Source: Candidatus Eremiobacteria bacterium
GTDB lineage: Bacteria; Vulcanimicrobiota; Vulcanimicrobiia; Vulcanimicrobiales; Vulcanimicrobiaceae
Assembly (NCBI GenBank): GCA_963737065.1
Contig: CAVTRC010000001.1
Location: 960,001 to 1,024,000, forward strand
DNA: 64,000 nucleotides
Reading direction: 5' to 3'
Position numbers and translations under genes: made by a program. Shown here piece after piece: positions 1 to 64,000 of the stretch (position 1 is the stretch's first letter; every line of letters begins with the position of its first letter). The notes below the pieces were generated by a model. It was given only the letters and a program-made list of their open reading frames with translations, was not told the origin of the DNA and made no database searches.

Positions 1-102
1 CACGATCGCGTTGAACTGGAACAGAATGACGAGCGTCTCTATCGCCGCGATCGTGCCGAGAAACTGCCACGTCTTGCGGACGGCGTGTGGATTGAGAATC
101 AT
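1..102 (-). CDS. Partial membrane protein, N-terminus only (MILNPHAVRKTWQFLGTIAAIETLVILFQFNAIV...), runs off the window
   Basis: Hand translation; ATG at 102 overlaps the stop of the upstream HTH gene (ATGA); GGAGG SD upstream; hydrophobic segment. Confidence 0.7.
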   Translation of the reverse strand, partial: MILNPHAVRKTWQFLGTIAAIETLVILFQFNAIV

Positions 103-386
103 GATGGTTCCTCCGCGTTTGCGAGTAATGCTTCGAGAGACTTCACGTGTGCGACGAACGCATGGCGCCCGTTTTCCGTCAGTTGATAGCGCGACTGCGG
201 CCGGCGATTGACGAACGCTTTTTCTTCTTGAACGTAGCCTGCGTCGACCAGTTTGCCGAGATGTGCGCCGAGATTTCCATTGGTCGTCTTCACCGCTTGC
301 TGCAAGCCCAAGAACGTCACCCAATCGCTTCCAAGCAACTTTGCAATAATTCCGAGCCGAATCTTCGAAAGCAGCATTTCATCCAT
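99..386 (-). CDS. Winged-helix transcriptional regulator (HTH_34, ArsR/MarR-like)
   Basis: RLGIIAKL...TNGNLGAHLGKLVDAGYV...RPQSRYQLTENGR pattern. Confidence 0.85.
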   Translation of the reverse strand: MDEMLLSKIRLGIIAKLLGSDWVTFLGLQQAVKTTNGNLGAHLGKLVDAGYVQEEKAFVNRRPQSRYQLTENGRHAFVAHVKSLEALLANAEEPS

Positions 387-389
387 GAC

Positions 390-956
390 TTATTCGCGCG
401 CGAGCAGATCGGCGACGCCGAAGCCTCCGTAACCAATTAGCGTTCCGGCTGCGAGAAGCAAGCCTGCATACGGCGTCATGAAATTCGCGAGCGCGATGGA
501 GACGAGCAGCGTGATTGCGCCTATTTGCGCTCGGCGATTGCCGTGCATGCCGATGTAGAGCAGCACCAGCGTCTCCACGACGTTCCACAGCGCTATCGCG
601 GCAATCGGCGGAAAGAGATTGAACCCGATGAACTGCGTGACGAACGCAACCGCGATAGCAAGCATGAGTACATTGAGATACTCGCGCTGCAGCAGCGACA
701 TCGTGTCAGCCGATTCGCGATAAGAACGCGAGCGGACGATGCTGAAGACGATCGCACAGCACAAGACCGCGAGATTGATCCACAGCGCTGCCATCGGCAG
801 CCGGTGCATCATTGCCAGCGTAAAGATCACGTCCGTCGACGCACCCGCAACACCCCAGACGACGAAAAATTCGCCGCCTGCTTCAAGCTTGCGCGACGAC
901 GCGGCAATGATGCGTTCGATGACGGCAAGGTGTTCGCGTGCTTCGGACGGGTTCAC
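390..956 (-). CDS. Multi-pass membrane protein, in operon with the HTH regulator
   Basis: GTG start (VNPSEAREHL) with GGAGG SD; about 6 hydrophobic helices; the ORF-track extension to 1358 is a shadow of rplU. Confidence 0.75.
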   Translation of the reverse strand: MNPSEAREHLAVIERIIAASSRKLEAGGEFFVVWGVAGASTDVIFTLAMMHRLPMAALWINLAVLCCAIVFSIVRSRSYRESADTMSLLQREYLNVLMLAIAVAFVTQFIGFNLFPPIAAIALWNVVETLVLLYIGMHGNRRAQIGAITLLVSIALANFMTPYAGLLLAAGTLIGYGGFGVADLLARE

Positions 957-973
957 GTACGCCTCCGGCGAGT

Positions 974-1000
974 AGATTAGTCTGTAATTTAGACTTATCT
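974..1000. promoter_or_regulatory. Inverted-repeat operator AGATTAGTCT-N7-AGACTTATCT
   Basis: 9/10 inverted repeat immediately downstream of the leftward -10 box. Confidence 0.6.
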
Positions 1001-1002
1001 GA

Positions 1003-1031
1003 AGCATACGCGCTACGTGGTCATATGTCAA
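1003..1031 (-). promoter_or_regulatory. Sigma70 promoter TTGACA-N17-TATGCT for the membrane protein/HTH operon
   Basis: Perfect -35, 17-nt spacer, near-consensus -10. Confidence 0.75.
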
Positions 1032-1047
1032 CCGTCCCGTCCCGGCG

Positions 1048-1076
1048 TTGACAGTGCGCGGGTGCCCTGGTATCGT
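1048..1076 (+). promoter_or_regulatory. Sigma70 promoter TTGACA-N17-TATCGT (extended -10) for rplU
   Basis: Perfect -35, 17-nt spacer, TG at the extended position; ATG lies only 9 nt after the -10. Confidence 0.75.
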
Positions 1077-1085
1077 GTCACGGTT

Positions 1086-1397
1086 ATGTACGCGATCATT
1101 GAGACCGGCGGCAAGCAATTGCGCGTCGCCGAGGGCGATATCATACGAACCGATCTCGTTGACGCAGACGCCGGCAGTGACGTTACGTTCGACCGGGTCG
1201 TGCTCGCGAGCACCGGTGGCGAGGTCAAGGTCGGCGCCCCTCTCGTCTCGGGCGCGAGCGTCTCGGGTACGGTCCTCCGGCAGGCCAAGGACAAGAAGAT
1301 CCTCGTGTTCCGCTACAAGCCGAAGAAGCGCGTCCGTAAACTCAACGGCCATCGTCAACGTTTCGCCGAAGTAAAAATCACTAAGATCAGCGTGTAA
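1086..1397 (+). CDS. rplU: 50S ribosomal protein L21
   Basis: MYAIIETGGKQLRV...GHRQRF signature. Confidence 0.98.
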   Translation: MYAIIETGGKQLRVAEGDIIRTDLVDADAGSDVTFDRVVLASTGGEVKVGAPLVSGASVSGTVLRQAKDKKILVFRYKPKKRVRKLNGHRQRFAEVKITKISV

Positions 1398-1405
1398 GCT
1401 GCGCG

Positions 1406-1750
1406 GTGCTCACCGTAACGTTTTATGAAGACAGCCGGCAGCGGCTGTCTTCTTTTGTCGGCGTGGGGCACGTCGAAATCAGCGAAACGACGAGCGACGA
1501 GTATTCGCTTGTCTGCGCGGCGATCTCGTCAATTTTGCAGGCGACTCGTCTTGGGCTCGAACGCATCGCTGCGGTTCCGGTCGACGTCCGGCAGCAGCGC
1601 GGCGACATGGAACTCCTGGTTCCCGACGCATACCGGGACGACACGAGCGCCGTTGCGATCTTGCGCACGGCCGAGCTTGCCGTGGAACACATCGCGTTGC
1701 AATATCCGCGGCACGTTCGCTTCAAGCGCGAAAGCAAACCGGGACCGTAA
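1406..1750 (+). CDS. prp: Ribosomal-processing cysteine protease Prp (YsxB/DUF464)
   Basis: GH...VCAAIS catalytic His/Cys motif, QYP near the C-terminus, position after rplU. Confidence 0.88.
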   Translation: MLTVTFYEDSRQRLSSFVGVGHVEISETTSDEYSLVCAAISSILQATRLGLERIAAVPVDVRQQRGDMELLVPDAYRDDTSAVAILRTAELAVEHIALQYPRHVRFKRESKPGP

Positions 1751-1800
1751 CATGCGGAAGATAAATCGGGTACGATAGGCATCTACCACAGGAGGCATGC

Positions 1801-2088
1801 ATGACTGATAGCTTTCGCACTGCGCCGCCCGAGGGCGAGTGGTCGCCGGGAAACACCGGCGCAAGCGGCTACCAAAGCGCTTTCGGCAACGGACCAGAGC
1901 GAGCGGATGAGGACGACAACGACGTAGGACGCGCGCTGCTCGTCGGTCTCCTCGGCGGGCTCGTGTCCGCGGCCGGGTACTTCGTCTACCGGCGCCTGCC
2001 CGATGAACAGAAGGAACGAATCCACGCGCAAGTACGATCGCAGCTGTCCGCGCGCCTCGCCGAAATTCGGCAGAACTTCAACATCTAA
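1801..2088 (+). CDS. Small single-TM hypothetical protein
   Basis: AGGAGG SD; one hydrophobic helix followed by a charged helical tail. Confidence 0.75.
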   Translation: MTDSFRTAPPEGEWSPGNTGASGYQSAFGNGPERADEDDNDVGRALLVGLLGGLVSAAGYFVYRRLPDEQKERIHAQVRSQLSARLAEIRQNFNI

Positions 2089-2132
2089 GGCCATACGTCT
2101 CGAATCGCGACTGCCGCGGCACTACTGAGTGC

Positions 2133-2615
2133 ATGCGGCAGTTTGCATTCATGGCGGCGCTCTACGCGCACGCGCTGCAGATTTTCAATCCGTCGCTTGC
2201 ATCGGATAACGCGCTGCGCTATGCGACCGCGACGATTCGCGAGGCCGATGCGCAAGCGCTCGACGCGCGTTTGCTGGTTGCATTGATCGCGGTCGAATCA
2301 TCGTGGCGAAGTGATGCGGTTTCGAACGCCGGTGCGCGCGGACTCGGACAATTGATGCCGCCGACGGCAAACGAACTCGGCGTCGATCCCGATGACGCGC
2401 TCGCAAACATTCACGGAGCTGCCGTGTATCTTCGCCGGCTGCTGCGTCACTACGCCGGAAGCAGCCGTGACGAGCAATATACCGACGCGCTCGCGGCCTA
2501 TAACGCCGGCGAGGGGGCAGTCGACCGGTACGGCGGCGTGCCGCCGTACGCCGAGACGCGCGCGTACGTTCGCCGCGTCATTTCGTTGTGGCGTCGTCTG
2601 GCGGGTGAGTCGTAG
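2133..2615 (+). CDS. Lytic transglycosylase (SLT domain)
   Basis: VES, AVSNAGARGLGQLMP, ALAAYNAG, PPYAETRAYV motifs. Confidence 0.93.
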   Translation: MRQFAFMAALYAHALQIFNPSLASDNALRYATATIREADAQALDARLLVALIAVESSWRSDAVSNAGARGLGQLMPPTANELGVDPDDALANIHGAAVYLRRLLRHYAGSSRDEQYTDALAAYNAGEGAVDRYGGVPPYAETRAYVRRVISLWRRLAGES

Positions 2616-2817
2616 ACGGCGACGGCGGCATCGGGGGCGGCATTTCGTGCTCGTTCGTGTCCGCAGCGCGCTCCATCTCGGCGATAAACGCATGCGATGT
2701 ATTCTGCACTTCACGCATCACGCGGCCCGCCTGGCGCATCATCTTCGGCAGCTGATCCGGCCCGAAGAGCAAGAGGGCGAGCACGGAAACCACCATGATG
2801 TCGGGGACGGAGAACAC
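2578..2817 (-). CDS. Twin-arginine translocase TatA/TatB family subunit
   Basis: Single TM, then LLFGPDQLP hinge and amphipathic helix. Confidence 0.85.
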   Translation of the reverse strand: MFSVPDIMVVSVLALLLFGPDQLPKMMRQAGRVMREVQNTSHAFIAEMERAADTNEHEMPPPMPPSPSTTHPPDDATTK

Positions 2818-2926
2818 GCAGTAGCTCTTCTATCACGTGCTCGGCGCCCCTGGGGCGCGCGGAGCGCGAAGCGCGTGGCTGAAGGGAGGGTATCCTCCTG
2901 CGCCTGTGCAAGCTTTCGCGTCCGCC

Positions 2927-3397
2927 GTGAAGATCATCTACACCCGGGGCAACCGTACGGAAACGCTTGCTTCGCTCGCGACGCTGCGCAAGATTCTCAA
3001 CCGGTTCGTCGCCCACCGCGTGTTCTACGAAGTCTCCAGCCGCAGCAAACGCGGTCACGAATTCTTTTCCGCGAAGAACGTCTTCGTGGTCGGATTGATT
3101 GAAGTCACGAATTACGAGCATTTGAAGATTCTGATCTTCGATGCGAACAATCAGGCGCATTCGATCGAGATTCTCAATCCGCAAACGATGCGGATCTACG
3201 ATGAGATGCCGGGTCGCGGATTCGCGGTATCCTTCATCAGCGAGAGCGAAAACGGCGTCGAAACGCGCTGCTACATTCGCGACGAAGGTGAAGATCAAAG
3301 CGGCATCAAGGAACAAACCGCGCTCGAAAAGATCACGCTTCCGCAACTGTTCGAATACCTCGAAGAGCTGACCGCCGTCGAAGCGTCAAAGACGTAA
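2927..3397 (+). CDS. Hypothetical cytoplasmic protein
   Basis: Globular-looking sequence with typical codon usage; GTG start at 2927 is a best guess (ORF open from 2837). Confidence 0.7.
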   Translation: MKIIYTRGNRTETLASLATLRKILNRFVAHRVFYEVSSRSKRGHEFFSAKNVFVVGLIEVTNYEHLKILIFDANNQAHSIEILNPQTMRIYDEMPGRGFAVSFISESENGVETRCYIRDEGEDQSGIKEQTALEKITLPQLFEYLEELTAVEASKT

Positions 3398-3417
3398 TCA
3401 AGACGCCGGCACTGTTG

Positions 3418-3927
3418 CTATTCGACCGTTAGAATCGCATCGTTGATCTCTCCCGTGGAGAGGTCCAGCGCCGCAAACATCCCCGGTGTGCGAACCGCCT
3501 CTGCGGCGATGCCGAACGCTAGGTGCTTGGGCATGTAGCGGTCCCCCACCACCCGCTTCGCGCCTTCGTTCCACGCACTGAACGCCTGACGGCTCAACCA
3601 CACGCTGCGCGCACCGCCCGGCACCTTGAAGGCGAGCGTGTCGAAGCGCAGCATCCGCGAACGTTCGCCGGTCTGCATTGCAGGCTCCGCGATGCGCGAG
3701 GCGATGTTGGCTTTGGCGGTTTCGGTATCCATTTGGTACGCCAACAGCTTCTCGCGCGGCAACACGCCGTGCAAGGCCGGGCCGAACTGTGGGTCGTCGA
3801 GCAGTGCGAGGAGCATCGAACGTACGGTGATGAACGGCTCGTTCACATTGCCCGCCACTTCGGCGGCACGGCGCATCACTTCGAGGATCTCGTCGGACAG
3901 AAAGATCTGCTCGGCCGACTCGCTCAT
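3418..3927 (-). CDS. Stand-alone Clp N-terminal (repeat) domain-like protein
   Basis: Two Clp_N-like repeats (AAEVA...ITVRSMLLALL; GAKRV...PKHLAFGI); no AAA domain. Confidence 0.6.
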   Translation of the reverse strand: MSESAEQIFLSDEILEVMRRAAEVAGNVNEPFITVRSMLLALLDDPQFGPALHGVLPREKLLAYQMDTETAKANIASRIAEPAMQTGERSRMLRFDTLAFKVPGGARSVWLSRQAFSAWNEGAKRVVGDRYMPKHLAFGIAAEAVRTPGMFAALDLSTGEINDAILTVE

Positions 3928-4328
3928 GTGCGCCTGCTTGGCTTCCGGCGTTTGCGCACCTCCAGCTTCGATGCAAGCCGCATGGCGCGAACCGCGTCAT
4001 CGTAGCGCCCTAACGTCTTATATGCCGATGCGAGATTGGCGTACACGAGCGGATAGTCCGGATCAGCAGCAATCGCTGCCTCATACCAGCGCACCGCCGC
4101 CATCGGATCGCCGCTCTCAAATGCAAGGTTCCCGAGATTCATCATCGCCGGCGCGTGCGATGCATCGAGCGCGAGCGCGGCTTCGAAATCCGCGCGCGCT
4201 TCTTCTCGCGCGCCGCATTGAATGCGCCGCACGCCGCGTTTGTTGAGCATCGCCGCATTACGCGGCTCGTCGCCTTGCGAAGGCGCTTCGCGTATTTTGA
4301 AAGCGAAGCGGCGGAAGAAATGGAACAC
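3924..4328 (-). CDS. Tetratricopeptide repeat protein
   Basis: Three TPR repeats (A...NLGNL...G...A...YEAAIAADP). Confidence 0.85.
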   Translation of the reverse strand: MFHFFRRFAFKIREAPSQGDEPRNAAMLNKRGVRRIQCGAREEARADFEAALALDASHAPAMMNLGNLAFESGDPMAAVRWYEAAIAADPDYPLVYANLASAYKTLGRYDDAVRAMRLASKLEVRKRRKPSRRT

Positions 4329-4339
4329 GGACTCGTCCT

Positions 4340-5062
4340 ATGTTCACGATCGACGTCGTTACGCTCTTTCCCGAAGTCTTCGCGCCGTTTGTCGGTCTCT
4401 CGATCGTCGGCCGCGCCGTCGAAGCCGGGATCGCCGACGTGCGCTACCATCATCTGCTCGACGCGCTCACCGCGAACGAACGGGCCGACGACAGTCCGTA
4501 TGGCGGGGGCGCGGGTATGGTGCTGCGCGTCGAGCCGATCGCGCGCACGCTCGACGGTATCCTCGGTTCAGCGCCGGAGCGCGAGCGGCGAACGATCGTG
4601 GTTCCGTCCCCGGCGGGCCGGCCTTTTCAACAAAAAGACGCCGAACGATTTGCCGCGTTAGACCGCTTGATCATCGTGTGCGGGCACTACGAAGGCATCG
4701 ACGAGCGAATCAGTGCGTTGTACGACGTTGAGGAACTCTCCCTCGGCGACTTCATCCTGACCGGCGGCGAACTGCCGGCGCTCGCGTTCATGGACGCGAC
4801 CGTACGCCTTCTTGAAGGCACCATAACGACGGAGTCCGCCGCAGCCGAGTCGTTCTCGCAAGGGCTATTGGATTATCCCAGCTACACGAGGCCGTCCGTC
4901 TTCCGCGGAGTGTCCGTGCCCGACGTGCTCCTCTCCGGCAACCACGCGAAAATCGCGGAGTGGCGCCGTCGCGAGTCCCGCCAGAGAACCGAACGGAGAC
5001 GCAAGGATCTGCTGGCCGAGGCGGGCCCGACAGGAGCGGAGGGCGCGGAGCCGGAGGCGTAG
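4340..5062 (+). CDS. trmD: tRNA (guanine37-N1)-methyltransferase
   Basis: DDSPYGGGAGMV, CGHYEGIDER, SLGDFILTGGE, VLLSGNH motifs. Confidence 0.98.
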   Translation: MFTIDVVTLFPEVFAPFVGLSIVGRAVEAGIADVRYHHLLDALTANERADDSPYGGGAGMVLRVEPIARTLDGILGSAPERERRTIVVPSPAGRPFQQKDAERFAALDRLIIVCGHYEGIDERISALYDVEELSLGDFILTGGELPALAFMDATVRLLEGTITTESAAAESFSQGLLDYPSYTRPSVFRGVSVPDVLLSGNHAKIAEWRRRESRQRTERRRKDLLAEAGPTGAEGAEPEA

Positions 5063-5110
5063 GCCGTTTACTCACGGCTCCGTGCGTTGAAATGCCGCGG
5101 CGATAAAGGC

Positions 5111-5140
5111 TTGATGCGCGACGCCGAGGCGTGATATATT
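5111..5140 (+). promoter_or_regulatory. Probable sigma70 promoter for rplS (TTGATG-N18-TATATT, extended -10)
   Basis: Consensus-like boxes in the trmD-rplS gap, followed by a GC hairpin GCGCGGG-TT-CCCGCGC at about 5153-5168. Confidence 0.5.
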
Positions 5141-5203
5141 GCGTGGGTTGTCGCGCGGGTTCCCGCGCGCTTATTCGTTCGTCCGCACTACGAGATTTGT
5201 CCC

Positions 5204-5557
5204 ATGAACGTCATCGACGTCCTTAACAAAGAACAGCTCAAAAAGACTGTGCCGGATTTCCGTCCCGGCGACACCGTCAAAGTCTATTCGAAAGTGGTTG
5301 AAGGCGGCAAAGAGCGCATTCAGATGTTCGAAGGCGTCGTTACCGTTCGCAAGGGCGGCGGCGCGCACGAGTCGGTCGTCGTGCGCCGCGTTGCGCATGG
5401 CGTCGGGGTCGAAAAGACGTTCTTGCTGCATAGCCCGCGTGTCGATCGCATCGAGGTGAGCAAGCGCGGCGTCGTTCGCCGCAGCCGCCTCTACTACTTG
5501 AGCGATAAGGTCGGCAAAGCGGCGCGCATCAAGGAAAAGAAATCCACTAAAGCTTAA
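5204..5557 (+). CDS. rplS: 50S ribosomal protein L19
   Basis: FRPGDTVKV...ERIQMFEG...GVGVEKTF...VRRSRLYYL. Confidence 0.98.
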
Positions 5558-5563
5558 GCCGCT

Positions 5564-6256
5564 CTGACGCCGCTGCAACTGCTCGGGCTCGTCGCGGTGT
5601 TTGCGGTCGCTCGAGTGACTCTCAGTTTAAAACCCATCGCGGCCGGCGACCATGAGTCGTCGGCCGTTGCTGTCCTACGCGGATATATCGACGCGTTCAT
5701 CATCGCCGGACTTGCCGCACTGCTCTTGATCACGTTTGTGATCAGGACGTTTTACATTCCGTCGATCTCGATGATCCCGACGCTCAAAGTGCACGATGTG
5801 CTGCTCGTCGATGAGCTGCGCTACCACCTCTACCAACCGCAAGACGGCGACATCGCCGTATTCCTTCCGCCGTTCAATTCAAGCGGCGACGAGTTCATCA
5901 AGCGCGTCATCGGCGTCCCCGGTGACACAATCACGATCGCAGACGGTATCGTGTACCGGAATGGAAAGGCGCTCACCGAACCGTACGAAAACGAACCTCC
6001 GGTTTACGATCTCGCGATCAAGCACTACGACATTTACGTTAACGGCATGCCGCTCGATCGTCGCAGTGCAAATATTCCGCCGCAATCGAAATGGAGTTCG
6101 CCGGGTCGGATTCCGGCCGGGTACTATTTTATGCTGGGCGACAACCGCAATTATTCCGATGACTCTCATGTGTGGGGCTTCGCCTCTCGCGACGCGTTTT
6201 TTGGGCGCGCGTTTCTCAACTTTTGGCCGCTAAGCAGATTCAGCATCCTTCACTAG
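5564..6256 (+). CDS. lepB: Signal peptidase I, copy 1 (probable CTG start)
   Basis: IPSISM (Ser), FIKRVIG (Lys), GDNRNYSDDS; the N-terminus from CTG 5564 aligns with Met1 of copy 2. Confidence 0.92.
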   Translation: MTPLQLLGLVAVFAVARVTLSLKPIAAGDHESSAVAVLRGYIDAFIIAGLAALLLITFVIRTFYIPSISMIPTLKVHDVLLVDELRYHLYQPQDGDIAVFLPPFNSSGDEFIKRVIGVPGDTITIADGIVYRNGKALTEPYENEPPVYDLAIKHYDIYVNGMPLDRRSANIPPQSKWSSPGRIPAGYYFMLGDNRNYSDDSHVWGFASRDAFFGRAFLNFWPLSRFSILH

Positions 6257-6272
6257 AAAAGATCAGCAACAT

Positions 6273-7010
6273 ATGACGCCTTACGAACTGCTCGGATTGG
6301 TTGCGATCATCGCCGTTGCGCGAGTCGCGCTCTCGTTGCGCCCGGTCGCGACGGTGTCCAGCGGACGCAGCACCTCGATCGCCAAGGAGTATCTCGATCC
6401 GTTCATTTATGCGGGCATCGCGGCCTGGCTGCTCATTACGTTCGTGGCGCGCACGTATTACATTCCGTCGGCATCGATGGTTCCAACGCTGCAGATTCAC
6501 GACGTTCTCCTCGTCGACAAATTCGAGTATCGCTTTCGCAAACCGACCGAAGGCGACGTCGTCGTTTTTCCGCCGCCGATTCCGACGCCCGACGACTTCA
6601 TCAAACGCGTCATCGGTTTGCCCGGCGAGCGCTTCCGTATTACAAAGGGCGTCGTGTACGTGAATGACGTCGCGCTCACCGAACCGTACATCGCGCAACC
6701 GCCAAACTACGATCTCGAAATTCGCAACTACGGCATCTACGTGAACGACGGCTTCGGCTGGCACGCACTCGACCCGTCCGCCGCAAACGTTCCACCGAAG
6801 AACGACTGGACGTCGCCGAACACGATTCCACCCAACTGCTACTTCATGATGGGTGATAACCGTAACGACTCGGATGATTCACACGTATGGGGCTTCGCGC
6901 AAGTCGGCGGAAAATTCGCGACGGGACCGCGCGCCGGCGAACATGCGGGTTTTACGGGTCGCGCATTCTTGATCTTCTGGCCGCTCTCGCAAGCGAAGAT
7001 TCTCCACTAA
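6273..7010 (+). CDS. lepB: Signal peptidase I, copy 2
   Basis: IPSASM, FIKRVIG, GDNRNDSDDS motifs. Confidence 0.95.
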   Translation: MTPYELLGLVAIIAVARVALSLRPVATVSSGRSTSIAKEYLDPFIYAGIAAWLLITFVARTYYIPSASMVPTLQIHDVLLVDKFEYRFRKPTEGDVVVFPPPIPTPDDFIKRVIGLPGERFRITKGVVYVNDVALTEPYIAQPPNYDLEIRNYGIYVNDGFGWHALDPSAANVPPKNDWTSPNTIPPNCYFMMGDNRNDSDDSHVWGFAQVGGKFATGPRAGEHAGFTGRAFLIFWPLSQAKILH

Positions 7011-7031
7011 TACCGTCGAAGCTCGGCTTCC

Positions 7032-7541
7032 GTGGTAAGCTTCGTGCAATTGCGCTCGGTGGCAAGCCTCGTGCTGCAGCTTGCGATCCTCGGGGCTTTG
7101 ATCGCGGCATTTTTCGTTCGCACGCCGCAGGTGAGCGGGCTCTCGATGGAGCCGCACATCGATTCCGGCGAGTACGTGCTCATCAACACGCTGGCGTACC
7201 GATTCGGTCCTCCGCATCGCGGAGACATCGTCGCATTCATGCACATAGCGGATCGACCGGAAATCTATATCAAACGCGTGATCGGTATCGCAGGCGATCG
7301 CGTTCGAATCGATCGCGGCGTCGTTTACGTGAACGGTAACCCGCTTGACGAACCGTACGTGCGCTACAACGACGGACGGAGCTTCGGCGAGATTACCGTT
7401 CCGCCGAACAACGTCTACGTGCTCGGCGACAATCGAGCAAATAGCGAAGACTCGCGGTTCTTCGGTCCGGTCGCGGACAACGATTTGACCGGACGCGCGC
7501 TTGCCGGAATTTGGCCCCTGCATAACTTCGGGACGCTGTGA
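7032..7541 (+). CDS. lepB: Signal peptidase I, copy 3 (short single-TM type)
   Basis: VSGLSMEP, YIKRVIG, GDNRANSEDSR motifs. Confidence 0.95.
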   Translation: MVSFVQLRSVASLVLQLAILGALIAAFFVRTPQVSGLSMEPHIDSGEYVLINTLAYRFGPPHRGDIVAFMHIADRPEIYIKRVIGIAGDRVRIDRGVVYVNGNPLDEPYVRYNDGRSFGEITVPPNNVYVLGDNRANSEDSRFFGPVADNDLTGRALAGIWPLHNFGTL

Positions 7542-7548
7542 AGCCGCG

Positions 7549-8358
7549 ATGAACGCCGATCTCCAGCGCGCGGTCCAGTGGTATCCGGGGCACATGGTGC
7601 GCGCGATGCGCAAGATGAGCGAGTACCTGACCCTCGTGCACCTCGTGATCGAGGTGATCGATGCGCGTGCGCCGCGCAGCGACGCCAACCCGATGCTTGA
7701 CGCGTTGATCGGTAACCGCGTACGCCTCACGATTCTCAATCGCGACGATCTTGCCGACCCTGTAGCGACAAACGCGTGGATCGCCGATTATGCCTCACGC
7801 GGCCGCGAAACGATGGCGGCCGAGGGACGGCAGCAGCAAAGCGTCGGCCGGATTCTGCGCGCAGTGACGGCGCTCGCGGACAAACGCAGCGGCATGACGC
7901 GCGCAATCGTCGTCGGGCTCCCGAACTCCGGCAAGTCGTCCATTATCAACGGATTGCTCAAACGCGCCGCCGCGAAAACCGAAGATCGCGCGGGCGTGAC
8001 GCGTCAATTGCAATGGTTTCGTTTGGCGCCGGCGATCGAGCTGATGGATACGCCGGGCATTCTGGTCCCGAAAATCGAGACGCCCGAATCGCAATGGAAG
8101 CTCGCCCTTATCGGCGCCGTGCCCCGCGAACGCTACGATCCCGAAGAAGTCGCCGTCCATTTTCATCGCTGGCTGCTCGCCAAGACGAACGGCCGCACCG
8201 CCGTCCCGGATTTGGAAGACTTCGCACGCGCGCGTGGATTTGCACGCCGCGGCGGCGAGGTTGATTACCACAACGCGGCGCAATCATACATCCGCGCGTT
8301 CAACGACGGAACCTTTGGACGCTTGACCTTAGAAGCACCTGATGACGACGAAGCCTGA
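7549..8358 (+). CDS. rbgA: Ribosome biogenesis GTPase RbgA/YlqF
   Basis: QWYPGHM, DARAP, GLPNSGKSS, DTPGIL (circularly permuted GTPase). Confidence 0.95.
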   Translation: MNADLQRAVQWYPGHMVRAMRKMSEYLTLVHLVIEVIDARAPRSDANPMLDALIGNRVRLTILNRDDLADPVATNAWIADYASRGRETMAAEGRQQQSVGRILRAVTALADKRSGMTRAIVVGLPNSGKSSIINGLLKRAAAKTEDRAGVTRQLQWFRLAPAIELMDTPGILVPKIETPESQWKLALIGAVPRERYDPEEVAVHFHRWLLAKTNGRTAVPDLEDFARARGFARRGGEVDYHNAAQSYIRAFNDGTFGRLTLEAPDDDEA

Positions 8359-9085
8359 TAAAAGGCGTAAAGCCAAAAACGCATACGAACGCGAACGCCG
8401 CCGTCTGCACCGGTTGCACCGGTATGAATACGCCGCGCGCGACAAAGGCTTCACGTTCATCGGCGGCGTGGACGAAGCTGGACGCGGTCCACTCGCAGGG
8501 CCTGTCGTCGCCGCATGTGTGGTCGCGCACGAACCGCTCCTGCTCAAAGGACTCAACGACTCGAAGCAAGTCCGCGCGGAGGTGCGCGTTCACCTCGCGC
8601 GCGAGATTCGCGAAGCAGCGCGCGGTTGGGGTATCGGGGTCGCGAGCGTGGAGGAGATCAACCAGCTCAATATCTATTGGGCAAGCGTTCTTGCGATGGA
8701 GCGCGCGATCGCGTCGCTGACGTGCGACCCGCCGGAATATCTTTTCACCGACGCCGTTCGGATCAAATCATTTTGCGGACCGCAAGAACCGCTGATCAAA
8801 GGGGACGCAATCTGCGCGGTAGTTTCCGCGGCGTCGATCCTCGCGAAAGTACACCGCGATGCACTTCTGATTCAACTGCACGAGACCGATCCGCGGTACC
8901 GCTTCGATCTGCATAAAGGATACGCAACGCCCGTCCACATCGAAGCCTTGAAAATTTACGGCCCGAGCGAACATCATCGCACGGCGTGGTGGCGTGTCCG
9001 TGATTCAAAGCTCGAACTCTTGTTCGAAGACGATGCGGACGCAATTGAACTGCGTGAACACGCAGAGCAAGGGACGCCGCGGTGA
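8342..9085 (+). CDS. rnhB: Ribonuclease HII
   Basis: GVDEAGRGPLAGPV, DSK, KGDA, AASILAKV, HKGY. Confidence 0.97.
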   Translation: MTTKPDKRRKAKNAYERERRRLHRLHRYEYAARDKGFTFIGGVDEAGRGPLAGPVVAACVVAHEPLLLKGLNDSKQVRAEVRVHLAREIREAARGWGIGVASVEEINQLNIYWASVLAMERAIASLTCDPPEYLFTDAVRIKSFCGPQEPLIKGDAICAVVSAASILAKVHRDALLIQLHETDPRYRFDLHKGYATPVHIEALKIYGPSEHHRTAWWRVRDSKLELLFEDDADAIELREHAEQGTPR

Positions 9086-9389
9086 GGACGCCGCCGCCGC
9101 CTTTTTGGAGTCACATGGATACCGCATCCTGGCTCGTAACTATCGTACGCCGAACGGCGAAGCGGATGTGATCGCATTGGACGGCACAGCGCTCGTTATC
9201 GTCGAGGTTAAGCGGCGCGACGGTCGCCGGTATGGGACCGCGCTTTCCGCGGTCGATTATAGAAAGAGGGAAACGTTGCGAGCCGTGGGCGAGGACTTCG
9301 CTCAAATCGCGGCGCCGACGGCGCGAATACGTTTCGATGTTGTCGCGATCGACGGCAATCGGATGGCCCTCCATCGAAACGCCTTCTAG
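9054..9389 (+). CDS. yraN: YraN family (UPF0102) PD-(D/E)xK nuclease
   Basis: GRRGEDAA...GYRILARN...GEAD...VEVK...RFDVV. Confidence 0.93.
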   Translation: MNTQSKGRRGEDAAAAFLESHGYRILARNYRTPNGEADVIALDGTALVIVEVKRRDGRRYGTALSAVDYRKRETLRAVGEDFAQIAAPTARIRFDVVAIDGNRMALHRNAF

Positions 9390-9467
9390 TGACGTCTGCG
9401 CAGACAAGAAGAATTATGGCGGGGAGTTCTGGAACACGTCACTGATTACTATGGACCGAACCGACTA

Positions 9468-10751
9468 GTGGACTCGCTCCAAGGACGGACGCTCGGCGGG
9501 CGCTATGAGATCGTCGAGCTCATCGGGCGGGGCGGTACGGCTGACACGTATCGTGCGCTCGACAAAACACTTCACCGCGACGTCGCGGTCAAAGTGCTCA
9601 TCGAGCGCTCCGACGCGACGAATGCGCGCCTTCTGATGGAAGCGCGCGCGATGGCGCGCTTGAATCACCCACACATCGTTGCGGTGTACGACGCCGGCGA
9701 AGACAACGGTATCTCGCACATCATCATGGAGCTCGTGCGGGGAAAGACGCTCGCGCAGTTGGAAGCCGGCGAACTGGGCTACCGGCAAGCGCTCGGATAT
9801 ATTCACGAAGTCCTCGAAGCGCTCGACTACGCCAATTCACAAGGAATTATTCACCGCGACATCAAGCCGTCGAACGTCATGATCGTCGAAGACGGCAAGC
9901 ATACGAAACTCACCGACTTCGGACTCGCGCGACGCGCGAGTGAAGTGACCCAAACCACGCACACGGGTCACATCGTTGGGACGATCTCATACTTAGCTCC
10001 CGAGCGGTTCCTCAGCAAACCGGCCGATGTTCGCAGCGATCTCTACTCCGTGGGCATCGTGATGTACGAGATATTTACCGGCACGCTGCCGTTCCGCAAT
10101 GACCGCGACGATATCGTTGCGACGATGTATTCGCACGTCCACGATCTGCCGACGCCGCCGCGCGAGATCAATCGAAACATTCCCGAATCGCTCGAACACG
10201 TCATCATGCGCGCAATCGAGAAAGATTCCGGACGGCGATATCAAACGGCGCGCGAGTTCATGGCCGATATCGCGGGATTGCTCGGTCCGGCCGTCCCCGT
10301 ATCGCACGTGGCGCCCGTTCCCGATGCGAGGCCGCTCAAGACGTTCACGCCGTCCGCAAAGACGACGGATCCTACACTGCGCCAAGCGCTGGATAAAGCA
10401 CTCGCCGGCTCGCGCAATCGCACGGACGCGTTGGAGAACGTGCTCAAGGGAATGATCGCCACCCGCCGCCGGGACTACGATGAAGCAAAAGACGCGTACG
10501 TCGCCGCAATGCACGAACTTTCAGCCGGGAAAAATGAATCGGAATACGCGAAGACCGCTCTGAAGTATGCAACGATGATTTTGCAGAAGGCCGCCGACGG
10601 CAAGCGCGAGCGCAATGAGCTTCGCGACGCGGTCAACCGTTTGAACGAAGCGCTTCGCATCTTTCACGACTACGGGCTGCACGAACAGTACGCGCACGCC
10701 GAGTACATGATTAACGCTCTGGAACGCACCGCGATCGGAATAATTTTCTAG
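9468..10751 (+). CDS. Hanks-type Ser/Thr protein kinase with a helical (TPR-like) C-terminal domain and no TM/PASTA
   Basis: GRGG, VAVK, HRDIKPSN, DFGLAR, APE, DLYSVG motifs. Confidence 0.93.
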   Translation: MDSLQGRTLGGRYEIVELIGRGGTADTYRALDKTLHRDVAVKVLIERSDATNARLLMEARAMARLNHPHIVAVYDAGEDNGISHIIMELVRGKTLAQLEAGELGYRQALGYIHEVLEALDYANSQGIIHRDIKPSNVMIVEDGKHTKLTDFGLARRASEVTQTTHTGHIVGTISYLAPERFLSKPADVRSDLYSVGIVMYEIFTGTLPFRNDRDDIVATMYSHVHDLPTPPREINRNIPESLEHVIMRAIEKDSGRRYQTAREFMADIAGLLGPAVPVSHVAPVPDARPLKTFTPSAKTTDPTLRQALDKALAGSRNRTDALENVLKGMIATRRRDYDEAKDAYVAAMHELSAGKNESEYAKTALKYATMILQKAADGKRERNELRDAVNRLNEALRIFHDYGLHEQYAHAEYMINALERTAIGIIF

Positions 10752-10761
10752 TACAGAATTT

Positions 10762-12381
10762 ATGCCGAAGGATCAAAATCCGGAGCTCCGCCGCTCGGTC
10801 ACGCCCTGGGGTTCGTTCTCCTGGGGCTACTCCGACGTCGGCGCGGACATCTTCGTCGGCCTCGGCCTCGTGCTCGGCGCCGCGGCCGGTGCATCGAACG
10901 TCGCATTTCTGTTCGCGGGCATTGTCTACGTTTGTATTGGGCTCGCCTACACGGAACTTGCGGCGACGTATCCGGTCGCGGGCGGCGGCCAGTATTTCGT
11001 CCTACGCGGCCTCGGCGACATCTTCGGGTTTATCGCGGGTTGGGCGGTGTTGCTCGATTTTACGATCGACATCGCGCTCTTTGCCTGGAGCTGCGTCGAT
11101 TACTTGAGCGAACTGCTTCCCATCGTGGGAAGCGGTTCGCATCCGTGGGCACACTTCGCACTGACGATCGGCTTGGTCGCCGGGTTGTGCACGCTGAACT
11201 TTATCGGTGTTCGCGAGTCGACCGCGTTCAACGGCTTCGTCAGCGGTCTCGATATCGTGAGCGAAACGGCGATCCTTACGCTCGGGTTCCTGTTCGCATT
11301 CAGCCCCGACTTGCTCGTGCATACGATGAAAACCAGCTGGCCGACGCCGTTCGAGTTCATGAAAGGCATTTCGCTTGCGATCGTCTCGTTCGTCGGGCTC
11401 GAATCGATTTCGCAGGCGGCCGAAGAAACGCAGCGTCCGGCGTCGATCATTCCGCGCACGTCGACCGCACTGATCCTGACGATTTTGATCTTTGCACTGT
11501 CCTACGCGAATCTCGCGCTCGGCATGCACACGTGGCATCCGATTCCGCCCAACGCAAACGGGCACGCGCAACTACTCTGGCAGTGGCTCGGAAACAGCGA
11601 CAACAACGGCAAGGCGGTCGCACTCATTGCGAAGCAGGTACCGTACTGGGGAGCGGTCGCGGCATTTTACGTGCCGGTGCTCGGCGCGGTGCTGCTGCTG
11701 ATCTCGTCAAACTCCGGCGTGTTCGGCAGTTCGCGCATCGCGTACGCGATGTCCAAAGGCGGCTTGTTGCCATCGATCTTTCAAAGCGTGCATCGCCGCT
11801 TCCGAACGCCGACCGTTTCACTGTTCGTCTTTAGCGGCGTGGCGCTCATCGAAGTGATCTTTGCGGCGCTGCCGTCGCTCAGTCCACGAATGGCGAACTT
11901 CTACGCCAAGCATTTCAACGGCGAAAGCGGCATCGATTTCTTGGGCGATCTCTACGCGTTCGGCGCAGCGACGAGCTATTCGTTCGTTTTTGTCGCGCTC
12001 GTCGCGCTGCGTCTGATGGATCCTCTGAGTCCGCGTAAGTTCAAAATGCCGGGAAATATTCCGTTTAAGTTCCGCGGAGAGCGGGTTGAGTTTCCGCTCA
12101 TTGCGGTCGTGGGCTTCGTCGGTATCGTAGCTATCTTAATCTTCACGATGATCACGCATCCGATCGGACGCATTGCGGGCCCGTTATGGATCGCGCTGGG
12201 CTTGATCCTGTACTTCGTCTATCGCAAGCATAAAGCGTTACCGCTCTTCCATTCGCATAAGCGGGACTGGCGCAGCGAGCAGATGGGCATTCTGCGCCGT
12301 GCCGGCGAGTTGGAGCTGTATGACGAATACACCGCAAATCTGAAAGCAAGCGACGAGCGACGCATGAAAGAAGCCGTGTAG
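10762..12381 (+). CDS. APC-family amino acid/cation permease
   Basis: About 12 TMs; YTELAATYPVAGG, GLESISQAAEE, SRIAYAM, FRTP motifs. Confidence 0.92.
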   Translation: MPKDQNPELRRSVTPWGSFSWGYSDVGADIFVGLGLVLGAAAGASNVAFLFAGIVYVCIGLAYTELAATYPVAGGGQYFVLRGLGDIFGFIAGWAVLLDFTIDIALFAWSCVDYLSELLPIVGSGSHPWAHFALTIGLVAGLCTLNFIGVRESTAFNGFVSGLDIVSETAILTLGFLFAFSPDLLVHTMKTSWPTPFEFMKGISLAIVSFVGLESISQAAEETQRPASIIPRTSTALILTILIFALSYANLALGMHTWHPIPPNANGHAQLLWQWLGNSDNNGKAVALIAKQVPYWGAVAAFYVPVLGAVLLLISSNSGVFGSSRIAYAMSKGGLLPSIFQSVHRRFRTPTVSLFVFSGVALIEVIFAALPSLSPRMANFYAKHFNGESGIDFLGDLYAFGAATSYSFVFVALVALRLMDPLSPRKFKMPGNIPFKFRGERVEFPLIAVVGFVGIVAILIFTMITHPIGRIAGPLWIALGLILYFVYRKHKALPLFHSHKRDWRSEQMGILRRAGELELYDEYTANLKASDERRMKEAV

Positions 12382-12382
12382 G

Positions 12383-12562
12383 ATGCTCGTTCTTCGCGGC
12401 GCGCTCTCGGTGTTCACGATGGTTGTGGGCGCGGTCGTCGTCATTGAGATGCTGCGCTATCCGATCGCGCAATCGTTCACCGGCATCGTGCTCGGCGGCG
12501 CGATGATCCTGCTCGGGACGATCCGTTTGCGTCAGGTCCGCGAGGCCATGCGTCACCGATGA
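12383..12562 (+). CDS. 59-aa two-TM membrane protein (below the ORF-track cutoff)
   Basis: Hand translation MLVLRGALSVFTMVVGAVVV...REAMRHR; fills the gap exactly; ATGA overlap with the USP gene. Confidence 0.75.
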   Translation: MLVLRGALSVFTMVVGAVVVIEMLRYPIAQSFTGIVLGGAMILLGTIRLRQVREAMRHR

Positions 12563-13185
12563 TCTACAGCACCACCGATATCCATGTGACCGTTGCGGGC
12601 GTCGTCATCGCATTCGTCATTCTGATAGCCGTTGGCGCAACGCTTTGGTGGATGCTGCATCCTCCGGCGTCGTTCGTACAACGGCTGGCGAAAGAAGCCG
12701 AGACGGAACTGGAGCGCATGGTCGGCTCGATCGTCGTCGTCTTTTCACCAGACATCCTCTCCGGACATATGATGGCGCTCGCTGCGAAATTAGCGCGAGG
12801 CGAGAAATCGGATCTGCTCGCCGTCTACGTGATCGAGGTTCCGTACACGCTTCCACCAGACGCGGAAATGCCGCTCGAGGAACGCGCCGCGCTTGATGCG
12901 CTCGGGGCAGCCGAAACGATCGCGACGAATACTGACGTTAATCTACGGACGGAGACGCTCAAAGCGCGTTCAACCAAACAGGCGGTACTCGACTTAGCAA
13001 AACGCGAAAAGGCGGATCTCATCATTCTGGGTTCGTTCCGCGAAGGAAAGTATAGCGGTGCGCCGCTCGGCCGAACGATCGAAGAAATTGCCGCCGACGC
13101 CAAATGCGACGTGCTGATCGGTGTCGAGGGTAAGCACGGCACGCTGCTCTACGAAGAGTCGTTAACGCCGGGCGCACAACTCTAA
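12559..13185 (+). CDS. Membrane-anchored universal stress protein (USP)
   Basis: N-terminal TM; LLAVYVIEVP...ADLIILGS...LGRTIEEIAADAKCDVLI. Confidence 0.88.
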   Translation: MIYSTTDIHVTVAGVVIAFVILIAVGATLWWMLHPPASFVQRLAKEAETELERMVGSIVVVFSPDILSGHMMALAAKLARGEKSDLLAVYVIEVPYTLPPDAEMPLEERAALDALGAAETIATNTDVNLRTETLKARSTKQAVLDLAKREKADLIILGSFREGKYSGAPLGRTIEEIAADAKCDVLIGVEGKHGTLLYEESLTPGAQL

Positions 13186-13196
13186 ACGGAGGATTC

Positions 13197-13875
13197 ATGG
13201 AAAGATCACGGACCCCGCTCCTCATTCTCGTAGCGGCGCTCGCTGCCGTACTGCTGCCGCGAGCGTTTGCGGATGCAGCGTCGGGCACCCCGGCGCTTTC
13301 GGCGTTCGATGACGCGTTCGCAAAAACGACGAGCTTCACGTACAAGCTTCATTCACACGAGGTGAACAACAGCGGCGACGTTCAGGATCGAGTCTACGAC
13401 TACTCGTTCATGAAGCCGCACTTTGCAAAAACGCTAATTGAGTCGGGGCCCGGGAAAGGCTCCGGCGCGGTATGGGCCGGTGGCGATCAAGTGAGCGGAC
13501 ATCAAGGCGGATTTCTCTCCGGGATTCACTTGAAGGTCGGTCTCCATGACGCACGCGCGGTGTCGATTCGCGGCTACACGATGCCGGACGGGTTGCCGCA
13601 AAACATCGTTCAGCGATATACGTCCGTCAAGGGCGAGCTCTCGCAGACGTCCGATGCCGGAATGATCGAAGGCGCCCAAACCGATCTGCTGACGCTCAAA
13701 GTCGCGGATGCCTGCAAACAACGACGGCATTTCGTTGCAGAAACTGTATCTCTCGCAACAATCACACTTCCCCGTGCGTCAGGTGCTCTACGCAGGCGAC
13801 AAAGTCGTTCTCGACCAGTCGTTCACCGACTGGAACCTGAACGCGAACCTTTCGGGAAACGACTTCCCGTTCTAG
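13197..13875 (+). pseudogene. Secreted LolA/LppX-like protein with a +1 frameshift at about 13710
   Basis: Signal peptide; removing G13710 continues KVAD-PANNDGISLQKLY...SFTDWNLNANLSGNDFPF*, a typical LolA-like C-terminus. Confidence 0.7.
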
Positions 13876-13886
13876 GTTTATGTCAT

Positions 13887-14375
13887 ATGAGCACAAGCGC
13901 GTGCGATGTAAACAACCGGTTTGTCATCTTGTCACGCAAGATGGCGCAAACCGTACGAATACCGGGGCGCTACGCGGTTATCTCAATCAACGACAATCGC
14001 GAGAGTCCGCAAGACACGCTTGCGGAAATATGCAAGGTCAAACGAGGCTACGTTGACATACTGCAAATTATCTTTGATGACCTGACGCCCGAAAGCCACG
14101 ATCCGGCCACCTTTCCGCATCACGTCGTCATGACCGACGCAATGGCCGACGAGGTCGTGCGGTTCTGGAATCGCTGGCGTCACGATGTCGACCGCTTCAT
14201 GATCCACTGCACGGCCGGAATTTCACGCAGCTCAGGCGTTGGGTCGGCACTCGCGCGACTCGAAGGCGACCGCGAAGCCGAAGCGGCCTGCTATGCCGGC
14301 ACCATGCCGAACATGTACGTCCGCCGCTTGATCGAACGCGCCGCCGCCCGACTGCAGGTTGGTCCGTACGCGTAA
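13887..14375 (+). CDS. Predicted protein-tyrosine/dual-specificity phosphatase (CX5R)
   Basis: IHCTAGISRS P-loop, FDD acid loop, PN motif; own ATG 11 nt after the restored stop of the upstream gene. Confidence 0.82.
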   Translation: MSTSACDVNNRFVILSRKMAQTVRIPGRYAVISINDNRESPQDTLAEICKVKRGYVDILQIIFDDLTPESHDPATFPHHVVMTDAMADEVVRFWNRWRHDVDRFMIHCTAGISRSSGVGSALARLEGDREAEAACYAGTMPNMYVRRLIERAAARLQVGPYA

Positions 14376-14378
14376 CGC

Positions 14379-14753
14379 TCAAACGCGTTCTTCGTAAAAC
14401 TCTTCGATGCGTTCGTAGACCTCCGGCGGGAAATCTAGATCCTTGTAGACGTTCCCTTCGCCCGGATCATCGTGCGGAAGGATCGGAAACTCTTGTTTCG
14501 ATTGAAACTCCGCGATCTTCCGGCGTGACGGCGGATTGTAGTCGTGTGCCTTCACTTGTAACACGAGGGCTCGCGCCTTCTTCTCATCGCAATCGGCACC
14601 TTTGCACAGGATGTCGACCAGCTCGTCATCATCGGCAAAATAGCGGGCCACCATGACGAAGATCAAGCGGCCGTAATGTCCGATGTCCTTGCCTTCTTCG
14701 AGCGACTCGATCAACCAGCGCATCATGGGATTTTTACGCACGTTCTCGTCCAT
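14379..14753 (-). CDS. Hypothetical protein resembling the primase large-subunit C-terminal (PriX-like) domain
   Basis: GKDIGHYGRL...YNPPSRRKI pattern; TATAAA 6 nt before the ATG. Confidence 0.65.
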   Translation of the reverse strand: MDENVRKNPMMRWLIESLEEGKDIGHYGRLIFVMVARYFADDDELVDILCKGADCDEKKARALVLQVKAHDYNPPSRRKIAEFQSKQEFPILPHDDPGEGNVYKDLDFPPEVYERIEEFYEERV

Positions 14754-14821
14754 ACGCGCTTTATACCCGAACACACGTTCGCCTAACATAACGTGCGGAC
14801 AAGATTGCGGCGGCGGGCGCC

Positions 14822-15835
14822 CTAGATTTTGCCGTGCGCGCCGCAGCTCGATTCGTCGCCGCCAAAGATTACCGCTCGCCCACATGCCGAGCGGAACATG
14901 CGGCGGTTGTCGTGCGGCACGCCCGGGACGAACGCAAAGTCTTGCGCCGTCCCCGACGGGTGACGCGTGCGCATGTAGGCGATGTAGTTTTTGCCGCGCG
15001 CAAAGCGATACGGCCCTTGCGCTTCGCCGCCGCAGCTGCGATCGAGGTCGTCCTCATTGGGATTTGTGTCTGCGGTACCGAGCAAATAGGTTACGTGACG
15101 TTGCACGTAGCGCGCTTCGAGTTGCGCATCGGTTCCCTCCACATACGACGGCGCTCCCGCAATCCCGTACCGCCACTGATTGAAGTCGGGACAATCGCTG
15201 ACGCGTACCGGCCGGTCGTCACTGAAATAGAAATACGATGATGGATTCGCAACTACGAGGTGCACCGGAACCGGACGGCCGGAATCCATCTGCGCCGCAT
15301 GGCCGACTGCAGCATACCGCTGAATGATTTGGCCGCCGGCAGAATGTCCCGCAATGACGATCTCTCTAAGCTTCGGAAACCGCGTGCGATCCGAAAGCCG
15401 CGCAATCATCGCATCGAACACCGCGTAGCTGCTGATCGGCGCGGGCGCGAGCGCCGCCGAGCCGCCCGGCCATTTGCCGCTCCATCGCAGCGTATCAGCG
15501 GGCAGCCCGTGTCCTCGTATGTCTTGCGCCTCGACGAATTGCGGCGAAATAACGAGCACGTCGGAACGTCCCTCGTCGTGGACGGCTTCCATGCCGGTGT
15601 CGTAATAATAGTCCGCGTCGCGCAGCACACCGTGCACGATGATCAACGCCATCGTCGCATCGCGATTCCCGTCGAGCGTACCATTGGCAAAGTAGAGCGC
15701 GCGGCCCGCGCCTTGCGGTGTTGAAACGACGAATTGCAGCGGCGCAAGCCGGTTGAAATGATCGGGCTGCGGCGTATCGGTCGGCATCGGTGCCGTGATC
15801 GCAGCAGCAAGAACGAGCGCAAGAAACTTCAGCAT
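14822..15835 (-). CDS. Secreted alpha/beta hydrolase
   Basis: Signal peptide; HG oxyanion motif, GHSAGGQ nucleophile elbow, late Asp and His. Confidence 0.85.
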   Translation of the reverse strand: MLKFLALVLAAAITAPMPTDTPQPDHFNRLAPLQFVVSTPQGAGRALYFANGTLDGNRDATMALIIVHGVLRDADYYYDTGMEAVHDEGRSDVLVISPQFVEAQDIRGHGLPADTLRWSGKWPGGSAALAPAPISSYAVFDAMIARLSDRTRFPKLREIVIAGHSAGGQIIQRYAAVGHAAQMDSGRPVPVHLVVANPSSYFYFSDDRPVRVSDCPDFNQWRYGIAGAPSYVEGTDAQLEARYVQRHVTYLLGTADTNPNEDDLDRSCGGEAQGPYRFARGKNYIAYMRTRHPSGTAQDFAFVPGVPHDNRRMFRSACGRAVIFGGDESSCGAHGKI

Positions 15836-15887
15836 GCACTTTCACGATAGCCGTTCGCGGTGAGCGAGGCTAGGGGGCGGAAATCCG

Positions 15888-16913
15888 CTACGTCTTCGCG
15901 AGATAGCGTTTGCGAAGTTCGTCGAGGACGACGGCGAGCAGAATCACGATGCCGAGCACGACTTTTTGCATATACGAATCAACGTGAATCAAGTTCATCG
16001 CATTGTACAGCAGCCCGATGAGCAGCGCGCCGAAGAACGTGCCGACGATCGAACCCTGGCCGCCCATCAAACTCGTACCGCCGACAACGACGGCCGCAAT
16101 TGCCTCGAGGAGCTCATCGCCCGTACCGGTTTGCGGAGAGCCCGACGAGAACAGCGCCATGTACAAGAAGCCGACGATCGCCGCGCACATTCCGCTGATG
16201 ACGTACACCATCGTCTTCACGCGCGAGGTATTGACGCCGGCAAGCCGTGCGGCTTCCTCATTGCCGCCGATCGCAAAGACGTAGCGGCCGAAGCGCGTGC
16301 GCATCAACAAGACCGACGCAAGCACGATTACGACGATCATCCAGATCACCGGCGTCGGAATGGCGGGCAAATGCAACACCTTCGTCACGCCTCCGAGGAA
16401 CGATCCGTACCCGACCCCACCGAACGCATCGGAGCGCAACGCCACCGGTCGCCCACCCGAGACGATATACGAAAGCCCGAGCGTGACTTCGAGCATCGCG
16501 AACGTCGTGATGAACGGCGGCAGATTGAGCTTCACCACCGGCAACGCGTTGATCCATCCGGCGGCGCCGCCAACGATCAGCCCCGCGATAAGGGTAACGA
16601 CCAACAAACCGACGCCGCCGAACGGCAACGCATTCGCGACCGTCGCCATGACGACGCCCGTTAGCGACACGAGCGAACCGATCGAGAGATCGATACCGGC
16701 CGTTATAATGACGAACGTCTGGCCGACGCCGAGGATGCAGTTATACGTGATCTGGCGGAGGACTTGAACGATGTTGCCGGGCTGCAGGAATGCACCGTGC
16801 GCGGCAACGTTGACACCCGCCATCAGAACAATCACGACGAGGATTGCAACGCCGATTCGCAGCCAGTAATTCTGCAGAAGCGAGGTCGAGCCGGTCTTGA
16901 CCGTGCCGTTCAT
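15888..16913 (-). CDS. Monosaccharide (ribose-type) ABC transporter permease
   Basis: GIDLSIGS, PPFITT, FGRYVFAIGGNEEAARLAG, IAAVVVGGTSLMGG. Confidence 0.95.
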   Translation of the reverse strand: MNGTVKTGSTSLLQNYWLRIGVAILVVIVLMAGVNVAAHGAFLQPGNIVQVLRQITYNCILGVGQTFVIITAGIDLSIGSLVSLTGVVMATVANALPFGGVGLLVVTLIAGLIVGGAAGWINALPVVKLNLPPFITTFAMLEVTLGLSYIVSGGRPVALRSDAFGGVGYGSFLGGVTKVLHLPAIPTPVIWMIVVIVLASVLLMRTRFGRYVFAIGGNEEAARLAGVNTSRVKTMVYVISGMCAAIVGFLYMALFSSGSPQTGTGDELLEAIAAVVVGGTSLMGGQGSIVGTFFGALLIGLLYNAMNLIHVDSYMQKVVLGIVILLAVVLDELRKRYLAKT

Positions 16914-18391
16914 GCCGCAGCCGTACCCGTCGCTGCGGCGATCACCGCATCGGGCGTCGCCTCGCTTCGCGAAAATTCGCGCACGATACGTCCGTCGCGA
17001 ACGGCGAGCACGCGGTGCGACATGCCGAGCACTTCAGGCAGCTCGCTCGATACCATGACGATCGCAGCCCCGTTCTTGATCAAATTCAGCATCAAGCCGT
17101 AGATCTCGGTCTTCGCGCCGACGTCGATGCCGCGCGTCGGCTCATCGAACAGAAAGACGCGCGCCTTTCCCAGAAGCCACTTCGCCAGCACCACTTTCTG
17201 CTGATTACCGCCGGAAAGATTGCGCACGCGCTGCTCCAGGCTCGGCGTGCGGACACGAAGTTCTTGCGCCATCGTTTCCGCCGCCGATTCCTCGCGTTTT
17301 TCGTCAATGAGCATCTCACGATTGACGAACTGCGAGAGATGCGCGAGCGTGATGTTTTCCGCTACGCTCATCCCGAGAACGAGCCCTTGACTCTTGCGGT
17401 CTTCGGTGATGAACGCGATACCGGCTACGATGCCGTCGTGCGGACTGCGAATGCGAATCAGCTCGCCGCCGACGTGAATCGTTCCCGAGTCAGGGACGTC
17501 GGCGCCCGCAATCGCGCGCACGATTTCCGTTCGTCCCGCTCCGACGAGCCCCGCAAGACCGACGATCTCGCCCGCGCGTACCGAGAATGAGACGTCGTTG
17601 ACCATCGGGCGGCGAATCAAGTGCTGCACGTCGAGCATCGCGGGCGCGTGCGTCGGCACGGCCGGAAGATCGGGAAAATGCGCGTCGAGCGGACGGCCGA
17701 CCATCGCGCGTATGATTTCATTGGGTGGGAATTCGCTCGTCGGACGCGTCTCGATCGCGCTGCCGTCTCGAAGGACGGTAACGCGGTCGGCAATCTTCGG
17801 CAGTTCTTCCATCCGGTGCGAGATGTAAATAATGCCGGCACCGTTTGCTTTCAAGCGGGCGATCAGCGCGAAGAGCGCGTCGATTTCGCGATCGGTAAGC
17901 GCGGCGGTCGGTTCGTCCATGACGATTATGCGCGCGTGCTTCGAGAGCGCCTTCGCGATCTCGATCAGTTGCTGCGCGCCGACCGAGAGGCGCGACGCGG
18001 GCTCGTCGAGGGGCAAATCCATGCCGAGTTCTTCGACGATTGTGCGCGCGCGTGTGCGAGCCGCCGCCGCGTCGAGAAACAATCCGCGCGTGGGCTCCGC
18101 ACCGAGCACGATGTTTTCCATTGCCGTTAGCTGCGGAACGAGACTGAACTCCTGATAGATCATGCCAATGCCGAGTGCTTCGGCATCGTGCGGCGACGCG
18201 ATGTGCACCGGCTTGCCGTCGATTGCGATCGTCCCCGTGTCGGCGAGTTGCGCGCCGGCGAGGATCTTCATCAGCGTCGACTTACCCGCTCCGTTTTCGC
18301 CGACGAGCGCGAGAACTTCGCCGGAGTTCAGCGTGAGCGAAACATCGCTCAGCGCGCGAACGCCGGGAAACGATTTCCCGATGCCGCGCAT
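16910..18391 (-). CDS. Monosaccharide ABC transporter ATP-binding protein (RbsA-like, two NBDs); true start may be ATC at 18415
   Basis: GENGAGKST, MDEPTA, LSGGNQQK, DEPTRGIDVG. Confidence 0.95.
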   Translation of the reverse strand: MRGIGKSFPGVRALSDVSLTLNSGEVLALVGENGAGKSTLMKILAGAQLADTGTIAIDGKPVHIASPHDAEALGIGMIYQEFSLVPQLTAMENIVLGAEPTRGLFLDAAAARTRARTIVEELGMDLPLDEPASRLSVGAQQLIEIAKALSKHARIIVMDEPTAALTDREIDALFALIARLKANGAGIIYISHRMEELPKIADRVTVLRDGSAIETRPTSEFPPNEIIRAMVGRPLDAHFPDLPAVPTHAPAMLDVQHLIRRPMVNDVSFSVRAGEIVGLAGLVGAGRTEIVRAIAGADVPDSGTIHVGGELIRIRSPHDGIVAGIAFITEDRKSQGLVLGMSVAENITLAHLSQFVNREMLIDEKREESAAETMAQELRVRTPSLEQRVRNLSGGNQQKVVLAKWLLGKARVFLFDEPTRGIDVGAKTEIYGLMLNLIKNGAAIVMVSSELPEVLGMSHRVLAVRDGRIVREFSRSEATPDAVIAAATGTAAA

Positions 18392-18414
18392 CTCGAGAAG
18401 CGGAGCGGTGACGA

Positions 18415-19386
18415 TTACTGCGCCTTCTTCGCGTCGGCGTGCGTGTAGGTTCCGACGTTGACGTGAACGACCGGTTGCGGCTTCTTGCCCGAAAAGTAGT
18501 CGTGAATGGTATCGATCGTCAGCGCGCCGATTTTCTCGGGATACTGAATCGCGTCGCCGTACATGTCGCCGCTCGCGATCGCGGTACGCGCTTCAGGGGT
18601 CGCGTCGTATCCGATGACTTTCACTTTGCCGTTGAGCCCGGCGGCACGAATTGCCGTCAACGCACCGAGCGCCGAATCATCGTTGATGCCGAAGACGCCG
18701 CTCAAATTTTTGTTCGATTGCAGAATGTCGCTCATATCTCGATTCGCTTTGTCGCGCGCGCCGCCGGCATCGACGTCCGCAACGATCGTCACATTCGGGC
18801 AAGTGGCTTTGATCGCATCGCGGAAGCCTTTCACGCGATCCTGGACGCTCGTTACTTCGGGCTCATCGATAATCGCCACGTAACCCGTCTTGCCGACGGC
18901 CTGGCACATCAATTTGCCCGCCTGTTCACCACCGAGGACGTTATCGCTCGCGATGTGCGCGACGACATGGCCCTGCTTGCTGGCGCTGGCGATGTCAGCG
19001 GTAAAGACGGGGATGTTCGCCTTATTTGCCTCGGCAATCGCGCTGCCGATTGCGGTCGAGTCGTAGGGCGTCAACACGATTGCATCCACTTTGTTGGAGA
19101 TGAAGTCTTCGACTTGGCTTTGCTGCTTGGCGTTGTCACGGTTGGCGTCGACAACGATCAACTTGTAGCCGTACTTTTTCGCCTCCGACTGCATGCCGGT
19201 TTGCATCTGCTGGTAGAACTGCGCTTCACGGTCTTGAATCGAAACGCCGATGGTTTTCGTCCCGCTGGCCGCCGGGCCGGCAGAGGCGCTGCTTGATGAA
19301 CTCGACGTGTTCGAATTGCCGGAACACGCGGCAAGTGCGGCAGCAAACAGCATGACGGTGAGCGGTCGAATCGGCTTCAAATCCAT
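18415..19386 (-). CDS. Sugar ABC transporter substrate-binding lipoprotein (RbsB-like)
   Basis: AGGAG SD; LAAC lipobox, Ser-rich linker, Peripla_BP motifs (ASDN, GINDDSALGA, IGYD). Confidence 0.93.
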   Translation of the reverse strand: MDLKPIRPLTVMLFAAALAACSGNSNTSSSSSSASAGPAASGTKTIGVSIQDREAQFYQQMQTGMQSEAKKYGYKLIVVDANRDNAKQQSQVEDFISNKVDAIVLTPYDSTAIGSAIAEANKANIPVFTADIASASKQGHVVAHIASDNVLGGEQAGKLMCQAVGKTGYVAIIDEPEVTSVQDRVKGFRDAIKATCPNVTIVADVDAGGARDKANRDMSDILQSNKNLSGVFGINDDSALGALTAIRAAGLNGKVKVIGYDATPEARTAIASGDMYGDAIQYPEKIGALTIDTIHDYFSGKKPQPVVHVNVGTYTHADAKKAQ

Positions 19387-19394
19387 ACTCCTAC

Positions 19395-19408
19395 GGCAAA
19401 CGTTCTGC
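19395..19408. promoter_or_regulatory. Possible LacI-family operator (GCAAACGTTCTGC)
   Basis: AAACGTT core resembling RbsR/PurR sites, just upstream of the SD of the sugar ABC operon. Confidence 0.35.
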
Positions 19409-19433
19409 AGATAATTGTCCACAATTAGCGACG

Positions 19434-21218
19434 TTACTCTTGTGCAATCTGTGGAGAAGGCGCTCTTTTTACCAAAATGACCAGACCGGCCACCGCGATG
19501 ACCGTCACGGTCGTCCACGCTGTAGCCATTCCAACCGACCCGTAGACGAACCCGCCCGCGGCAAAAAGCGCGCCGTAGACCGCCGCGAGTCCGAGCACCC
19601 ATGCCGCGAGCGCGCTCGCCGGAGAATCGGGCGAGGGCGGAAGCGAATCGGCGGTGCGGATTCTGGACCAGCCCGGACCGGCGGGCCGGACTTTCGCATA
19701 GAAGCGCGCCAGCGTCGCATCGTCGACGGCTGGAGTCAGGAAGGTGACCACCAGCCACACGAGCGTCGTAACGCCGACGGTCGCGAGCAGCACCGTCGTC
19801 GGGTCGACGCCGTGGCCCGCTTTACCGGCCGCGAAAAACCCCAGCGAGACGACGAACGAGGCGACCATCGCGCTGACCTCGCTCCAGGCATTGATACGCC
19901 ACCAAAACCAGCGCAGCAGGTAGATCAGCCCCGTCCCCGCGCCGATGGAGAGCAGCAGATCGAAGCCCTCTTTTGCGGTGTCGAGCACAAACGTGACGCC
20001 GACCCCGGCCACCATCAACCCAACCGTGACGAGGCGCCCGACGAAAACGTAGTCCTTCTCGGCGGCGTTGGGACGAATGAACCGGCGGTACAAGTCGTGC
20101 ACGAGATATGACGTGCCCCAATTCAAGTGCGTTTCGATCGTGCTGCGGTACGCCGCAAAAATGCCGGCGACCATGAAACCCGCGAACCCCGCCGGAAGGT
20201 AAACGAGCATCGCGGGATACGCGATGTCGTTGCCGATCAAGTTCTGCGGAACGTACGGGAAACGCGCGTGAATGTCGCCGAGGGTCGGATACACGAGCGT
20301 CGATACGAACGCGACGACGATCCAGGGCCATGGACGCAACGCATAGTGCATAACCGCGAACGACAGCGTTCCAAAGACCGCGTCGTTTTCCGTCTTCGCC
20401 GCGAGCATGCGTTGAGCAACGTAACTTCCGCCACCGGGCTCCGCGCCGGGATACCACACCGACCACCACTGCACCGTCAATGGAATGATGAAAATTGCGA
20501 GCGTGGTTTTCCAATCGGAAAAGTTCGGCAAAATCGAAAGCAGCGTTGGATGAAGCTGCGATACGCGCGCGACCGCGCCGTGCAACCCACCCACTCCGGG
20601 CGCGTGCAATGCGAAATACGCTGCGGCAAACGCGCCGGTGATCGTAATGCAGAACTGGATCATGTCGGTCACCATAACGCCCCACAATCCGGCTGCGGCA
20701 GCAAAGATGATCGGCACGAACGCGCACAGCAGCAGCGTTTCCCAACGCGGCCAACCGAAGAGGACGGACGCGATCTTCACGGCGGCGAGATTCACCGTTG
20801 CGATGATCACGCAGTTGAAGAACAAGCCTAAATAGACGGCCCGAAATCCTCGAACGAATTTCGCCGCTGCGCCCGAGTATCGCAGTTCGTAGAACTCGAG
20901 ATCGGTGAGAACGCCGCTACGGCGCCACAAACGCGCATAAAAAAAGACGGTCGCCATGCCGGTTAAGAGGAACGACCACCACACCCAATTCTCCGCGACG
21001 CCGCCTTCGCGCACCAGATTGGTGACGAGGTTCGGCGTGTCGGTCGAAAACGTCGTCGCAACGAGTGAGACGCCGATCAGCCACCACGGCGCTTGACGTC
21101 CGGCCGCGAAAAACTCGGCGGTGTTCTTACCGGCACGGCGCGCGAGCACGATCGCGGGGATGAACGTTACGCCGAGTGACACGACGACGATCACCCAATC
21201 GAGCGTGGTCAAATGCAT
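19434..21218 (-). CDS. Sodium:solute symporter (SSS) family protein
   Basis: EFFAAGRQAPWW, ATTFSTD, VMVTDMIQF, QRMLAAK, many TMs. Confidence 0.92.
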   Translation of the reverse strand: MHLTTLDWVIVVVSLGVTFIPAIVLARRAGKNTAEFFAAGRQAPWWLIGVSLVATTFSTDTPNLVTNLVREGGVAENWVWWSFLLTGMATVFFYARLWRRSGVLTDLEFYELRYSGAAAKFVRGFRAVYLGLFFNCVIIATVNLAAVKIASVLFGWPRWETLLLCAFVPIIFAAAAGLWGVMVTDMIQFCITITGAFAAAYFALHAPGVGGLHGAVARVSQLHPTLLSILPNFSDWKTTLAIFIIPLTVQWWSVWYPGAEPGGGSYVAQRMLAAKTENDAVFGTLSFAVMHYALRPWPWIVVAFVSTLVYPTLGDIHARFPYVPQNLIGNDIAYPAMLVYLPAGFAGFMVAGIFAAYRSTIETHLNWGTSYLVHDLYRRFIRPNAAEKDYVFVGRLVTVGLMVAGVGVTFVLDTAKEGFDLLLSIGAGTGLIYLLRWFWWRINAWSEVSAMVASFVVSLGFFAAGKAGHGVDPTTVLLATVGVTTLVWLVVTFLTPAVDDATLARFYAKVRPAGPGWSRIRTADSLPPSPDSPASALAAWVLGLAAVYGALFAAGGFVYGSVGMATAWTTVTVIAVAGLVILVKRAPSPQIAQE

Positions 21219-21251
21219 TCGCCGCCGATTCGCCTTCGGCGGTGCGGGCGC

Positions 21252-21893
21252 CTACGGTGGAAGTTGAAACGTTACCGTGCGATCGGCTTCGCGATGATTG
21301 GTAAAGAATCGCTCGCCGTCCCATGCAAGTCCGCGCGCGTGGAACGGCACGAGCGCGACGTCCGTGGAAACGCCGGCCACGAGATCGAGTTGCGTGATCC
21401 AGTACTCGCCCGCGTCTTCATCATCCGTTGTCAACAGGAACGCTTTATCACCGTCGATGGCAACGCCCGCGATACCGTGCGCTGATTCGTACCGGCGCAG
21501 GATTGCACCGTTCTCGTCGAGTTCGAGAAGCACTTGGTTATACCACTGGCCGAGCACAACGCGTCCGTTATGAACGCCGAGATGCGATCCGGTGTCATCG
21601 GGACAGGGAATGAATGACGGCTGCCAATTGCCGTGTACGAAGCGGCGAATACGGCGCACGTCTTCGGATTCTTCGCCGCACGTCGCGATCAGCTGACCGT
21701 CCGCATACGCCATTCCCCACGGCATCCCGGGAGGAGAGAGCTCACTACGCTTCTGCCACGACGCGCGATCGATGACGTCGATGCCGCGCGTCGCGCGCGA
21801 ACTGACATAAAGGAGATCGCCGTTGACGGCGACGGCGTGCGGTTGCGGCGAAAACGCGATGCGGCGATCGAGTTCGACGATAGGCTCCAGCAT
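21252..21893 (-). CDS. Beta-propeller hypothetical protein (glutamine cyclotransferase/YncE-like)
   Basis: AAAGG SD; repeated blades (GMAYADG, GVAIDGD, GLAWDGE). Confidence 0.7.
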   Translation of the reverse strand: MLEPIVELDRRIAFSPQPHAVAVNGDLLYVSSRATRGIDVIDRASWQKRSELSPPGMPWGMAYADGQLIATCGEESEDVRRIRRFVHGNWQPSFIPCPDDTGSHLGVHNGRVVLGQWYNQVLLELDENGAILRRYESAHGIAGVAIDGDKAFLLTTDDEDAGEYWITQLDLVAGVSTDVALVPFHARGLAWDGERFFTNHREADRTVTFQLPP

Positions 21894-21991
21894 GGTTACG
21901 CCTTTCTGAGTGAACGATGTAGAACCCGTGCGGTCTGCTCCGACTCCGCTATGTAAACCACCGAGAACCACGAACGTAAGAGGAGCAAACG

Positions 21992-22381
21992 ATGAAGTAC
22001 ATTTTGATGATGAATACGATGCGCGCGGGCTCTGCGGGTCTCGACTGGCCGGAAGGCGATCTCAAGGCGCATATCGCGTATATGATGTCTCTGAACCGGT
22101 CGCTGACCGAGACGGGCGAACTGGTTGGTGCCGAAGGGCTCGCATTCCCGAATGAAGCGAAAGTCGTGCGCGCCGGAAAGAATGGTGAGCCGATAACGGA
22201 CGGCGTCTTTCCCGAATCAAAGGAATTTTTAGCCGGTTTCTGGGTCGTCGAGGTCGACTCGCCCGAACGAGCCTATGCCATCGCCGCGCGAGCGTCGGCG
22301 GCACCCGGTCCCGGCGCCGAGCCAATGAACTTGCCGATCGAGGTGCGGCAAGTGATGAGCGGACCGCCCGAGGACGTATAA
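21992..22381 (+). CDS. YciI/DGPF family protein
   Basis: AAGGAG SD; MKYILM...TDGVFPESKEFLAGFW...IEVRQV. Confidence 0.92.
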   Translation: MKYILMMNTMRAGSAGLDWPEGDLKAHIAYMMSLNRSLTETGELVGAEGLAFPNEAKVVRAGKNGEPITDGVFPESKEFLAGFWVVEVDSPERAYAIAARASAAPGPGAEPMNLPIEVRQVMSGPPEDV

Positions 22382-22430
22382 GTCGGGCAATCCTTGCGCG
22401 CGAAACGCAACGTCGTGATTGACGCGCGAT

Positions 22431-23969
22431 ATGCTCGCGCTTTCGTTTTCTGCCGGGATGCTGGGCATCGAAGGATACGTCGTCCGCGTCGAGGCGGACA
22501 GCTCCGCTGGCTCACCCGTATTCACGATCATCGGACTTCCCGACCGCGCGCTCGGCGAGGCGCGCGAACGGGTGCGGGCCGCGATTTTTAATTCTGGATT
22601 TGCCTATCCGGCGGGACGGCTGCTGGTGAATCTCTCGCCGGCCGACGTGCGTAAGGAAGGTCCGGCGTTCGACCTCGCCATTGCGCTCGCATTGCTCGCC
22701 ATCGACGAGCAAATCGATCGTCTTGCACTGCAAAATTTCATCGCACTCGGCGAACTCGCGCTCGATGGAACGCTGCGCCCGGTCAACGGGATCTTGCCAA
22801 TGGTGATCGGCGCGCGCAATGCCGGGTTCACGAAGCTGATTCTGCCGCAGCGCAACGGCGATGAAGCAGCGCTCGTCGACGGCATCGAACTCTATGCCGT
22901 CGATTCGCTTACATCCGCGGTCGCAGTGCTGCTCGGCAACGGCGCGAAGTGGCGCCGCACTTCCAAAGCGCCCGCATTTCACGCGGAAGACGAATTCGTC
23001 CATGGCGATCTCGCGGACGTCCGCGGACAACTGATTGCTAAGCGAGCGCTCGAGATTGCGGCGGCAGGCGGACACAATTTGCTTTTCGTCGGTCCACCGG
23101 GCTGCGGAAAAACGATGCTAGCACGGCGGCTGCCGTCCATTCTTCCGCCGATGACGCCCGATGAGGCGCTCGACGTTACCAAGATCTACAGCGTCGCTGG
23201 GTTGTTGGGAAACCGATCCGGCATCGTGAACGCACGACCGTTTCGTTTTCCACATCACACCATCAGCCAAACCGCGCTCGTCGGTGGTGGTGCGGCGGTG
23301 AAGCCGGGTGAAATATCGCTCGCGCACCTCGGCGTGCTTTTCCTCGACGAACTGCCCGAATTCGGACGCGGTGCAATCGAAGTGATGCGTCAGCCGCTCG
23401 AAGAGGGGACCGTTACAATTGCACGCTCCGCCGGAACGTTTACGTATCCGGCGCGTTTTCAGCTGGTCGCGTCGATGAATCCCTGCCCATGCGGGTATCG
23501 CGGCGTGCGGAACGCCGAATGCCGCTGCGACGACGCGGCGGTTGCGAAATATGTAGGAAAATTATCAGGTCCGTTGCTCGATCGCATCGATCTTCAAGTG
23601 CAGATTGCGCGCGTACCATTTGACGACATGGTTCGGCGCGATCAGGCGGAACGATCGTCAGCGATCCGGCAGCGCGTCGTAGCGGCGCGCGCATTGGCAC
23701 GCGAGCGATTCGCCGGATCACCGATCAATGCGAACGCCGAGATTCCGCCCAGCGCGATGCGCACGTATTGCGCGCTCGACGATTCCGCGATGAAACTGCT
23801 CGCCGTCGCGAGTGCGAAGCGGCAATTCTCGGCGCGCGCGCTGGACCGCATCGCTCGCGTCGCCAGAACGATCGCCGATCTCGCGAACGCTGAAACCATC
23901 CGAGCCGAACACGTCGCGGAAGCGATTCAATATCGCAGCCTCGAACGATTGGACGGGCGAGCAGCGTGA
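22431..23969 (+). CDS. comM: YifB/ComM Mg-chelatase-like AAA+ ATPase
   Basis: IGLPD...EARERV, NLSPAD, GPPGCGKTML, PGEISLAH.GVLFLDE, LSGPLLDRID. Confidence 0.96.
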   Translation: MLALSFSAGMLGIEGYVVRVEADSSAGSPVFTIIGLPDRALGEARERVRAAIFNSGFAYPAGRLLVNLSPADVRKEGPAFDLAIALALLAIDEQIDRLALQNFIALGELALDGTLRPVNGILPMVIGARNAGFTKLILPQRNGDEAALVDGIELYAVDSLTSAVAVLLGNGAKWRRTSKAPAFHAEDEFVHGDLADVRGQLIAKRALEIAAAGGHNLLFVGPPGCGKTMLARRLPSILPPMTPDEALDVTKIYSVAGLLGNRSGIVNARPFRFPHHTISQTALVGGGAAVKPGEISLAHLGVLFLDELPEFGRGAIEVMRQPLEEGTVTIARSAGTFTYPARFQLVASMNPCPCGYRGVRNAECRCDDAAVAKYVGKLSGPLLDRIDLQVQIARVPFDDMVRRDQAERSSAIRQRVVAARALARERFAGSPINANAEIPPSAMRTYCALDDSAMKLLAVASAKRQFSARALDRIARVARTIADLANAETIRAEHVAEAIQYRSLERLDGRAA

Positions 23970-24113
23970 CGCGCGATGATCGTGATTTAGCAATAAACTT
24001 CTCGCCGTCGTTAACGCACATACGATCCGCGCAGAACACGTCGCGGACGCGATTCAATATCGCAGTCTCGACCGGCTCGATGGACGGGCGGCGTAACTGA
24101 CGATGATTCGTAA
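23886..24113 (+). repeat. Diverged direct duplication (127-bp offset) of the comM 3' end
   Basis: 23886-23969 encodes NAETIRAEHVAEAIQYRSLERLDGRAA*; 24013-24096 encodes NAHTIRAEHVADAIQYRSLDRLDGRAA*. Confidence 0.9.
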
Positions 24114-24238
24114 GTGCGTCAAATCCGACGAGCGGCCGGCGCCCCTCGATGCTGATGCGCGTCCATCACCCGGCGAATTGAGCATACGCCGCGACGGGAG
24201 CTTGACCATGATTGTTCGGATCGGAAACGGCACGTTCA

Positions 24239-25982
24239 TCACAGATCGACGCGACTCCGGTACGCATTGAGGACGTCGCGACGCGTGATGATACCGAGCA
24301 GTCCGCCGGTCGCGCGGTCGACTATGGGCAGCAGCGGCGTTTGCGGATCGGCCAGCGCAACGGCAGCTTCTTCAAGTGTGTCGTCGCTGGAGCAACACCG
24401 GAGCCGCCTGCACCAACTCCCCCACACGCAAGCCGGGATGTGCTGCAAGTGTGCCGGCAATGTCTGACGCAGTAACCATACCAATAAACTTACCGTCGGC
24501 GACGACCGGAACGACGAACTCCGGACTATGCTCCAGCTTCGCTGCTACTTCGTTGATCGGCTGCGACGCATCAGCGACGATATCTGGGACACGTTCCACG
24601 GCTGCAATCGTCACGCGCGAAAACGGGCGCGGTCTGCGCGCGCGCGCCCAGTCGATTCCTCGGCGCACGAGCTTCATCTCGTAAATGGTGTAACCCAGCA
24701 ACCTTCGTCCGAGAAGCGTCGAGATGACGGTGCAAACCATGAGCGGCAGAATGATCGTATAGTCGTTCGACATTTCGAACACGATCGTGATCGCCGTGAT
24801 GGGTGCTTCAGCGGCGGCGGCAAAGACGGCCGCCATGCCGACCAATCCGTACGCTGCCGACGATGCGGTCCAAGCCGGAAACAGGCGATGCACGATGCTT
24901 CCGAACGTGTTTCCGAGCATCGCTCCGGTGTACAGCGACGGAGCGAAGACGCCGCCGCTGCCGCCCGCGCCCAGCGTAAGCGACGTTGCAACGGGTTTGA
25001 GCACGGCGAGCGCGAGCGAATGTCGCGCCTGAACGTGCGCCGCAAGCATCGCGTCGACATAGTTGTAACCGACGCCGAAGATCTGGGGAAACCAGATGCC
25101 GATGACGCCGACGCAGCCGAAACCCACGGCCGCTTTCATCATCGGGTTGACACGCCACCCCTCGAAGCGGTCTTCGCAGAAATAGAGCAGCCGCACAAAG
25201 CCCGAAGCCCACAATGCGGCGATGATGCCGAGCACTGCATACAGTCCGAGCTCGGCTGGCGAGACGAGACGAAACGCCGACGCGGTGAACGACGGATGGT
25301 CGCCGAAGTGCGCCCGGCCGATCACGGCTGCAACGACGCTCGAGACAACGATTGTCGCAAACGATCGCGGTGCGAAATCGCCCAAGATCACTTCGCTCGC
25401 AAAGAATACGCCGCCGATCGGCGCATTGAACGTCGCGGAGATGCCCGCTGCCGCGCCGCAAGCGACCAGCGTGCGAATGATCGGAGCCGGCGCGCGCACG
25501 AGCTGCCCCAGCACCGAACCGATTGCCGAACCGATCTGGACGATCGGCCCTTCACGGCCGCAGCTACCGCCGAAACCGATGCAGGTTGCCGACGCGATGC
25601 TTTTAATCCCCATGACGCGAGGACGCATAATGCCGCCCTGCATGGCGACCGCTGCCATCACTTCAGGCACGCCGTGGCCTTTCGCTTCGCGTGCAAAGCG
25701 GTTCACGACGAACGCGGTGATGACGCCGCCCGCGATAAGCACCGGAACGACTTGGGCGTGTCCGAGAAAGCGCAGTGCCGGAGCAAGATGCCCGAACGCG
25801 AGCGTCTGCTCGCCCAAAATGAGATAACGAAAGCCCACCGCACCATAACCACCGCCGATGCCGACGACAATCGCCGCAAGCAGCAAGAACGTGCTTTGTC
25901 CAATCGCAAAGCGGCCGACGTCGAGACGGTAGCCGCGATCGGTTTCGACGTAGCGGACTCGTGGAAGCCTAGCGCGCGCCAT
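24239..25982 (-). CDS. ClC chloride channel/transporter with a CBS pair; frameshift near 24392 splits off the second CBS domain
   Basis: GHGVPE, GREGP, GGVFAP motifs; main frame stops at 24372 while another frame carries DDTLEEAA...LLGIITRRDVL to 24239. Confidence 0.88.
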
Positions 25983-26184
25983 GCGCGTGTCTTCGGCGCA
26001 TAAAGGAAAAAGCGCTAGTCGGCTCGATGAATCCATGCCTGTGCCGGTGTCGCGGCGCGCGGAACGGCGAATGCCGCTGCAATCGCGAAGTGCGATATCG
26101 CGTGGCGTAACTCGCCGGGTGACCGGTGTCGAAATGCGCGTTGGAAGCTTGCATCCGAGCAATCGTACGCACTACGCTACTACC

Positions 26185-27393
26185 ATGAGTATCATGCGAC
26201 GCTTCGCGGCGGCGATTGTTTTCGCGCCGGTGGTTTTTACGCTGTACCCGGCATCGGCGGCTACGACGAACGGTGACGCAGCAACAACAATAACGAACAT
26301 CGTACGCAAGGCGATGACGCAGCAAAATTTGAAGGCTGTCGTCGTACAAGTGCGTTCGAATGGACGAACGATTTATAGCGGCGCGTTCGGCGAATCGATG
26401 ACCGGCGTGCCGGCAACGCCGGACATGCATTTTCGCAACGGCGCGCTTGCATTCACGTACATGTCGACGCTTTTGTTGGAATTCGTCGATCAGAAAAAAG
26501 TAACGATGCAGACGAAGCTCTCGAAGTACTTTCCGAACCTTCCGAACGCCAATCGCATCACGCTGCGAGACCTCTCGCAGATGACGTCGGGATATGCGGA
26601 CTACGTATACCAACCAGAGGTGGAAAACGGGACGTACACCGATCCGTTCCGCCAATGGACACCCGAGGAATTGATTCACATCGGCGTATCGAAGCCGATG
26701 CAATTTGCGCCGGGCACCAACTGGGGCTACTCGCACACCAATTACGTCATCCTCGGACGCGTGCTGGAGAAGATCGCGCGCATGCCCCTGCAAGAGGCGC
26801 TGCGTCGATATGTCTTACAACCGATGGGTTTGGAAAACACGGCCGCGTCTACGACGCCCGCGATTCCGCAGCCCGCGCTGCACTCTTTTAGCTCCGAGCG
26901 GCGCGCGATGCTCAAGATCGCATCCGACATCCCGTTCTACGAAGAATCGACGTTTTGGAATCCGTCGTGGACGACGATCGAAGGCGCGGTCGAAACAACC
27001 GACATCTCAGACCTCAATACGTCGCTCGAAGCGGTCGCGGCCGGAAAACTGCTCTCTAAAGCATCGTCAGCGGCACAAATCAAGCCGAGTCTCGTCGGAT
27101 TCGGCCATGCGCAAGCGGGCTGCTCGGCGTGTCACAAAAATAGCTTCGCCTTTAACTACGGTCTGGGCGTGATCATTACGGGACCGTGGATCACGCAGAC
27201 GCTCGGATTTGCCGGCGCATCCGGAGCGGTTGGAATTTTACCGGGGCGGCAGCTCACGATCGCCGTGGAAGCGACGAACGGTCCGGGCGCGTACGACGCC
27301 AAAGGTAACGCGGGGCTCGGAGCCGTCACCGTTTTTCGCGAGCTTGCGAACGCGCTCGCACCGAAGACGATGCCTTCGCCTCCTCGTGAGTGA
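26185..27393 (+). CDS. Secreted beta-lactamase-family (serine hydrolase fold) protein lacking the SxxK motif
   Basis: Signal peptide; ITLRDLSQMTSG, FAPGTNWGYSHTNY; FRNGALAF at the usual FRIGSxxK site. Confidence 0.85.
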   Translation: MSIMRRFAAAIVFAPVVFTLYPASAATTNGDAATTITNIVRKAMTQQNLKAVVVQVRSNGRTIYSGAFGESMTGVPATPDMHFRNGALAFTYMSTLLLEFVDQKKVTMQTKLSKYFPNLPNANRITLRDLSQMTSGYADYVYQPEVENGTYTDPFRQWTPEELIHIGVSKPMQFAPGTNWGYSHTNYVILGRVLEKIARMPLQEALRRYVLQPMGLENTAASTTPAIPQPALHSFSSERRAMLKIASDIPFYEESTFWNPSWTTIEGAVETTDISDLNTSLEAVAAGKLLSKASSAAQIKPSLVGFGHAQAGCSACHKNSFAFNYGLGVIITGPWITQTLGFAGASGAVGILPGRQLTIAVEATNGPGAYDAKGNAGLGAVTVFRELANALAPKTMPSPPRE

Positions 27394-27997
27394 TCGTGTA
27401 GTCGGTGAACGCGGCGTGCGCGCTCAACGTTTGGCCCGGCATGCGGACGTTCACGTCAAAACTGATCGGGAGATGGTAGCCTTGCACCTGCGCCGGCGTC
27501 AGGTTCATTTGAATTTCGCCTGATCGGTAGTGCAAGTCGACGTTTCGCGTCGCATCGTCCGCGTCGAGCGTAACGTCTGCGGCAACGAGCGGATTCGGGT
27601 CCGCCGGATTGACTTTGCGCGAGCGCACCAGGAACGTCGTCATGCCGTTCTTTTGGCCCTCCACGCTAACGACGAATCGCTGCGGCCACATCGTGGGGTC
27701 CAAAGCGGAAAGGTCGATCGATTGCAGATTTCGCGCAAAAAACGGCGTGTTGGTAAATTCGATGACATACCGCTGCGCTCGCACGTAGTCGCCGTTACCA
27801 TCGAGATGAAAGCGGAGCCATGGAAACGTCTGCATTCGCATCGCGACGCTGACTCGAAATGTATACGCTTTGAGCGACGGGTTGCGATTGCGCACGGCGA
27901 CGAGCACAGGGTCGACCGAAGCCGGGGACGATGCCACACCGGCAAACGTGAAGAGCGCCGCGGTAAACGCGACAGTCGCCCGGCCGTGGTTCACCAC
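27326..27997 (-). CDS. Secreted beta-rich hypothetical protein
   Basis: Signal peptide; alternating beta-strand pattern ending FTDY. Confidence 0.7.
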   Translation of the reverse strand: MVNHGRATVAFTAALFTFAGVASSPASVDPVLVAVRNRNPSLKAYTFRVSVAMRMQTFPWLRFHLDGNGDYVRAQRYVIEFTNTPFFARNLQSIDLSALDPTMWPQRFVVSVEGQKNGMTTFLVRSRKVNPADPNPLVAADVTLDADDATRNVDLHYRSGEIQMNLTPAQVQGYHLPISFDVNVRMPGQTLSAHAAFTDYTITHEEAKASSSVRARSQAREKR

Positions 27998-28032
27998 CCA
28001 TATAGTCTTCCCCGGCAGGGAATAGCTTATAC

Positions 28033-28812
28033 GTGATACGGGTTGGGACGAGCGGCTGGGTGTATGGGGGCTGGCGCGAGCGGTTCTACCCGAAGGGCGT
28101 GCCGCAACGAAAATGGCTACAATATTACGCCACGCATTTCAATACCGTCGAGCTCAACGCGACGACGTATCGGCTCCCGAAGCCCGAACAGGTCAGCGTG
28201 TGGTGCGAAACGGTTCCCGCGGATTTCCGCTACACGGTGAAGCTTAGCCGGCTCATCACGCATCGGCGCGACCTACCGCCGCGCCTCGATGAATTCATCG
28301 AAAACTATTTCGCGCGGGCCGCGTGTTTCGAACGCGAGAAGCTGTCGCAGATTCTCGTGCAATTTCCCCCGTATCTCGAACGCGACGATGCGCGTCTGGC
28401 GAGCTTTCTGGATAAGCTGCCGCGCGAGTATCGCTACGTCGTCGAATTCCGCAATGCGTCATGGTTCGAGCCCGCGGTACGCGATCTGCTGGCCGAACGC
28501 GATATCGCTTTTTGCATTCATGATTATCCGAAGATCCGCGTGCCGCGGTGGGTGACGTCTACGAAGCTCGCCTATCTGCGTTTGCACGGGTATACCGGGC
28601 TCTACGTCGGGTCGTATCCGCGTGCGGTGTTGCGCCGGTGGGCCGCAGCGCTAAACGAGCTCGCAACGCAGGCCGCCGATGTGTACGCGTACTTCAACAA
28701 CGACACGGAGGCCGCTGCTCCGCACGACGCGGCGGTGCTCGACCGGATGTTACGCCGGGGTCTCGAGCGACGGCACGGCGTCGCCCTCGAGAAACACGCG
28801 CAACTCATGTGA
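28033..28812 (+). CDS. DUF72 family protein
   Basis: IRVGTSGW, FNTVELNATTY, QFPP, VEFRN, YLRLHG, YFNND. Confidence 0.93.
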   Translation: MIRVGTSGWVYGGWRERFYPKGVPQRKWLQYYATHFNTVELNATTYRLPKPEQVSVWCETVPADFRYTVKLSRLITHRRDLPPRLDEFIENYFARAACFEREKLSQILVQFPPYLERDDARLASFLDKLPREYRYVVEFRNASWFEPAVRDLLAERDIAFCIHDYPKIRVPRWVTSTKLAYLRLHGYTGLYVGSYPRAVLRRWAAALNELATQAADVYAYFNNDTEAAAPHDAAVLDRMLRRGLERRHGVALEKHAQLM

Positions 28813-29598
28813 CGAGAACTGCACGCCGCTCCAAAACGCGCCGAATTCCGCGTATCGCGCACTCGCTTCGTCGAATCGCATCTCGTAAATCAACTTCTTG
28901 AAGATCAGTGGATCGTCGGCATAAAGGTCGACGCCCCATTCGAAATCGTCGAACCCGATCGATCCGGAAATCACTTGTGTCACGAGCCCGTGATACGAGC
29001 GGCCGACCTTGCCGTGCTCGTTCATGAGCTTCGTGCGATCGCTGTACGGAAGCATGAACCAATTGTCAGCGCCGTCGCGCTTCTTGTTCATCGGATAGAA
29101 ACACACGTATCGGCGTTGCGGGATTTTTGCCCAGAGACGCGGGCCGACATGCGCGCTTTCGGCTTGCTTACGCACGAGTTCGTCGAATGCCGCAATCCAC
29201 TCGTGGCTATGCGGGGTCAACTCGCGCGACTTCAGCTCGGCGTGAATCTTCGCCGTCGCGTCGTACATGCCGAGCTCGAGCACCGAGACATACGATCCAA
29301 GCGGCGCAAGATACTCGCAGAGCGCGAGCTTGTCGACGAGCGTCTGCGCGTACGCCAGCCCTTCGTATGTGCGCGCGTAGTGCGTGAGCATAAAATCGCC
29401 TTTGTGACCGACGATCTGCGCGAGCCCGACATCGCCGTCTTTTCCCGACTGCAAGTGCTCGAAGAGGTCCTTCGCATGCGACGCGTACTTCGCGCGGCGC
29501 TTCTCGGAGAGCGCGTCCCACGCGCGGCGGTCGAGCGCGAACATGCGATGGAGTATCCACCAACCTTCGAGCGATTCCGGAACGTTCGGATCGCGCAT
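28750..29598 (-). CDS. hemQ: Coproheme decarboxylase (HemQ/ChdC, chlorite dismutase family)
   Basis: SLEGW, GHKGD, YVSVLEL, FYPMNKKR, EHGKVGR, SIGFDDFEWGV, MRFDEASARYAEFG. Confidence 0.9.
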   Translation of the reverse strand: MRDPNVPESLEGWWILHRMFALDRRAWDALSEKRRAKYASHAKDLFEHLQSGKDGDVGLAQIVGHKGDFMLTHYARTYEGLAYAQTLVDKLALCEYLAPLGSYVSVLELGMYDATAKIHAELKSRELTPHSHEWIAAFDELVRKQAESAHVGPRLWAKIPQRRYVCFYPMNKKRDGADNWFMLPYSDRTKLMNEHGKVGRSYHGLVTQVISGSIGFDDFEWGVDLYADDPLIFKKLIYEMRFDEASARYAEFGAFWSGVQFSSHELRVFLEGDAVPSLETPA

Positions 29599-30581
29599 CA
29601 GTGCGCCGCTCCGCGGGCGAGCGCTTTGACCCGGTGCATCTCGGCTTCCACTTCGGCGACGAGCGCTTCGGGACGCTCGCGGTACTTCGCCCACAGCTGC
29701 GGCATGTTCGCGATATCATCGAGCACGCGCGCGTACACGGCGTTGACCGGCGTCGGTACGTTGTACTCACGCCCCGCGGCGGCGACGGCTCCGTTGAGCA
29801 CGTCGACTTCCGTCTGCGGTTTGCCTTGCCGCAAGTCCAGCAGCAGCGACGGCAATTTCGTGCCTCGCGCGCCCGCGACGCGACCCGCCATAACGCGGCG
29901 CGCAACGGGGCTCGGCAGCGAGGCTGCGCTGAAGAGTGCTTTAACCGGATAGCGCGGCAGATCGATCGGCGTGAGATTCATCGCCGCCATGACGGCGCGC
30001 ACTTCGCGGATCATCCGGATTTCGAGCGCGAAGATCTTGTCGAAGTGCACGAGCCGGTTGGGCAGCACGTTCAAGATCGCGCAGCTCGCGTTCGCGACGA
30101 CGTTGAGCGCCAGTTTACTCCACTTGAGCGCGCGCCAATCGTCGACGACTTTCACCTTCAACCGCGTGCTTGCGAAGGTCGCGACGAGCCAGTTGAACGC
30201 GCTCGATCCGACCGGCGCGAACGCAAGTCCGCCGTCATGCGTGGCGTTCGCATGCCCTTCGCGATCTCGGTCGACCGGAACGGTGAGCGCCGATGCCACC
30301 ACGTTATCCGCACCGAAGACCGCGGCGAGTTTTCGCTCGTTACCGACGCCGTTCTGCGGCGAGACGAACACGGTGTTCTGCGGATCCGGGATTGCGCGGC
30401 GCAGCGTTTCGATCGCGCCGTCGGTGTCGTACGCCTTCACGGCCACAATCGCGACGTCGGCTTGAAAGGGCGTGACGTCCGCGAGCGAGCGCGGTGCATA
30501 GACAACCTCGACGCCGATCGACGCGAGTAAGTCGCCTAAATACGTGCCGACCGCGCCGCGTCCGACGATGTAGACCTTCAC
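29598..30581 (-). CDS. panE: 2-dehydropantoate 2-reductase family protein
   Basis: [31 protein letters not shown]...[10 protein letters not shown]. Confidence 0.88.
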
Positions 30582-31036
30582 GACGCAAGCCCCGTGCTTC
30601 CGAATCCGTTCGCTCCGCGCAGCGATTCCGGCAACTCCTCCACGACCGAAAATTCCGCACGGGTCACCGGCGCGACGATCATCTGCGCGATACGATCGCC
30701 GCGCCTGATAACCGCCGGTTCTTTCCCGAGGTTCACGAGGAGCACTTGCAGGTGGCCGCGATAGTCGGCGTCGATCGTGCCCGGCGTGTTGAGGCACGTA
30801 ACGCCCGTTTTGAGGGCAAGCCCGCTGCGCGGACGGATCTGTGCTTCGTATCCGGGCGGCAGCGCAATCGCGATGCCGGTCGGGACGAGTGCGCGCATTC
30901 CGGGCTGGAGCGTGACGTCATCGCGGAGTGCTGCGTAGAGATCGGCGCCTGCAGCGAGATCGCTCATATAGGAAGGCAGCGGTAAGCCTTGCGACTCCGG
31001 CAGACGCTTCAACGCGACGCGCACCTGAGAGTTCAT
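30578..31036 (-). CDS. dut: dUTP diphosphatase
   Basis: [35 protein letters not shown]. Confidence 0.97.
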
Positions 31037-31046
31037 GTAAAGTGCG

Positions 31047-31499
31047 TCATTTAGAAAGAAGCTGCGATAACTCTTCTCTGAAGGTTTCGATGTCGCGGAA
31101 CGAACGGTACACGCTTGCGAAGCGAATGTATGCGACGGGATCGAGCTTCTTCAGCGCTTCCATGAGCTTCTCGCCGACCATCGTAGAGCTCACTTCACTC
31201 TCACCGCGCGCGAAGAGATCGCGTTCGAGGTCGGCAGCGACGACTTCCATCTGGCTATCTGAGATCGGACGCTTCTCACATGCCTTGCGAAGGCCGTTCA
31301 GAATCTTCTCGCGACTGTATTGCTCGCGGCGTCCGTCCTTCTTTACGACGAAGAGGCGCGGCGCTTCCATGCGCTCGTATGTGGTAAAGCGGTGCTTGCA
31401 GCGCAGGTCCAAACACTCGCGCCGGCGCCGGACCACGGTTTCATCGTCACGAGAGTCGACGACGCGCGTCTCACTCTTACGACAGGTTGGACAGATCAG
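31047..31499 (-). CDS. nrdR: Transcriptional repressor NrdR (CTG start)
   Basis: (M)ICPTC...VVDSR...[20 protein letters not shown] cone, [12 protein letters not shown]; in-frame TAG directly precedes the CTG. Confidence 0.96.
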
Positions 31500-31516
31500 C
31501 TAGCAGTCTCCGCTCA

Positions 31517-31532
31517 CCACTACATAGTGGGG
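31517..31532. promoter_or_regulatory. NrdR box (CCACTACATAGTGGGG)
   Basis: Palindromic; matches 11/16 positions of the acaCwAtATaTwGtgt consensus; lies between the -10 and the SD of nrdR. Confidence 0.7.
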
Positions 31533-31539
31533 TGTTCGT

Positions 31540-31568
31540 ATTATACGGTACTACCGCTAGTAACGCAA
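31540..31568 (-). promoter_or_regulatory. Sigma70 promoter TTGCGT-N17-TATAAT for the nrdR operon
   Basis: Perfect -10, 17-nt spacer. Confidence 0.8.
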
Positions 31569-31597
31569 AAAGGCCACCCGAAGATGGGCGGCCCTCT
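31567..31597 (-). terminator. Rho-independent terminator
   Basis: Minus-strand GGCCGCCC-ATCTTC-GGGTGGCC stem followed by TTTTT. Confidence 0.75.
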
Positions 31598-31604
31598 GAA
31601 AATT

Positions 31605-31670
31605 GCGGTTATCCGCGAAGTGCGGTTCTGCGCGAACTCGCGGTCCTGCGCGAGTTGCGGTCCCGCGCTG
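31605..31670. repeat. Four degenerate 17-18-bp tandem repeats (GCGGTnnnnCGCGAnnT)
   Basis: gcggttatccgcgaagt / gcggttctgcgcgaactc / gcggtcctgcgcgagtt / gcggtcccgcgctg. Confidence 0.65.
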
Positions 31671-32023
31671 ACGTCTTCCGCGGCGCGCCGCGAGCTAGAT
31701 TTGCTTCGTGGCTAGGCGCGGAAGGGCGAAGTTGCGATTGTGCGCTGACATCTTCCGCGGCGCGCCGCGAGCTAGATTTGCTTCGTGGCTAGGCGCGGAA
31801 GGGCGAAGTTGCGATTGTGCGCTGACATCTTCCGCGGCGCGCCGCGAGCTAGATTTGCTTCGTGGCTAGGCGCGGAAGGGCGAAGTTGCGATTGTGCGCT
31901 GACATCTTCCGCGGCGCGCCGCGAGCTAGATTTGCTTCGTGGCTAGGCGCGGAAGGGCGAAGTTGCCTTTGGGCAATGAGCCCTTACGCAACGACGCCAC
32001 GGAGCAAATCTAGCTCGCGGCGC
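31665..32023. repeat. Tandem array of four 77-bp hairpin units plus an inverted 28-bp arm (REP/MITE-like)
   Basis: Units start at 31665, 31742, 31819 and 31896 (last one truncated at 31966); 31996-32023 is the reverse complement (27/28) of the unit core. Confidence 0.92.
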
Positions 32024-32159
32024 CGATTTTGAACATTTTGGTTCCGCACTCCGGGCACTTGCCTTCGGTTGCGGGACGGCCGTTCTTCATCGTGATTTGA
32101 ACGGCGTCTTTGATTTGTCGCTTTGTCTTGCACTTGACGCAATAGGCTTCTGCTGCCAC
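32010..32159 (-). CDS. 49-aa zinc-ribbon protein (DUF5679-like)
   Basis: GGAGG SD, GTG start; EAYCVKCK...MKNGRPATEGKCPECGTKMFKIG. Confidence 0.88.
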   Translation of the reverse strand: MAAEAYCVKCKTKRQIKDAVQITMKNGRPATEGKCPECGTKMFKIGAAS

Positions 32160-32288
32160 CTGAGGATCCTCCCGAAGAGCTGGGCTGTTGCGGCTGGCCG
32201 TATTCGGGTACGCGGGCGTGCCTCCTTGGTGCGCGCGACGCAGGCCGTCCTGCTTGCTTTGCCTCAGCCGGCGCGTGAATGCACGAGC

Positions 32289-33140
32289 GTGGATGGCGCA
32301 TGTTACGTCGAGCGCGAACGCTTCGAAGAGCTTCGCGGGGATCGCGGCTTTCCGTGGCAAGGAGCGGGCCTCTGGTCTCGCGGCTGCCTGGACGGCCTGC
32401 GTCGTCCGTGCGTCGCGATCGTCGGCACCCGGGCACCCAGCGGCTACGGGCGTCGCCTGGCACGGACGTTCGCGCGCGAACTCGGCGCGGCGGCATGCTG
32501 CATCATTTCGGGGCTTGCGCTCGGCATCGATGCCGCCGCGCATGAGGGCGCGCTCGACGCGGGCGCACCGACGATTGGGATCCTCGGCAGCGGCCATGCG
32601 GCGTTCTTCCCCCGGCGCAATGAGGACGTCGCGCATCGCATGGTCGACGCGGGCGGAGCGGTGCTTTCACTGTGGCCGCCCGGCCATCGCGCGTTCCCAA
32701 GCCAATTCCTCGAGCGTAACGCCGTCGTCGCGGCCCTCGCCGACGCCGTCGTCGTCATCGAGGCACCCGCGCGCAGCGGCGCGTTGAACACGGCCAACTG
32801 GGCAGCCGGACACATTCCGGTCCTCGCGGTCCCGGGCGATGTCGATCGCAAGCACGTTGAGGGATGTCATGCACTCATACGCGACGGCGCGATCCTGGCT
32901 CGCACGGCGGCTGACGTTCTTGAGGTGCTCAACGTCTCGTTTGCGCAATGTGCGCCCGCGCTGCCGCAGCACACCGGACTCGAGGGCGCAATCCTCACCG
33001 CACTGGCACAGGGAGAGTGCGGCCTCGACGAGCTCGCGGAGGCGAGTGACCGGACTGCCGCAGAGATTCTCGCCGCGCTTGCGATGCTCGAATTCGAAGG
33101 ACGCGTCGAGCGACGCGACGGCCGCTATGCGCTATGCTGA
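32289..33140 (+). CDS. dprA: DNA-processing protein DprA
   Basis: VAIVGTR, ISGLALGIDAAAHEGAL, FLERN, VIEAPARSGALNTA, C-terminal wHTH; start approximate. Confidence 0.93.
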   Translation: MDGACYVERERFEELRGDRGFPWQGAGLWSRGCLDGLRRPCVAIVGTRAPSGYGRRLARTFARELGAAACCIISGLALGIDAAAHEGALDAGAPTIGILGSGHAAFFPRRNEDVAHRMVDAGGAVLSLWPPGHRAFPSQFLERNAVVAALADAVVVIEAPARSGALNTANWAAGHIPVLAVPGDVDRKHVEGCHALIRDGAILARTAADVLEVLNVSFAQCAPALPQHTGLEGAILTALAQGECGLDELAEASDRTAAEILAALAMLEFEGRVERRDGRYALC

Positions 33141-33144
33141 GGCC

Positions 33145-33606
33145 ATGCAGCTTCGGCTTATTGCCGTGGACAAACTTCGCGTACCGTACGTCGCGGACGC
33201 GTGCGCGGAATTCCGTAAACGCTTGCGTCCGTATGCGGCGTACGAAGAAATCGAAGTACGCGCCGCGCCGGGCAGCAATCCGGGCGAGGCGATTCGCGAC
33301 GAGACCGAGCGCATTTTGCGGCTGCTCCGTCGCGACGAAACGGTCTGGCTCCTGGAACGCACCGGAAACGAACTCTCGAGCGACGTGCTCTCACGGAAGA
33401 TCGACATGTTAGCGCATGCCGGAACGTCGCGACTTACCTTGATCGTCGCCGGAACATACGGTGCCGGCGACGCGCTCGTCGAACGAGCAGACTTCAAATG
33501 GTCGCTCTCGCAACTGACGTTTCTTCACGAGTGGGCACGCATGATCGTGCTGGAACAGCTCTATCGCGCGGCGAAGATTTCGCGCAATGAACCCTATCAT
33601 CACTAG
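33145..33606 (+). CDS. rlmH: 23S rRNA (pseudouridine1915-N3)-methyltransferase
   Basis: SLSQLTFLHEWARMIVLEQLYRA...PYHH. Confidence 0.95.
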   Translation: MQLRLIAVDKLRVPYVADACAEFRKRLRPYAAYEEIEVRAAPGSNPGEAIRDETERILRLLRRDETVWLLERTGNELSSDVLSRKIDMLAHAGTSRLTLIVAGTYGAGDALVERADFKWSLSQLTFLHEWARMIVLEQLYRAAKISRNEPYHH

Positions 33607-33616
33607 GACCTCCGCC

Positions 33617-35281
33617 ATGCTGCCCGATGATGCGCTCAATGCGTTTGCCGCAGCGCTGAACGATGCGATCGTCGCGCGTTATCCGGAGGCAAACGCGGCA
33701 AAGGTGGGCTTCGAAGCGCCGCGCCGGCCCGAGTTCGGCGATTTCGCGACGAACGTCGCGTTTTCGCTGGCGAAGATTGCGCGCCGTTCTCCGAACGATG
33801 TCGCGTCGACGATCATTGCCGATCTGCGCGAAGCTGCGCCGAACGTTGCGGCGCTGTTCTCCAGTATCGAAGCCGTCGCCGGGTTCATCAATCTGCGCGT
33901 CGCGCCGGTAGTCTGGCAAACGCTGATTGCGACGATCTTGCGCGACGGTTCGTCGTACGGCAAACATCCGCCGAACGGGACAAAGATCTCGCTCGAATTC
34001 GGCAGCGCGAACCCGACGGGTCCACTCGTCGTCGTCCAAGGACGTACGCTATCGATCGGCGATACGCTCGTGCGCGCGTTCCGCTTCTGCGGCTACGACG
34101 TGTTCGTCGAGTGGATCATCAACGATGCCGGCAGCCAGATCGAAACGCTCGGCCGCTCGTTGCACGCGCGCTACATGCAACGCTTCGACGCAACGTATCA
34201 GTTGCCGGAGGAAGCCTACCCAGGCGACTATTTGATTCCGATCGCGCAAGCGATCGCGCAGCGTGACGGCGAGAAGTGGCGGTCTTCACCCGAAACGGAG
34301 TGGCTGCCGTACTTTGCAAGACTCGGCCGCGATGCGATTGTGGCGCAGCAACGGGCGACGGCCGAGCGTTTCGGCGTTCATTACGATCTTTGGCAAAGCG
34401 AAAAAGAGCTGCGCGAAAGCGGGCGCATGAGCGAAGATTTAGAGAAGCTGCGTGCCATGGGATTGATCTATGAGTCCGAAGGAGCACAATACTTTCGCAC
34501 GTCGGAATTCGGCGACGATAAAGATCGCGTGATCGTTCGAAGCGACGGGTCACCGACGTACTTTGCGCCCGACATTGCGTACCATTTCGAAAAACTCAAT
34601 CGCGCGGACCGCGTCATCGACATTTTGGGGCCCGACCATCACGGCTACATCGGACGCTTGAAAGCGGCCGCTGCGGCGATGGGCTTCGACGGCCATCTCG
34701 ACGTGCTGATTTCCCAACAAGTCACGCTGCTGCGCGGCGGCGAGCAGGTCAGCATGAGCAAACGCGCGGGCGATATCATCGAACTCGATGATATTCTCGA
34801 CGAAGTCGGGGTCGACGCTGCGCGATTCTTTTTTGCGATGCTTGCCGTCGACTCGCCGCTCACGTTCGACCTCGAGCTCGCCGTCGAACAGAGCAACGAG
34901 AACCCGGTGTACTACGTCCAATACGGACACGCGCGGATCGCGTCCGTGCTGAAGCATGCCGACCCGCAAGACGTTGAAGCGGCACGCGACCGCCGAACGT
35001 CGCTTGCTGCATTGCGAGAGCGGTCGGAGATCGCCCTCGCGCGGCGGTTGTGGGAGTTTCCGAACGTTGTGCGCGGCGTGGTCGAGCACGAAGCGCCGCA
35101 CCGGCTCGCGAAGTACGCGCGCGACGTTGCATCGGACTTCCATCAGTTTTACACGGAGTGCCGAATTTTGGTCGACGACCGGGACACCCGGCTGGCACGG
35201 CTCGCACTCTGTATCGCAGCCAAAACGGTCCTTGCGGAAGTTTTGGATCTGATCGGCGTCTCCGCGCCGGAAAGCATGTAG
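33617..35281 (+). CDS. argS: Arginine--tRNA ligase
   Basis: FGDFATN, GFINL, SANPTGP, FGDDKDRV, DHHGY, MSKRAG, YVQYGHAR, APESM terminus. Confidence 0.97.
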   Translation: MLPDDALNAFAAALNDAIVARYPEANAAKVGFEAPRRPEFGDFATNVAFSLAKIARRSPNDVASTIIADLREAAPNVAALFSSIEAVAGFINLRVAPVVWQTLIATILRDGSSYGKHPPNGTKISLEFGSANPTGPLVVVQGRTLSIGDTLVRAFRFCGYDVFVEWIINDAGSQIETLGRSLHARYMQRFDATYQLPEEAYPGDYLIPIAQAIAQRDGEKWRSSPETEWLPYFARLGRDAIVAQQRATAERFGVHYDLWQSEKELRESGRMSEDLEKLRAMGLIYESEGAQYFRTSEFGDDKDRVIVRSDGSPTYFAPDIAYHFEKLNRADRVIDILGPDHHGYIGRLKAAAAAMGFDGHLDVLISQQVTLLRGGEQVSMSKRAGDIIELDDILDEVGVDAARFFFAMLAVDSPLTFDLELAVEQSNENPVYYVQYGHARIASVLKHADPQDVEAARDRRTSLAALRERSEIALARRLWEFPNVVRGVVEHEAPHRLAKYARDVASDFHQFYTECRILVDDRDTRLARLALCIAAKTVLAEVLDLIGVSAPESM

Positions 35282-35283
35282 AA

Positions 35284-36027
35284 ATGGGCGAGTACAAGAA
35301 GCAGCTTCGCGAGCTGCAGATCCGGCTCGTGGATTTCGAACGCCGCGTCATCACGCACGGCTGGAAGGTGCTGCTGATCTTCGAAGGGCGCGACGGCAGC
35401 GGGAAAGACGGCACGATCAAACGCGTTACCGAACACTTGAGTCCGCGCGAAACGCGCATCGTCGCGCTCGGCAAGCCGACTGAACGCGAGACGACGCAGT
35501 GGTACTTCGAACGGTGGACGCCCCATCTTCCCGCCGCGCAAGAAGTCGTGTGTTTCAACCGCAGCTGGTACAATCGCGCGGGCGTCGAGCACGTCATGGG
35601 CTTTTGCACCGGCGATGAGTACGAAGCGTTCATGGAGACCGTCCCAACGTTCGAAACGATGCTCATTCGCTCGGGCATCTCGTTGATCAAATACTACTTG
35701 GACATCAGCAAAGACGAGCAGAAAAAACGTCTCGAAGACCGTAAGACCGATCCGCTCAAACAGTGGAAGATCAGCCCGATCGACGAAACGGCGCTCAAGC
35801 ACTGGGATGCATATACCGAAGCGCGCGACGCAATGCTCCAACGCACGTCGTTTCACGACTCGCCGTGGGTCGTCGTCAGATCGAACGACAAGAAAGCCGC
35901 GCGTTGCAACGTGATTCGCGACATTTTGACGCGCATCGACCCCGATCACGCAGGCGAACACCCCGATCCATCGGTCGTCTTTCAATTCGAACCATCGGCG
36001 CTGCACGATGGCCGCCTCTCACGCTAG
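35284..36027 (+). CDS. ppk2: Polyphosphate kinase 2
   Basis: FEGRDGSGKDG Walker A, RSWYNRAGVEHVMGF, PLKQWKISP. Confidence 0.95.
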   Translation: MGEYKKQLRELQIRLVDFERRVITHGWKVLLIFEGRDGSGKDGTIKRVTEHLSPRETRIVALGKPTERETTQWYFERWTPHLPAAQEVVCFNRSWYNRAGVEHVMGFCTGDEYEAFMETVPTFETMLIRSGISLIKYYLDISKDEQKKRLEDRKTDPLKQWKISPIDETALKHWDAYTEARDAMLQRTSFHDSPWVVVRSNDKKAARCNVIRDILTRIDPDHAGEHPDPSVVFQFEPSALHDGRLSR

Positions 36028-36030
36028 CCG

Positions 36031-36546
36031 TTACGAAAGTACGGCGTCATTCCAAAATCGCAGCGTATCCGACGAAACACTTCGCCGTCCTGCGAGGCGT
36101 TCCGTATCGGCGATCTGTACGAGGCAGCCGTGCAGCGCACGCGCATCCGCATCAAGACCCAGGAGGCGCAGGCTCTTGAGGATGCGCGTCAGCCGCAGAT
36201 GATTGTGATTTCCCGCGGTGAGCCATTGGCGGTGCGACTCAAAGTCTCTCGCCCGGACGATCGCGTCATCAGAACGTTGCAAGCCGTAAAATGCAAGCAT
36301 TCGCTCCAGCGAACGCCGTAATGCCGCGCGCAGCGACGCATCGTTGCGGAATGCCTCGATCGTTACGTCGTTTGCGGGCGGCGCTTCCGGATTCACGCCG
36401 ATCGTGGTGATCGGAAAGAGCCACTGGATGTAATCGTGCGTCTCTTCCAGCTGTGCGTCGTCCCACGCAAGAATATCGTCGAGATACCGGCCGCGATTAT
36501 CCGGCGCGACCGCTCGATAGAACCGCACGAGCGGATCGCCGTTCAT
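36031..36546 (-). CDS. Opioid growth factor receptor (OGFr) conserved-domain protein
   Basis: LEETHDYIQWLFP, MLAFYG, NHNHLRLTRILKSL. Confidence 0.9.
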   Translation of the reverse strand: MNGDPLVRFYRAVAPDNRGRYLDDILAWDDAQLEETHDYIQWLFPITTIGVNPEAPPANDVTIEAFRNDASLRAALRRSLERMLAFYGLQRSDDAIVRARDFESHRQWLTAGNHNHLRLTRILKSLRLLGLDADARALHGCLVQIADTERLAGRRSVSSDTLRFWNDAVLS

Positions 36547-37619
36547 CCTTGATCCAGCTGCGAATGCAGCCACGGTGCGACGAAGTACCGCCACAGAATC
36601 TTGATCAGCGCGGCGGCCGGAATGCCGAGTAACAGTCCGGGAACCCCGAACAGTTCGCCGCCGGCGAAAACGGCAAACATCACGCCGATCGGTGATACGC
36701 CGACGGATTGGCCCATGATCTTCGGCACGAGGATGTTGTCGCTGATGCGCGCCATACCGAACATAATGACCTGCACCCACAGAATCATCCATCCGCCCTG
36801 CGGCGCGCACAAGACGACCGCGATCAATTGTGCGATCAGCATGCCGATTACCGGAATCGCGTAAGCGATCCCGCTGATGATTCCGATGATGAGCGAGAAC
36901 TTGAAACCGATCGCTGCCGTCGCGATCCAAATAACGATGCCGGTAATTGCGCTCACGATAACTTGACCGGAGATGTAGCTCCCGAACGTCTCGGTGATCT
37001 CCGTCGCGAGTTTACGCGCCGTCTCGCGTCGCGCGATGGGGAACATCGCGGCAAACCCCTCGGCGATCTGCGAACCGTTCAGCAAGAAGAAAAACGAAAG
37101 CACGATCGCGGAGAATGCGACGAAGAAAGCGACCGCGGTTCCGGCGACGATTGCAACAAACGAATTGAGCGTGCCTTGCGCGAGCGTTGCGAGAGAGTTG
37201 GTACTGAGCGCGCCTGCATTAAAGGCATTCGCCGGCGCTCGAAAACCCGGAATGTGATGCTGCAACCATAACTGCGCTTGCGAAAGCCAACCTTGCACGG
37301 TCGAGATGTATGCCGGCGTATTCTGAGCGAGGACGGTCAGCTGCGCGACCGTGAGTGGAACGATCACCGCCAGTCCCACCACGATGAGGAGCAGCAGCAC
37401 CGTAAACACGATCGCAATAGCGAGCGGCTTCGGCACGTTGCGCCGTTCCAGCTTCAAGCAGATCGGCTGAACGCCGAACGCGATGAATGCTGCGATCAAA
37501 AAGATCGAAAGCGTCCGCGGAATGTGTTCGGCGAAAATAAAGGCGAGGATAACGACGATCGCGACGGCGGTCGCGATCATGATCCGCCGCCATGCCCGCG
37601 GACTTACAACATTTTGCAC
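36543..37619 (-). CDS. AI-2E family transporter
   Basis: YISGQ, AIPVIG, NILVPKIMG, GVPGLLLGIP. Confidence 0.92.
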   Translation of the reverse strand: MQNVVSPRAWRRIMIATAVAIVVILAFIFAEHIPRTLSIFLIAAFIAFGVQPICLKLERRNVPKPLAIAIVFTVLLLLIVVGLAVIVPLTVAQLTVLAQNTPAYISTVQGWLSQAQLWLQHHIPGFRAPANAFNAGALSTNSLATLAQGTLNSFVAIVAGTAVAFFVAFSAIVLSFFFLLNGSQIAEGFAAMFPIARRETARKLATEITETFGSYISGQVIVSAITGIVIWIATAAIGFKFSLIIGIISGIAYAIPVIGMLIAQLIAVVLCAPQGGWMILWVQVIMFGMARISDNILVPKIMGQSVGVSPIGVMFAVFAGGELFGVPGLLLGIPAAALIKILWRYFVAPWLHSQLDQG

Positions 37620-38065
37620 AGCAGACGCCGCTCCGTGAGGTAGCCCGCACGTTCGTACAGTGCGCGCGCGGCTGCATTTTCTTCCGTCACCATCAGCGCC
37701 ATATACGGGAGGCCGCGCTTGCGCGCTTCATCTTCCGCCGCAGCGAGCAGCGCGGCGCCGATACCGCCGCCGCGCCGGCCCCGCTCGACCGCCATGTACG
37801 CGATGAAGCCTTGCTCTTGACCGGTGACTTCATCGGGAAGCGAATCGAGCATCAGAAGAAAGCCAACAGGTTCGCCCGCGTCGTCGGCAATGAGCGCCGC
37901 GTGCTCGCGACTCTGTACGATTCGGACCAGCCGGTCGAAATTCTGAATGACGTCGACTGGATTGGGACGCCGCATCGCTGCAACGCTATCCATCACCGTC
38001 CGTTTTCCAAGACCCTCGATGAACGCGACGTCGTCCACCGTCGCTGAGCGAATCGAGAGCTGCAT
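37604..38065 (-). CDS. GNAT family N-acetyltransferase
   Basis: MAV...RRGGGIGAALL, N..ARALYERAGY. Confidence 0.9.
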   Translation of the reverse strand: MQLSIRSATVDDVAFIEGLGKRTVMDSVAAMRRPNPVDVIQNFDRLVRIVQSREHAALIADDAGEPVGFLLMLDSLPDEVTGQEQGFIAYMAVERGRRGGGIGAALLAAAEDEARKRGLPYMALMVTEENAAARALYERAGYLTERRLLCKML

Positions 38066-38070
38066 CGGCG

Positions 38071-38658
38071 CTACGAGCCTCGCGAAGCTCGGCGCGAGCC
38101 CGGGTCGGTGAGCGGTTCGCCCGCTGTGCATTGCGGGCATTGCTCCGGATCGAACGAATCGATCGGAAGCTTCAGCAACGCGTGCGTCGGGACGCCGAAA
38201 TCTGCTTCACCGCGTTCAACGATCAGGCCGACACCGATGACGTGCGCGCCGTACGATCGAACGACGTCCATGACTTCGCGCACCGACATGCCGGTCGTCA
38301 CGACGTCTTCGACGACGAGTACACGATCGGCCGGCGCAAGTTGAAAACTGCGGCGAAGTTTCGCAACGCCGCCGTCTTTTTCTACGAAGATTCCGTTCGT
38401 GCGCAATTGACGCGCAACTTCATAGCCGAGCACGATGCCGCCGACCGCTGCACTGACGACTACGGTTGGATGCGCGTCGCGGAATGCATCCGCAATCCGG
38501 CGCGCGACGTGCTCGACGAGCGGCGGGCTCTCGAGGATTCGAAATTTCTGGATGAACTTGTTGCTGTGGCGGCCGGAACTCAACCGAAAATGACCTTCCA
38601 GCAACGCACCGCGTTCGTGAAGCGCCGAATTGAGGTCGAAATCAGACGTGATCGGCAT
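38071..38658 (-). CDS. pyrE: Orotate phosphoribosyltransferase
   Basis: GHFRLSSGRHS, VVEDVVTTG PRPP-binding motif; pyr operon context. Confidence 0.95.
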   Translation of the reverse strand: MPITSDFDLNSALHERGALLEGHFRLSSGRHSNKFIQKFRILESPPLVEHVARRIADAFRDAHPTVVVSAAVGGIVLGYEVARQLRTNGIFVEKDGGVAKLRRSFQLAPADRVLVVEDVVTTGMSVREVMDVVRSYGAHVIGVGLIVERGEADFGVPTHALLKLPIDSFDPEQCPQCTAGEPLTDPGSRRASRGS

Positions 38659-39361
38659 GCGCGTGCATCTCGTCAAGGATCGCGCGCGCGGCTTCAAGCG
38701 GCGCGGGCGCTTGCGTGATGGGGCGTCCCACAACGAGGTAATCCGCGCCCGCTTCGACCGCCATCGCGGGCGTCATCACGCGCTTTTGGTCGCCGTGCGC
38801 GGCGCCGCTCGGACGAATTCCCGGCGTAAGCGTGAGGAAATCGTCGCCGAAGAAGCTCTTCAAATCGCGCGCTTCGTGCGCGCTGCAAACGACGCCGTCG
38901 CATCCCGAGTCACGCGCGAGCGCGGAAAGTCTCGTAACGTTCTGGCCCGGCCCGCCCTGCAGGCCGAGTTCGCCGAGCTCGACCGCGGCGTGGCTCGTGA
39001 GAATCGTCACGGCGAAGATATGCGGAACCGGCAAACCAAGCTCGCTCGCGCGCTCGTCCGCTGCTTCCACGGCGGCGCGCATCATGTCGATTCCGCCCAG
39101 CGCATGAACGTCGACGATGTGCGCGCCGGGACGGACGAGGCCTTTGATGGCGGCGGCGACGGTGCGGGGAATGTCGTGCAGCTTGGCGTCGGCAAAGTAA
39201 CGCACGTCGCGCGCTTCGCAGTAGGAGAATATGCGCTCGGGATATCCGTAGAGCGACTCCATGCCGATTTTGAAGATGACGTCGAGTTCGTAGAGCTCAT
39301 CGATCAACCGTTCGGCTTCGTCGGCATCCGGAACGTCCAATGCAACGATTAGTTGAGCCAT
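38642..39361 (-). CDS. pyrF: Orotidine-5'-phosphate decarboxylase
   Basis: LIVALD, DAKLHDIPRT, TPGIRP, DQKR, VVGRPI. Confidence 0.97.
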   Translation of the reverse strand: MAQLIVALDVPDADEAERLIDELYELDVIFKIGMESLYGYPERIFSYCEARDVRYFADAKLHDIPRTVAAAIKGLVRPGAHIVDVHALGGIDMMRAAVEAADERASELGLPVPHIFAVTILTSHAAVELGELGLQGGPGQNVTRLSALARDSGCDGVVCSAHEARDLKSFFGDDFLTLTPGIRPSGAAHGDQKRVMTPAMAVEAGADYLVVGRPITQAPAPLEAARAILDEMHAHADHV

Positions 39362-39380
39362 GGAAGCCTTTCTGCTCCAG

Positions 39381-40346
39381 CTAACCTTCGTCTCCTTCGT
39401 ATTGGTACGCATTCGCGAAGCCGACGTTTGCTTTGCCGACGATCTGCTGCAAGCTGCGCAGTCCGCGCTTCGCGAGATACGCGCGCAGTTCGTCGACGAT
39501 ACGAAGCGGCACGCGCGGGTCGGTGAAATTCGCCGTCCCAATCGAGATTGCGGTCGCACCCGCGAGGAAAAACTCGAGCGCATCGCTCGTCGTTTCGATT
39601 CCGCCCTGGCCGATAATCGGAATCGTCACGGCGCGCGCCACTTCATACACTGCAAGAACCGCGATCGGGCGAATCGCCGGACCGGACAAACCGCCGGTCA
39701 CATTCCCGAGACGCGGACGCCACGCGTCGACGTCGATCGCCATGCCGCGTACCGTATTGATCACCGCGAGCGCATCCGCGCCGGCGCGTTCCGCTTCACG
39801 CGCGATCGACGCGATGTCGGTGACGTTCGGCGAAAGCTTGACGATCAGCACCTTATCGGTCGTGGCGCGCGCCGCGCGGACGACCTTCGCGGTGAGTTTC
39901 GGATCGCACGCGAAGGTCTCGCCCTCGCTTGCCACGTTGGGGCACGAGATGTTCAATTCGATTGCTTTGATCTCGCTGCGCGCAGCGAGCTTCTCGCACG
40001 TATACGCGTAGTCATCGACCGAAAAACCGGCCACGCTGCCGATGATCGCGCACGGACGTTGCGCGAACTTCGCAACGTCGCGTTCCAGATACCACTCGAT
40101 CCCCGGATTCTGTAGCCCGATCGCGTTCAGCATCCCCGCAGGCGTATGAACCAGACGAGGCGTCGGGTTACCGAGACGCGGCCGTCGCGTCACGCTCTTC
40201 AAAACCACGGCACCGATTTGCGAAAGATCGACGAACGGTACAAACTCTTCACCGGAACCGTAACATCCGCTTCCCATCAACGTGGGATACGCCAGTTCAA
40301 GCTTTCCGAGCGCAACGGAAACATCGATCGCGTGCGTCGTGATCAT
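39381..40346 (-). CDS. pyrD: Dihydroorotate dehydrogenase family 1B catalytic subunit
   Basis: NAIGLQNPG, ELNISCPN, KLSPNVTD, GGLSGPAI. Confidence 0.96.
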   Translation of the reverse strand: MITTHAIDVSVALGKLELAYPTLMGSGCYGSGEEFVPFVDLSQIGAVVLKSVTRRPRLGNPTPRLVHTPAGMLNAIGLQNPGIEWYLERDVAKFAQRPCAIIGSVAGFSVDDYAYTCEKLAARSEIKAIELNISCPNVASEGETFACDPKLTAKVVRAARATTDKVLIVKLSPNVTDIASIAREAERAGADALAVINTVRGMAIDVDAWRPRLGNVTGGLSGPAIRPIAVLAVYEVARAVTIPIIGQGGIETTSDALEFFLAGATAISIGTANFTDPRVPLRIVDELRAYLAKRGLRSLQQIVGKANVGFANAYQYEGDEG

Positions 40347-40350
40347 TGCT

Positions 40351-41175
40351 TCACCATCTCAACTCGTGTGCCCAAAAGACCGGGCCTTCTTTACACACGC
40401 GCGCATAAACGACGTCACTGCCGTTGCGCTCCGCGGGCGGAAAACTCGGCGCTTGGGCCGACGTGTTCACGATGGGCACGACACATCCCCAGCACCCGCC
40501 GACGCCACATGCGAATGTTTCTTCCAATGACAACTGCGCCGCAACGTTCATGTCGCTTGCAACGCTTGCAACGGCGCGCAACATCGGCGTCGGCCCGCAC
40601 GCCAGAACGACGTCCGGCGGACGGCGTGTTTGCGCGAGCAACGCGGTGACGTAACCGTTGTATCCCATGCTGCCGTCATCGGTTGCGAGCGACACTTCGC
40701 AGCCTTCTTGCGCGAAGCGATCGCGCTCGGCGAGCAATTCAGCGGTGCGCGCACCGTAGTACAATCGGACGCGCGCTCCGGCCCGAAGATACGCTTGCGC
40801 GGGCAGCAACACTGACGCGATGCCGACGCCGCCGGCTACGATTCCAACGTCGCGCTCGCTTCCGATCGTAAAACCGTTGCCGAGCGGGCCCACGACGGTG
40901 ATGCCGTCGCCTTCAGAAATTCTTGATAATTCCTGAGTACGTTTGCCAACGACGAAAAACAAAATGCTCGCCCGACGCCCGTCCGCTTCGTAGACAGCAA
41001 GTGCGGTTGCCGCGCTTTCGCCGCTCGGCGGAACGACCATAACAAACGACCCGGGACGGGTCACAGCAACGAGATCCGGCGCGTCAAATCCAAATAAGAC
41101 GACGCCGGGCGCAACCTCTCGTCGATCCGTCACTACCGCGTTATGGACGGTAGCGAGCGGCGAAACGATGGGCAT
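40351..41175 (-). CDS. pyrK: Dihydroorotate dehydrogenase electron-transfer subunit
   Basis: GPLGNGF, GGVGIA, CGPTPML, ACGVGGCWGC...CKEGPVF [2Fe-2S] motif. Confidence 0.92.
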   Translation of the reverse strand: MPIVSPLATVHNAVVTDRREVAPGVVLFGFDAPDLVAVTRPGSFVMVVPPSGESAATALAVYEADGRRASILFFVVGKRTQELSRISEGDGITVVGPLGNGFTIGSERDVGIVAGGVGIASVLLPAQAYLRAGARVRLYYGARTAELLAERDRFAQEGCEVSLATDDGSMGYNGYVTALLAQTRRPPDVVLACGPTPMLRAVASVASDMNVAAQLSLEETFACGVGGCWGCVVPIVNTSAQAPSFPPAERNGSDVVYARVCKEGPVFWAHELRW

Positions 41176-41293
41176 AATAGTGAAGACGTTCTCCAAATTT
41201 TTAACAAAGTCCGGGGAATAGCACTGAACCTTCGCGCGACAAAAGCCGTTATACTTACTAGACAATCAAAAACGGGAAAGGAGGGTCCGCAGA

Positions 41294-41434
41294 ATGGCAG
41301 GTCTGATGGTATTCAAAACGTTAGCCGACGCACTGCGCGCCGGGTATCAAGTCTACGACCGAACTGCGGACGGCTATCTCGTGCGAACGAGAACTGCAGC
41401 GGGCTGGGCGATCGCACTCGTCAACTGCAGGTAA
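41294..41434 (+). CDS. 46-aa small protein MAGLMVFKTLADALRAGYQVYDRTADGYLVRTRTAAGWAIALVNCR
   Basis: Strong AAAGGAGG SD, own terminator, folded alpha/beta-like pattern; missed by the ORF track. Confidence 0.8.
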   Translation: MAGLMVFKTLADALRAGYQVYDRTADGYLVRTRTAAGWAIALVNCR

Positions 41435-41504
41435 CCTCTTTCCCCGCGACGTCACACGCGACGAGCTAACCTCCGAGAAGCATCCAAACCTCTAGCAGCA
41501 GCAG

Positions 41505-41532
41505 AAAAGCCGGTTCCAACGAACCGGCTTTT
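41505..41532. terminator. Bidirectional intrinsic terminator
   Basis: AAAAGCCGGTTC-CAAC-GAACCGGCTTTT between convergent genes. Confidence 0.85.
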
Positions 41533-41570
41533 GTGTTTCTTCTCGTGCTTGAAAAGTCGCAATAGATGCG

Positions 41571-42200
41571 CTAGCGTGCGTCGGGCGGTTGCGCCGGTTT
41601 CTCGATCTCCGGCGTGGGCCCTGGACGCCAGCCGCCGTACGAGGCGGACGATGGCGGCGGCGAATTCGGCGGAACGTCTGCTGCAGGCGGCGGTTGCGCC
41701 GTGAACGGAGACTGCGACGTGGGTCCCGGTGCGCCCATTTGCATCCCGGGAAAACGCGCGCCGTTCAGCAGAGCATTGATAATCTGCGCGATTCCGACAA
41801 ACATCGGAATGAGTCCGCCGAGCAGCCACGGGCCAAAATCCATGCGCCCGTCACCGCGATAGCCGATGAACGAAAGACCGATGAGAAGTGCAAAGCCGAC
41901 CATGGTCACCATGATGCCTTTGCGCATCTGGCTCTGCGCGTAAAAGCGATCGTCATAGTAAGCGCCGGGCGGCGTCGGAACCGGCCCGCGTCCGGGTCCG
42001 GGCGGCGGCGGAATCGGGCCGGTTTGCCAGCCGCGCCGGTTCATGTCGCGATAGAGACGCGAATCCGGCGGCGGCATCATGCCGCGTCGAATCATCTCGA
42101 TCCGCTCCTGATGCGCCAACACGCGCGAAACGATCCACGCGGCGACGGGTGCACCGAAGAGAAACACGATCCCAAAGAGTGGGACCAGTTGATCTGCCAT
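41571..42200 (-). CDS. Pro-rich three-TM membrane protein (DUF6249-like)
   Basis: TM-HQERIEMIRRG, then KGIMVTMVGFAL...GLIPMFVGIA. Confidence 0.8.
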   Translation of the reverse strand: MADQLVPLFGIVFLFGAPVAAWIVSRVLAHQERIEMIRRGMMPPPDSRLYRDMNRRGWQTGPIPPPPGPGRGPVPTPPGAYYDDRFYAQSQMRKGIMVTMVGFALLIGLSFIGYRGDGRMDFGPWLLGGLIPMFVGIAQIINALLNGARFPGMQMGAPGPTSQSPFTAQPPPAADVPPNSPPPSSASYGGWRPGPTPEIEKPAQPPDAR

Positions 42201-42202
42201 GA

Positions 42203-43111
42203 CTAAAGGGCTCCGTTCGTGGTGATGTGGACCGATCCGTCTTCACTGCGGACGCGCATCGATGCGCTGCCCGCTCCGACGCGAATCGGCTGACCGCTTT
42301 GCTCGCTGCCGTCGACGACGACATGGCCGTCACCGGTTGACGCGTCGACGCTCGCATCCGAGCCTCTGAGCAAGCTCAATTCAATGCGCCCGTCCGCGGT
42401 GGTAAATGCATAACTGCCGGCCGGAAATGTACCGCTGATGTGCATCGATCCGTCGTCGGTATGCAGCGTCGCGCGCGGCGCAGCACCGGTCATTTGAATC
42501 TGCGATGCAAGAATACGGCCGTCTCTCGTGGTCGCGTCGAGGGAATTCGTATCGATATTACTCAACACGACCCGTCCGTCGTCGCTGTGCGCCGTGATCG
42601 CGCCTTTGATATCGCTGAGCGAAATGTGCCCGTCTTGCGACACGACGTCCACGCCGTTTTGCAATCCGCTGACATCATCACCGCCGCTGCGCGCGATTTT
42701 CAATTGCGTCATCGGCGGGATCGAAAGCTCGACGCGATTGGTCGTGTCGCCGATCGTAAAATGCCCCGCGGGACGATAGACGCGAACGCCGTCGAGCGTG
42801 CGCGTCACCTGCAGCACTTGCGCGTGCTGGGAGCCGAAAATCAGTCCGTGCACTTCGGTGCGATCGGTCACGTGTACGAGTCCGTCGCTCGACGGAGTAA
42901 CGACGACGTGTGAATCAACGTCGTCGATGGTCACGACGGGTGCTGGTCCCGCAGCAATCGGAGCGATCGGCGGGGCGCTATAATCCACGGCGTGGAAACC
43001 GCCGGCGGACGCAAAGCCCGCACCGCGAAGCGTGTACAGGGCCAAACCCGCGATCACGATCTCGACGGCGACGAGCAGCGAGATCAATCCCGTGCGCGAT
43101 GGGCGTTCCAT
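42203..43111 (-). CDS. DUF4097 beta-strand-repeat membrane-anchored protein
   Basis: N-terminal TM; repeated S/T-x-D-G-x-I/V units. Confidence 0.82.
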   Translation of the reverse strand: MERPSRTGLISLLVAVEIVIAGLALYTLRGAGFASAGGFHAVDYSAPPIAPIAAGPAPVVTIDDVDSHVVVTPSSDGLVHVTDRTEVHGLIFGSQHAQVLQVTRTLDGVRVYRPAGHFTIGDTTNRVELSIPPMTQLKIARSGGDDVSGLQNGVDVVSQDGHISLSDIKGAITAHSDDGRVVLSNIDTNSLDATTRDGRILASQIQMTGAAPRATLHTDDGSMHISGTFPAGSYAFTTADGRIELSLLRGSDASVDASTGDGHVVVDGSEQSGQPIRVGAGSASMRVRSEDGSVHITTNGAL

Positions 43112-43119
43112 CACACGCA

Positions 43120-43227
43120 TCAGATGCGCGGACCCCATCCCTGGAACGTCGGGCGCAGGTCCCGTTCAGTTCCTTCGACGAGTACCGCCTTCGGGAGTGT
43201 TTTGTTCAGCTTGACCGTCGTGAGCAT
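43120..43227 (-). CDS. Possible 35-aa peptide MLTTVKLNKTLPKAVLVEGTERDLRPTFQGWGPRI, first ORF after the ECF promoter
   Basis: Fills the leader between the promoter and the DUF4097 gene; GGAGG upstream but rather distant. Confidence 0.4.
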   Translation of the reverse strand: MLTTVKLNKTLPKAVLVEGTERDLRPTFQGWGPRI

Positions 43228-43267
43228 CGTGTCTGTTTTCGGCCTCCGTTGTTGTGCCTGTCTCACG

Positions 43268-43293
43268 TACGGTTGGCGACCCCGCTTGTTTCA
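43268..43293 (-). promoter_or_regulatory. SigW-type ECF promoter TGAAAC-N16-CGTA (leftward)
   Basis: Exact match to the B. subtilis SigW consensus, next to the ECF gene. Confidence 0.8.
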
Positions 43294-43303
43294 GGATCAC
43301 GTA

Positions 43304-43330
43304 CGAAACACAGGGCACGTTCGCTCCGTA
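43304..43330 (+). promoter_or_regulatory. SigW-type ECF promoter CGAAAC-N17-CGTA (rightward, autoregulatory)
   Basis: GAAAC/CGTA boxes directly upstream of the ECF sigma gene. Confidence 0.7.
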
Positions 43331-43377
43331 CATGGAGCGTGTCGGCAGTGCTTGCGGAGGTGCCTCGGATAGAACCG

Positions 43378-43926
43378 ATGCACGCGGGGCCCGAGGACGG
43401 CGAACTCGTTGCGATGACGCTCGGCGGCAACCCCGAGGGCTTCGCCACGCTCGTCGAGCGGTACGACCGGGCGGTGTATCACCTCTGCTACCGGACGCTG
43501 CACAACGTCGAAGAGGCGCGTGACGCGACCCAGGAGGCGTTTTTTAAGGCCTACCGGTCGCTGCGAACGTTCAAGCCGGGTGCCAAATTCTCGACGTGGA
43601 TTTTTGCGATCGCCTACCATGCGTGTTGCGACCGGCTCAACCGGAACAAACGCTACAGCAACGAGGAGATGCCGGAACGCGCCGATCCCGGGCCGGGGCC
43701 CGAACGCGAAGCGATCGCGCTCGACGAAGCGCGTCGGCTGCGCGCCGCCATCGACGCGCTTCCCGAGAAGTACCGGACCGTCATCACGCTCTACCATCTG
43801 CAAGGAAAACAGTACGAAGAGATCGCCGAAGTGCTGGAACTGCCGATGGGAACGGTGAAAACTCATCTATTCCGGGCAAAGGAACAATTGCGCAAGCTCC
43901 TGAGCGCGGCGGAGGTAATGGAATGA
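43378..43926 (+). CDS. ECF RNA polymerase sigma factor (SigW-like)
   Basis: Region 2 DATQEAFFKAY...FSTWIFAIA; region 4 YEEIAEVLELPMGTVKTHLFRA; alternative GTG start at 43339. Confidence 0.95.
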   Translation: MHAGPEDGELVAMTLGGNPEGFATLVERYDRAVYHLCYRTLHNVEEARDATQEAFFKAYRSLRTFKPGAKFSTWIFAIAYHACCDRLNRNKRYSNEEMPERADPGPGPEREAIALDEARRLRAAIDALPEKYRTVITLYHLQGKQYEEIAEVLELPMGTVKTHLFRAKEQLRKLLSAAEVME

Positions 43927-44294
43927 AATACGATAGCGACGACATCCTCGACCGCGCGCTTTTTGCGCTGCCGCTGGAAGAGCCGCCCGCCGACCTCCGC
44001 GCGTCGATTCTCACCGCGACGGTCTATCGTCCAGCGCCGCTCTTCAAGCCATGGGAAATCGTGCTGCTCGGTGCCGTTGCCGCGGTTGCGACGTGGCTCG
44101 TCGCGCTCGTCGTCCTCGGCGGCGGAACGCTTTTCGTGCACTCGCTCGAAGCGATCGGTTCGGCGAGCGAAGATCTGCTTTTAAACCATTCGACGCTCGC
44201 GTGGATCGCTGCCGGCGGCGCGGTCGCGATTTGGCTGTCGATTTTCACCGGATTCCAACCTGCGCCAAGGGGCGTTGACGCGCGCCGTCGCTAA
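43923..44294 (+). CDS. Putative membrane anti-sigma factor (two TMs)
   Basis: ATGA overlap with the sigma gene; LPLEEPPADL motif followed by TMs. Confidence 0.72.
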   Translation: MKYDSDDILDRALFALPLEEPPADLRASILTATVYRPAPLFKPWEIVLLGAVAAVATWLVALVVLGGGTLFVHSLEAIGSASEDLLLNHSTLAWIAAGGAVAIWLSIFTGFQPAPRGVDARRR

Positions 44295-44305
44295 CTTCTT
44301 CCGGC

Positions 44306-44986
44306 ATGAACGAGCCGGCGAGCGCATACAAGGTGTTGATCGTTGAAGACGACGCGGCTATCAGCCGCGTGCTTCAACTTGAACTGGAACACGAAGGCTA
44401 CGAGGTCGACGTCGCCCACGACGGTCTGGAAGGGCTCGAAAAAGCGCTCAAAGAGCCGGACCTCGTGATTCTCGATTTGATGTTGCCGCGCATGGATGGC
44501 CTCGAACTCACGAAGCGCTTGCGCGCGAAGAGCAACGTGCCCGTCATCATGCTGACCGCGCGGGATCGCGTGCCGGACCGCGTCGCGGGCCTGGATCTCG
44601 GTGCGGACGATTACCTGACGAAGCCGTTTTCGACCGACGAGTTGCTCGCGCGCGTTCGCGCGCGTCTGCGTCAAAAGCATCCGACGAGCAACAAGATCGA
44701 ATATCGCGACGTCGTGATGGATCGCGACCGTCGCGAAGTGACCCGCGGCGGCAAACCGATCGCGCTGACCGCGAAAGAGTATGCGCTGCTCGAATACTTG
44801 CTGTTACATCGAAATAAAGTGCATACGCGCGACGAACTCTTCAACGGCGTCTGGGGCAGCGATTTCCTCGGTGATTCGAATTTGATCGATGTCTACGTTC
44901 GCTATCTGCGCGGCAAGATCGACGAAGGATTCGACGATAAGCTGATCACTACGGTGCGCGGCGTCGGCTACACGATCAAAGACTAG
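44306..44986 (+). CDS. OmpR-family response regulator
   Basis: VEDD, DLMLP, GADDYLTKPF, IDVYVRYLRGKI, TVRGVGY. Confidence 0.96.
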   Translation: MNEPASAYKVLIVEDDAAISRVLQLELEHEGYEVDVAHDGLEGLEKALKEPDLVILDLMLPRMDGLELTKRLRAKSNVPVIMLTARDRVPDRVAGLDLGADDYLTKPFSTDELLARVRARLRQKHPTSNKIEYRDVVMDRDRREVTRGGKPIALTAKEYALLEYLLLHRNKVHTRDELFNGVWGSDFLGDSNLIDVYVRYLRGKIDEGFDDKLITTVRGVGYTIKD

Positions 44987-44993
44987 CGCGCGT

Positions 44994-46421
44994 ATGTCGC
45001 GTCTTTCGCTGAAGTGGCGAATTGCGGCGGCTTACGCGCTGCTGCTCATCGTCGTGCTCGCGGGTATGAGCGGCGTCATCGCGTGGCGCTTGCAATCGAT
45101 TCTCTTCGATGAGGCGCGCGCGCGCATCGACACGACGATGTCCGACATCGCGCAGCGCGTCGAAGCGACCAATCCATTTGCGCTCGGCCCGTTCGCGCCG
45201 GAAACGTTCGATCAGCTCTTCAGCAGCGCAAACCTCACGTTGTGGGAATCTCCCACGACGTTCATTCAAGTCGATAACGTTGCGGGCTATCCCATCGCGC
45301 GCACGCCGAATCTCGGCTCAACGAATATTCCGCCCAACCGGGCGATCGTCGCGGGACACGACTCGGAGTTTCGCACGCTGGTATTGAACGGGCGGCCGTT
45401 CTTGGTGGAAGACCGGCTCTTTCACGCCGGAAACGCGGCCGCGATCGTTCACGTCGCTGAGCCGCTCGATGCGCTTTATCGTACATTTCAGCAAGGCCGC
45501 CAGGCGATCGTGTTGATCCTACTTGCCGGCGCGGTCGCGGTCGTGGTCCTTTCCTTTATGCTTGCGGCGCAGGCGATCGGACCGATCACCGCGTTGTCGC
45601 AAGCGATGCGCGAAGTCGGATCCGAGCGGCTCGACGTACGGCTGGCGACGCATCGACACGATGAAATCGGAGAGCTCACGGCGAGCTTCAACGATTTGCT
45701 GGCGCGTCTCGAAGAGGCGTTTGCGCGCGAGCGGCAGTTCATCTCGGATGCATCACACGAATTGAAGACGCCGCTCACATCGATCAACGCAAACGCACAA
45801 TTATTGATGCGCTGGGGCGATCGCGACGAAGCGGTGCGGCGTGAAAGCCTCGAAACGATCGCGCGCGAGAGCGCCGCGCTCGCCGATATGGTGAACGGGA
45901 TGTTGACGCTCGCGAAAGCCGATCGTGGAGATGACGTGCCGAAAGAGCCGCTCTCACTTGCCATGGTGGCCGCAGAAGCAGTCCGCGGCGCGGCGCAGCG
46001 CGCAAGCGAAAACGGGCTGGCGCTCGAATTCGATCGTCCCGAACACTCGCCGCTTGTCGAGGGAAGCGAGCATTTATTGCGCCAGTTGATCGGCAACCTG
46101 ATCGACAATGCGATCAAATTCACGCCGTCCGGCAGCGTGAGCGTTCGCGTCGGCCGTAACGGGCACAACGCTTGGGTCGAAGTCGCAGACACCGGCCCCG
46201 GAATCGTCGACGCCGAAGTGGGCGCGGTCTTCGAGCGCTTTTATCGGTCGGACCGTTCGCATTCACGGAACGTACCGGGCACCGGTCTCGGTCTCGCGAT
46301 CGTCCGCTCGATCGCGCGCGTGCATGGAGGCACGGTCGTCGCGGCGCGTGCGCCGGAAGGCGGCGCGCTGTTTCGCGTGGAGCTCCCGGCTATCGACGAA
46401 TCGCTCACCGAGTCCTCATGA
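44994..46421 (+). CDS. HAMP-domain sensor histidine kinase
   Basis: Two TMs, HAMP, SHELKTPL H-box, NLIDNAIKF, DTGPGI, GTGLGLAI. Confidence 0.96.
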   Translation: MSRLSLKWRIAAAYALLLIVVLAGMSGVIAWRLQSILFDEARARIDTTMSDIAQRVEATNPFALGPFAPETFDQLFSSANLTLWESPTTFIQVDNVAGYPIARTPNLGSTNIPPNRAIVAGHDSEFRTLVLNGRPFLVEDRLFHAGNAAAIVHVAEPLDALYRTFQQGRQAIVLILLAGAVAVVVLSFMLAAQAIGPITALSQAMREVGSERLDVRLATHRHDEIGELTASFNDLLARLEEAFARERQFISDASHELKTPLTSINANAQLLMRWGDRDEAVRRESLETIARESAALADMVNGMLTLAKADRGDDVPKEPLSLAMVAAEAVRGAAQRASENGLALEFDRPEHSPLVEGSEHLLRQLIGNLIDNAIKFTPSGSVSVRVGRNGHNAWVEVADTGPGIVDAEVGAVFERFYRSDRSHSRNVPGTGLGLAIVRSIARVHGGTVVAARAPEGGALFRVELPAIDESLTESS

Positions 46422-46453
46422 TGGGCCCGCGCGGGCGAACGTACAATCGCATC

Positions 46454-47401
46454 GTGGGGTTACACCGATGGCGGCGGGAGCTTGCGGGCATCCTGTTCGT
46501 TTTTCTGTTGGCGGCGACGATCGCGGGGCGCGCGGATGCTGATACGCAGAGCATTGCGACGTCGGGTGCACCGGTCGTCTTCGCGCAGCTTCAGGCCGGG
46601 ATCGTCACCGTTCGGACGTGGAACCGCACCGACGTGCAGATCGAAGCCGATCCGACGATCGACGTTCACCATGTCGATCGAGTTCCGGCCAACCGGTCGG
46701 CGGCGTTTACGTTCTTCGCGCAAACCGTCGAGACGCCCGACGGTCCGCTCGTTTTGCCGCCTGAGCCGTTCTTGATTCAGCCGCTCGATGCGTCGCCGCA
46801 CGACGCTGTCGCATTCAGTGGGTACGGGAATTTGACGCTCACGGTTCCGAGCGGATCGCCGTTGCTCGTGATGCACGTCGGACGAGGTGAAGTATTGATC
46901 GACGGCTATCATGGCGGCACGTTCTTTACGACTGTGCGTGCCGGTTTATTGCGGCTGAACGATGTCAGCGGCACGGGAGGTTTCCAAGTGAACAATGGTC
47001 CCGCGATCGTTCGTAATTCCACGTTCGATCGCGTGCGCGCGCGCACGGGACGCGGCAACATGTTTTTCGAGAATTGCACCGCGCGGCAAATTGAAGCGAC
47101 CAGCTTGACCGGGTCGATCGTCTACGACAACGGCAGCTTTCAACCCGGACTTGCGCGCTTCGAAAGCGAGCGCGGGAACATCGCGCTCGGCATCGCGCGC
47201 GGCGGCGCACAGATCGACGCGCACAGCGGCGACGGCCGCGTCCTTTCCGAAGGATCGTTTCAATCCGGTCCCGTCGTTACCGCAACGACCGTGCGCGGCG
47301 CAGTTATCTATTACAACGGGTCGATTCGCTCGCACCCGAAGCTTCGGCGAGCATTTCCGATGCGCATGAAGCCGCCAAAGCCCGTGCGGACGCCGCGCTA
47401 G
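46454..47401 (+). CDS. Secreted DUF4097-like beta-repeat protein
   Basis: Signal peptide; beta-solenoid-type repeats; TACAAT 6 nt before the GTG (alternative ATG at 46418). Confidence 0.72.
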   Translation: MGLHRWRRELAGILFVFLLAATIAGRADADTQSIATSGAPVVFAQLQAGIVTVRTWNRTDVQIEADPTIDVHHVDRVPANRSAAFTFFAQTVETPDGPLVLPPEPFLIQPLDASPHDAVAFSGYGNLTLTVPSGSPLLVMHVGRGEVLIDGYHGGTFFTTVRAGLLRLNDVSGTGGFQVNNGPAIVRNSTFDRVRARTGRGNMFFENCTARQIEATSLTGSIVYDNGSFQPGLARFESERGNIALGIARGGAQIDAHSGDGRVLSEGSFQSGPVVTATTVRGAVIYYNGSIRSHPKLRRAFPMRMKPPKPVRTPR

Positions 47402-48093
47402 GCAGGCGCTTCGAACGTGCCCGGGCTCTTGTCCGTGCCTTTCCACTCCAGCGTGCGCTCCGGGGTCGCATCGGAAAGCGCGCGACGCAGGTGTTCCGCA
47501 TCGTAATCGTTCGTATAGACCGGTGACCCCGGTTGCTGTCGCCATGACTGCGCGAGCGTGCCGGCGTCGACCGCATCGAATCCGATTTCGTTGATGAGCT
47601 GCATCACGACCGCCTTCGCTTTGGGGTCGTCGCCCGCAACGGGAAGCGCGACGCGCCCGGGAGTTCCCGCGGGTTTTCCGTTGTCTTGTAAGTGCTGCGC
47701 ATAGATGTTGTTGAAGGCCTTGACCACGGGGCGGCCGATTTGCGTCGACACCCACTGACTTTCGGTCATACCATTTTCGATCGGTTCGATGCGTCCGTCG
47801 CGTTGGCGTGGATAGTAATTCCCGGTGTCGATCACGACAACGTTGTCTGAAATGCCCGAAAATAAGTCTTTCGGCAGCTCCGGAATGTTTTTTTCCGGAA
47901 TCGTGACGACAACCACGTCGCGTCCGCGTGCTGCCTCGTGTACCGTCACCGCTTTAGCGCCCGTTTCCGAAGCGAGATCGCGCAGCGACTCCCGACCGCG
48001 CGAATTTGAAACCGCAACGTCGTGACCGGCGGCACGAAACCGGCGCGTGAGCGCGCTTCCGATGTTTCCCGCTCCGATGATGCCGATCTTCAT
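47398..48093 (-). CDS. NADP oxidoreductase (F420-dependent NADP reductase family)
   Basis: GAGNIG, NSRG, IDTGNY, VVKAFNNI, GFDAVDAG. Confidence 0.9.
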   Translation of the reverse strand: MKIGIIGAGNIGSALTRRFRAAGHDVAVSNSRGRESLRDLASETGAKAVTVHEAARGRDVVVVTIPEKNIPELPKDLFSGISDNVVVIDTGNYYPRQRDGRIEPIENGMTESQWVSTQIGRPVVKAFNNIYAQHLQDNGKPAGTPGRVALPVAGDDPKAKAVVMQLINEIGFDAVDAGTLAQSWRQQPGSPVYTNDYDAEHLRRALSDATPERTLEWKGTDKSPGTFEAPA

Positions 48094-48169
48094 ATTCCGT
48101 TCTCCTCAGCGGGCGTACACTTGCCTTATGACGCCGTCACCGTTCAATTGGTTCGTTCGCTAGTCGACT

Positions 48170-49639
48170 ATGCGTAGTCGCGTGCCCGTCGCTTTCGTGA
48201 TGGCGACAATGCTTACTGCGTGTGGCGGCGGCTCCGGTGCGCCTGTACCGTCGGCGCCTTCGCCTGCTCCGAATACGCCGCCGCCTTCGCAAATCGTTCG
48301 CATCAGCGCCGATTCGTTTACCGATCCGCTCGGGGAACATGACACGGAAGTCGAACCCTCCGCGGCCGTCCACGGTGACACCATCGTCGCCGCATTTCAA
48401 GTCGCGCGACAGTTCGTCGCCGGAGGCTCGGCGATTGGAGTTGCGACGTCGAGTAACGGCGGACGCAGCTGGTTCAGTACAACGTTGCCCGGCATTACGA
48501 AGATCACGGGCGGAAGCGCCGATAGCGCGAGCGATGCGGCGGTCGCGTATGACGCGGCACACGGCGCGTGGTTGGTTTCCACGATTCCGATCGTCAACCG
48601 AGACGTTCCGTACCCCGAGGTAAGCCGATCGGCCGACGGTACGATCTGGAATCAACCGGTGCGCGTCGGCACCGGCGATATCAATGACGATAAGGATTGG
48701 ATCGCATGCGATAACGTTGCGTCGAGCCCCGACTTCGGACATTGCTACGTCAGCTGGGATGATGCGGGCCGAAACGGTCTTCTGGAAGTAAGCACGACGG
48801 TCGACGGCGGCGCGACATGGAGTGCGCCGCGCACGAGCAATGACTCGGCAACCGGGATCGGCGCGCAGGCGGTACCGCTTCCGAGCGGCGATGTCGTCGT
48901 GGTGAGCGACGACTACGATGAAGCAAACGTCGTTGCGGTTACCTCTCACGACGGCGGTAGAACGTTCGGCGCAGCAACGCGGGTAGCCGCAATCATCGAT
49001 CATCTTCAAGCCGGCAATCTGCGCAGTGGTCCGCTCGTCTCGACGGCCGTCGATGAATCAGGAACGATTTATGCCGTTTGGCAAGATTGCCGCTTTGAAA
49101 CGGCGTGCGCGAGCGACGATCTGGTTCTCAGCACTTCGCGCGACGGAACGCAATGGACAACTCCGCAGCGCGTGCCGCTCGATCCGATCGGCAGCGGCGT
49201 CGATCATTTTATCCCGGGACTTGGAGCCGATCCGAACACGGGCGGTTCGAGCGCGCATCTTGGCGTCTCGTACTACTCGTACGCGAGCACGTCGTGCACC
49301 GCATCGTGCTTGCTCTCGATCGATTATGCCGCTTCGCCGGACCGCGGAAGAACCTGGACGGCTGCCGCTTCCGGCGCCGATACAATGACTCCGGCGTGGC
49401 TTGCGACGACCAACGAAGGCCGAATGGTGGCAGACTACGTCGCATCGGTATTCGCCCTCGGTGCACCGCTCGCAATTTACACGCAAGCGTCGATGCCGGG
49501 TACGCTTTTGAATGAGGCGACGTACGCATGGTCCCCGAACGTCGAGCTCGCGCGAGCTTCGAGAACTTCGCTTGCAGATCGCGCCATCCCAGGCGCACAT
49601 TCCGATCGTCCGAAGCGCCGGCTGATTCCGACGCGGTAA
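48170..49639 (+). CDS. Lipoprotein with BNR/Asp-box repeats (sialidase-like propeller)
   Basis: LTAC lipobox; SSNGGRSW, TVDGGATW, SHDGGRTF, SRDGTQW, SPDRGRTW Asp boxes. Confidence 0.88.
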   Translation: MRSRVPVAFVMATMLTACGGGSGAPVPSAPSPAPNTPPPSQIVRISADSFTDPLGEHDTEVEPSAAVHGDTIVAAFQVARQFVAGGSAIGVATSSNGGRSWFSTTLPGITKITGGSADSASDAAVAYDAAHGAWLVSTIPIVNRDVPYPEVSRSADGTIWNQPVRVGTGDINDDKDWIACDNVASSPDFGHCYVSWDDAGRNGLLEVSTTVDGGATWSAPRTSNDSATGIGAQAVPLPSGDVVVVSDDYDEANVVAVTSHDGGRTFGAATRVAAIIDHLQAGNLRSGPLVSTAVDESGTIYAVWQDCRFETACASDDLVLSTSRDGTQWTTPQRVPLDPIGSGVDHFIPGLGADPNTGGSSAHLGVSYYSYASTSCTASCLLSIDYAASPDRGRTWTAAASGADTMTPAWLATTNEGRMVADYVASVFALGAPLAIYTQASMPGTLLNEATYAWSPNVELARASRTSLADRAIPGAHSDRPKRRLIPTR

Positions 49640-50065
49640 CTACAGCAAATATTTGCGCATCATCGCCATGTCGATTTTGAACGTGTGCTGTGGAAGCACG
49701 GCTTCGATACCATAGCCGCATGCTTTGAGAAACCGTTGCGCGCCGCGTTCGTGCGGCACGATCGCGGTCATCTTATGACAGTTGTAATACTTTGCAACGT
49801 CGGCCATCTCCGCCACGATCGCGCGCGCAATGCCCTTCCTGCGATGTTCCGGCGTGACGATGAGCCGTTCGATCTGACCAAGCGATGCAGCGACTTTGAG
49901 TGTGCCGGCCGCGATCAAAGCATCGACGCCGTTCACCGCAAACCCGTAGCGCGCTTGGTGCCAGACAACCGGGAACTCGTAGAACGTTCGCAAGCTCTCG
50001 CGTTCGCGCGCACGGTAGAAGTCGTCGAGCGCATCGAGCGGGACGCGCACGACGTCAAACGCCAA
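49640..50065 (-). CDS. GNAT family N-acetyltransferase
   Basis: LIVTPEHRRKGIAR, AQRFLKACGY. Confidence 0.85.
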   Translation of the reverse strand: MAFDVVRVPLDALDDFYRARERESLRTFYEFPVVWHQARYGFAVNGVDALIAAGTLKVAASLGQIERLIVTPEHRRKGIARAIVAEMADVAKYYNCHKMTAIVPHERGAQRFLKACGYGIEAVLPQHTFKIDMAMMRKYLL

Positions 50066-50849
50066 CCGCCGAGACCTCCGTCGTCAGATCGACTTCCAAA
50101 TTATCTCGTGCCGCAATCGTGCGGATGCCGAGATCGTCTTCCAGGCTCTGTGCGAGCGTACGGGGGTCGGCTTCGAGCATTTTCGTCCCGAAGTGCTGAA
50201 GAATCGCAACGCGTGGACGCACGCCTTCGACGACCGCGCGCGCTTGATCCCATGTAAGGTGATCGACGTCCATGCCGTCGCGGAAGCGAAGCACGTTGAC
50301 GATCAACACGTCCGGTTGCACTTGCGCGTACGCTTCCACCAGCTCGTCGAAGTAACGGCCGCACGGCAAGTACGAGACGCGCATCGTGCCGTGCGTGAAG
50401 TGCATGCCGTACGTTTCGACGGCGTGCACGTGCCGTATGGACGCGCGAACATCGACGTCGCCGACACGATACGGACCTCCGCGTTCGGTAACGACATCAA
50501 TGCGCTCGACGAATCGTTGTGCGTACGGCAGCACCGTCGGTTCGTGTTCCAGCGCGTCGTTCGGCGCGAGCAGCACGCCCCGTTTGCGGAATCCGCCCGA
50601 CGTCATTGCTTCGATCATCGCCGTAACGTCGCCGGCATGATCGAGGTGTTTGTGCGAGAGTGCAATCGCATCGAGCTCGCGCGGGTTGAACGGCGGCGCG
50701 TGCGACAGCGCGCGAACGAGCGCTCCCGGACCCGGATCGACGTGAATCTGCGTACCGCCGAAACGGAACCACATACCGCCCGACGCGCGCAACTGACGCG
50801 CGACGACAAATCGCGCTCCGCCGCTTCCGAGAAACGTTACCGAATCCAA
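50055..50849 (-). CDS. MBL-fold metallo-hydrolase
   Basis: FLGSGG, DPGPG, SHKHLDH, later H residues and HFG. Confidence 0.9.
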   Translation of the reverse strand: MDSVTFLGSGGARFVVARQLRASGGMWFRFGGTQIHVDPGPGALVRALSHAPPFNPRELDAIALSHKHLDHAGDVTAMIEAMTSGGFRKRGVLLAPNDALEHEPTVLPYAQRFVERIDVVTERGGPYRVGDVDVRASIRHVHAVETYGMHFTHGTMRVSYLPCGRYFDELVEAYAQVQPDVLIVNVLRFRDGMDVDHLTWDQARAVVEGVRPRVAILQHFGTKMLEADPRTLAQSLEDDLGIRTIAARDNLEVDLTTEVSAVGV

Positions 50850-50862
50850 AGCGGGACTCGGA

Positions 50863-51300
50863 TTAGGGCGCGTTACGTCCTGGTGCGGGTGCGCCGTACG
50901 CTAACGCGCGTGCCTTTCCGGATTCGTGCTTGCTCTTATAGAGCACGAAGAATTGTTCGAGATTCGTGCGATACTGCTCGAGCGCCACGCTCCACATGCG
51001 TAACGCCGCGCCGCCTGCTTCCGTAACGGTATAAATGCGGCGCGCGGGTCCTTGCTCTTTCGGATCCCACCACGACGAAATGTATCCGTCGCGTTCAAGT
51101 TGACGAAGCGCTCGATACACCGTACCGGGGTCCGTTACCACGTTGAACTTTTCCTTAAGTTCTTTCATGATTTCGTACCCGTGCAGGTTGTGGTCTTTGA
51201 GCATGACCAGCAGCCATGCCATTAAGTAGTTCTTTGGGGTTCCCCGGGGTGGTAAGCCGCTTTCGCGCGAGCTGGCGGTGGCGAAACCCGAATCGATCAT
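50863..51300 (-). CDS. PadR-family regulator, PhaQ-like
   Basis: PKNYL...LHGYEIM...DPGTVYRALRQLE...GPARRIYTVT...LEQYRTNLEQFF. Confidence 0.88.
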   Translation of the reverse strand: MIDSGFATASSRESGLPPRGTPKNYLMAWLLVMLKDHNLHGYEIMKELKEKFNVVTDPGTVYRALRQLERDGYISSWWDPKEQGPARRIYTVTEAGGAALRMWSVALEQYRTNLEQFFVLYKSKHESGKARALAYGAPAPGRNAP

Positions 51301-51505
51301 GCGGGTGCCCCGGGTGCGGCTCTGTGCTCCTCCACGAACATGCGAGTGCCGGTCCTTCCGATATGGGCCTTTCGAACTAGACCCTGTGCAACCCGGCGGT
51401 AGTTTTACGCCTGTGAAAGCCTGACCTGCGCTCAAAATCGAAGCGATCGGGGTACGCTCAGTACGAGCTGGCATTCGTTACTTCGGAATAGTGCGCTGAT
51501 TTACG

Positions 51506-52000
51506 ATGAAATACGTCCCCGCGACCGCGTTCATGCAAGATTTATTCGGCGGCTCCGTTTCGCGAACGACGGTCGTGGAGCGGCTGTTCGCCGATTCGGA
51601 TATCGCGGCGATTGCCGCGGAACATGGGGTGGAGCGCGAGAACGTTTTAACCGCGCTCGCACGCGACGAATCGAGCGCCGCCGGCAGCCGGTTGCGCATA
51701 GCAGTGGAAGCAATGCGCCGCGGCTCAACGGAAGTACCGCGTGGAAATGCGTTTCCGAAGGATCTCAGCCGGGTCACGGACGGCGGCCTCGAACTCATCG
51801 GCCTCTTCGTCAACCCGCTCGCGACGACGTCAATGATCCTCAACGCCGCACCGCCCGCACTCGACGAAGCGGCGCGCGCTATCGACCCTCGCCTATCGCT
51901 TGCCGCATTCGCGTCGCGCGTCTTTCGCGTGCTCGCGGTCCAGCATCCGCCGCTCGCGCACGCGCTGACGAACGCGGCTAATGCACTGGAACGTGCTTAG
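51506..52000 (+). CDS. Hypothetical helical protein
   Basis: Fills the gap, typical codon usage; no family recognised. Confidence 0.6.
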   Translation: MKYVPATAFMQDLFGGSVSRTTVVERLFADSDIAAIAAEHGVERENVLTALARDESSAAGSRLRIAVEAMRRGSTEVPRGNAFPKDLSRVTDGGLELIGLFVNPLATTSMILNAAPPALDEAARAIDPRLSLAAFASRVFRVLAVQHPPLAHALTNAANALERA

Positions 52001-53217
52001 GCCAGGACGCTCAACTGCGAGAACGTCCCCGCGAGAATTTTTTGCGACGGGCGTCCGAGCCAACGCTCGAGCACGGTCGCATACACACTGCGGAAATCCG
52101 TCGTGAACGCGACGTTACCCATATTCGTCGTTTGCAGGTCGGGAAGCGAGCCGTAGACGCCGGCCTTTACACCGCCTCCGACGAGGAAGAGCGGCGATGC
52201 CTCACCATGATCCGTTCCACGGCTTCCGTTCTCGGCAATGCGACGCCCGAATTCACTGAACGTCATCGTCAGGACCCGATTGTCGTTGCCATGCGCCCGG
52301 AGATCGTCGTAAAACGCGTAGATCGCATCGGAAAACTCGCGTAAGAGGCGGTCTTGCGTACCTTTTTGACTCACGTGCGTATCGAAGGAACCGTGCTGCA
52401 CGTAGAGCACCCGCGTTCCGAGGTTGCTGCCGACGATCTGCGCCGCGAGCGCCAAACTTCTTCCAAGCGGCGTCGCCGGATACGATGCGTCGGTCTTATA
52501 GCCGGCGACGAGTTTCGGCAGCTCTTCGGACCCGCGTTGCGCATCGTCTTCGATTTGCGCGATATGCGCTAGATAGGGCGAGTCGAACGGAAACCTCTTG
52601 TCGCGAACAAGCTCGGCGTACGTCTTTCGCGCAATGTCGTTTCGATCGCTCACCAATCCATAGCCGTTCAGCTGTGCCACGGCGGGTACGTCAACCTTGT
52701 TCGATATTAGAGCTTCGGGAAGAACTTGCGCGAGCGCGAGACCGTTGAAAAGATTTTCTTGCGGAAGATTCGCTTCATCGAGATAGCGGCCGAGCCATCC
52801 GGTATGCTCGTAGCGATCGGGTATCGCCGTCTGCCAAATTTCCGTCGAGCGGAAATGTGAATGATCGGGATTGGGATATCCAACGCCTTGGACGATCGCC
52901 ATATCGCCCCGGTCGAAGAGCGCTTTGAGCGATTTCATCTCGGGATTGAATCCCAATTGCTCGTTGATTGCTAGAACGTCGCCGCGCGGGACCGCAAGCG
53001 TTGGACGCATCTGGTAGTACGCGTCGTTCCCGTGTGGAACGATGCAGTTCAGCCCGTCATTTCCACCTTGCAAATTGACGAGAACGAGAACGCGATTCTC
53101 TGCTCCCGGCAGTCCGGGCAGCGGAGTGTCCGCAAGCGCGCGTGCGAACACATGGTCCATGTTTGCAACAACCGCGAGCCCCGAGAGCGCGCCCAGTACG
53201 AACTTACCGCGTTTCAT
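51997..53217 (-). CDS. DUF1501 family protein
   Basis: LQGGNDGLN, YPNPDHSHFRS, FDTH, SEFGRR, GTDHG, DFRSVYA. Confidence 0.93.
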   Translation of the reverse strand: MKRGKFVLGALSGLAVVANMDHVFARALADTPLPGLPGAENRVLVLVNLQGGNDGLNCIVPHGNDAYYQMRPTLAVPRGDVLAINEQLGFNPEMKSLKALFDRGDMAIVQGVGYPNPDHSHFRSTEIWQTAIPDRYEHTGWLGRYLDEANLPQENLFNGLALAQVLPEALISNKVDVPAVAQLNGYGLVSDRNDIARKTYAELVRDKRFPFDSPYLAHIAQIEDDAQRGSEELPKLVAGYKTDASYPATPLGRSLALAAQIVGSNLGTRVLYVQHGSFDTHVSQKGTQDRLLREFSDAIYAFYDDLRAHGNDNRVLTMTFSEFGRRIAENGSRGTDHGEASPLFLVGGGVKAGVYGSLPDLQTTNMGNVAFTTDFRSVYATVLERWLGRPSQKILAGTFSQLSVLA

Positions 53218-53248
53218 GAATGTCTTATTTCGTCCTCTGATGTCTGGC

Positions 53249-54688
53249 CTAGGCTAACTGATAGGCGGGCATGGCCATCGCCAAGTATGCCGCACCGCGA
53301 ACGCGTTCTTGAAAGTTTTCGGCGCCGAGAGATTTGAGGGCAGAGGTGGAGACGCCGTTCAAATAGCCGAGCAGTTGCGTGCGCGCGATCTCGGGCGCAT
53401 CACCCTGCAAGAGAACTTCAATGAGCTCCAGGGACGCGCGGTTCGCGTCGACCGGGACCGCTTGCAACCACGACGATTCCGCCATCATCGGCGAATTGCT
53501 CAGTTGCGCGAGAAAGTTCTGTCGAGCGATGATCGTCTGCGATGTGATCCAATTCTGACCTCCGGGCCAACCGGCAACGTTGGGCGGATAAAACAGAATC
53601 TGACCCATTTGGTTGAGCGCACGCGGAGCGGCCGCGTCGATTTGCGAAAGCCCGAACGTCTGATGCGTTCCGACGACGAATTCGACGGGACTCTTTACGA
53701 GCGCGCGATACGCACGCCGCGAGAAAAAGACGTTACTTTGCAAGAGCGTTGACATCACGGGTGCAAGATTGAAATCGTACTTTCGGATCACGGCGGCCAG
53801 TCCATCGACGAGTTGCGGCTCTGGATCGTTGTAGACGAAATAATTAAGCAGCGTGTTGGCCCAAAACTTCGAAGCCGCGGGCTGTTGATAGATTATCGAA
53901 ACGATATCAGCGCCGTCGAAGTTCCCGGAGCGACCGAGGAACGTCTTGATTCCGCTGTCATGAATGCGCGGGTTGCTGACGAATTCGCCTGTTTGGCGGT
54001 TGATCGTCCACCCGGTGAAAGCTCGCGCAGACTGGCGGATGTCTTCTTCCGTGTAATTTCCGTGACCGAGCGTGAACAGTTCCATCAACTCACGCGCGTA
54101 GTTCTCATTCGGATGCGCCTTGTTGTTGCGCGCATTGTCCAAATACAGCAACATCCCGGGATCTTTGCTGACGGCAAGCGTCACGGCACGTAAATTGCCG
54201 AGCGCATTCTCGCGGAAGAGCTGATTTTGACCGTAGACGTACGTGGGCCACACGCCTTTTTGGATCGCGGCTGTTGTAAAGTGACCGTGAAAGAAGAACG
54301 TCATCTTCTCTTGCAGCGGTGCTGGCGTCGTGAGCATGCGATTGAGCCACCACATCTGCAGCGAGACGATCGACTGCCGCGAGTTCTTGCGAATCGTTTT
54401 CAGCGCGTCCATGCGCTGATCTTTAGGCAACCCCACGAGGTTCGCGATGTCGGGCTGGTAGAGGTCGGCGGGCGAAACGAGATTCGACGTGTCGGGGAAG
54501 TGCACGAGCGACTCCACGACGTCGTGCGGGCTGCTGCGTGTCGCGGCGGCGATCGCTTGCGGCGTGCCGCCGAATCCCGCACGGCGTAGCAAGTGCGCCG
54601 CGAGGCGCGAATCCCATTTCCCACCGTACGGAGCAAGCGCGGTTCGCGCATCGAGCGATCCTTCCGGACGATTGAATCCCGAGGCCAT
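53249..54688 (-). CDS. DUF1800 family protein
   Basis: [45 protein letters not shown]. Confidence 0.93.
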
Positions 54689-54767
54689 ACACTTATTGAA
54701 CGCATCCAGCGACCCGAGCGTCATGAAGGACGGGTTAGGGCCGAGGCTTGCCGAACGAGCGGCCTTC

Positions 54768-56351
54768 GTGAGCCTTCTGGAATCTCGCCTGGACCCGCAA
54801 AGCGAGGCATTTGCGCTGAATGCGCATCGAATGACGACCTTGGTTAGCGAATATCGCGAACGACTCGAAGCCGTTCGCGGGGGTGGTGGCCCGGAAGCAA
54901 CCACAAAGCATCGCAAGCGCGGGAAGCTGACCGCGCGGCAACGGATCGACGAGTTAATTGATCCGGACTCGGATTTCCTCGAGTTCTCGGCGCTCGCCGC
55001 ATACGAGATGTATAAGGGCGACTCGCCTTCTGCGGGAATCGTCACGGGAATCGGTTGCGTCGAAGGCCAGCATTGCGTCATCGTCGCGAACGACGCGACG
55101 GTCAAAGGCGGCACGTACTACCCGATGACCGTCAAAAAGCATTTGCGCGCACAGGAGATCGCAGAGCAAAATCATCTGCCCTGCATCTATCTCGTGGATT
55201 CGGGCGGCGCGTTTCTTCCGTTGCAAGCGGACGTTTTTCCGGATCGCGATCACTTCGGACGCATCTTCTACAATCAAGCGCGCATGTCGGGAAAACGTAT
55301 TCCGCAGATCGCCGCGGTGATGGGATCGTGCACCGCTGGCGGCGCCTACGTGCCGGCTATGAGCGATGAAACCGTCATCGTCAAAGGCACCGGAACGATC
55401 TTTCTCGGCGGTCCGCCGCTCGTGAAAGCAGCGACGGGCGAAGAAGTGACCGCGGAAGAGCTCGGCGGCGCGGACGTTCACACGCGCATTTCAGGTGTTG
55501 CGGATCACTTTGCGAACGACGATCCCCACGCGCTCGGAATTGTTCGCGAAATCGTGCGCAACTTGCATCGCGAGCTGCCGCGCCAGTGGGATCGTGAAGA
55601 ACCACGCCGGCCGAAATACGACCCCCGCGACATCTACGGGATCATTCCAGCAGACAGCCGCACGGGCTACGACGTACGCGAAATCGTCGCGCGTCTCGTG
55701 GACGGTTCGGAATTTCACGAATTCAAAGCGCGTTACGGCACGACGCTCGTGTGCGGGTTCGCGCATATCGAGGGCCATCCGATCGGCATCCTCGCGAACA
55801 ACGGGATTCTTTTTAGCGAAAGCGCGCTCAAGGGCGCGCACTTCATCGAACTGTGTGCGCAGCGCGGCACGCCGCTGCTGTTCTTGCAGAATATCACCGG
55901 CTTCATGGTCGGCAAGCAATATGAGAACGGCGGCATTGCAAAAGACGGAGCAAAACTCGTGACCGCCGTCGCGTGCGCGGAAGTGCCGAAGTTCACGGTC
56001 GTGATCGGCGGCAGTTTCGGTGCGGGCAATTACGGCATGTGCGGACGCGCCTACTCGCCGCGTCAGTTGTGGATGTGGCCGAACGCCCGCATCAGCGTGA
56101 TGGGCGGAGCGCAAGCAGCGAGCGTCTTATCGACCGTGAAGGGGGACATGACGTCCGAAGAAAAGGCCAAATTCGAAGCGCCGATTCTCGAAAAATACGA
56201 GCACGAAGGTAATCCGTACTATTCGACGGCGCGTCTTTGGGACGACGGCATCATCGACCCGCTCGACACGCGCCGGGTCCTCGCAATCGGGCTGGACGCT
56301 GCCGCGCATGCGCCGCAGCCGCCCACGCACTTCGGCATCTTCCGAATGTAG
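54768..56351 (+). CDS. liuB: Methylcrotonoyl-CoA carboxylase, carboxyltransferase (beta) subunit
   Basis: [51 protein letters not shown]. Confidence 0.93.
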
Positions 56352-56365
56352 CGCACAAACGGCGC

Positions 56366-58114
56366 TCATGCCGTGGACGTAGACGCTTTCAACGCCAGCT
56401 CGCGGCGGAGCGATTCCATTTCACGGCGCAGCTGCTCCGCTTCAACATGGTCGAAGGCCGCGCCGGCGGCGTTCACGACGCCTTCGATCGCGCGCATTTC
56501 GTCGCCGTCGAGATCGGCGCCGTTCGTATGTTCGCCGTAGAGCACGATCGCAATGACGCGGCGCCGCGCGAGCACCGGAATCGCGAGAACGGGCCGCGCA
56601 GTACCGCTGGGAAGACTGGAAACCGGCCATCGTATCTCCGAGACTCGCAATGCCGTTTGCTCGGCCTCGACGTGCATGACTAGCGCATCCTGCCGCGAGA
56701 GGATTGAGACGCATTCGGGATCCCAGCCGCACGCGCGTACGCGCGCCCATTCGCCGCTATCGTTCATCTGAAATACCGCCGCCGACCCCAAGCCCAGAAT
56801 AACGAATGGCTCGTCCACCAGGAACTCGTGAATGACGTCCACCCGCTCGGAATGAAGCACCGCACGCGCTGCCTTCTCCAACCGCCGCTGTGCAACGTAC
56901 CGGGCGCGGAACAGCAGACGATCCACGAAGATATCGGCGCGCTTATGCAGATGATCGAGCCAAATTCCGAGCGCAATCGCCGTTACGAATTGCGTGACCG
57001 CTCCAAGTTGCGTTGCCTCGAGCTTCTTGTTGAAGATCCAATCCAACAGTCCAAAAACCAAGATGATAGAGCCGGTGAGGACTGACACGACGACGGCGCG
57101 GCTCAGGACGAACGTGACGTCGACGACGCGGCTTCGCATGATCCCGTAGACGACGAGCACGACGGCGATGCTTTGGACGACATAAAATATTTCGGCGACG
57201 ACGTATGAATCGTAGAACGGTTTCGTACCCAGCCACCACAGAGCGAACGCAGCCGCGCACCAGACGCCGCCGCCAAAAAGCACCCACGCCATCCGGTGCC
57301 GATCTCGCCCGTCGGCAATCACATAGTTGCGAATCAGTGCTGCGAGCGCTGTCGCGACCGCCAGCACTCCGATCGTAAAGCTAACGGCTGTCATGTTCGG
57401 GGCAAGCATACCGAAAAACGCCCACGACCCGACGGTATAGAGCGAAACCGCGATTTGCGCCAGAAACAAGATGAACGCGAAGCGTTGTGCGGGGCGCATC
57501 CATGGTGCGATGCGATTGTTGGGAACGCGGCTCGCAAAGACGATGACGAATATCCACAACGCCTGCAGTGCACTGCAAAACATCTCGCCGCCGACTACCC
57601 ACCAATAGCCGAACGGCGAAAGGTACTCACATATCGGGTTACTGATATTCAGCCCGACGAGCACGGCGAACAAGCTCCACGTCATCGCGCTCGGACGCAC
57701 GATCACGAGCCAGGCTGCGATTGCTAGCGCAATAAGCGCGAAGATCGTGCTGATGAGCTGCTGGATACGATACAGCGATTCCAGACCGATCTCGCGGGTC
57801 GTTACAACTGCCGTCAAATGCCGCGTACCGCGAATCAGCGGTAGCTCCAGCTTCGTACCGGGCGGCGGAAATTTGTACACGACGGGATCGTAGAGCCGGC
57901 GCATGGGCCACAATCGGGCAGCATCGATGCGATCGCCGGGCTTGATGCCGGCGGCTTGCGCTGATCCATTCGGCAAGACGCTCGCAATTCGTAGACGCGA
58001 GTCGGGAGCAATCCCCAGGTGTCCGAGTGGATACCAAATCTCCAGGAGCGGACCGAATCCGAAAAGCGCAATCAGAACCAATGCGACAAACACCGCTATC
58101 GCGCGTCCTGACAT
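56366..58114 (-). CDS. Membrane receptor-like protein: PDZ - about 7-8 TMs - GAF - coiled coil, no output domain
   Basis: IASVLPNGSAQAAGIKPGDRI (PDZ); TM bundle; LAIPVL...IVLYGEHTNGADLD (GAF). Confidence 0.8.
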   Translation of the reverse strand: MSGRAIAVFVALVLIALFGFGPLLEIWYPLGHLGIAPDSRLRIASVLPNGSAQAAGIKPGDRIDAARLWPMRRLYDPVVYKFPPPGTKLELPLIRGTRHLTAVVTTREIGLESLYRIQQLISTIFALIALAIAAWLVIVRPSAMTWSLFAVLVGLNISNPICEYLSPFGYWWVVGGEMFCSALQALWIFVIVFASRVPNNRIAPWMRPAQRFAFILFLAQIAVSLYTVGSWAFFGMLAPNMTAVSFTIGVLAVATALAALIRNYVIADGRDRHRMAWVLFGGGVWCAAAFALWWLGTKPFYDSYVVAEIFYVVQSIAVVLVVYGIMRSRVVDVTFVLSRAVVVSVLTGSIILVFGLLDWIFNKKLEATQLGAVTQFVTAIALGIWLDHLHKRADIFVDRLLFRARYVAQRRLEKAARAVLHSERVDVIHEFLVDEPFVILGLGSAAVFQMNDSGEWARVRACGWDPECVSILSRQDALVMHVEAEQTALRVSEIRWPVSSLPSGTARPVLAIPVLARRRVIAIVLYGEHTNGADLDGDEMRAIEGVVNAAGAAFDHVEAEQLRREMESLRRELALKASTSTA

Positions 58115-58225
58115 TACAGGGCCCGGTCTTGAGTCGACGCCGGGATTGTTGTTTCCATCACCCTCGCAGTGCTATCGTTCGAATAGCGCCGCTCTTTCTT
58201 TGCTTGATATTCGGGAGGACAGCTC

Positions 58226-58618
58226 GTGGACAGAAATAACGGTTCGGTCGATGTGGCTCCCGACCCGATTGTACCAACCGCGAGGGCTTTAGTTGACTCA
58301 CCGGTTCTTCGCCTGTGGGGTTATGTCGGTGATTCACTGCGAAGCGGATACATACGGCTCTACGCCGACCTCTCATTCCAGTCATACTACGAGATTCAAA
58401 CGAGCGATGTCCTCGAACGCGTCCGCCTTGGCGACAGAGACGGAGCTTCGGGGTCTCTGTTGACAGTGAAATTCGATGCAATACTGCAAGCGATGGAAAG
58501 CGGACCGGTCGGCGCGGATTGGTTGGCCGGCACAGTGACGGCCGAGAATCTACGCGGGGCAGGCCATGGGCCTCGCGCGTTGGGCCAGCCCCCGACCACG
58601 AAGACGAAATCGCGATAG
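58226..58618 (+). CDS. Putative RiPP precursor with a large folded leader domain and Thr/Ser-rich C-terminal core
   Basis: GGGAGG SD; LWGYVGDS...RLYADL...YYEI leader-like domain, ADWLAGTV motif, tail GQPPTTKTKSR; directly upstream of the kinase and lyase. Confidence 0.62.
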   Translation: MDRNNGSVDVAPDPIVPTARALVDSPVLRLWGYVGDSLRSGYIRLYADLSFQSYYEIQTSDVLERVRLGDRDGASGSLLTVKFDAILQAMESGPVGADWLAGTVTAENLRGAGHGPRALGQPPTTKTKSR

Positions 58619-58636
58619 ACGGCCGCTCTCTCTCCA

Positions 58637-59695
58637 ATGGACGCCAAGTCGGCGGTTCAATGCCTCACGCGCTTCGGTGTTTTCGACGGTTGCCTTCCAG
58701 ACCACATCACGGTAACGTCCGCGAGCGGGCGCAACGATAACACGCTCGTACGTTGCGATGGGCGCGCCGCGTACCTGATCAAAGCCGCGTATCCGGCCGA
58801 CCCGGCTGCAGAGAGCGCACTCAAACGAGAGGCCGACTTCTGTGCCTTCTGCGCGGAGCATAGCCGCGCGCTCGACCTCGACGACCTCATACCGCGACTT
58901 GCGGCTATGGACGCGAATCGAAGCGTCTATGTCTACGACGTATTCCAGTCGGCTCTTCCACTTTCGTCAAGGTACGACAATCTGCCCGTTTGGTATAAAG
59001 TTGGCGTGAAACTCGCCGTACTTCAGCGCCGCTGCTCCGAGTTGGTGACCGGTGATTGCGCGCTCGGGCTATCGTCGGAACCTCCATCAATTCTGTCGAT
59101 GCACCGTCCGACGCCGCAGGATGTTTCGGAATTGACTGCGGCAACATGGGATCTGCTCTCGATCGTGCAGCGGCGCCCCGAATTTTGCGAACATCTCGAC
59201 GGCATTCGCGATACATGGACGGCGACAACGTTCACTCATGGCGATATTCGGGCCGCAAACGTGCTCATATCCAAGGCGCTCGATGAGCCACGCGTGCATT
59301 TCGTCGATTTCGAAACTGCCGCCTTCGGAGATCCCGCATGGGACGTCGCCGGTGCGCTCCAAGACATCGCCTTTGCCTGGATTCAATCGATGACCGCAAA
59401 TCCGGACCTCGCGCAGATGATCCGCTCCGCAAGGCGGCCCTTCGCTCAGCTTCAGTCGACGGCGCGTGCGCTCGTACGCGGATATCTTCACGCAAACGAC
59501 GCTACGAGTAGCGAGCGCGACGAGTTCATCGAGCGTGCTACGTGTTTCTCCGCGGCACGGCTGCTTCAATCGGCGTACGAATGTACGGCTGAGCTGGACG
59601 GCTTGCCCGCGCACGCAGTGCTTCTGCTCCAGCTCGCGGAAAATATCGCGGCCAATCCGCGACGCGCTGCGGAAGGCCTTTATGGAATCGCCTGA
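58637..59695 (+). CDS. APH-family phosphotransferase (LanK/TvaC-like kinase)
   Basis: GRNDN, YLIK, HGDIRAANVL, FVDFE, GDPAWDVAG. Confidence 0.87.
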   Translation: MDAKSAVQCLTRFGVFDGCLPDHITVTSASGRNDNTLVRCDGRAAYLIKAAYPADPAAESALKREADFCAFCAEHSRALDLDDLIPRLAAMDANRSVYVYDVFQSALPLSSRYDNLPVWYKVGVKLAVLQRRCSELVTGDCALGLSSEPPSILSMHRPTPQDVSELTAATWDLLSIVQRRPEFCEHLDGIRDTWTATTFTHGDIRAANVLISKALDEPRVHFVDFETAAFGDPAWDVAGALQDIAFAWIQSMTANPDLAQMIRSARRPFAQLQSTARALVRGYLHANDATSSERDEFIERATCFSAARLLQSAYECTAELDGLPAHAVLLLQLAENIAANPRRAAEGLYGIA

Positions 59696-60557
59696 CGTGC
59701 GCGCGATCGCCCACGATCGAACGTTGAAGCCGGGCAGCGACGACATCGCTGCGATCCTCTATGAAAGGGCCTACTGCCGCCTGCGGAATCCGTACGCCGC
59801 ACGGTCCTCACCGGACGAAAGGCCGCGCTTCATCGCCGAACTTTCGCTCGCGAATCGCGGAACCGGCCACCGGCAGACGGGTTGGACGCTCCTCGACACG
59901 GATGGCGATCGTTGCGTCGTTGCGAAAAACGGCGTGCGCTTTTATGCGAACCGGGGCGATGTGCGCACAACCGCGCAGAACGCATGTCGTGTTCGCATCG
60001 AAAAGGAGATGCGAGCGCTGATTCCGGGCTTCTATTGCGCCATCGGCGACGCAGACGGCAGCGACGATCCCGACGTCCCAATGTTGCGCCTCTACTGGAA
60101 TTTGCAGGCCGGCGCAGCAACGAAATACATCGCACTAATTACTGGCCAATGTAATCGCCTAGGCCTACCGTTCCGTACGAAAGTTCTCGCCGACCCAACA
60201 GCCTACCGGCGCGCCGATGCCGGTGTACTATACATAGAGCGAACCGACGCAGCAGCGTTCGCTTCAACGGTCCGCGACGTTTACACAGAAATTGCACCGC
60301 TTCTGCACCACGACGTTCCGATGTTTACCAAACGCATCGCTCCCGGTCTCGCATGGGCCGAAGATCCGGGCGGCGCGCGGAGTTTCGGCGAAACACGCTG
60401 TAGCGCAATCGCCGATGGATTGATCGCAGCCGGCGACTCGGCAAATGAAAACGAGCGCTATCGGCTTATGTGCGACGCGCTCGAGAACGCGCGCATCGAC
60501 ATACGCGAACCGTATCTGTGCGGCGGCCGCAGTGCCGCGTACGCGTGCTTTTTCTAG
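59682..60557 (+). CDS. HopA1-like protein (LanY/TvaD-like phospho-lyase)
   Basis: PGFY, RLYWNL, PFRTKVL, RADAGVLY, PMFTKRIAPGLAWAEDP, SFGETRC; overlaps the kinase gene. Confidence 0.85.
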   Translation: MESPDVRAIAHDRTLKPGSDDIAAILYERAYCRLRNPYAARSSPDERPRFIAELSLANRGTGHRQTGWTLLDTDGDRCVVAKNGVRFYANRGDVRTTAQNACRVRIEKEMRALIPGFYCAIGDADGSDDPDVPMLRLYWNLQAGAATKYIALITGQCNRLGLPFRTKVLADPTAYRRADAGVLYIERTDAAAFASTVRDVYTEIAPLLHHDVPMFTKRIAPGLAWAEDPGGARSFGETRCSAIADGLIAAGDSANENERYRLMCDALENARIDIREPYLCGGRSAAYACFF

Positions 60558-61267
60558 ATCTGCGGAAACGCCTTGGGATACAGCTTGTAGTAGTTTGGCG
60601 TTTCCAGCCACTTGCCGTTCGCATACTTCAGCGTTGCAGAAGCCTTCGGTTTGGTCGGGCAGCACAACGGCGCGTTTGCGCTGTAGTACGGTCCGCTCAA
60701 CAGTAACGACGCGCCATCACCGTTTTTGACGAGCTTCGCGTCGAGGTCGCAGGCGTTCTGTACGGTGACCGCCGGCACGACCTTATTGCTCTTCGGATCG
60801 AACGTGAAAACGGTCAGGCCGGCCATCCCGCAATCGGCACCGGTTTGATGCGTCTGCACGACGAGCTGCTCGGCGGCATCGCCCATCAGCGGCGCGGCGC
60901 CCACGATACCGGCGGTTTGACGCGGGAACCATATGCTCGCGCCGCTGGCCTTCGAAAGTTTGTCGAGCGGGCCGCCGTCGCGTGGCGATTGATAGCGCAA
61001 GCGATACGTGGTGTTATCGAGTTGATAGATCGAGACGTACCATTGATAGAACGTCTCACCGCTCCCCGTACCAACGGCCTTTTTACTGATGACGCCGCGC
61101 CATTGAGCGTGCATCGCTTCACCGGCCAAGTATGCCAGTTGACTTGCGACGACAGTTCCCGGCGGCGCGGGCGCAAATGTGACGTGCGCCGGCTCTTCCG
61201 CGGCAAGAGGCTGCGAAACGAACAGGGTGAATGCGGCGATCATTATCGCGCGCGTGAATCGATGCAT
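60554..61267 (-). CDS. Secreted protein with an LppP/LprE-like C-terminal CCP motif
   Basis: GGAG SD, signal peptide, APLCCPT...LKYANGKW. Confidence 0.7.
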   Translation of the reverse strand: MHRFTRAIMIAAFTLFVSQPLAAEEPAHVTFAPAPPGTVVASQLAYLAGEAMHAQWRGVISKKAVGTGSGETFYQWYVSIYQLDNTTYRLRYQSPRDGGPLDKLSKASGASIWFPRQTAGIVGAAPLMGDAAEQLVVQTHQTGADCGMAGLTVFTFDPKSNKVVPAVTVQNACDLDAKLVKNGDGASLLLSGPYYSANAPLCCPTKPKASATLKYANGKWLETPNYYKLYPKAFPQI

Positions 61268-61346
61268 GTTAGCTTCTCCACTCCCAAGTAACGCGTGTGT
61301 AGAGCGTGGAGGAAACGCATTCCTGCGGATGATTACCGTGGACCGG

Positions 61347-62087
61347 CTAAATTCCGGCGTACCATTCGTATCCCTGATCTTCCCAATACCCGCCGGCTCC
61401 CGAATAAATAGTCGCGAACGAACCGACGAGTTCGATTCGCTCGATCCACTTGGCGCTTTTATACCCGAGTTGCGTCGGGATGCGCAAGCGAACCGGCGCG
61501 CCGTGGTCGGGGTCGAGCGGCGCATCGTTCAATCGTAGTGCCAGCAACGTCTGCGGATGCATCGCTTGATGAAGATCGAGGCTCTCGTAGTAGTGCACAT
61601 TCTGATCGTCTCTATCCATGCAATAAAACACGACGTACCGCGCATCCGCGCGCGGATGAACGGCGGCGAGAAAATCGCGTAAGCGCACGCCGCTCCATTT
61701 ACCGATGACGCTCCATCCCTCGACGCAGTCATGGCGCGTTATTTGCGTCGTCTGCTTCATCGCGTGTAATTCTCCGAGCGAGAACGTCCGTCGCCGTTCC
61801 ACGGCGCCGTCGACGATCAGCCGGTACGGTTCGAACCGGTGCGCGACGAGTTGCTCGTAATGCGAATCGCTCGGCGTAGGCAAGCCATTTACGCGAAAGT
61901 TGCGATCGACGTCTTTGTCAGTGTACTCCCGTGCCATGCCGTGCGTACCGATCAGCGCGTGATTGAGCTTTTCCGCCGAGTCGAGAACGGAGTGGAATTT
62001 CGGGTTGTTATTCAACGCGGTCGCGACCGGCGAACAGGCGGTAAGCGCGGACGAAACCGACGCCGCGATGAAAAGGCGGCGGTTCAC
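61347..62087 (-). CDS. Molybdopterin-dependent oxidoreductase (sulfite oxidase/MsrP-like), Tat lipoprotein
   Basis: NRRLFI Tat motif, LTAC, HDCVEGWS, HGAPVRL, LGYKSAKW, GYWEDQGY. Confidence 0.92.
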   Translation of the reverse strand: MNRRLFIAASVSSALTACSPVATALNNNPKFHSVLDSAEKLNHALIGTHGMAREYTDKDVDRNFRVNGLPTPSDSHYEQLVAHRFEPYRLIVDGAVERRRTFSLGELHAMKQTTQITRHDCVEGWSVIGKWSGVRLRDFLAAVHPRADARYVVFYCMDRDDQNVHYYESLDLHQAMHPQTLLALRLNDAPLDPDHGAPVRLRIPTQLGYKSAKWIERIELVGSFATIYSGAGGYWEDQGYEWYAGI

Positions 62088-62887
62088 GGTCCCACCCCGT
62101 CTTCTTTGCCCAAACGATACCATCCGGTGATCATCGAGTTCATTTGATTGGTGACGCCTTGCGTGAGTACTTGAAACATGTGAATCGCAAAAAACGCGAG
62201 TAGCGCCAGCATCCCCGCGAAGTGCCAAAGCCGCGCGAATTGCCGTCCGCCGAAGAACCACGTGAGCGGTTGCGCGACCGCGTCGATGCCGGGTGAGAGC
62301 GCGAGACCCGTAAGGACAACCAGCGGAGCTACAACGAATCCGATCGCCGTATAAGAAGCCTTCTGCAGCGGATTGTACACACCGTGCGGCGGCGCTTCTT
62401 TGCGCAGATGGAAATAATAGGCTTGCATCGGCCAGAGTTTCGGCACGTCGCTCGGGCGCAAGATCATCTCTCGCAAATTCCCTTTGATGGCCGACGAGAT
62501 CAACCATGCTACCCAGCACGCCGCGGCTATCCAAGCGAAGAACAGATGCCACCGCCGGCCGTCGGCGAGAGCCTGATACGATGGAATGGTGATCCAGCCG
62601 GGAAACGCGCGCGCGCCGCGGCTGCCCATGCCGTCGTCGGTGTAGCCGAGCCAGCCGGTCGTCGTGACCGTGTGGCCGAAAATGGTCGCCGTCCCGACGC
62701 CTTGCGCGGGAGAAGCGATGGAGACCACCCGCCGCGCGGGATTCGATTTGTCCGATGCATCGAGATACGGCGCGGCGTTGAAAATCTGCAGTCCGCTCGA
62801 CACCAGCACGCCGAACGCAATCGCCCAAAGCCAGTGGCTTAGCCGCGTCGTAACCGCGTACCGATAAATCGTGCGTCCCATCTGCAT
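62084..62887 (-). CDS. Cytochrome b/b6-domain membrane partner of the Mo enzyme
   Basis: RLSHW, SGLQIFNA, RRWHLFFAW, YNPLQK, ARLWHF, IH heme ligands. Confidence 0.9.
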   Translation of the reverse strand: MQMGRTIYRYAVTTRLSHWLWAIAFGVLVSSGLQIFNAAPYLDASDKSNPARRVVSIASPAQGVGTATIFGHTVTTTGWLGYTDDGMGSRGARAFPGWITIPSYQALADGRRWHLFFAWIAAACWVAWLISSAIKGNLREMILRPSDVPKLWPMQAYYFHLRKEAPPHGVYNPLQKASYTAIGFVVAPLVVLTGLALSPGIDAVAQPLTWFFGGRQFARLWHFAGMLALLAFFAIHMFQVLTQGVTNQMNSMITGWYRLGKEDGVGP

Positions 62888-62943
62888 ACAAATATAACGC
62901 AGGCCAGGCACGAGCGGATGATAAGCCGAACGACACCGGGCCC

Positions 62944-63720
62944 ATGTCTACAGTGACGGTGTCCATACAAGCGCACGTAGCGCGCGTCACGCTCGCGCGG
63001 CCGGATGTTCGGAACGCATTCAACGCCGAAGTGATTCGCGAACTTCGCGACGGGTTCGCGCAGCTCGCGGACGATCCCGAGGTACGCGCCATCGTCCTTG
63101 CCGGCGAGGGCCCGTCCTTCTGCGGCGGAGCCGACATCAACTGGATGCGCGGTGCGCTCGACTTGAGTTACGACGAGAACCTTGCCGATGCCGAAGCGAT
63201 GAGTTTGATGTTTCGCGCGATCGATCGTTGCGCGAAACCCGTCATTGGGCGCATTCATGGTGCGGCGCTCGGCGGAGGCTCCGGACTCACGGCCGTCTGC
63301 GACATTGCGATTGCAAGCGACGACGCGCTTTTCGGGTTCACCGAAGTGAAACTCGGGATCATTCCGGCGGTGATTTCACCGTTTGTACTGGCGAAGATCG
63401 GTCCGTCGCACGCGCGCGCGTTATTTGTGACCGGCGAACGCTTCGACGCCGAGCGCGCCCGGCACATCGGGCTCGTGCATCGCGTCGTTCCGATCGACCG
63501 CCTTGACGCGGCAATCGACGAAACGCTCGCGCAACTCATGACGAGCGCCCCGCAAGCAGTCGCGGCCGCGAAAGCGCTGATTCCACGCGTGATGACCGCG
63601 TCGTACGATGAGACGCTCGGCATCACGAGCAGCGCGATCGCCCGTCAGCGAACGTTGCCCGAAGGACAAGAAGGCCTGCGCGCATTCCTCGAACGCCGGA
63701 AAGCGGCGTTCGCGCAATGA
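62944..63720 (+). CDS. liuC: Enoyl-CoA hydratase (methylglutaconyl-CoA hydratase-like)
   Basis: [51 protein letters not shown]. Confidence 0.88.
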
Positions 63721-64000
63721 TTCAGCGTCTGCTGATCGCCAACCGCGGCGAGATCGCCGTCCGGGTTGCGCGGGGTGCGCGCGAAATGGGAATCGCGCCG
63801 CTCGGCATCTATTCGGACGCGGACGCAAACGCATATCATCTCACCGTAATGGACGATGCGCGCTGCGTCGGTCCCGCACCGGCGACCCAATCGTATCTCG
63901 ACATCGACGCAATCATTGCCGCAGCAATCAGCATGAACGCCGACGCCGTGCATCCCGGTTACGGCTTTCTTTCCGAACGTGCGGCGTTCGCGAAAGCAGT
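63717..64000 (+). CDS. liuD: Biotin carboxylase subunit (methylcrotonoyl-CoA carboxylase alpha), partial
   Basis: [16 protein letters not shown]...SYLD...[15 protein letters not shown] overlap with liuC; runs off the window. Confidence 0.88.

Follow-up and report, generated by a model that had tools for sequence, protein, structure and literature searches.

The three genes described here make up a putative co-transcribed operon, encoding a kinase, a lyase and their likely substrate, that descends, in reduced and LanC-independent form, from a widely distributed lanthipeptide-type system comprised of a large-leader precursor, LanK, LanY and LanC; the derived form is that of the window's genus, which belongs to the phylum Vulcanimicrobiota. 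The operon is located in a window of 64,000 nucleotides, which is the whole stretch of DNA that was analyzed. It is reduced but not decayed, as indicated by purifying selection, intact catalytic residues and the predicted binding of the leader to the kinase. Our analysis tilts slightly in favor of a function in which the kinase/lyase pair installs Dhb/Dha on the tail of the small protein, giving a linear dehydro product without thioethers. That this tail is modified is something we infer, as are the modified residues, any removal of the leader and the biological role.

An earlier note, made from the sequence, had described three tightly packed genes for a 130-aa protein, an APH-type kinase and a HopA1-like protein, and the ORF positions and profile matches bear this description out, with all three genes found closely packed on the + strand where the note had placed them. 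The first gene (58226..58618, + strand) encodes a 130-aa precursor-like protein, identified by its ORF, its Shine-Dalgarno site and its leader family; the ORF starts at a GTG, 6-7 nt downstream of the sequence GGGAGGA. The second (58637..59695, + strand) encodes a LanK-type APH-fold Ser/Thr kinase of 352 aa, matched by Pfam APH and NCBIfam LxmK, and the third (59682..60557, + strand) a LanY-type HopA1-like phospho-Ser/Thr lyase, matched by PF17914 and 291 aa long when counted from its ATG. The longest lyase ORF covers 59466-60557, and translation probably begins at the ATG at 59682, giving an overlap of 14 nt with the end of the kinase gene; the same overlap is present in genome G003, and the lyase is coupled to the kinase in translation and presumably in a complex with it. 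The operon is limited on one side by a divergent gene for a 582-aa membrane protein (56366..58114, - strand) with weak PDZ/GAF_3 matches, and on the other by a convergent gene for a secreted protein. Because the junctions between these bounding genes are one of 18 nt (small ORF/kinase) and one overlapping (kinase/lyase), there is no space for additional genes in the operon. Promoter and terminator scans of the locus gave no excess over shuffled controls, no RNA sequencing runs containing the locus were listed, and two soil DNA runs contain only small shares of it.

The kinase carries the motifs HGDIRAAN and VDFE and matches Pfam APH at 4.9e-9, in agreement with its initial description as an APH-type kinase with HGDIRAAN and DFE. 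Its match to NCBIfam LxmK is full-length (1.8e-17), yet reaches 63 bits against a curated equivalog cut-off of 315. The residues K49, E65, H201, D203, N208 and D224 are all retained and are invariant in 28/28 aligned kinases. The lyase matches PF17914 at 1.2e-37 and retains R136, K167, R177 and Y184, which are invariant in 11/11 aligned lyases and spaced 31/10/7; the catalytic residues R187, K219, R229 and Y236 of CaoY, validated by mutation (PMC9486802), are spaced 32/10/7. The best solved relatives of the two profiles are the two chains of one complex, LxmK (9dk1_A, 5.1e-19) and LxmY (9dk1_B, 1.7e-19), so that the proposal that these proteins are homologs of the class V dehydratase pair holds, while the lyase profile has only a weak match (1.1e-4) to 4rsx, the solved structure of HopA1.

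The 130-aa protein can be divided into an N-terminal segment (residues 1-26) bearing the leader-family motif VDxxPDPIV, a beta-domain (27-91), a recognition helix (97-109) and a disordered tail (110-130). The tail, GAGHGPRALGQPPTTKTKSR, contains three Thr, one Ser and no Cys and closes with PPTTKTKSR, and there is no Cys in the entire protein or in its G003 ortholog. In the AlphaFold2 model the beta-domain is confident (block pLDDT 86-96), helices are present at 97-109, including the ADWLAGTV motif, and the tail is of low confidence. Profile search and alignment also located the leader motifs G.(Y/F)VG...(V/I)R(L/I)Y and A.(F/W)L.G.I in the protein. Taken together with its leader family, the model agrees with the original description of a candidate substrate having a large folded leader, ADWLAGTV and a flexible Cys-free tail, and we consider the 130-aa protein to be a precursor-type protein with a large leader and the likely substrate of the kinase and lyase. 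No fold was assigned to the leader domain: a Foldseek search of the PDB with the leader model gave no match at E<=1e-3, and the best VIA-align Z was only 3.6, to Hfq/SH3-like small barrels. An ESM Atlas look-up was set aside as well, since it stayed below its recognition mark and the automatic 'pyrophosphatase' names that it gave lacked Pfam support.

The relationships of this protein are visible only with sensitive methods. A word-index protein search matched only the protein itself and its G003 ortholog, and an exhaustive profile search was needed to place its first ~110 residues in a leader-domain family of 369 cluster representatives; 0/60 members matched any Pfam or NCBIfam model for this domain. 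In an alignment of 60 members G32 and G35 are invariant and R44, Y46 and G102 nearly so. Tail statistics were gathered from the best 150 of the family matches plus the window's own protein (151 sequences), where the leader domain begins within the first 60 residues in 150/151 and is followed by a tail of at least 15 aa in 148/151. These 148 tails have a median Ser+Thr content of 15%; at least two Cys are present in 137 of them and none in four, two of which belong to the window protein and its G003 ortholog. In other phyla the leader domain is fused to cores rich in Cys, Ser and Thr that are often repeated, and many members have repeated Cys/Thr cores with up to about 40 Cys. The tail in the window, with 25 aa, four Ser/Thr and no Cys, compares to a family median of 72 aa.

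The gene order found elsewhere in this family is precursor, kinase, HopA1, LanC. Among 80 related loci from more than 10 phyla, fetched by a HopA1 alignment search, a leader-domain ORF (E<=1e-10) lies directly upstream of the kinase and on the same strand in 33. LanC is present in 72 of the 80 loci, and 21 of these have it in one ORF with HopA1; of the eight loci lacking it, four are truncated by contig ends. The window lyase nests in a clade of 29 rows in which all other members have LanC downstream. In contrast, when G000 and G003 were searched with PF05147 over their entire genomes no LanC was found, neither beside the operon nor elsewhere, and G000 gave a single leader-family match, which is the outcome of the genome-wide search for LanC and leader paralogs that had been proposed at the outset. 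No LanX-type cyclase, HFCD decarboxylase or reductase is adjacent to the operon, these having been searched for at the locus only. The idea of a stripped-down system stands as to the missing Cys and cyclase, but the system is a derived offshoot of a LanC-bearing family and not a free-standing invention.

A model of the kinase with the 130-aa protein, a check suggested in the earlier note, gave ipSAE values of 0.84, 0.84 and 0.83, while the best control reached 0.00. The same ipSAE mark is reached by 116/157 solved complexes and 2/215 mismatched pairs, counts that are rough when applied here, where self-made alignments were used; a homologous LxmKY structure exists, and part of the score may mirror family likeness. 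At least 57% of contacts are common to the runs and the partner pLDDT is at least 70; residues 93-113 of the 130-aa protein are placed against kinase residues 249-270 and 322-348. The model supports the ADWLAGTV helix as the predicted kinase-binding element, docked on the kinase C-lobe, which is also where the LxmA leader is predicted to bind LxmK according to PMC12141560. The tail is not confidently positioned in the kinase active site.

In the mechanism that we propose, the 130-aa protein would be the substrate and its amphipathic helix 97-109 (ADWLAGTV) would dock on the C-terminal lobe of the kinase, which would phosphorylate Thr and Ser of the tail, probably T124, T125, T127 and S129 in QPPTTKTKSR. 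The HopA1-like lyase would eliminate the phosphate to leave Dhb/Dha, and the end product would be a linear tail or peptide bearing dehydro-amino acids; with neither a Cys in the tail nor a LanC in the genome, no (methyl)lanthionine ring can form. A Pfam search of both flanking genes recognized neither as a protease or exporter, just as had been supposed for the surroundings of the operon, so a released peptide product is unsupported. The secreted protein on one flank has no Pfam match. The 582-aa protein on the other flank begins with a TM segment, continues with a PDZ-like region and about 7 TM segments and ends in a GAF-like part; it was considered as the missing leader protease and rejected, since HExxH and Ser-protease motifs are both absent and the resemblance to RseP is limited to its PDZ region. 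In G003 its ortholog (91% identity) occurs nowhere but next to the operon, and it is also adjacent in G005 and L132, while the remaining genomes of the genus have only ~30% paralogs, so that the membrane-protein gene and the operon make up one co-inherited module of four genes, which sits in the place of an EamA-like transporter gene.

This co-inheritance is one of two observations that agree with a further step, in which the dehydrated tail reacts without LanC, by forming a Lys adduct (lysinoalanine-like), by addition of an external thiol or of a Cys in another protein, or by hydrolytic cleavage of the chain, and perhaps signals to the PDZ/GAF membrane protein. The other is the presence of two Lys and one Arg flanking the Thr/Ser of PPTTKTKSR. 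However, there is no nearby gene for such an enzyme, the family of the membrane protein has as many as 11 matches in a genome, neither the other 80 loci nor the sister-genus loci yielded a homolog of this protein, and the idea is purely inferential; we regard this additional reaction as unlikely.

The complex model also bears on the proposal that the 130-aa protein is an adaptor, regulator or decoy, and that the pair acts in trans on another protein, by dehydration or irreversible dephosphorylation, as OspF/HopAI1-type lyases do on kinases. Only helix 93-113, and not the tail, is confidently placed on the kinase in the model, the tail is unusually short for the family, and PMC9486802 reports folded proteins as targets of HopA1-family and OspF-family lyases. 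Against this, the leader-family search of G000 matched one gene and no second, PPTT[K/R] with its Thr residues is kept while its surroundings vary, and in all other members examined the leader domain is fused to obvious cores, which makes a role in trans quite improbable.

The distribution of the operon in the genus bears on whether it is being lost. It is intact in three species (G000, G003 and G005/L132), and the kinase/lyase module is absent from 4/7 genomes of the genus and is therefore dispensable; in the genomes lacking it the slot holds the EamA-like gene with no significant tblastn remnant of the module. Vertical sharing with the sister genus g25 was rejected because the g25 lyases fall in a separate clade. 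Between G000 and G003, dN/dS is 0.15 for the small ORF, 0.35 for the kinase and 0.16 for the lyase (dS 0.38-0.58), making the kinase the least constrained of the three, while the flanking genes have values of 0.02-0.12. The C-terminal PPTT[K/R] is retained in 4/4 subfamily members and the remaining tail sequence diverges: the G005 tail has three PP[S/T]T units and two Cys, the G000 and G003 tails have one unit and no Cys, and the tail of the metagenomic P0003 retains Cys (one in the computed tail, two in the aligned tail). Since Cys is kept in the sister species G005 and in P0003, the Cys-free state is confined to the two close species G000 and G003, and it could be a recent loss still heading to decay. 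A search with the four-member leader alignment yielded one metagenome contig, which is of the G005 type.

A decaying remnant that lost LanC and its Cys core, makes a useless product and has yet to accumulate disabling mutations would agree with the LanC and Cys of its relatives, the shrinking tail, the module's absence from most of the genus and a kinase dN/dS above that of the flanking genes, but is very unlikely given three ORFs unbroken in three species, dN/dS well under 1, all family-invariant catalytic residues retained, the conserved PPTT[K/R] end and the 14-nt overlap kept in G003. The earlier note had offered such a remnant as an alternative, which these data do not support; it had also reasoned that relatives carrying LanC and a Cys core would mark this copy as degenerate, and such relatives are indeed common (72/80 loci, 137/148 tails), while degeneracy finds no support.

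To our knowledge, all known kinase/HopA1 dehydratases carry out the first half of RiPP pathways that go on to form rings. A version kept by selection without Cys or cyclase would show that a pathway can stop at Ser/Thr dehydration, on a substrate the size of a protein, and the operon would be a minimal three-gene system for placing dehydro-amino acids on a tag made up of the helix and the PPTT tail. The leader-domain family marks the precursors of HopA1-LanC clusters that are so far uncharacterized. Literature searches for large-leader precursors found no description, although the supplements of PMC8153245 (families 11/20 and 22) may show some; PMC9486802 filtered for peptides of <110 aa and PMC8153245 for short peptides, and such filters would pass over precursors of this length. 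A broader and more tentative picture, possible but rather doubtful, is that a LanK/LanY pair kept by selection after the loss of its thioether chemistry puts Dhb/Dha on the PPTT[K/R] tail of a small beta-barrel protein, with the electrophile acting in the cell or on the PDZ/7TM/GAF protein, and that the ~110-aa domain defines a large undescribed class of multi-core lanthipeptide precursors in more than 10 phyla, including an archaeon.

Among known systems, the closest in enzymes is class V (LxmK/LxmY of lexapeptide, CaoK/CaoY of cacaoidin; 9dk1), which shares the side-by-side APH-fold kinase and HopA1-like lyase, the catalytic Arg/Lys/Arg/Tyr pattern of the lyase and a leader predicted to lie on the kinase C-lobe. 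The operon in the window differs in that its leader is a ~110-aa folded domain and not a short peptide, its core without Cys cannot form (Me)Lan or AviCys, the class-defining cross-link, its neighbors include no tailoring gene such as an HFCD decarboxylase, LanX-type cyclase or reductase, and the kinase scores far under the NCBIfam LxmK equivalog cut-off. The window lyase falls within the HopA1 group of the HopA1-LanC clusters of Eyles et al. 2021 (Chem Sci, PMC8153245), who count 1,340 HopA1 proteins, 96% of which adjoin a phosphotransferase and 20% of which are near or fused to LanC. Relative to those clusters LanC has been lost in the clade of the window, and G000 and G003 have lost all Cys as well; that survey mined short peptides, whereas here a ~110-aa leader precedes long multi-core tails in the family. 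The large-leader LanA-LanK-LanY-LanC clusters share their leader motifs with the operon described here, which lacks their downstream or fused LanC and their Cys- and Ser/Thr-rich, often repeated core. The thioamitide pair TvaC/TvaD (TsaC/TsaD), as outlined in PMC8153245 and PMC9486802, follows the same two-enzyme logic of Ser/Thr dehydration, but the operon described here has no adjacent YcaO/TfuA, HFCD or other thioamitide genes, no Cys for AviCys and another precursor type. Finally, the lyase shares its fold family with the Pseudomonas syringae type III effector HopA1 and the OspF/SpvC phosphothreonine lyases, and differs from these effectors in being outside a secretion-system context and paired and coupled in translation with a kinase and a precursor-type protein.

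On its + strand the window contains a head-to-tail run of three ORFs, as tightly packed as the earlier note had described. The first, a precursor-like ORF of 130 aa (58226-58618), begins at a GTG with GGGAGGA just 5' of it. The kinase ORF (58637-59695, 352 aa) starts 18 nt past it, and the HopA1-domain ORF (59682-60557, counted from the likeliest ATG start) overlaps the kinase stop by 14 nt, an arrangement also present in the related genome G003. The motifs quoted earlier (HGDIRAAN, DFE and ADWLAGTV) are all present in the translations, as is the tail with three Thr, one Ser and no Cys. Many long ORFs overlap on both strands of the window, a usual by-product of 60% G+C.

The kinase matched Pfam APH at 4.9e-9 and, over its full length, NCBIfam LxmK (class V lanthionine synthetase subunit) at 1.8e-17 and 63 bits, far below the equivalog cut-off of 315; the third protein matched Pfam HopA1 (PF17914) at 1.2e-37. 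Profiles built from 28 kinase and 11 lyase sequences found their best solved relatives in LxmKY, the lexapeptide dehydratase complex (kinase with chain 9dk1_A, 5.1e-19; lyase with chain 9dk1_B, 1.7e-19), and the P. syringae effector HopA1 matched the lyase profile weakly (1.1e-4). The window kinase keeps all invariants of the 28-member alignment (K49, E65, H201, D203, N208, D224), and the lyase keeps the invariant R136, K167, R177 and Y184 of its own alignment. The latter are spaced by 31, 10 and 7 residues, compared with 32, 10 and 7 for CaoY R187, K219, R229 and Y236, a correspondence taken from spacing and from alignment to LxmY rather than from a direct CaoY alignment. PMC9486802 reports mutagenesis showing a role of CaoY R187, K219 and R229 in phosphate elimination. 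Judged by sequence, the window enzymes are an intact LanK/LanY-type pair, and their earlier assignment as homologues of that dehydratase stands.

No Pfam or NCBIfam model matched the 130-aa protein, and a word-index search found its G003 ortholog as the sole relative; an exhaustive profile search gathered 369 cluster representatives (E<=1e-3). The best 150 of these are 113-519 aa long and, together with the window's own protein, form the sample used for tail statistics (n = 151). The homologous domain of about 110 aa starts within the first 60 residues in 150 of the 151, in keeping with the large leader proposed earlier, and 148 extend at least 15 aa past it. At least two Cys are found in 137 of these 148 tails, one in 7 and none in 4 (the window protein, its G003 ortholog and the family members P0143 and P0150). 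The median tail has 72 aa, 8% Cys and 15% Ser+Thr, and in many proteins it consists of Cys/Thr-rich units repeated in tandem, which marks them as multi-core precursors. None of 60 aligned family members matched any Pfam or NCBIfam model, and the 130-aa protein is, by homology, a member of a large, uncurated leader-domain family. Its AlphaFold2 model (mean pLDDT 77.5) has a confident six-stranded beta-domain (27-91), two short helices within 97-109 and a low-confidence tail. Foldseek with the leader model returned no structural relative at E<=1e-3, and VIA-align no convincing one (best Z 3.6, Hfq/SH3-like barrels).

Two-chain complex prediction, run from the kinase and leader alignments with three controls, gave ipSAE values of 0.84, 0.84 and 0.83 for the kinase with the 130-aa protein, compared with 0.00 for the best control. 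Of 157 solved complexes, 116 attain the mark used for this score, as do 2 of 215 mismatched pairs; these counts are only approximate here because alignments of our own making were supplied to the prediction. The runs share at least 57% of contacts, with a partner pLDDT of at least 70. In the confident interface, residues 93-113 of the small protein (the ADWLAGTV helix, which includes the nearly invariant G102 of the leader alignment) are placed on kinase 249-270 and 322-348, in the C-terminal lobe; the beta-domain and tail lie outside it. An AlphaFold 3 model described in a review (PMC12141560) likewise sets the LxmA leader on the LxmK C-lobe, so the predicted docking mode is typical of the family, and the score may partly reflect this likeness.

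One genome per species was scanned with the lyase alignment, and the ORFs of the loci were scored by profiles built from sequences of the present analysis. The scan gave 80 loci in Chloroflexota, Planctomycetota, Acidobacteriota, Bacteroidota, Pseudomonadota, Actinomycetota, Myxococcota, Gemmatimonadota, Dormibacterota and a Nitrososphaeraceae archaeon. The kinase is present in 77 of the 80, and a LanC homologue directly follows the lyase in 72, fused to it in one ORF in 21 of these. A leader-domain ORF (E<=1e-10) lies immediately 5' of the kinase on the same strand in 33/80 loci. Relatives with LanC and a Cys-containing core, which the earlier note would have read as a sign that the window's copy is degenerate, do exist. 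In the sister genus g25, which belongs to the window's taxonomic family, LanC adjoins the lyase (Pfam 2.4e-39 to 5.9e-55), and precursor tails, rich in Cys, span 250-350 aa. Of the eight LanC-less loci, four run out of sequence about 1 kb or less from the lyase (L054, L086, L106, L110), one is plainly damaged, its lyase being split and its kinase missing (L099), two are a divergent Cytophagales pair in a different context (L105, L114), and L036 comes from the window's own genus. Eyles et al. 2021 (PMC8153245) place 20% of HopA1 proteins, uncharacterised, near or fused to LanC and describe RiPP mining aimed at short peptides; PMC9486802 describes precursor mining aimed at peptides under 110 aa. 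The literature searched, which left aside the supplements of both papers, held no account of large-leader precursors.

Several loci add variety to the family. A sister-genus genome carries two complete precursor-kinase-HopA1-LanC clusters in tandem (L018, G147:C22:22000-41999) and elsewhere a third HopA1-kinase-LanC locus, beside which no leader-domain ORF was detected. A class III/IV-like synthetase of 874 aa, in which Pkinase and LanC domains are combined, is encoded beside another cluster (L020, G162:C13). In a further genus of the window's taxonomic family (L033, G396:C3:1477122-1480412), a 166-aa leader-domain protein with two Cys near its end (ORF 1462-1962) is followed by a LanC-like gene (2035-3291) with neither kinase nor HopA1 between them, and no HopA1 was found in that genome (69% complete); the leader domain may serve other synthetase types too. 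Three Planctomycetota loci (L038, L042, L049) have leader-domain ORFs with short tails of 0-1 Cys beside intact HopA1-LanC genes, the kinase being apparently split in two ORFs in L038 and L042; these tails may represent independent core reduction or decay.

The operon occurs in 3 of 7 genomes of the window's genus (the window's own, G000, with G003 and G005), and its subtype was found in none of the family's other genera (78 genera searched). PF05147 detected no LanC in the whole G000 and G003 genomes, in line with the lack of a cyclase claimed earlier. The sole LanC of G005 lies on a different contig from the operon, beside a large LanB-like dehydratase gene (L027, G005:C13:26288-30277). The two genes belong to a class I lanthipeptide cluster of their own, with no relation to the operon; this LanC might in principle work in trans on the G005 precursor, which contains Cys. 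L132, an unbroken metagenome contig of G005 type, reads membrane protein, 145-aa precursor, kinase, lyase and a convergent unrelated gene, with no LanC after the lyase. Maximum-likelihood phylogeny of 80 lyase domains unites the three genus sequences in one clade (100% SH-aLRT). That clade is nested in a 29-row group (support 83, unresolved internally) in which LanC follows the lyase of every other member, so that loss of LanC is the derived state. The g25 lyases fall within a separate 25-row clade, so the operon was not simply co-inherited with that of g25. The tails agree, with the window form as the derived one: three PP[S/T]T units and remaining Cys are seen in G005 and in the metagenomic P0003, a single unit without Cys in G000 and G003, and all four subfamily members end in PPTT[K/R].

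G000 and G003 carry the operon as part of a four-gene module, together with a divergent gene for a 582-aa membrane protein; the module is flanked by the methylcrotonyl-CoA carboxylase beta gene on one side and by a conserved gene for a secreted protein on the other. The same slot in G001, G002 and G006 (L129, L130, L131) holds an EamA/DMT-like transporter gene of about 290 aa and no detectable module remnant; because this gene sits at exactly the module's site, the event was a replacement, not a simple insertion. From its N-terminus, the membrane protein comprises one TM segment, a PDZ-like region, some seven further TM segments and a GAF-like end, with no protease motif. Its family gives up to 11 matches per genome, its ortholog was found solely beside the operon, and neither the 80 other loci nor those of the sister genus yielded a homologue. 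From translations read by eye, we take the window neighbours to be a carboxyltransferase (54489-56351), an enoyl-CoA hydratase (62944-63720) and a biotin carboxylase (from 63717); by those names, the module interrupts a leucine-catabolism neighbourhood (52000-64000). Between G000 and G003, dS is lower in the four module genes (0.36-0.58; window 56366-60557) than in five flanking genes (0.75-1.47), which hints at later module exchange between the two lineages or at differing codon constraints.

Our best reading, toward which the balance tips modestly, is that the ADWLAGTV helix docks the 130-aa protein onto the kinase, which would phosphorylate Thr/Ser of QPPTTKTKSR; the coupled lyase would then remove the phosphate to give Dhb/Dha, and the product would remain linear because there is neither Cys nor LanC. 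Homology, context, derived loss and selection are observed and the docking model is supportive; from these we infer the mechanistic steps. It is conceivable, if rather unlikely, that the dehydro tail is made and then reacts further, for instance by addition of Lys or of external thiols, and a role of the small protein as adaptor or decoy, with the substrate in trans, is less probable again. Nei-Gojobori dN/dS values between G000 and G003 (small ORF 0.15, kinase 0.35, lyase 0.16) compare with 0.12 in the adjoining membrane protein gene and 0.02-0.12 in five housekeeping genes on the flanks. The decayed remnant offered in the earlier note, an operon on its way to loss, comes last and finds little favor: constraint is weakest on the kinase, four genus genomes lack the module and the fully Cys-free tail is confined to two close species (G000, G003), but the three ORFs are intact in three species (G000, G003, G005), dN/dS between G000 and G003 stays well below 1 and the catalytic residues of kinase and lyase are conserved. 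On this comparison of genes, the window operon is reduced, yet not decaying.

More widely, across more than ten phyla the leader domain of about 110 aa marks multi-core precursors of uncharacterised kinase/HopA1/LanC clusters, a family that may be of more interest to RiPP researchers than the window's reduced copy. Compared with its own parent family (precursor-LanK-LanY-LanC), the window system misses two of three features, LanC and the Cys-rich core. It falls outside the lanthipeptides as that class is defined, because Cys and cyclisation machinery are absent, but in its proposed action it corresponds to the dehydrating half of a class V lanthipeptide or thioamitide pathway.
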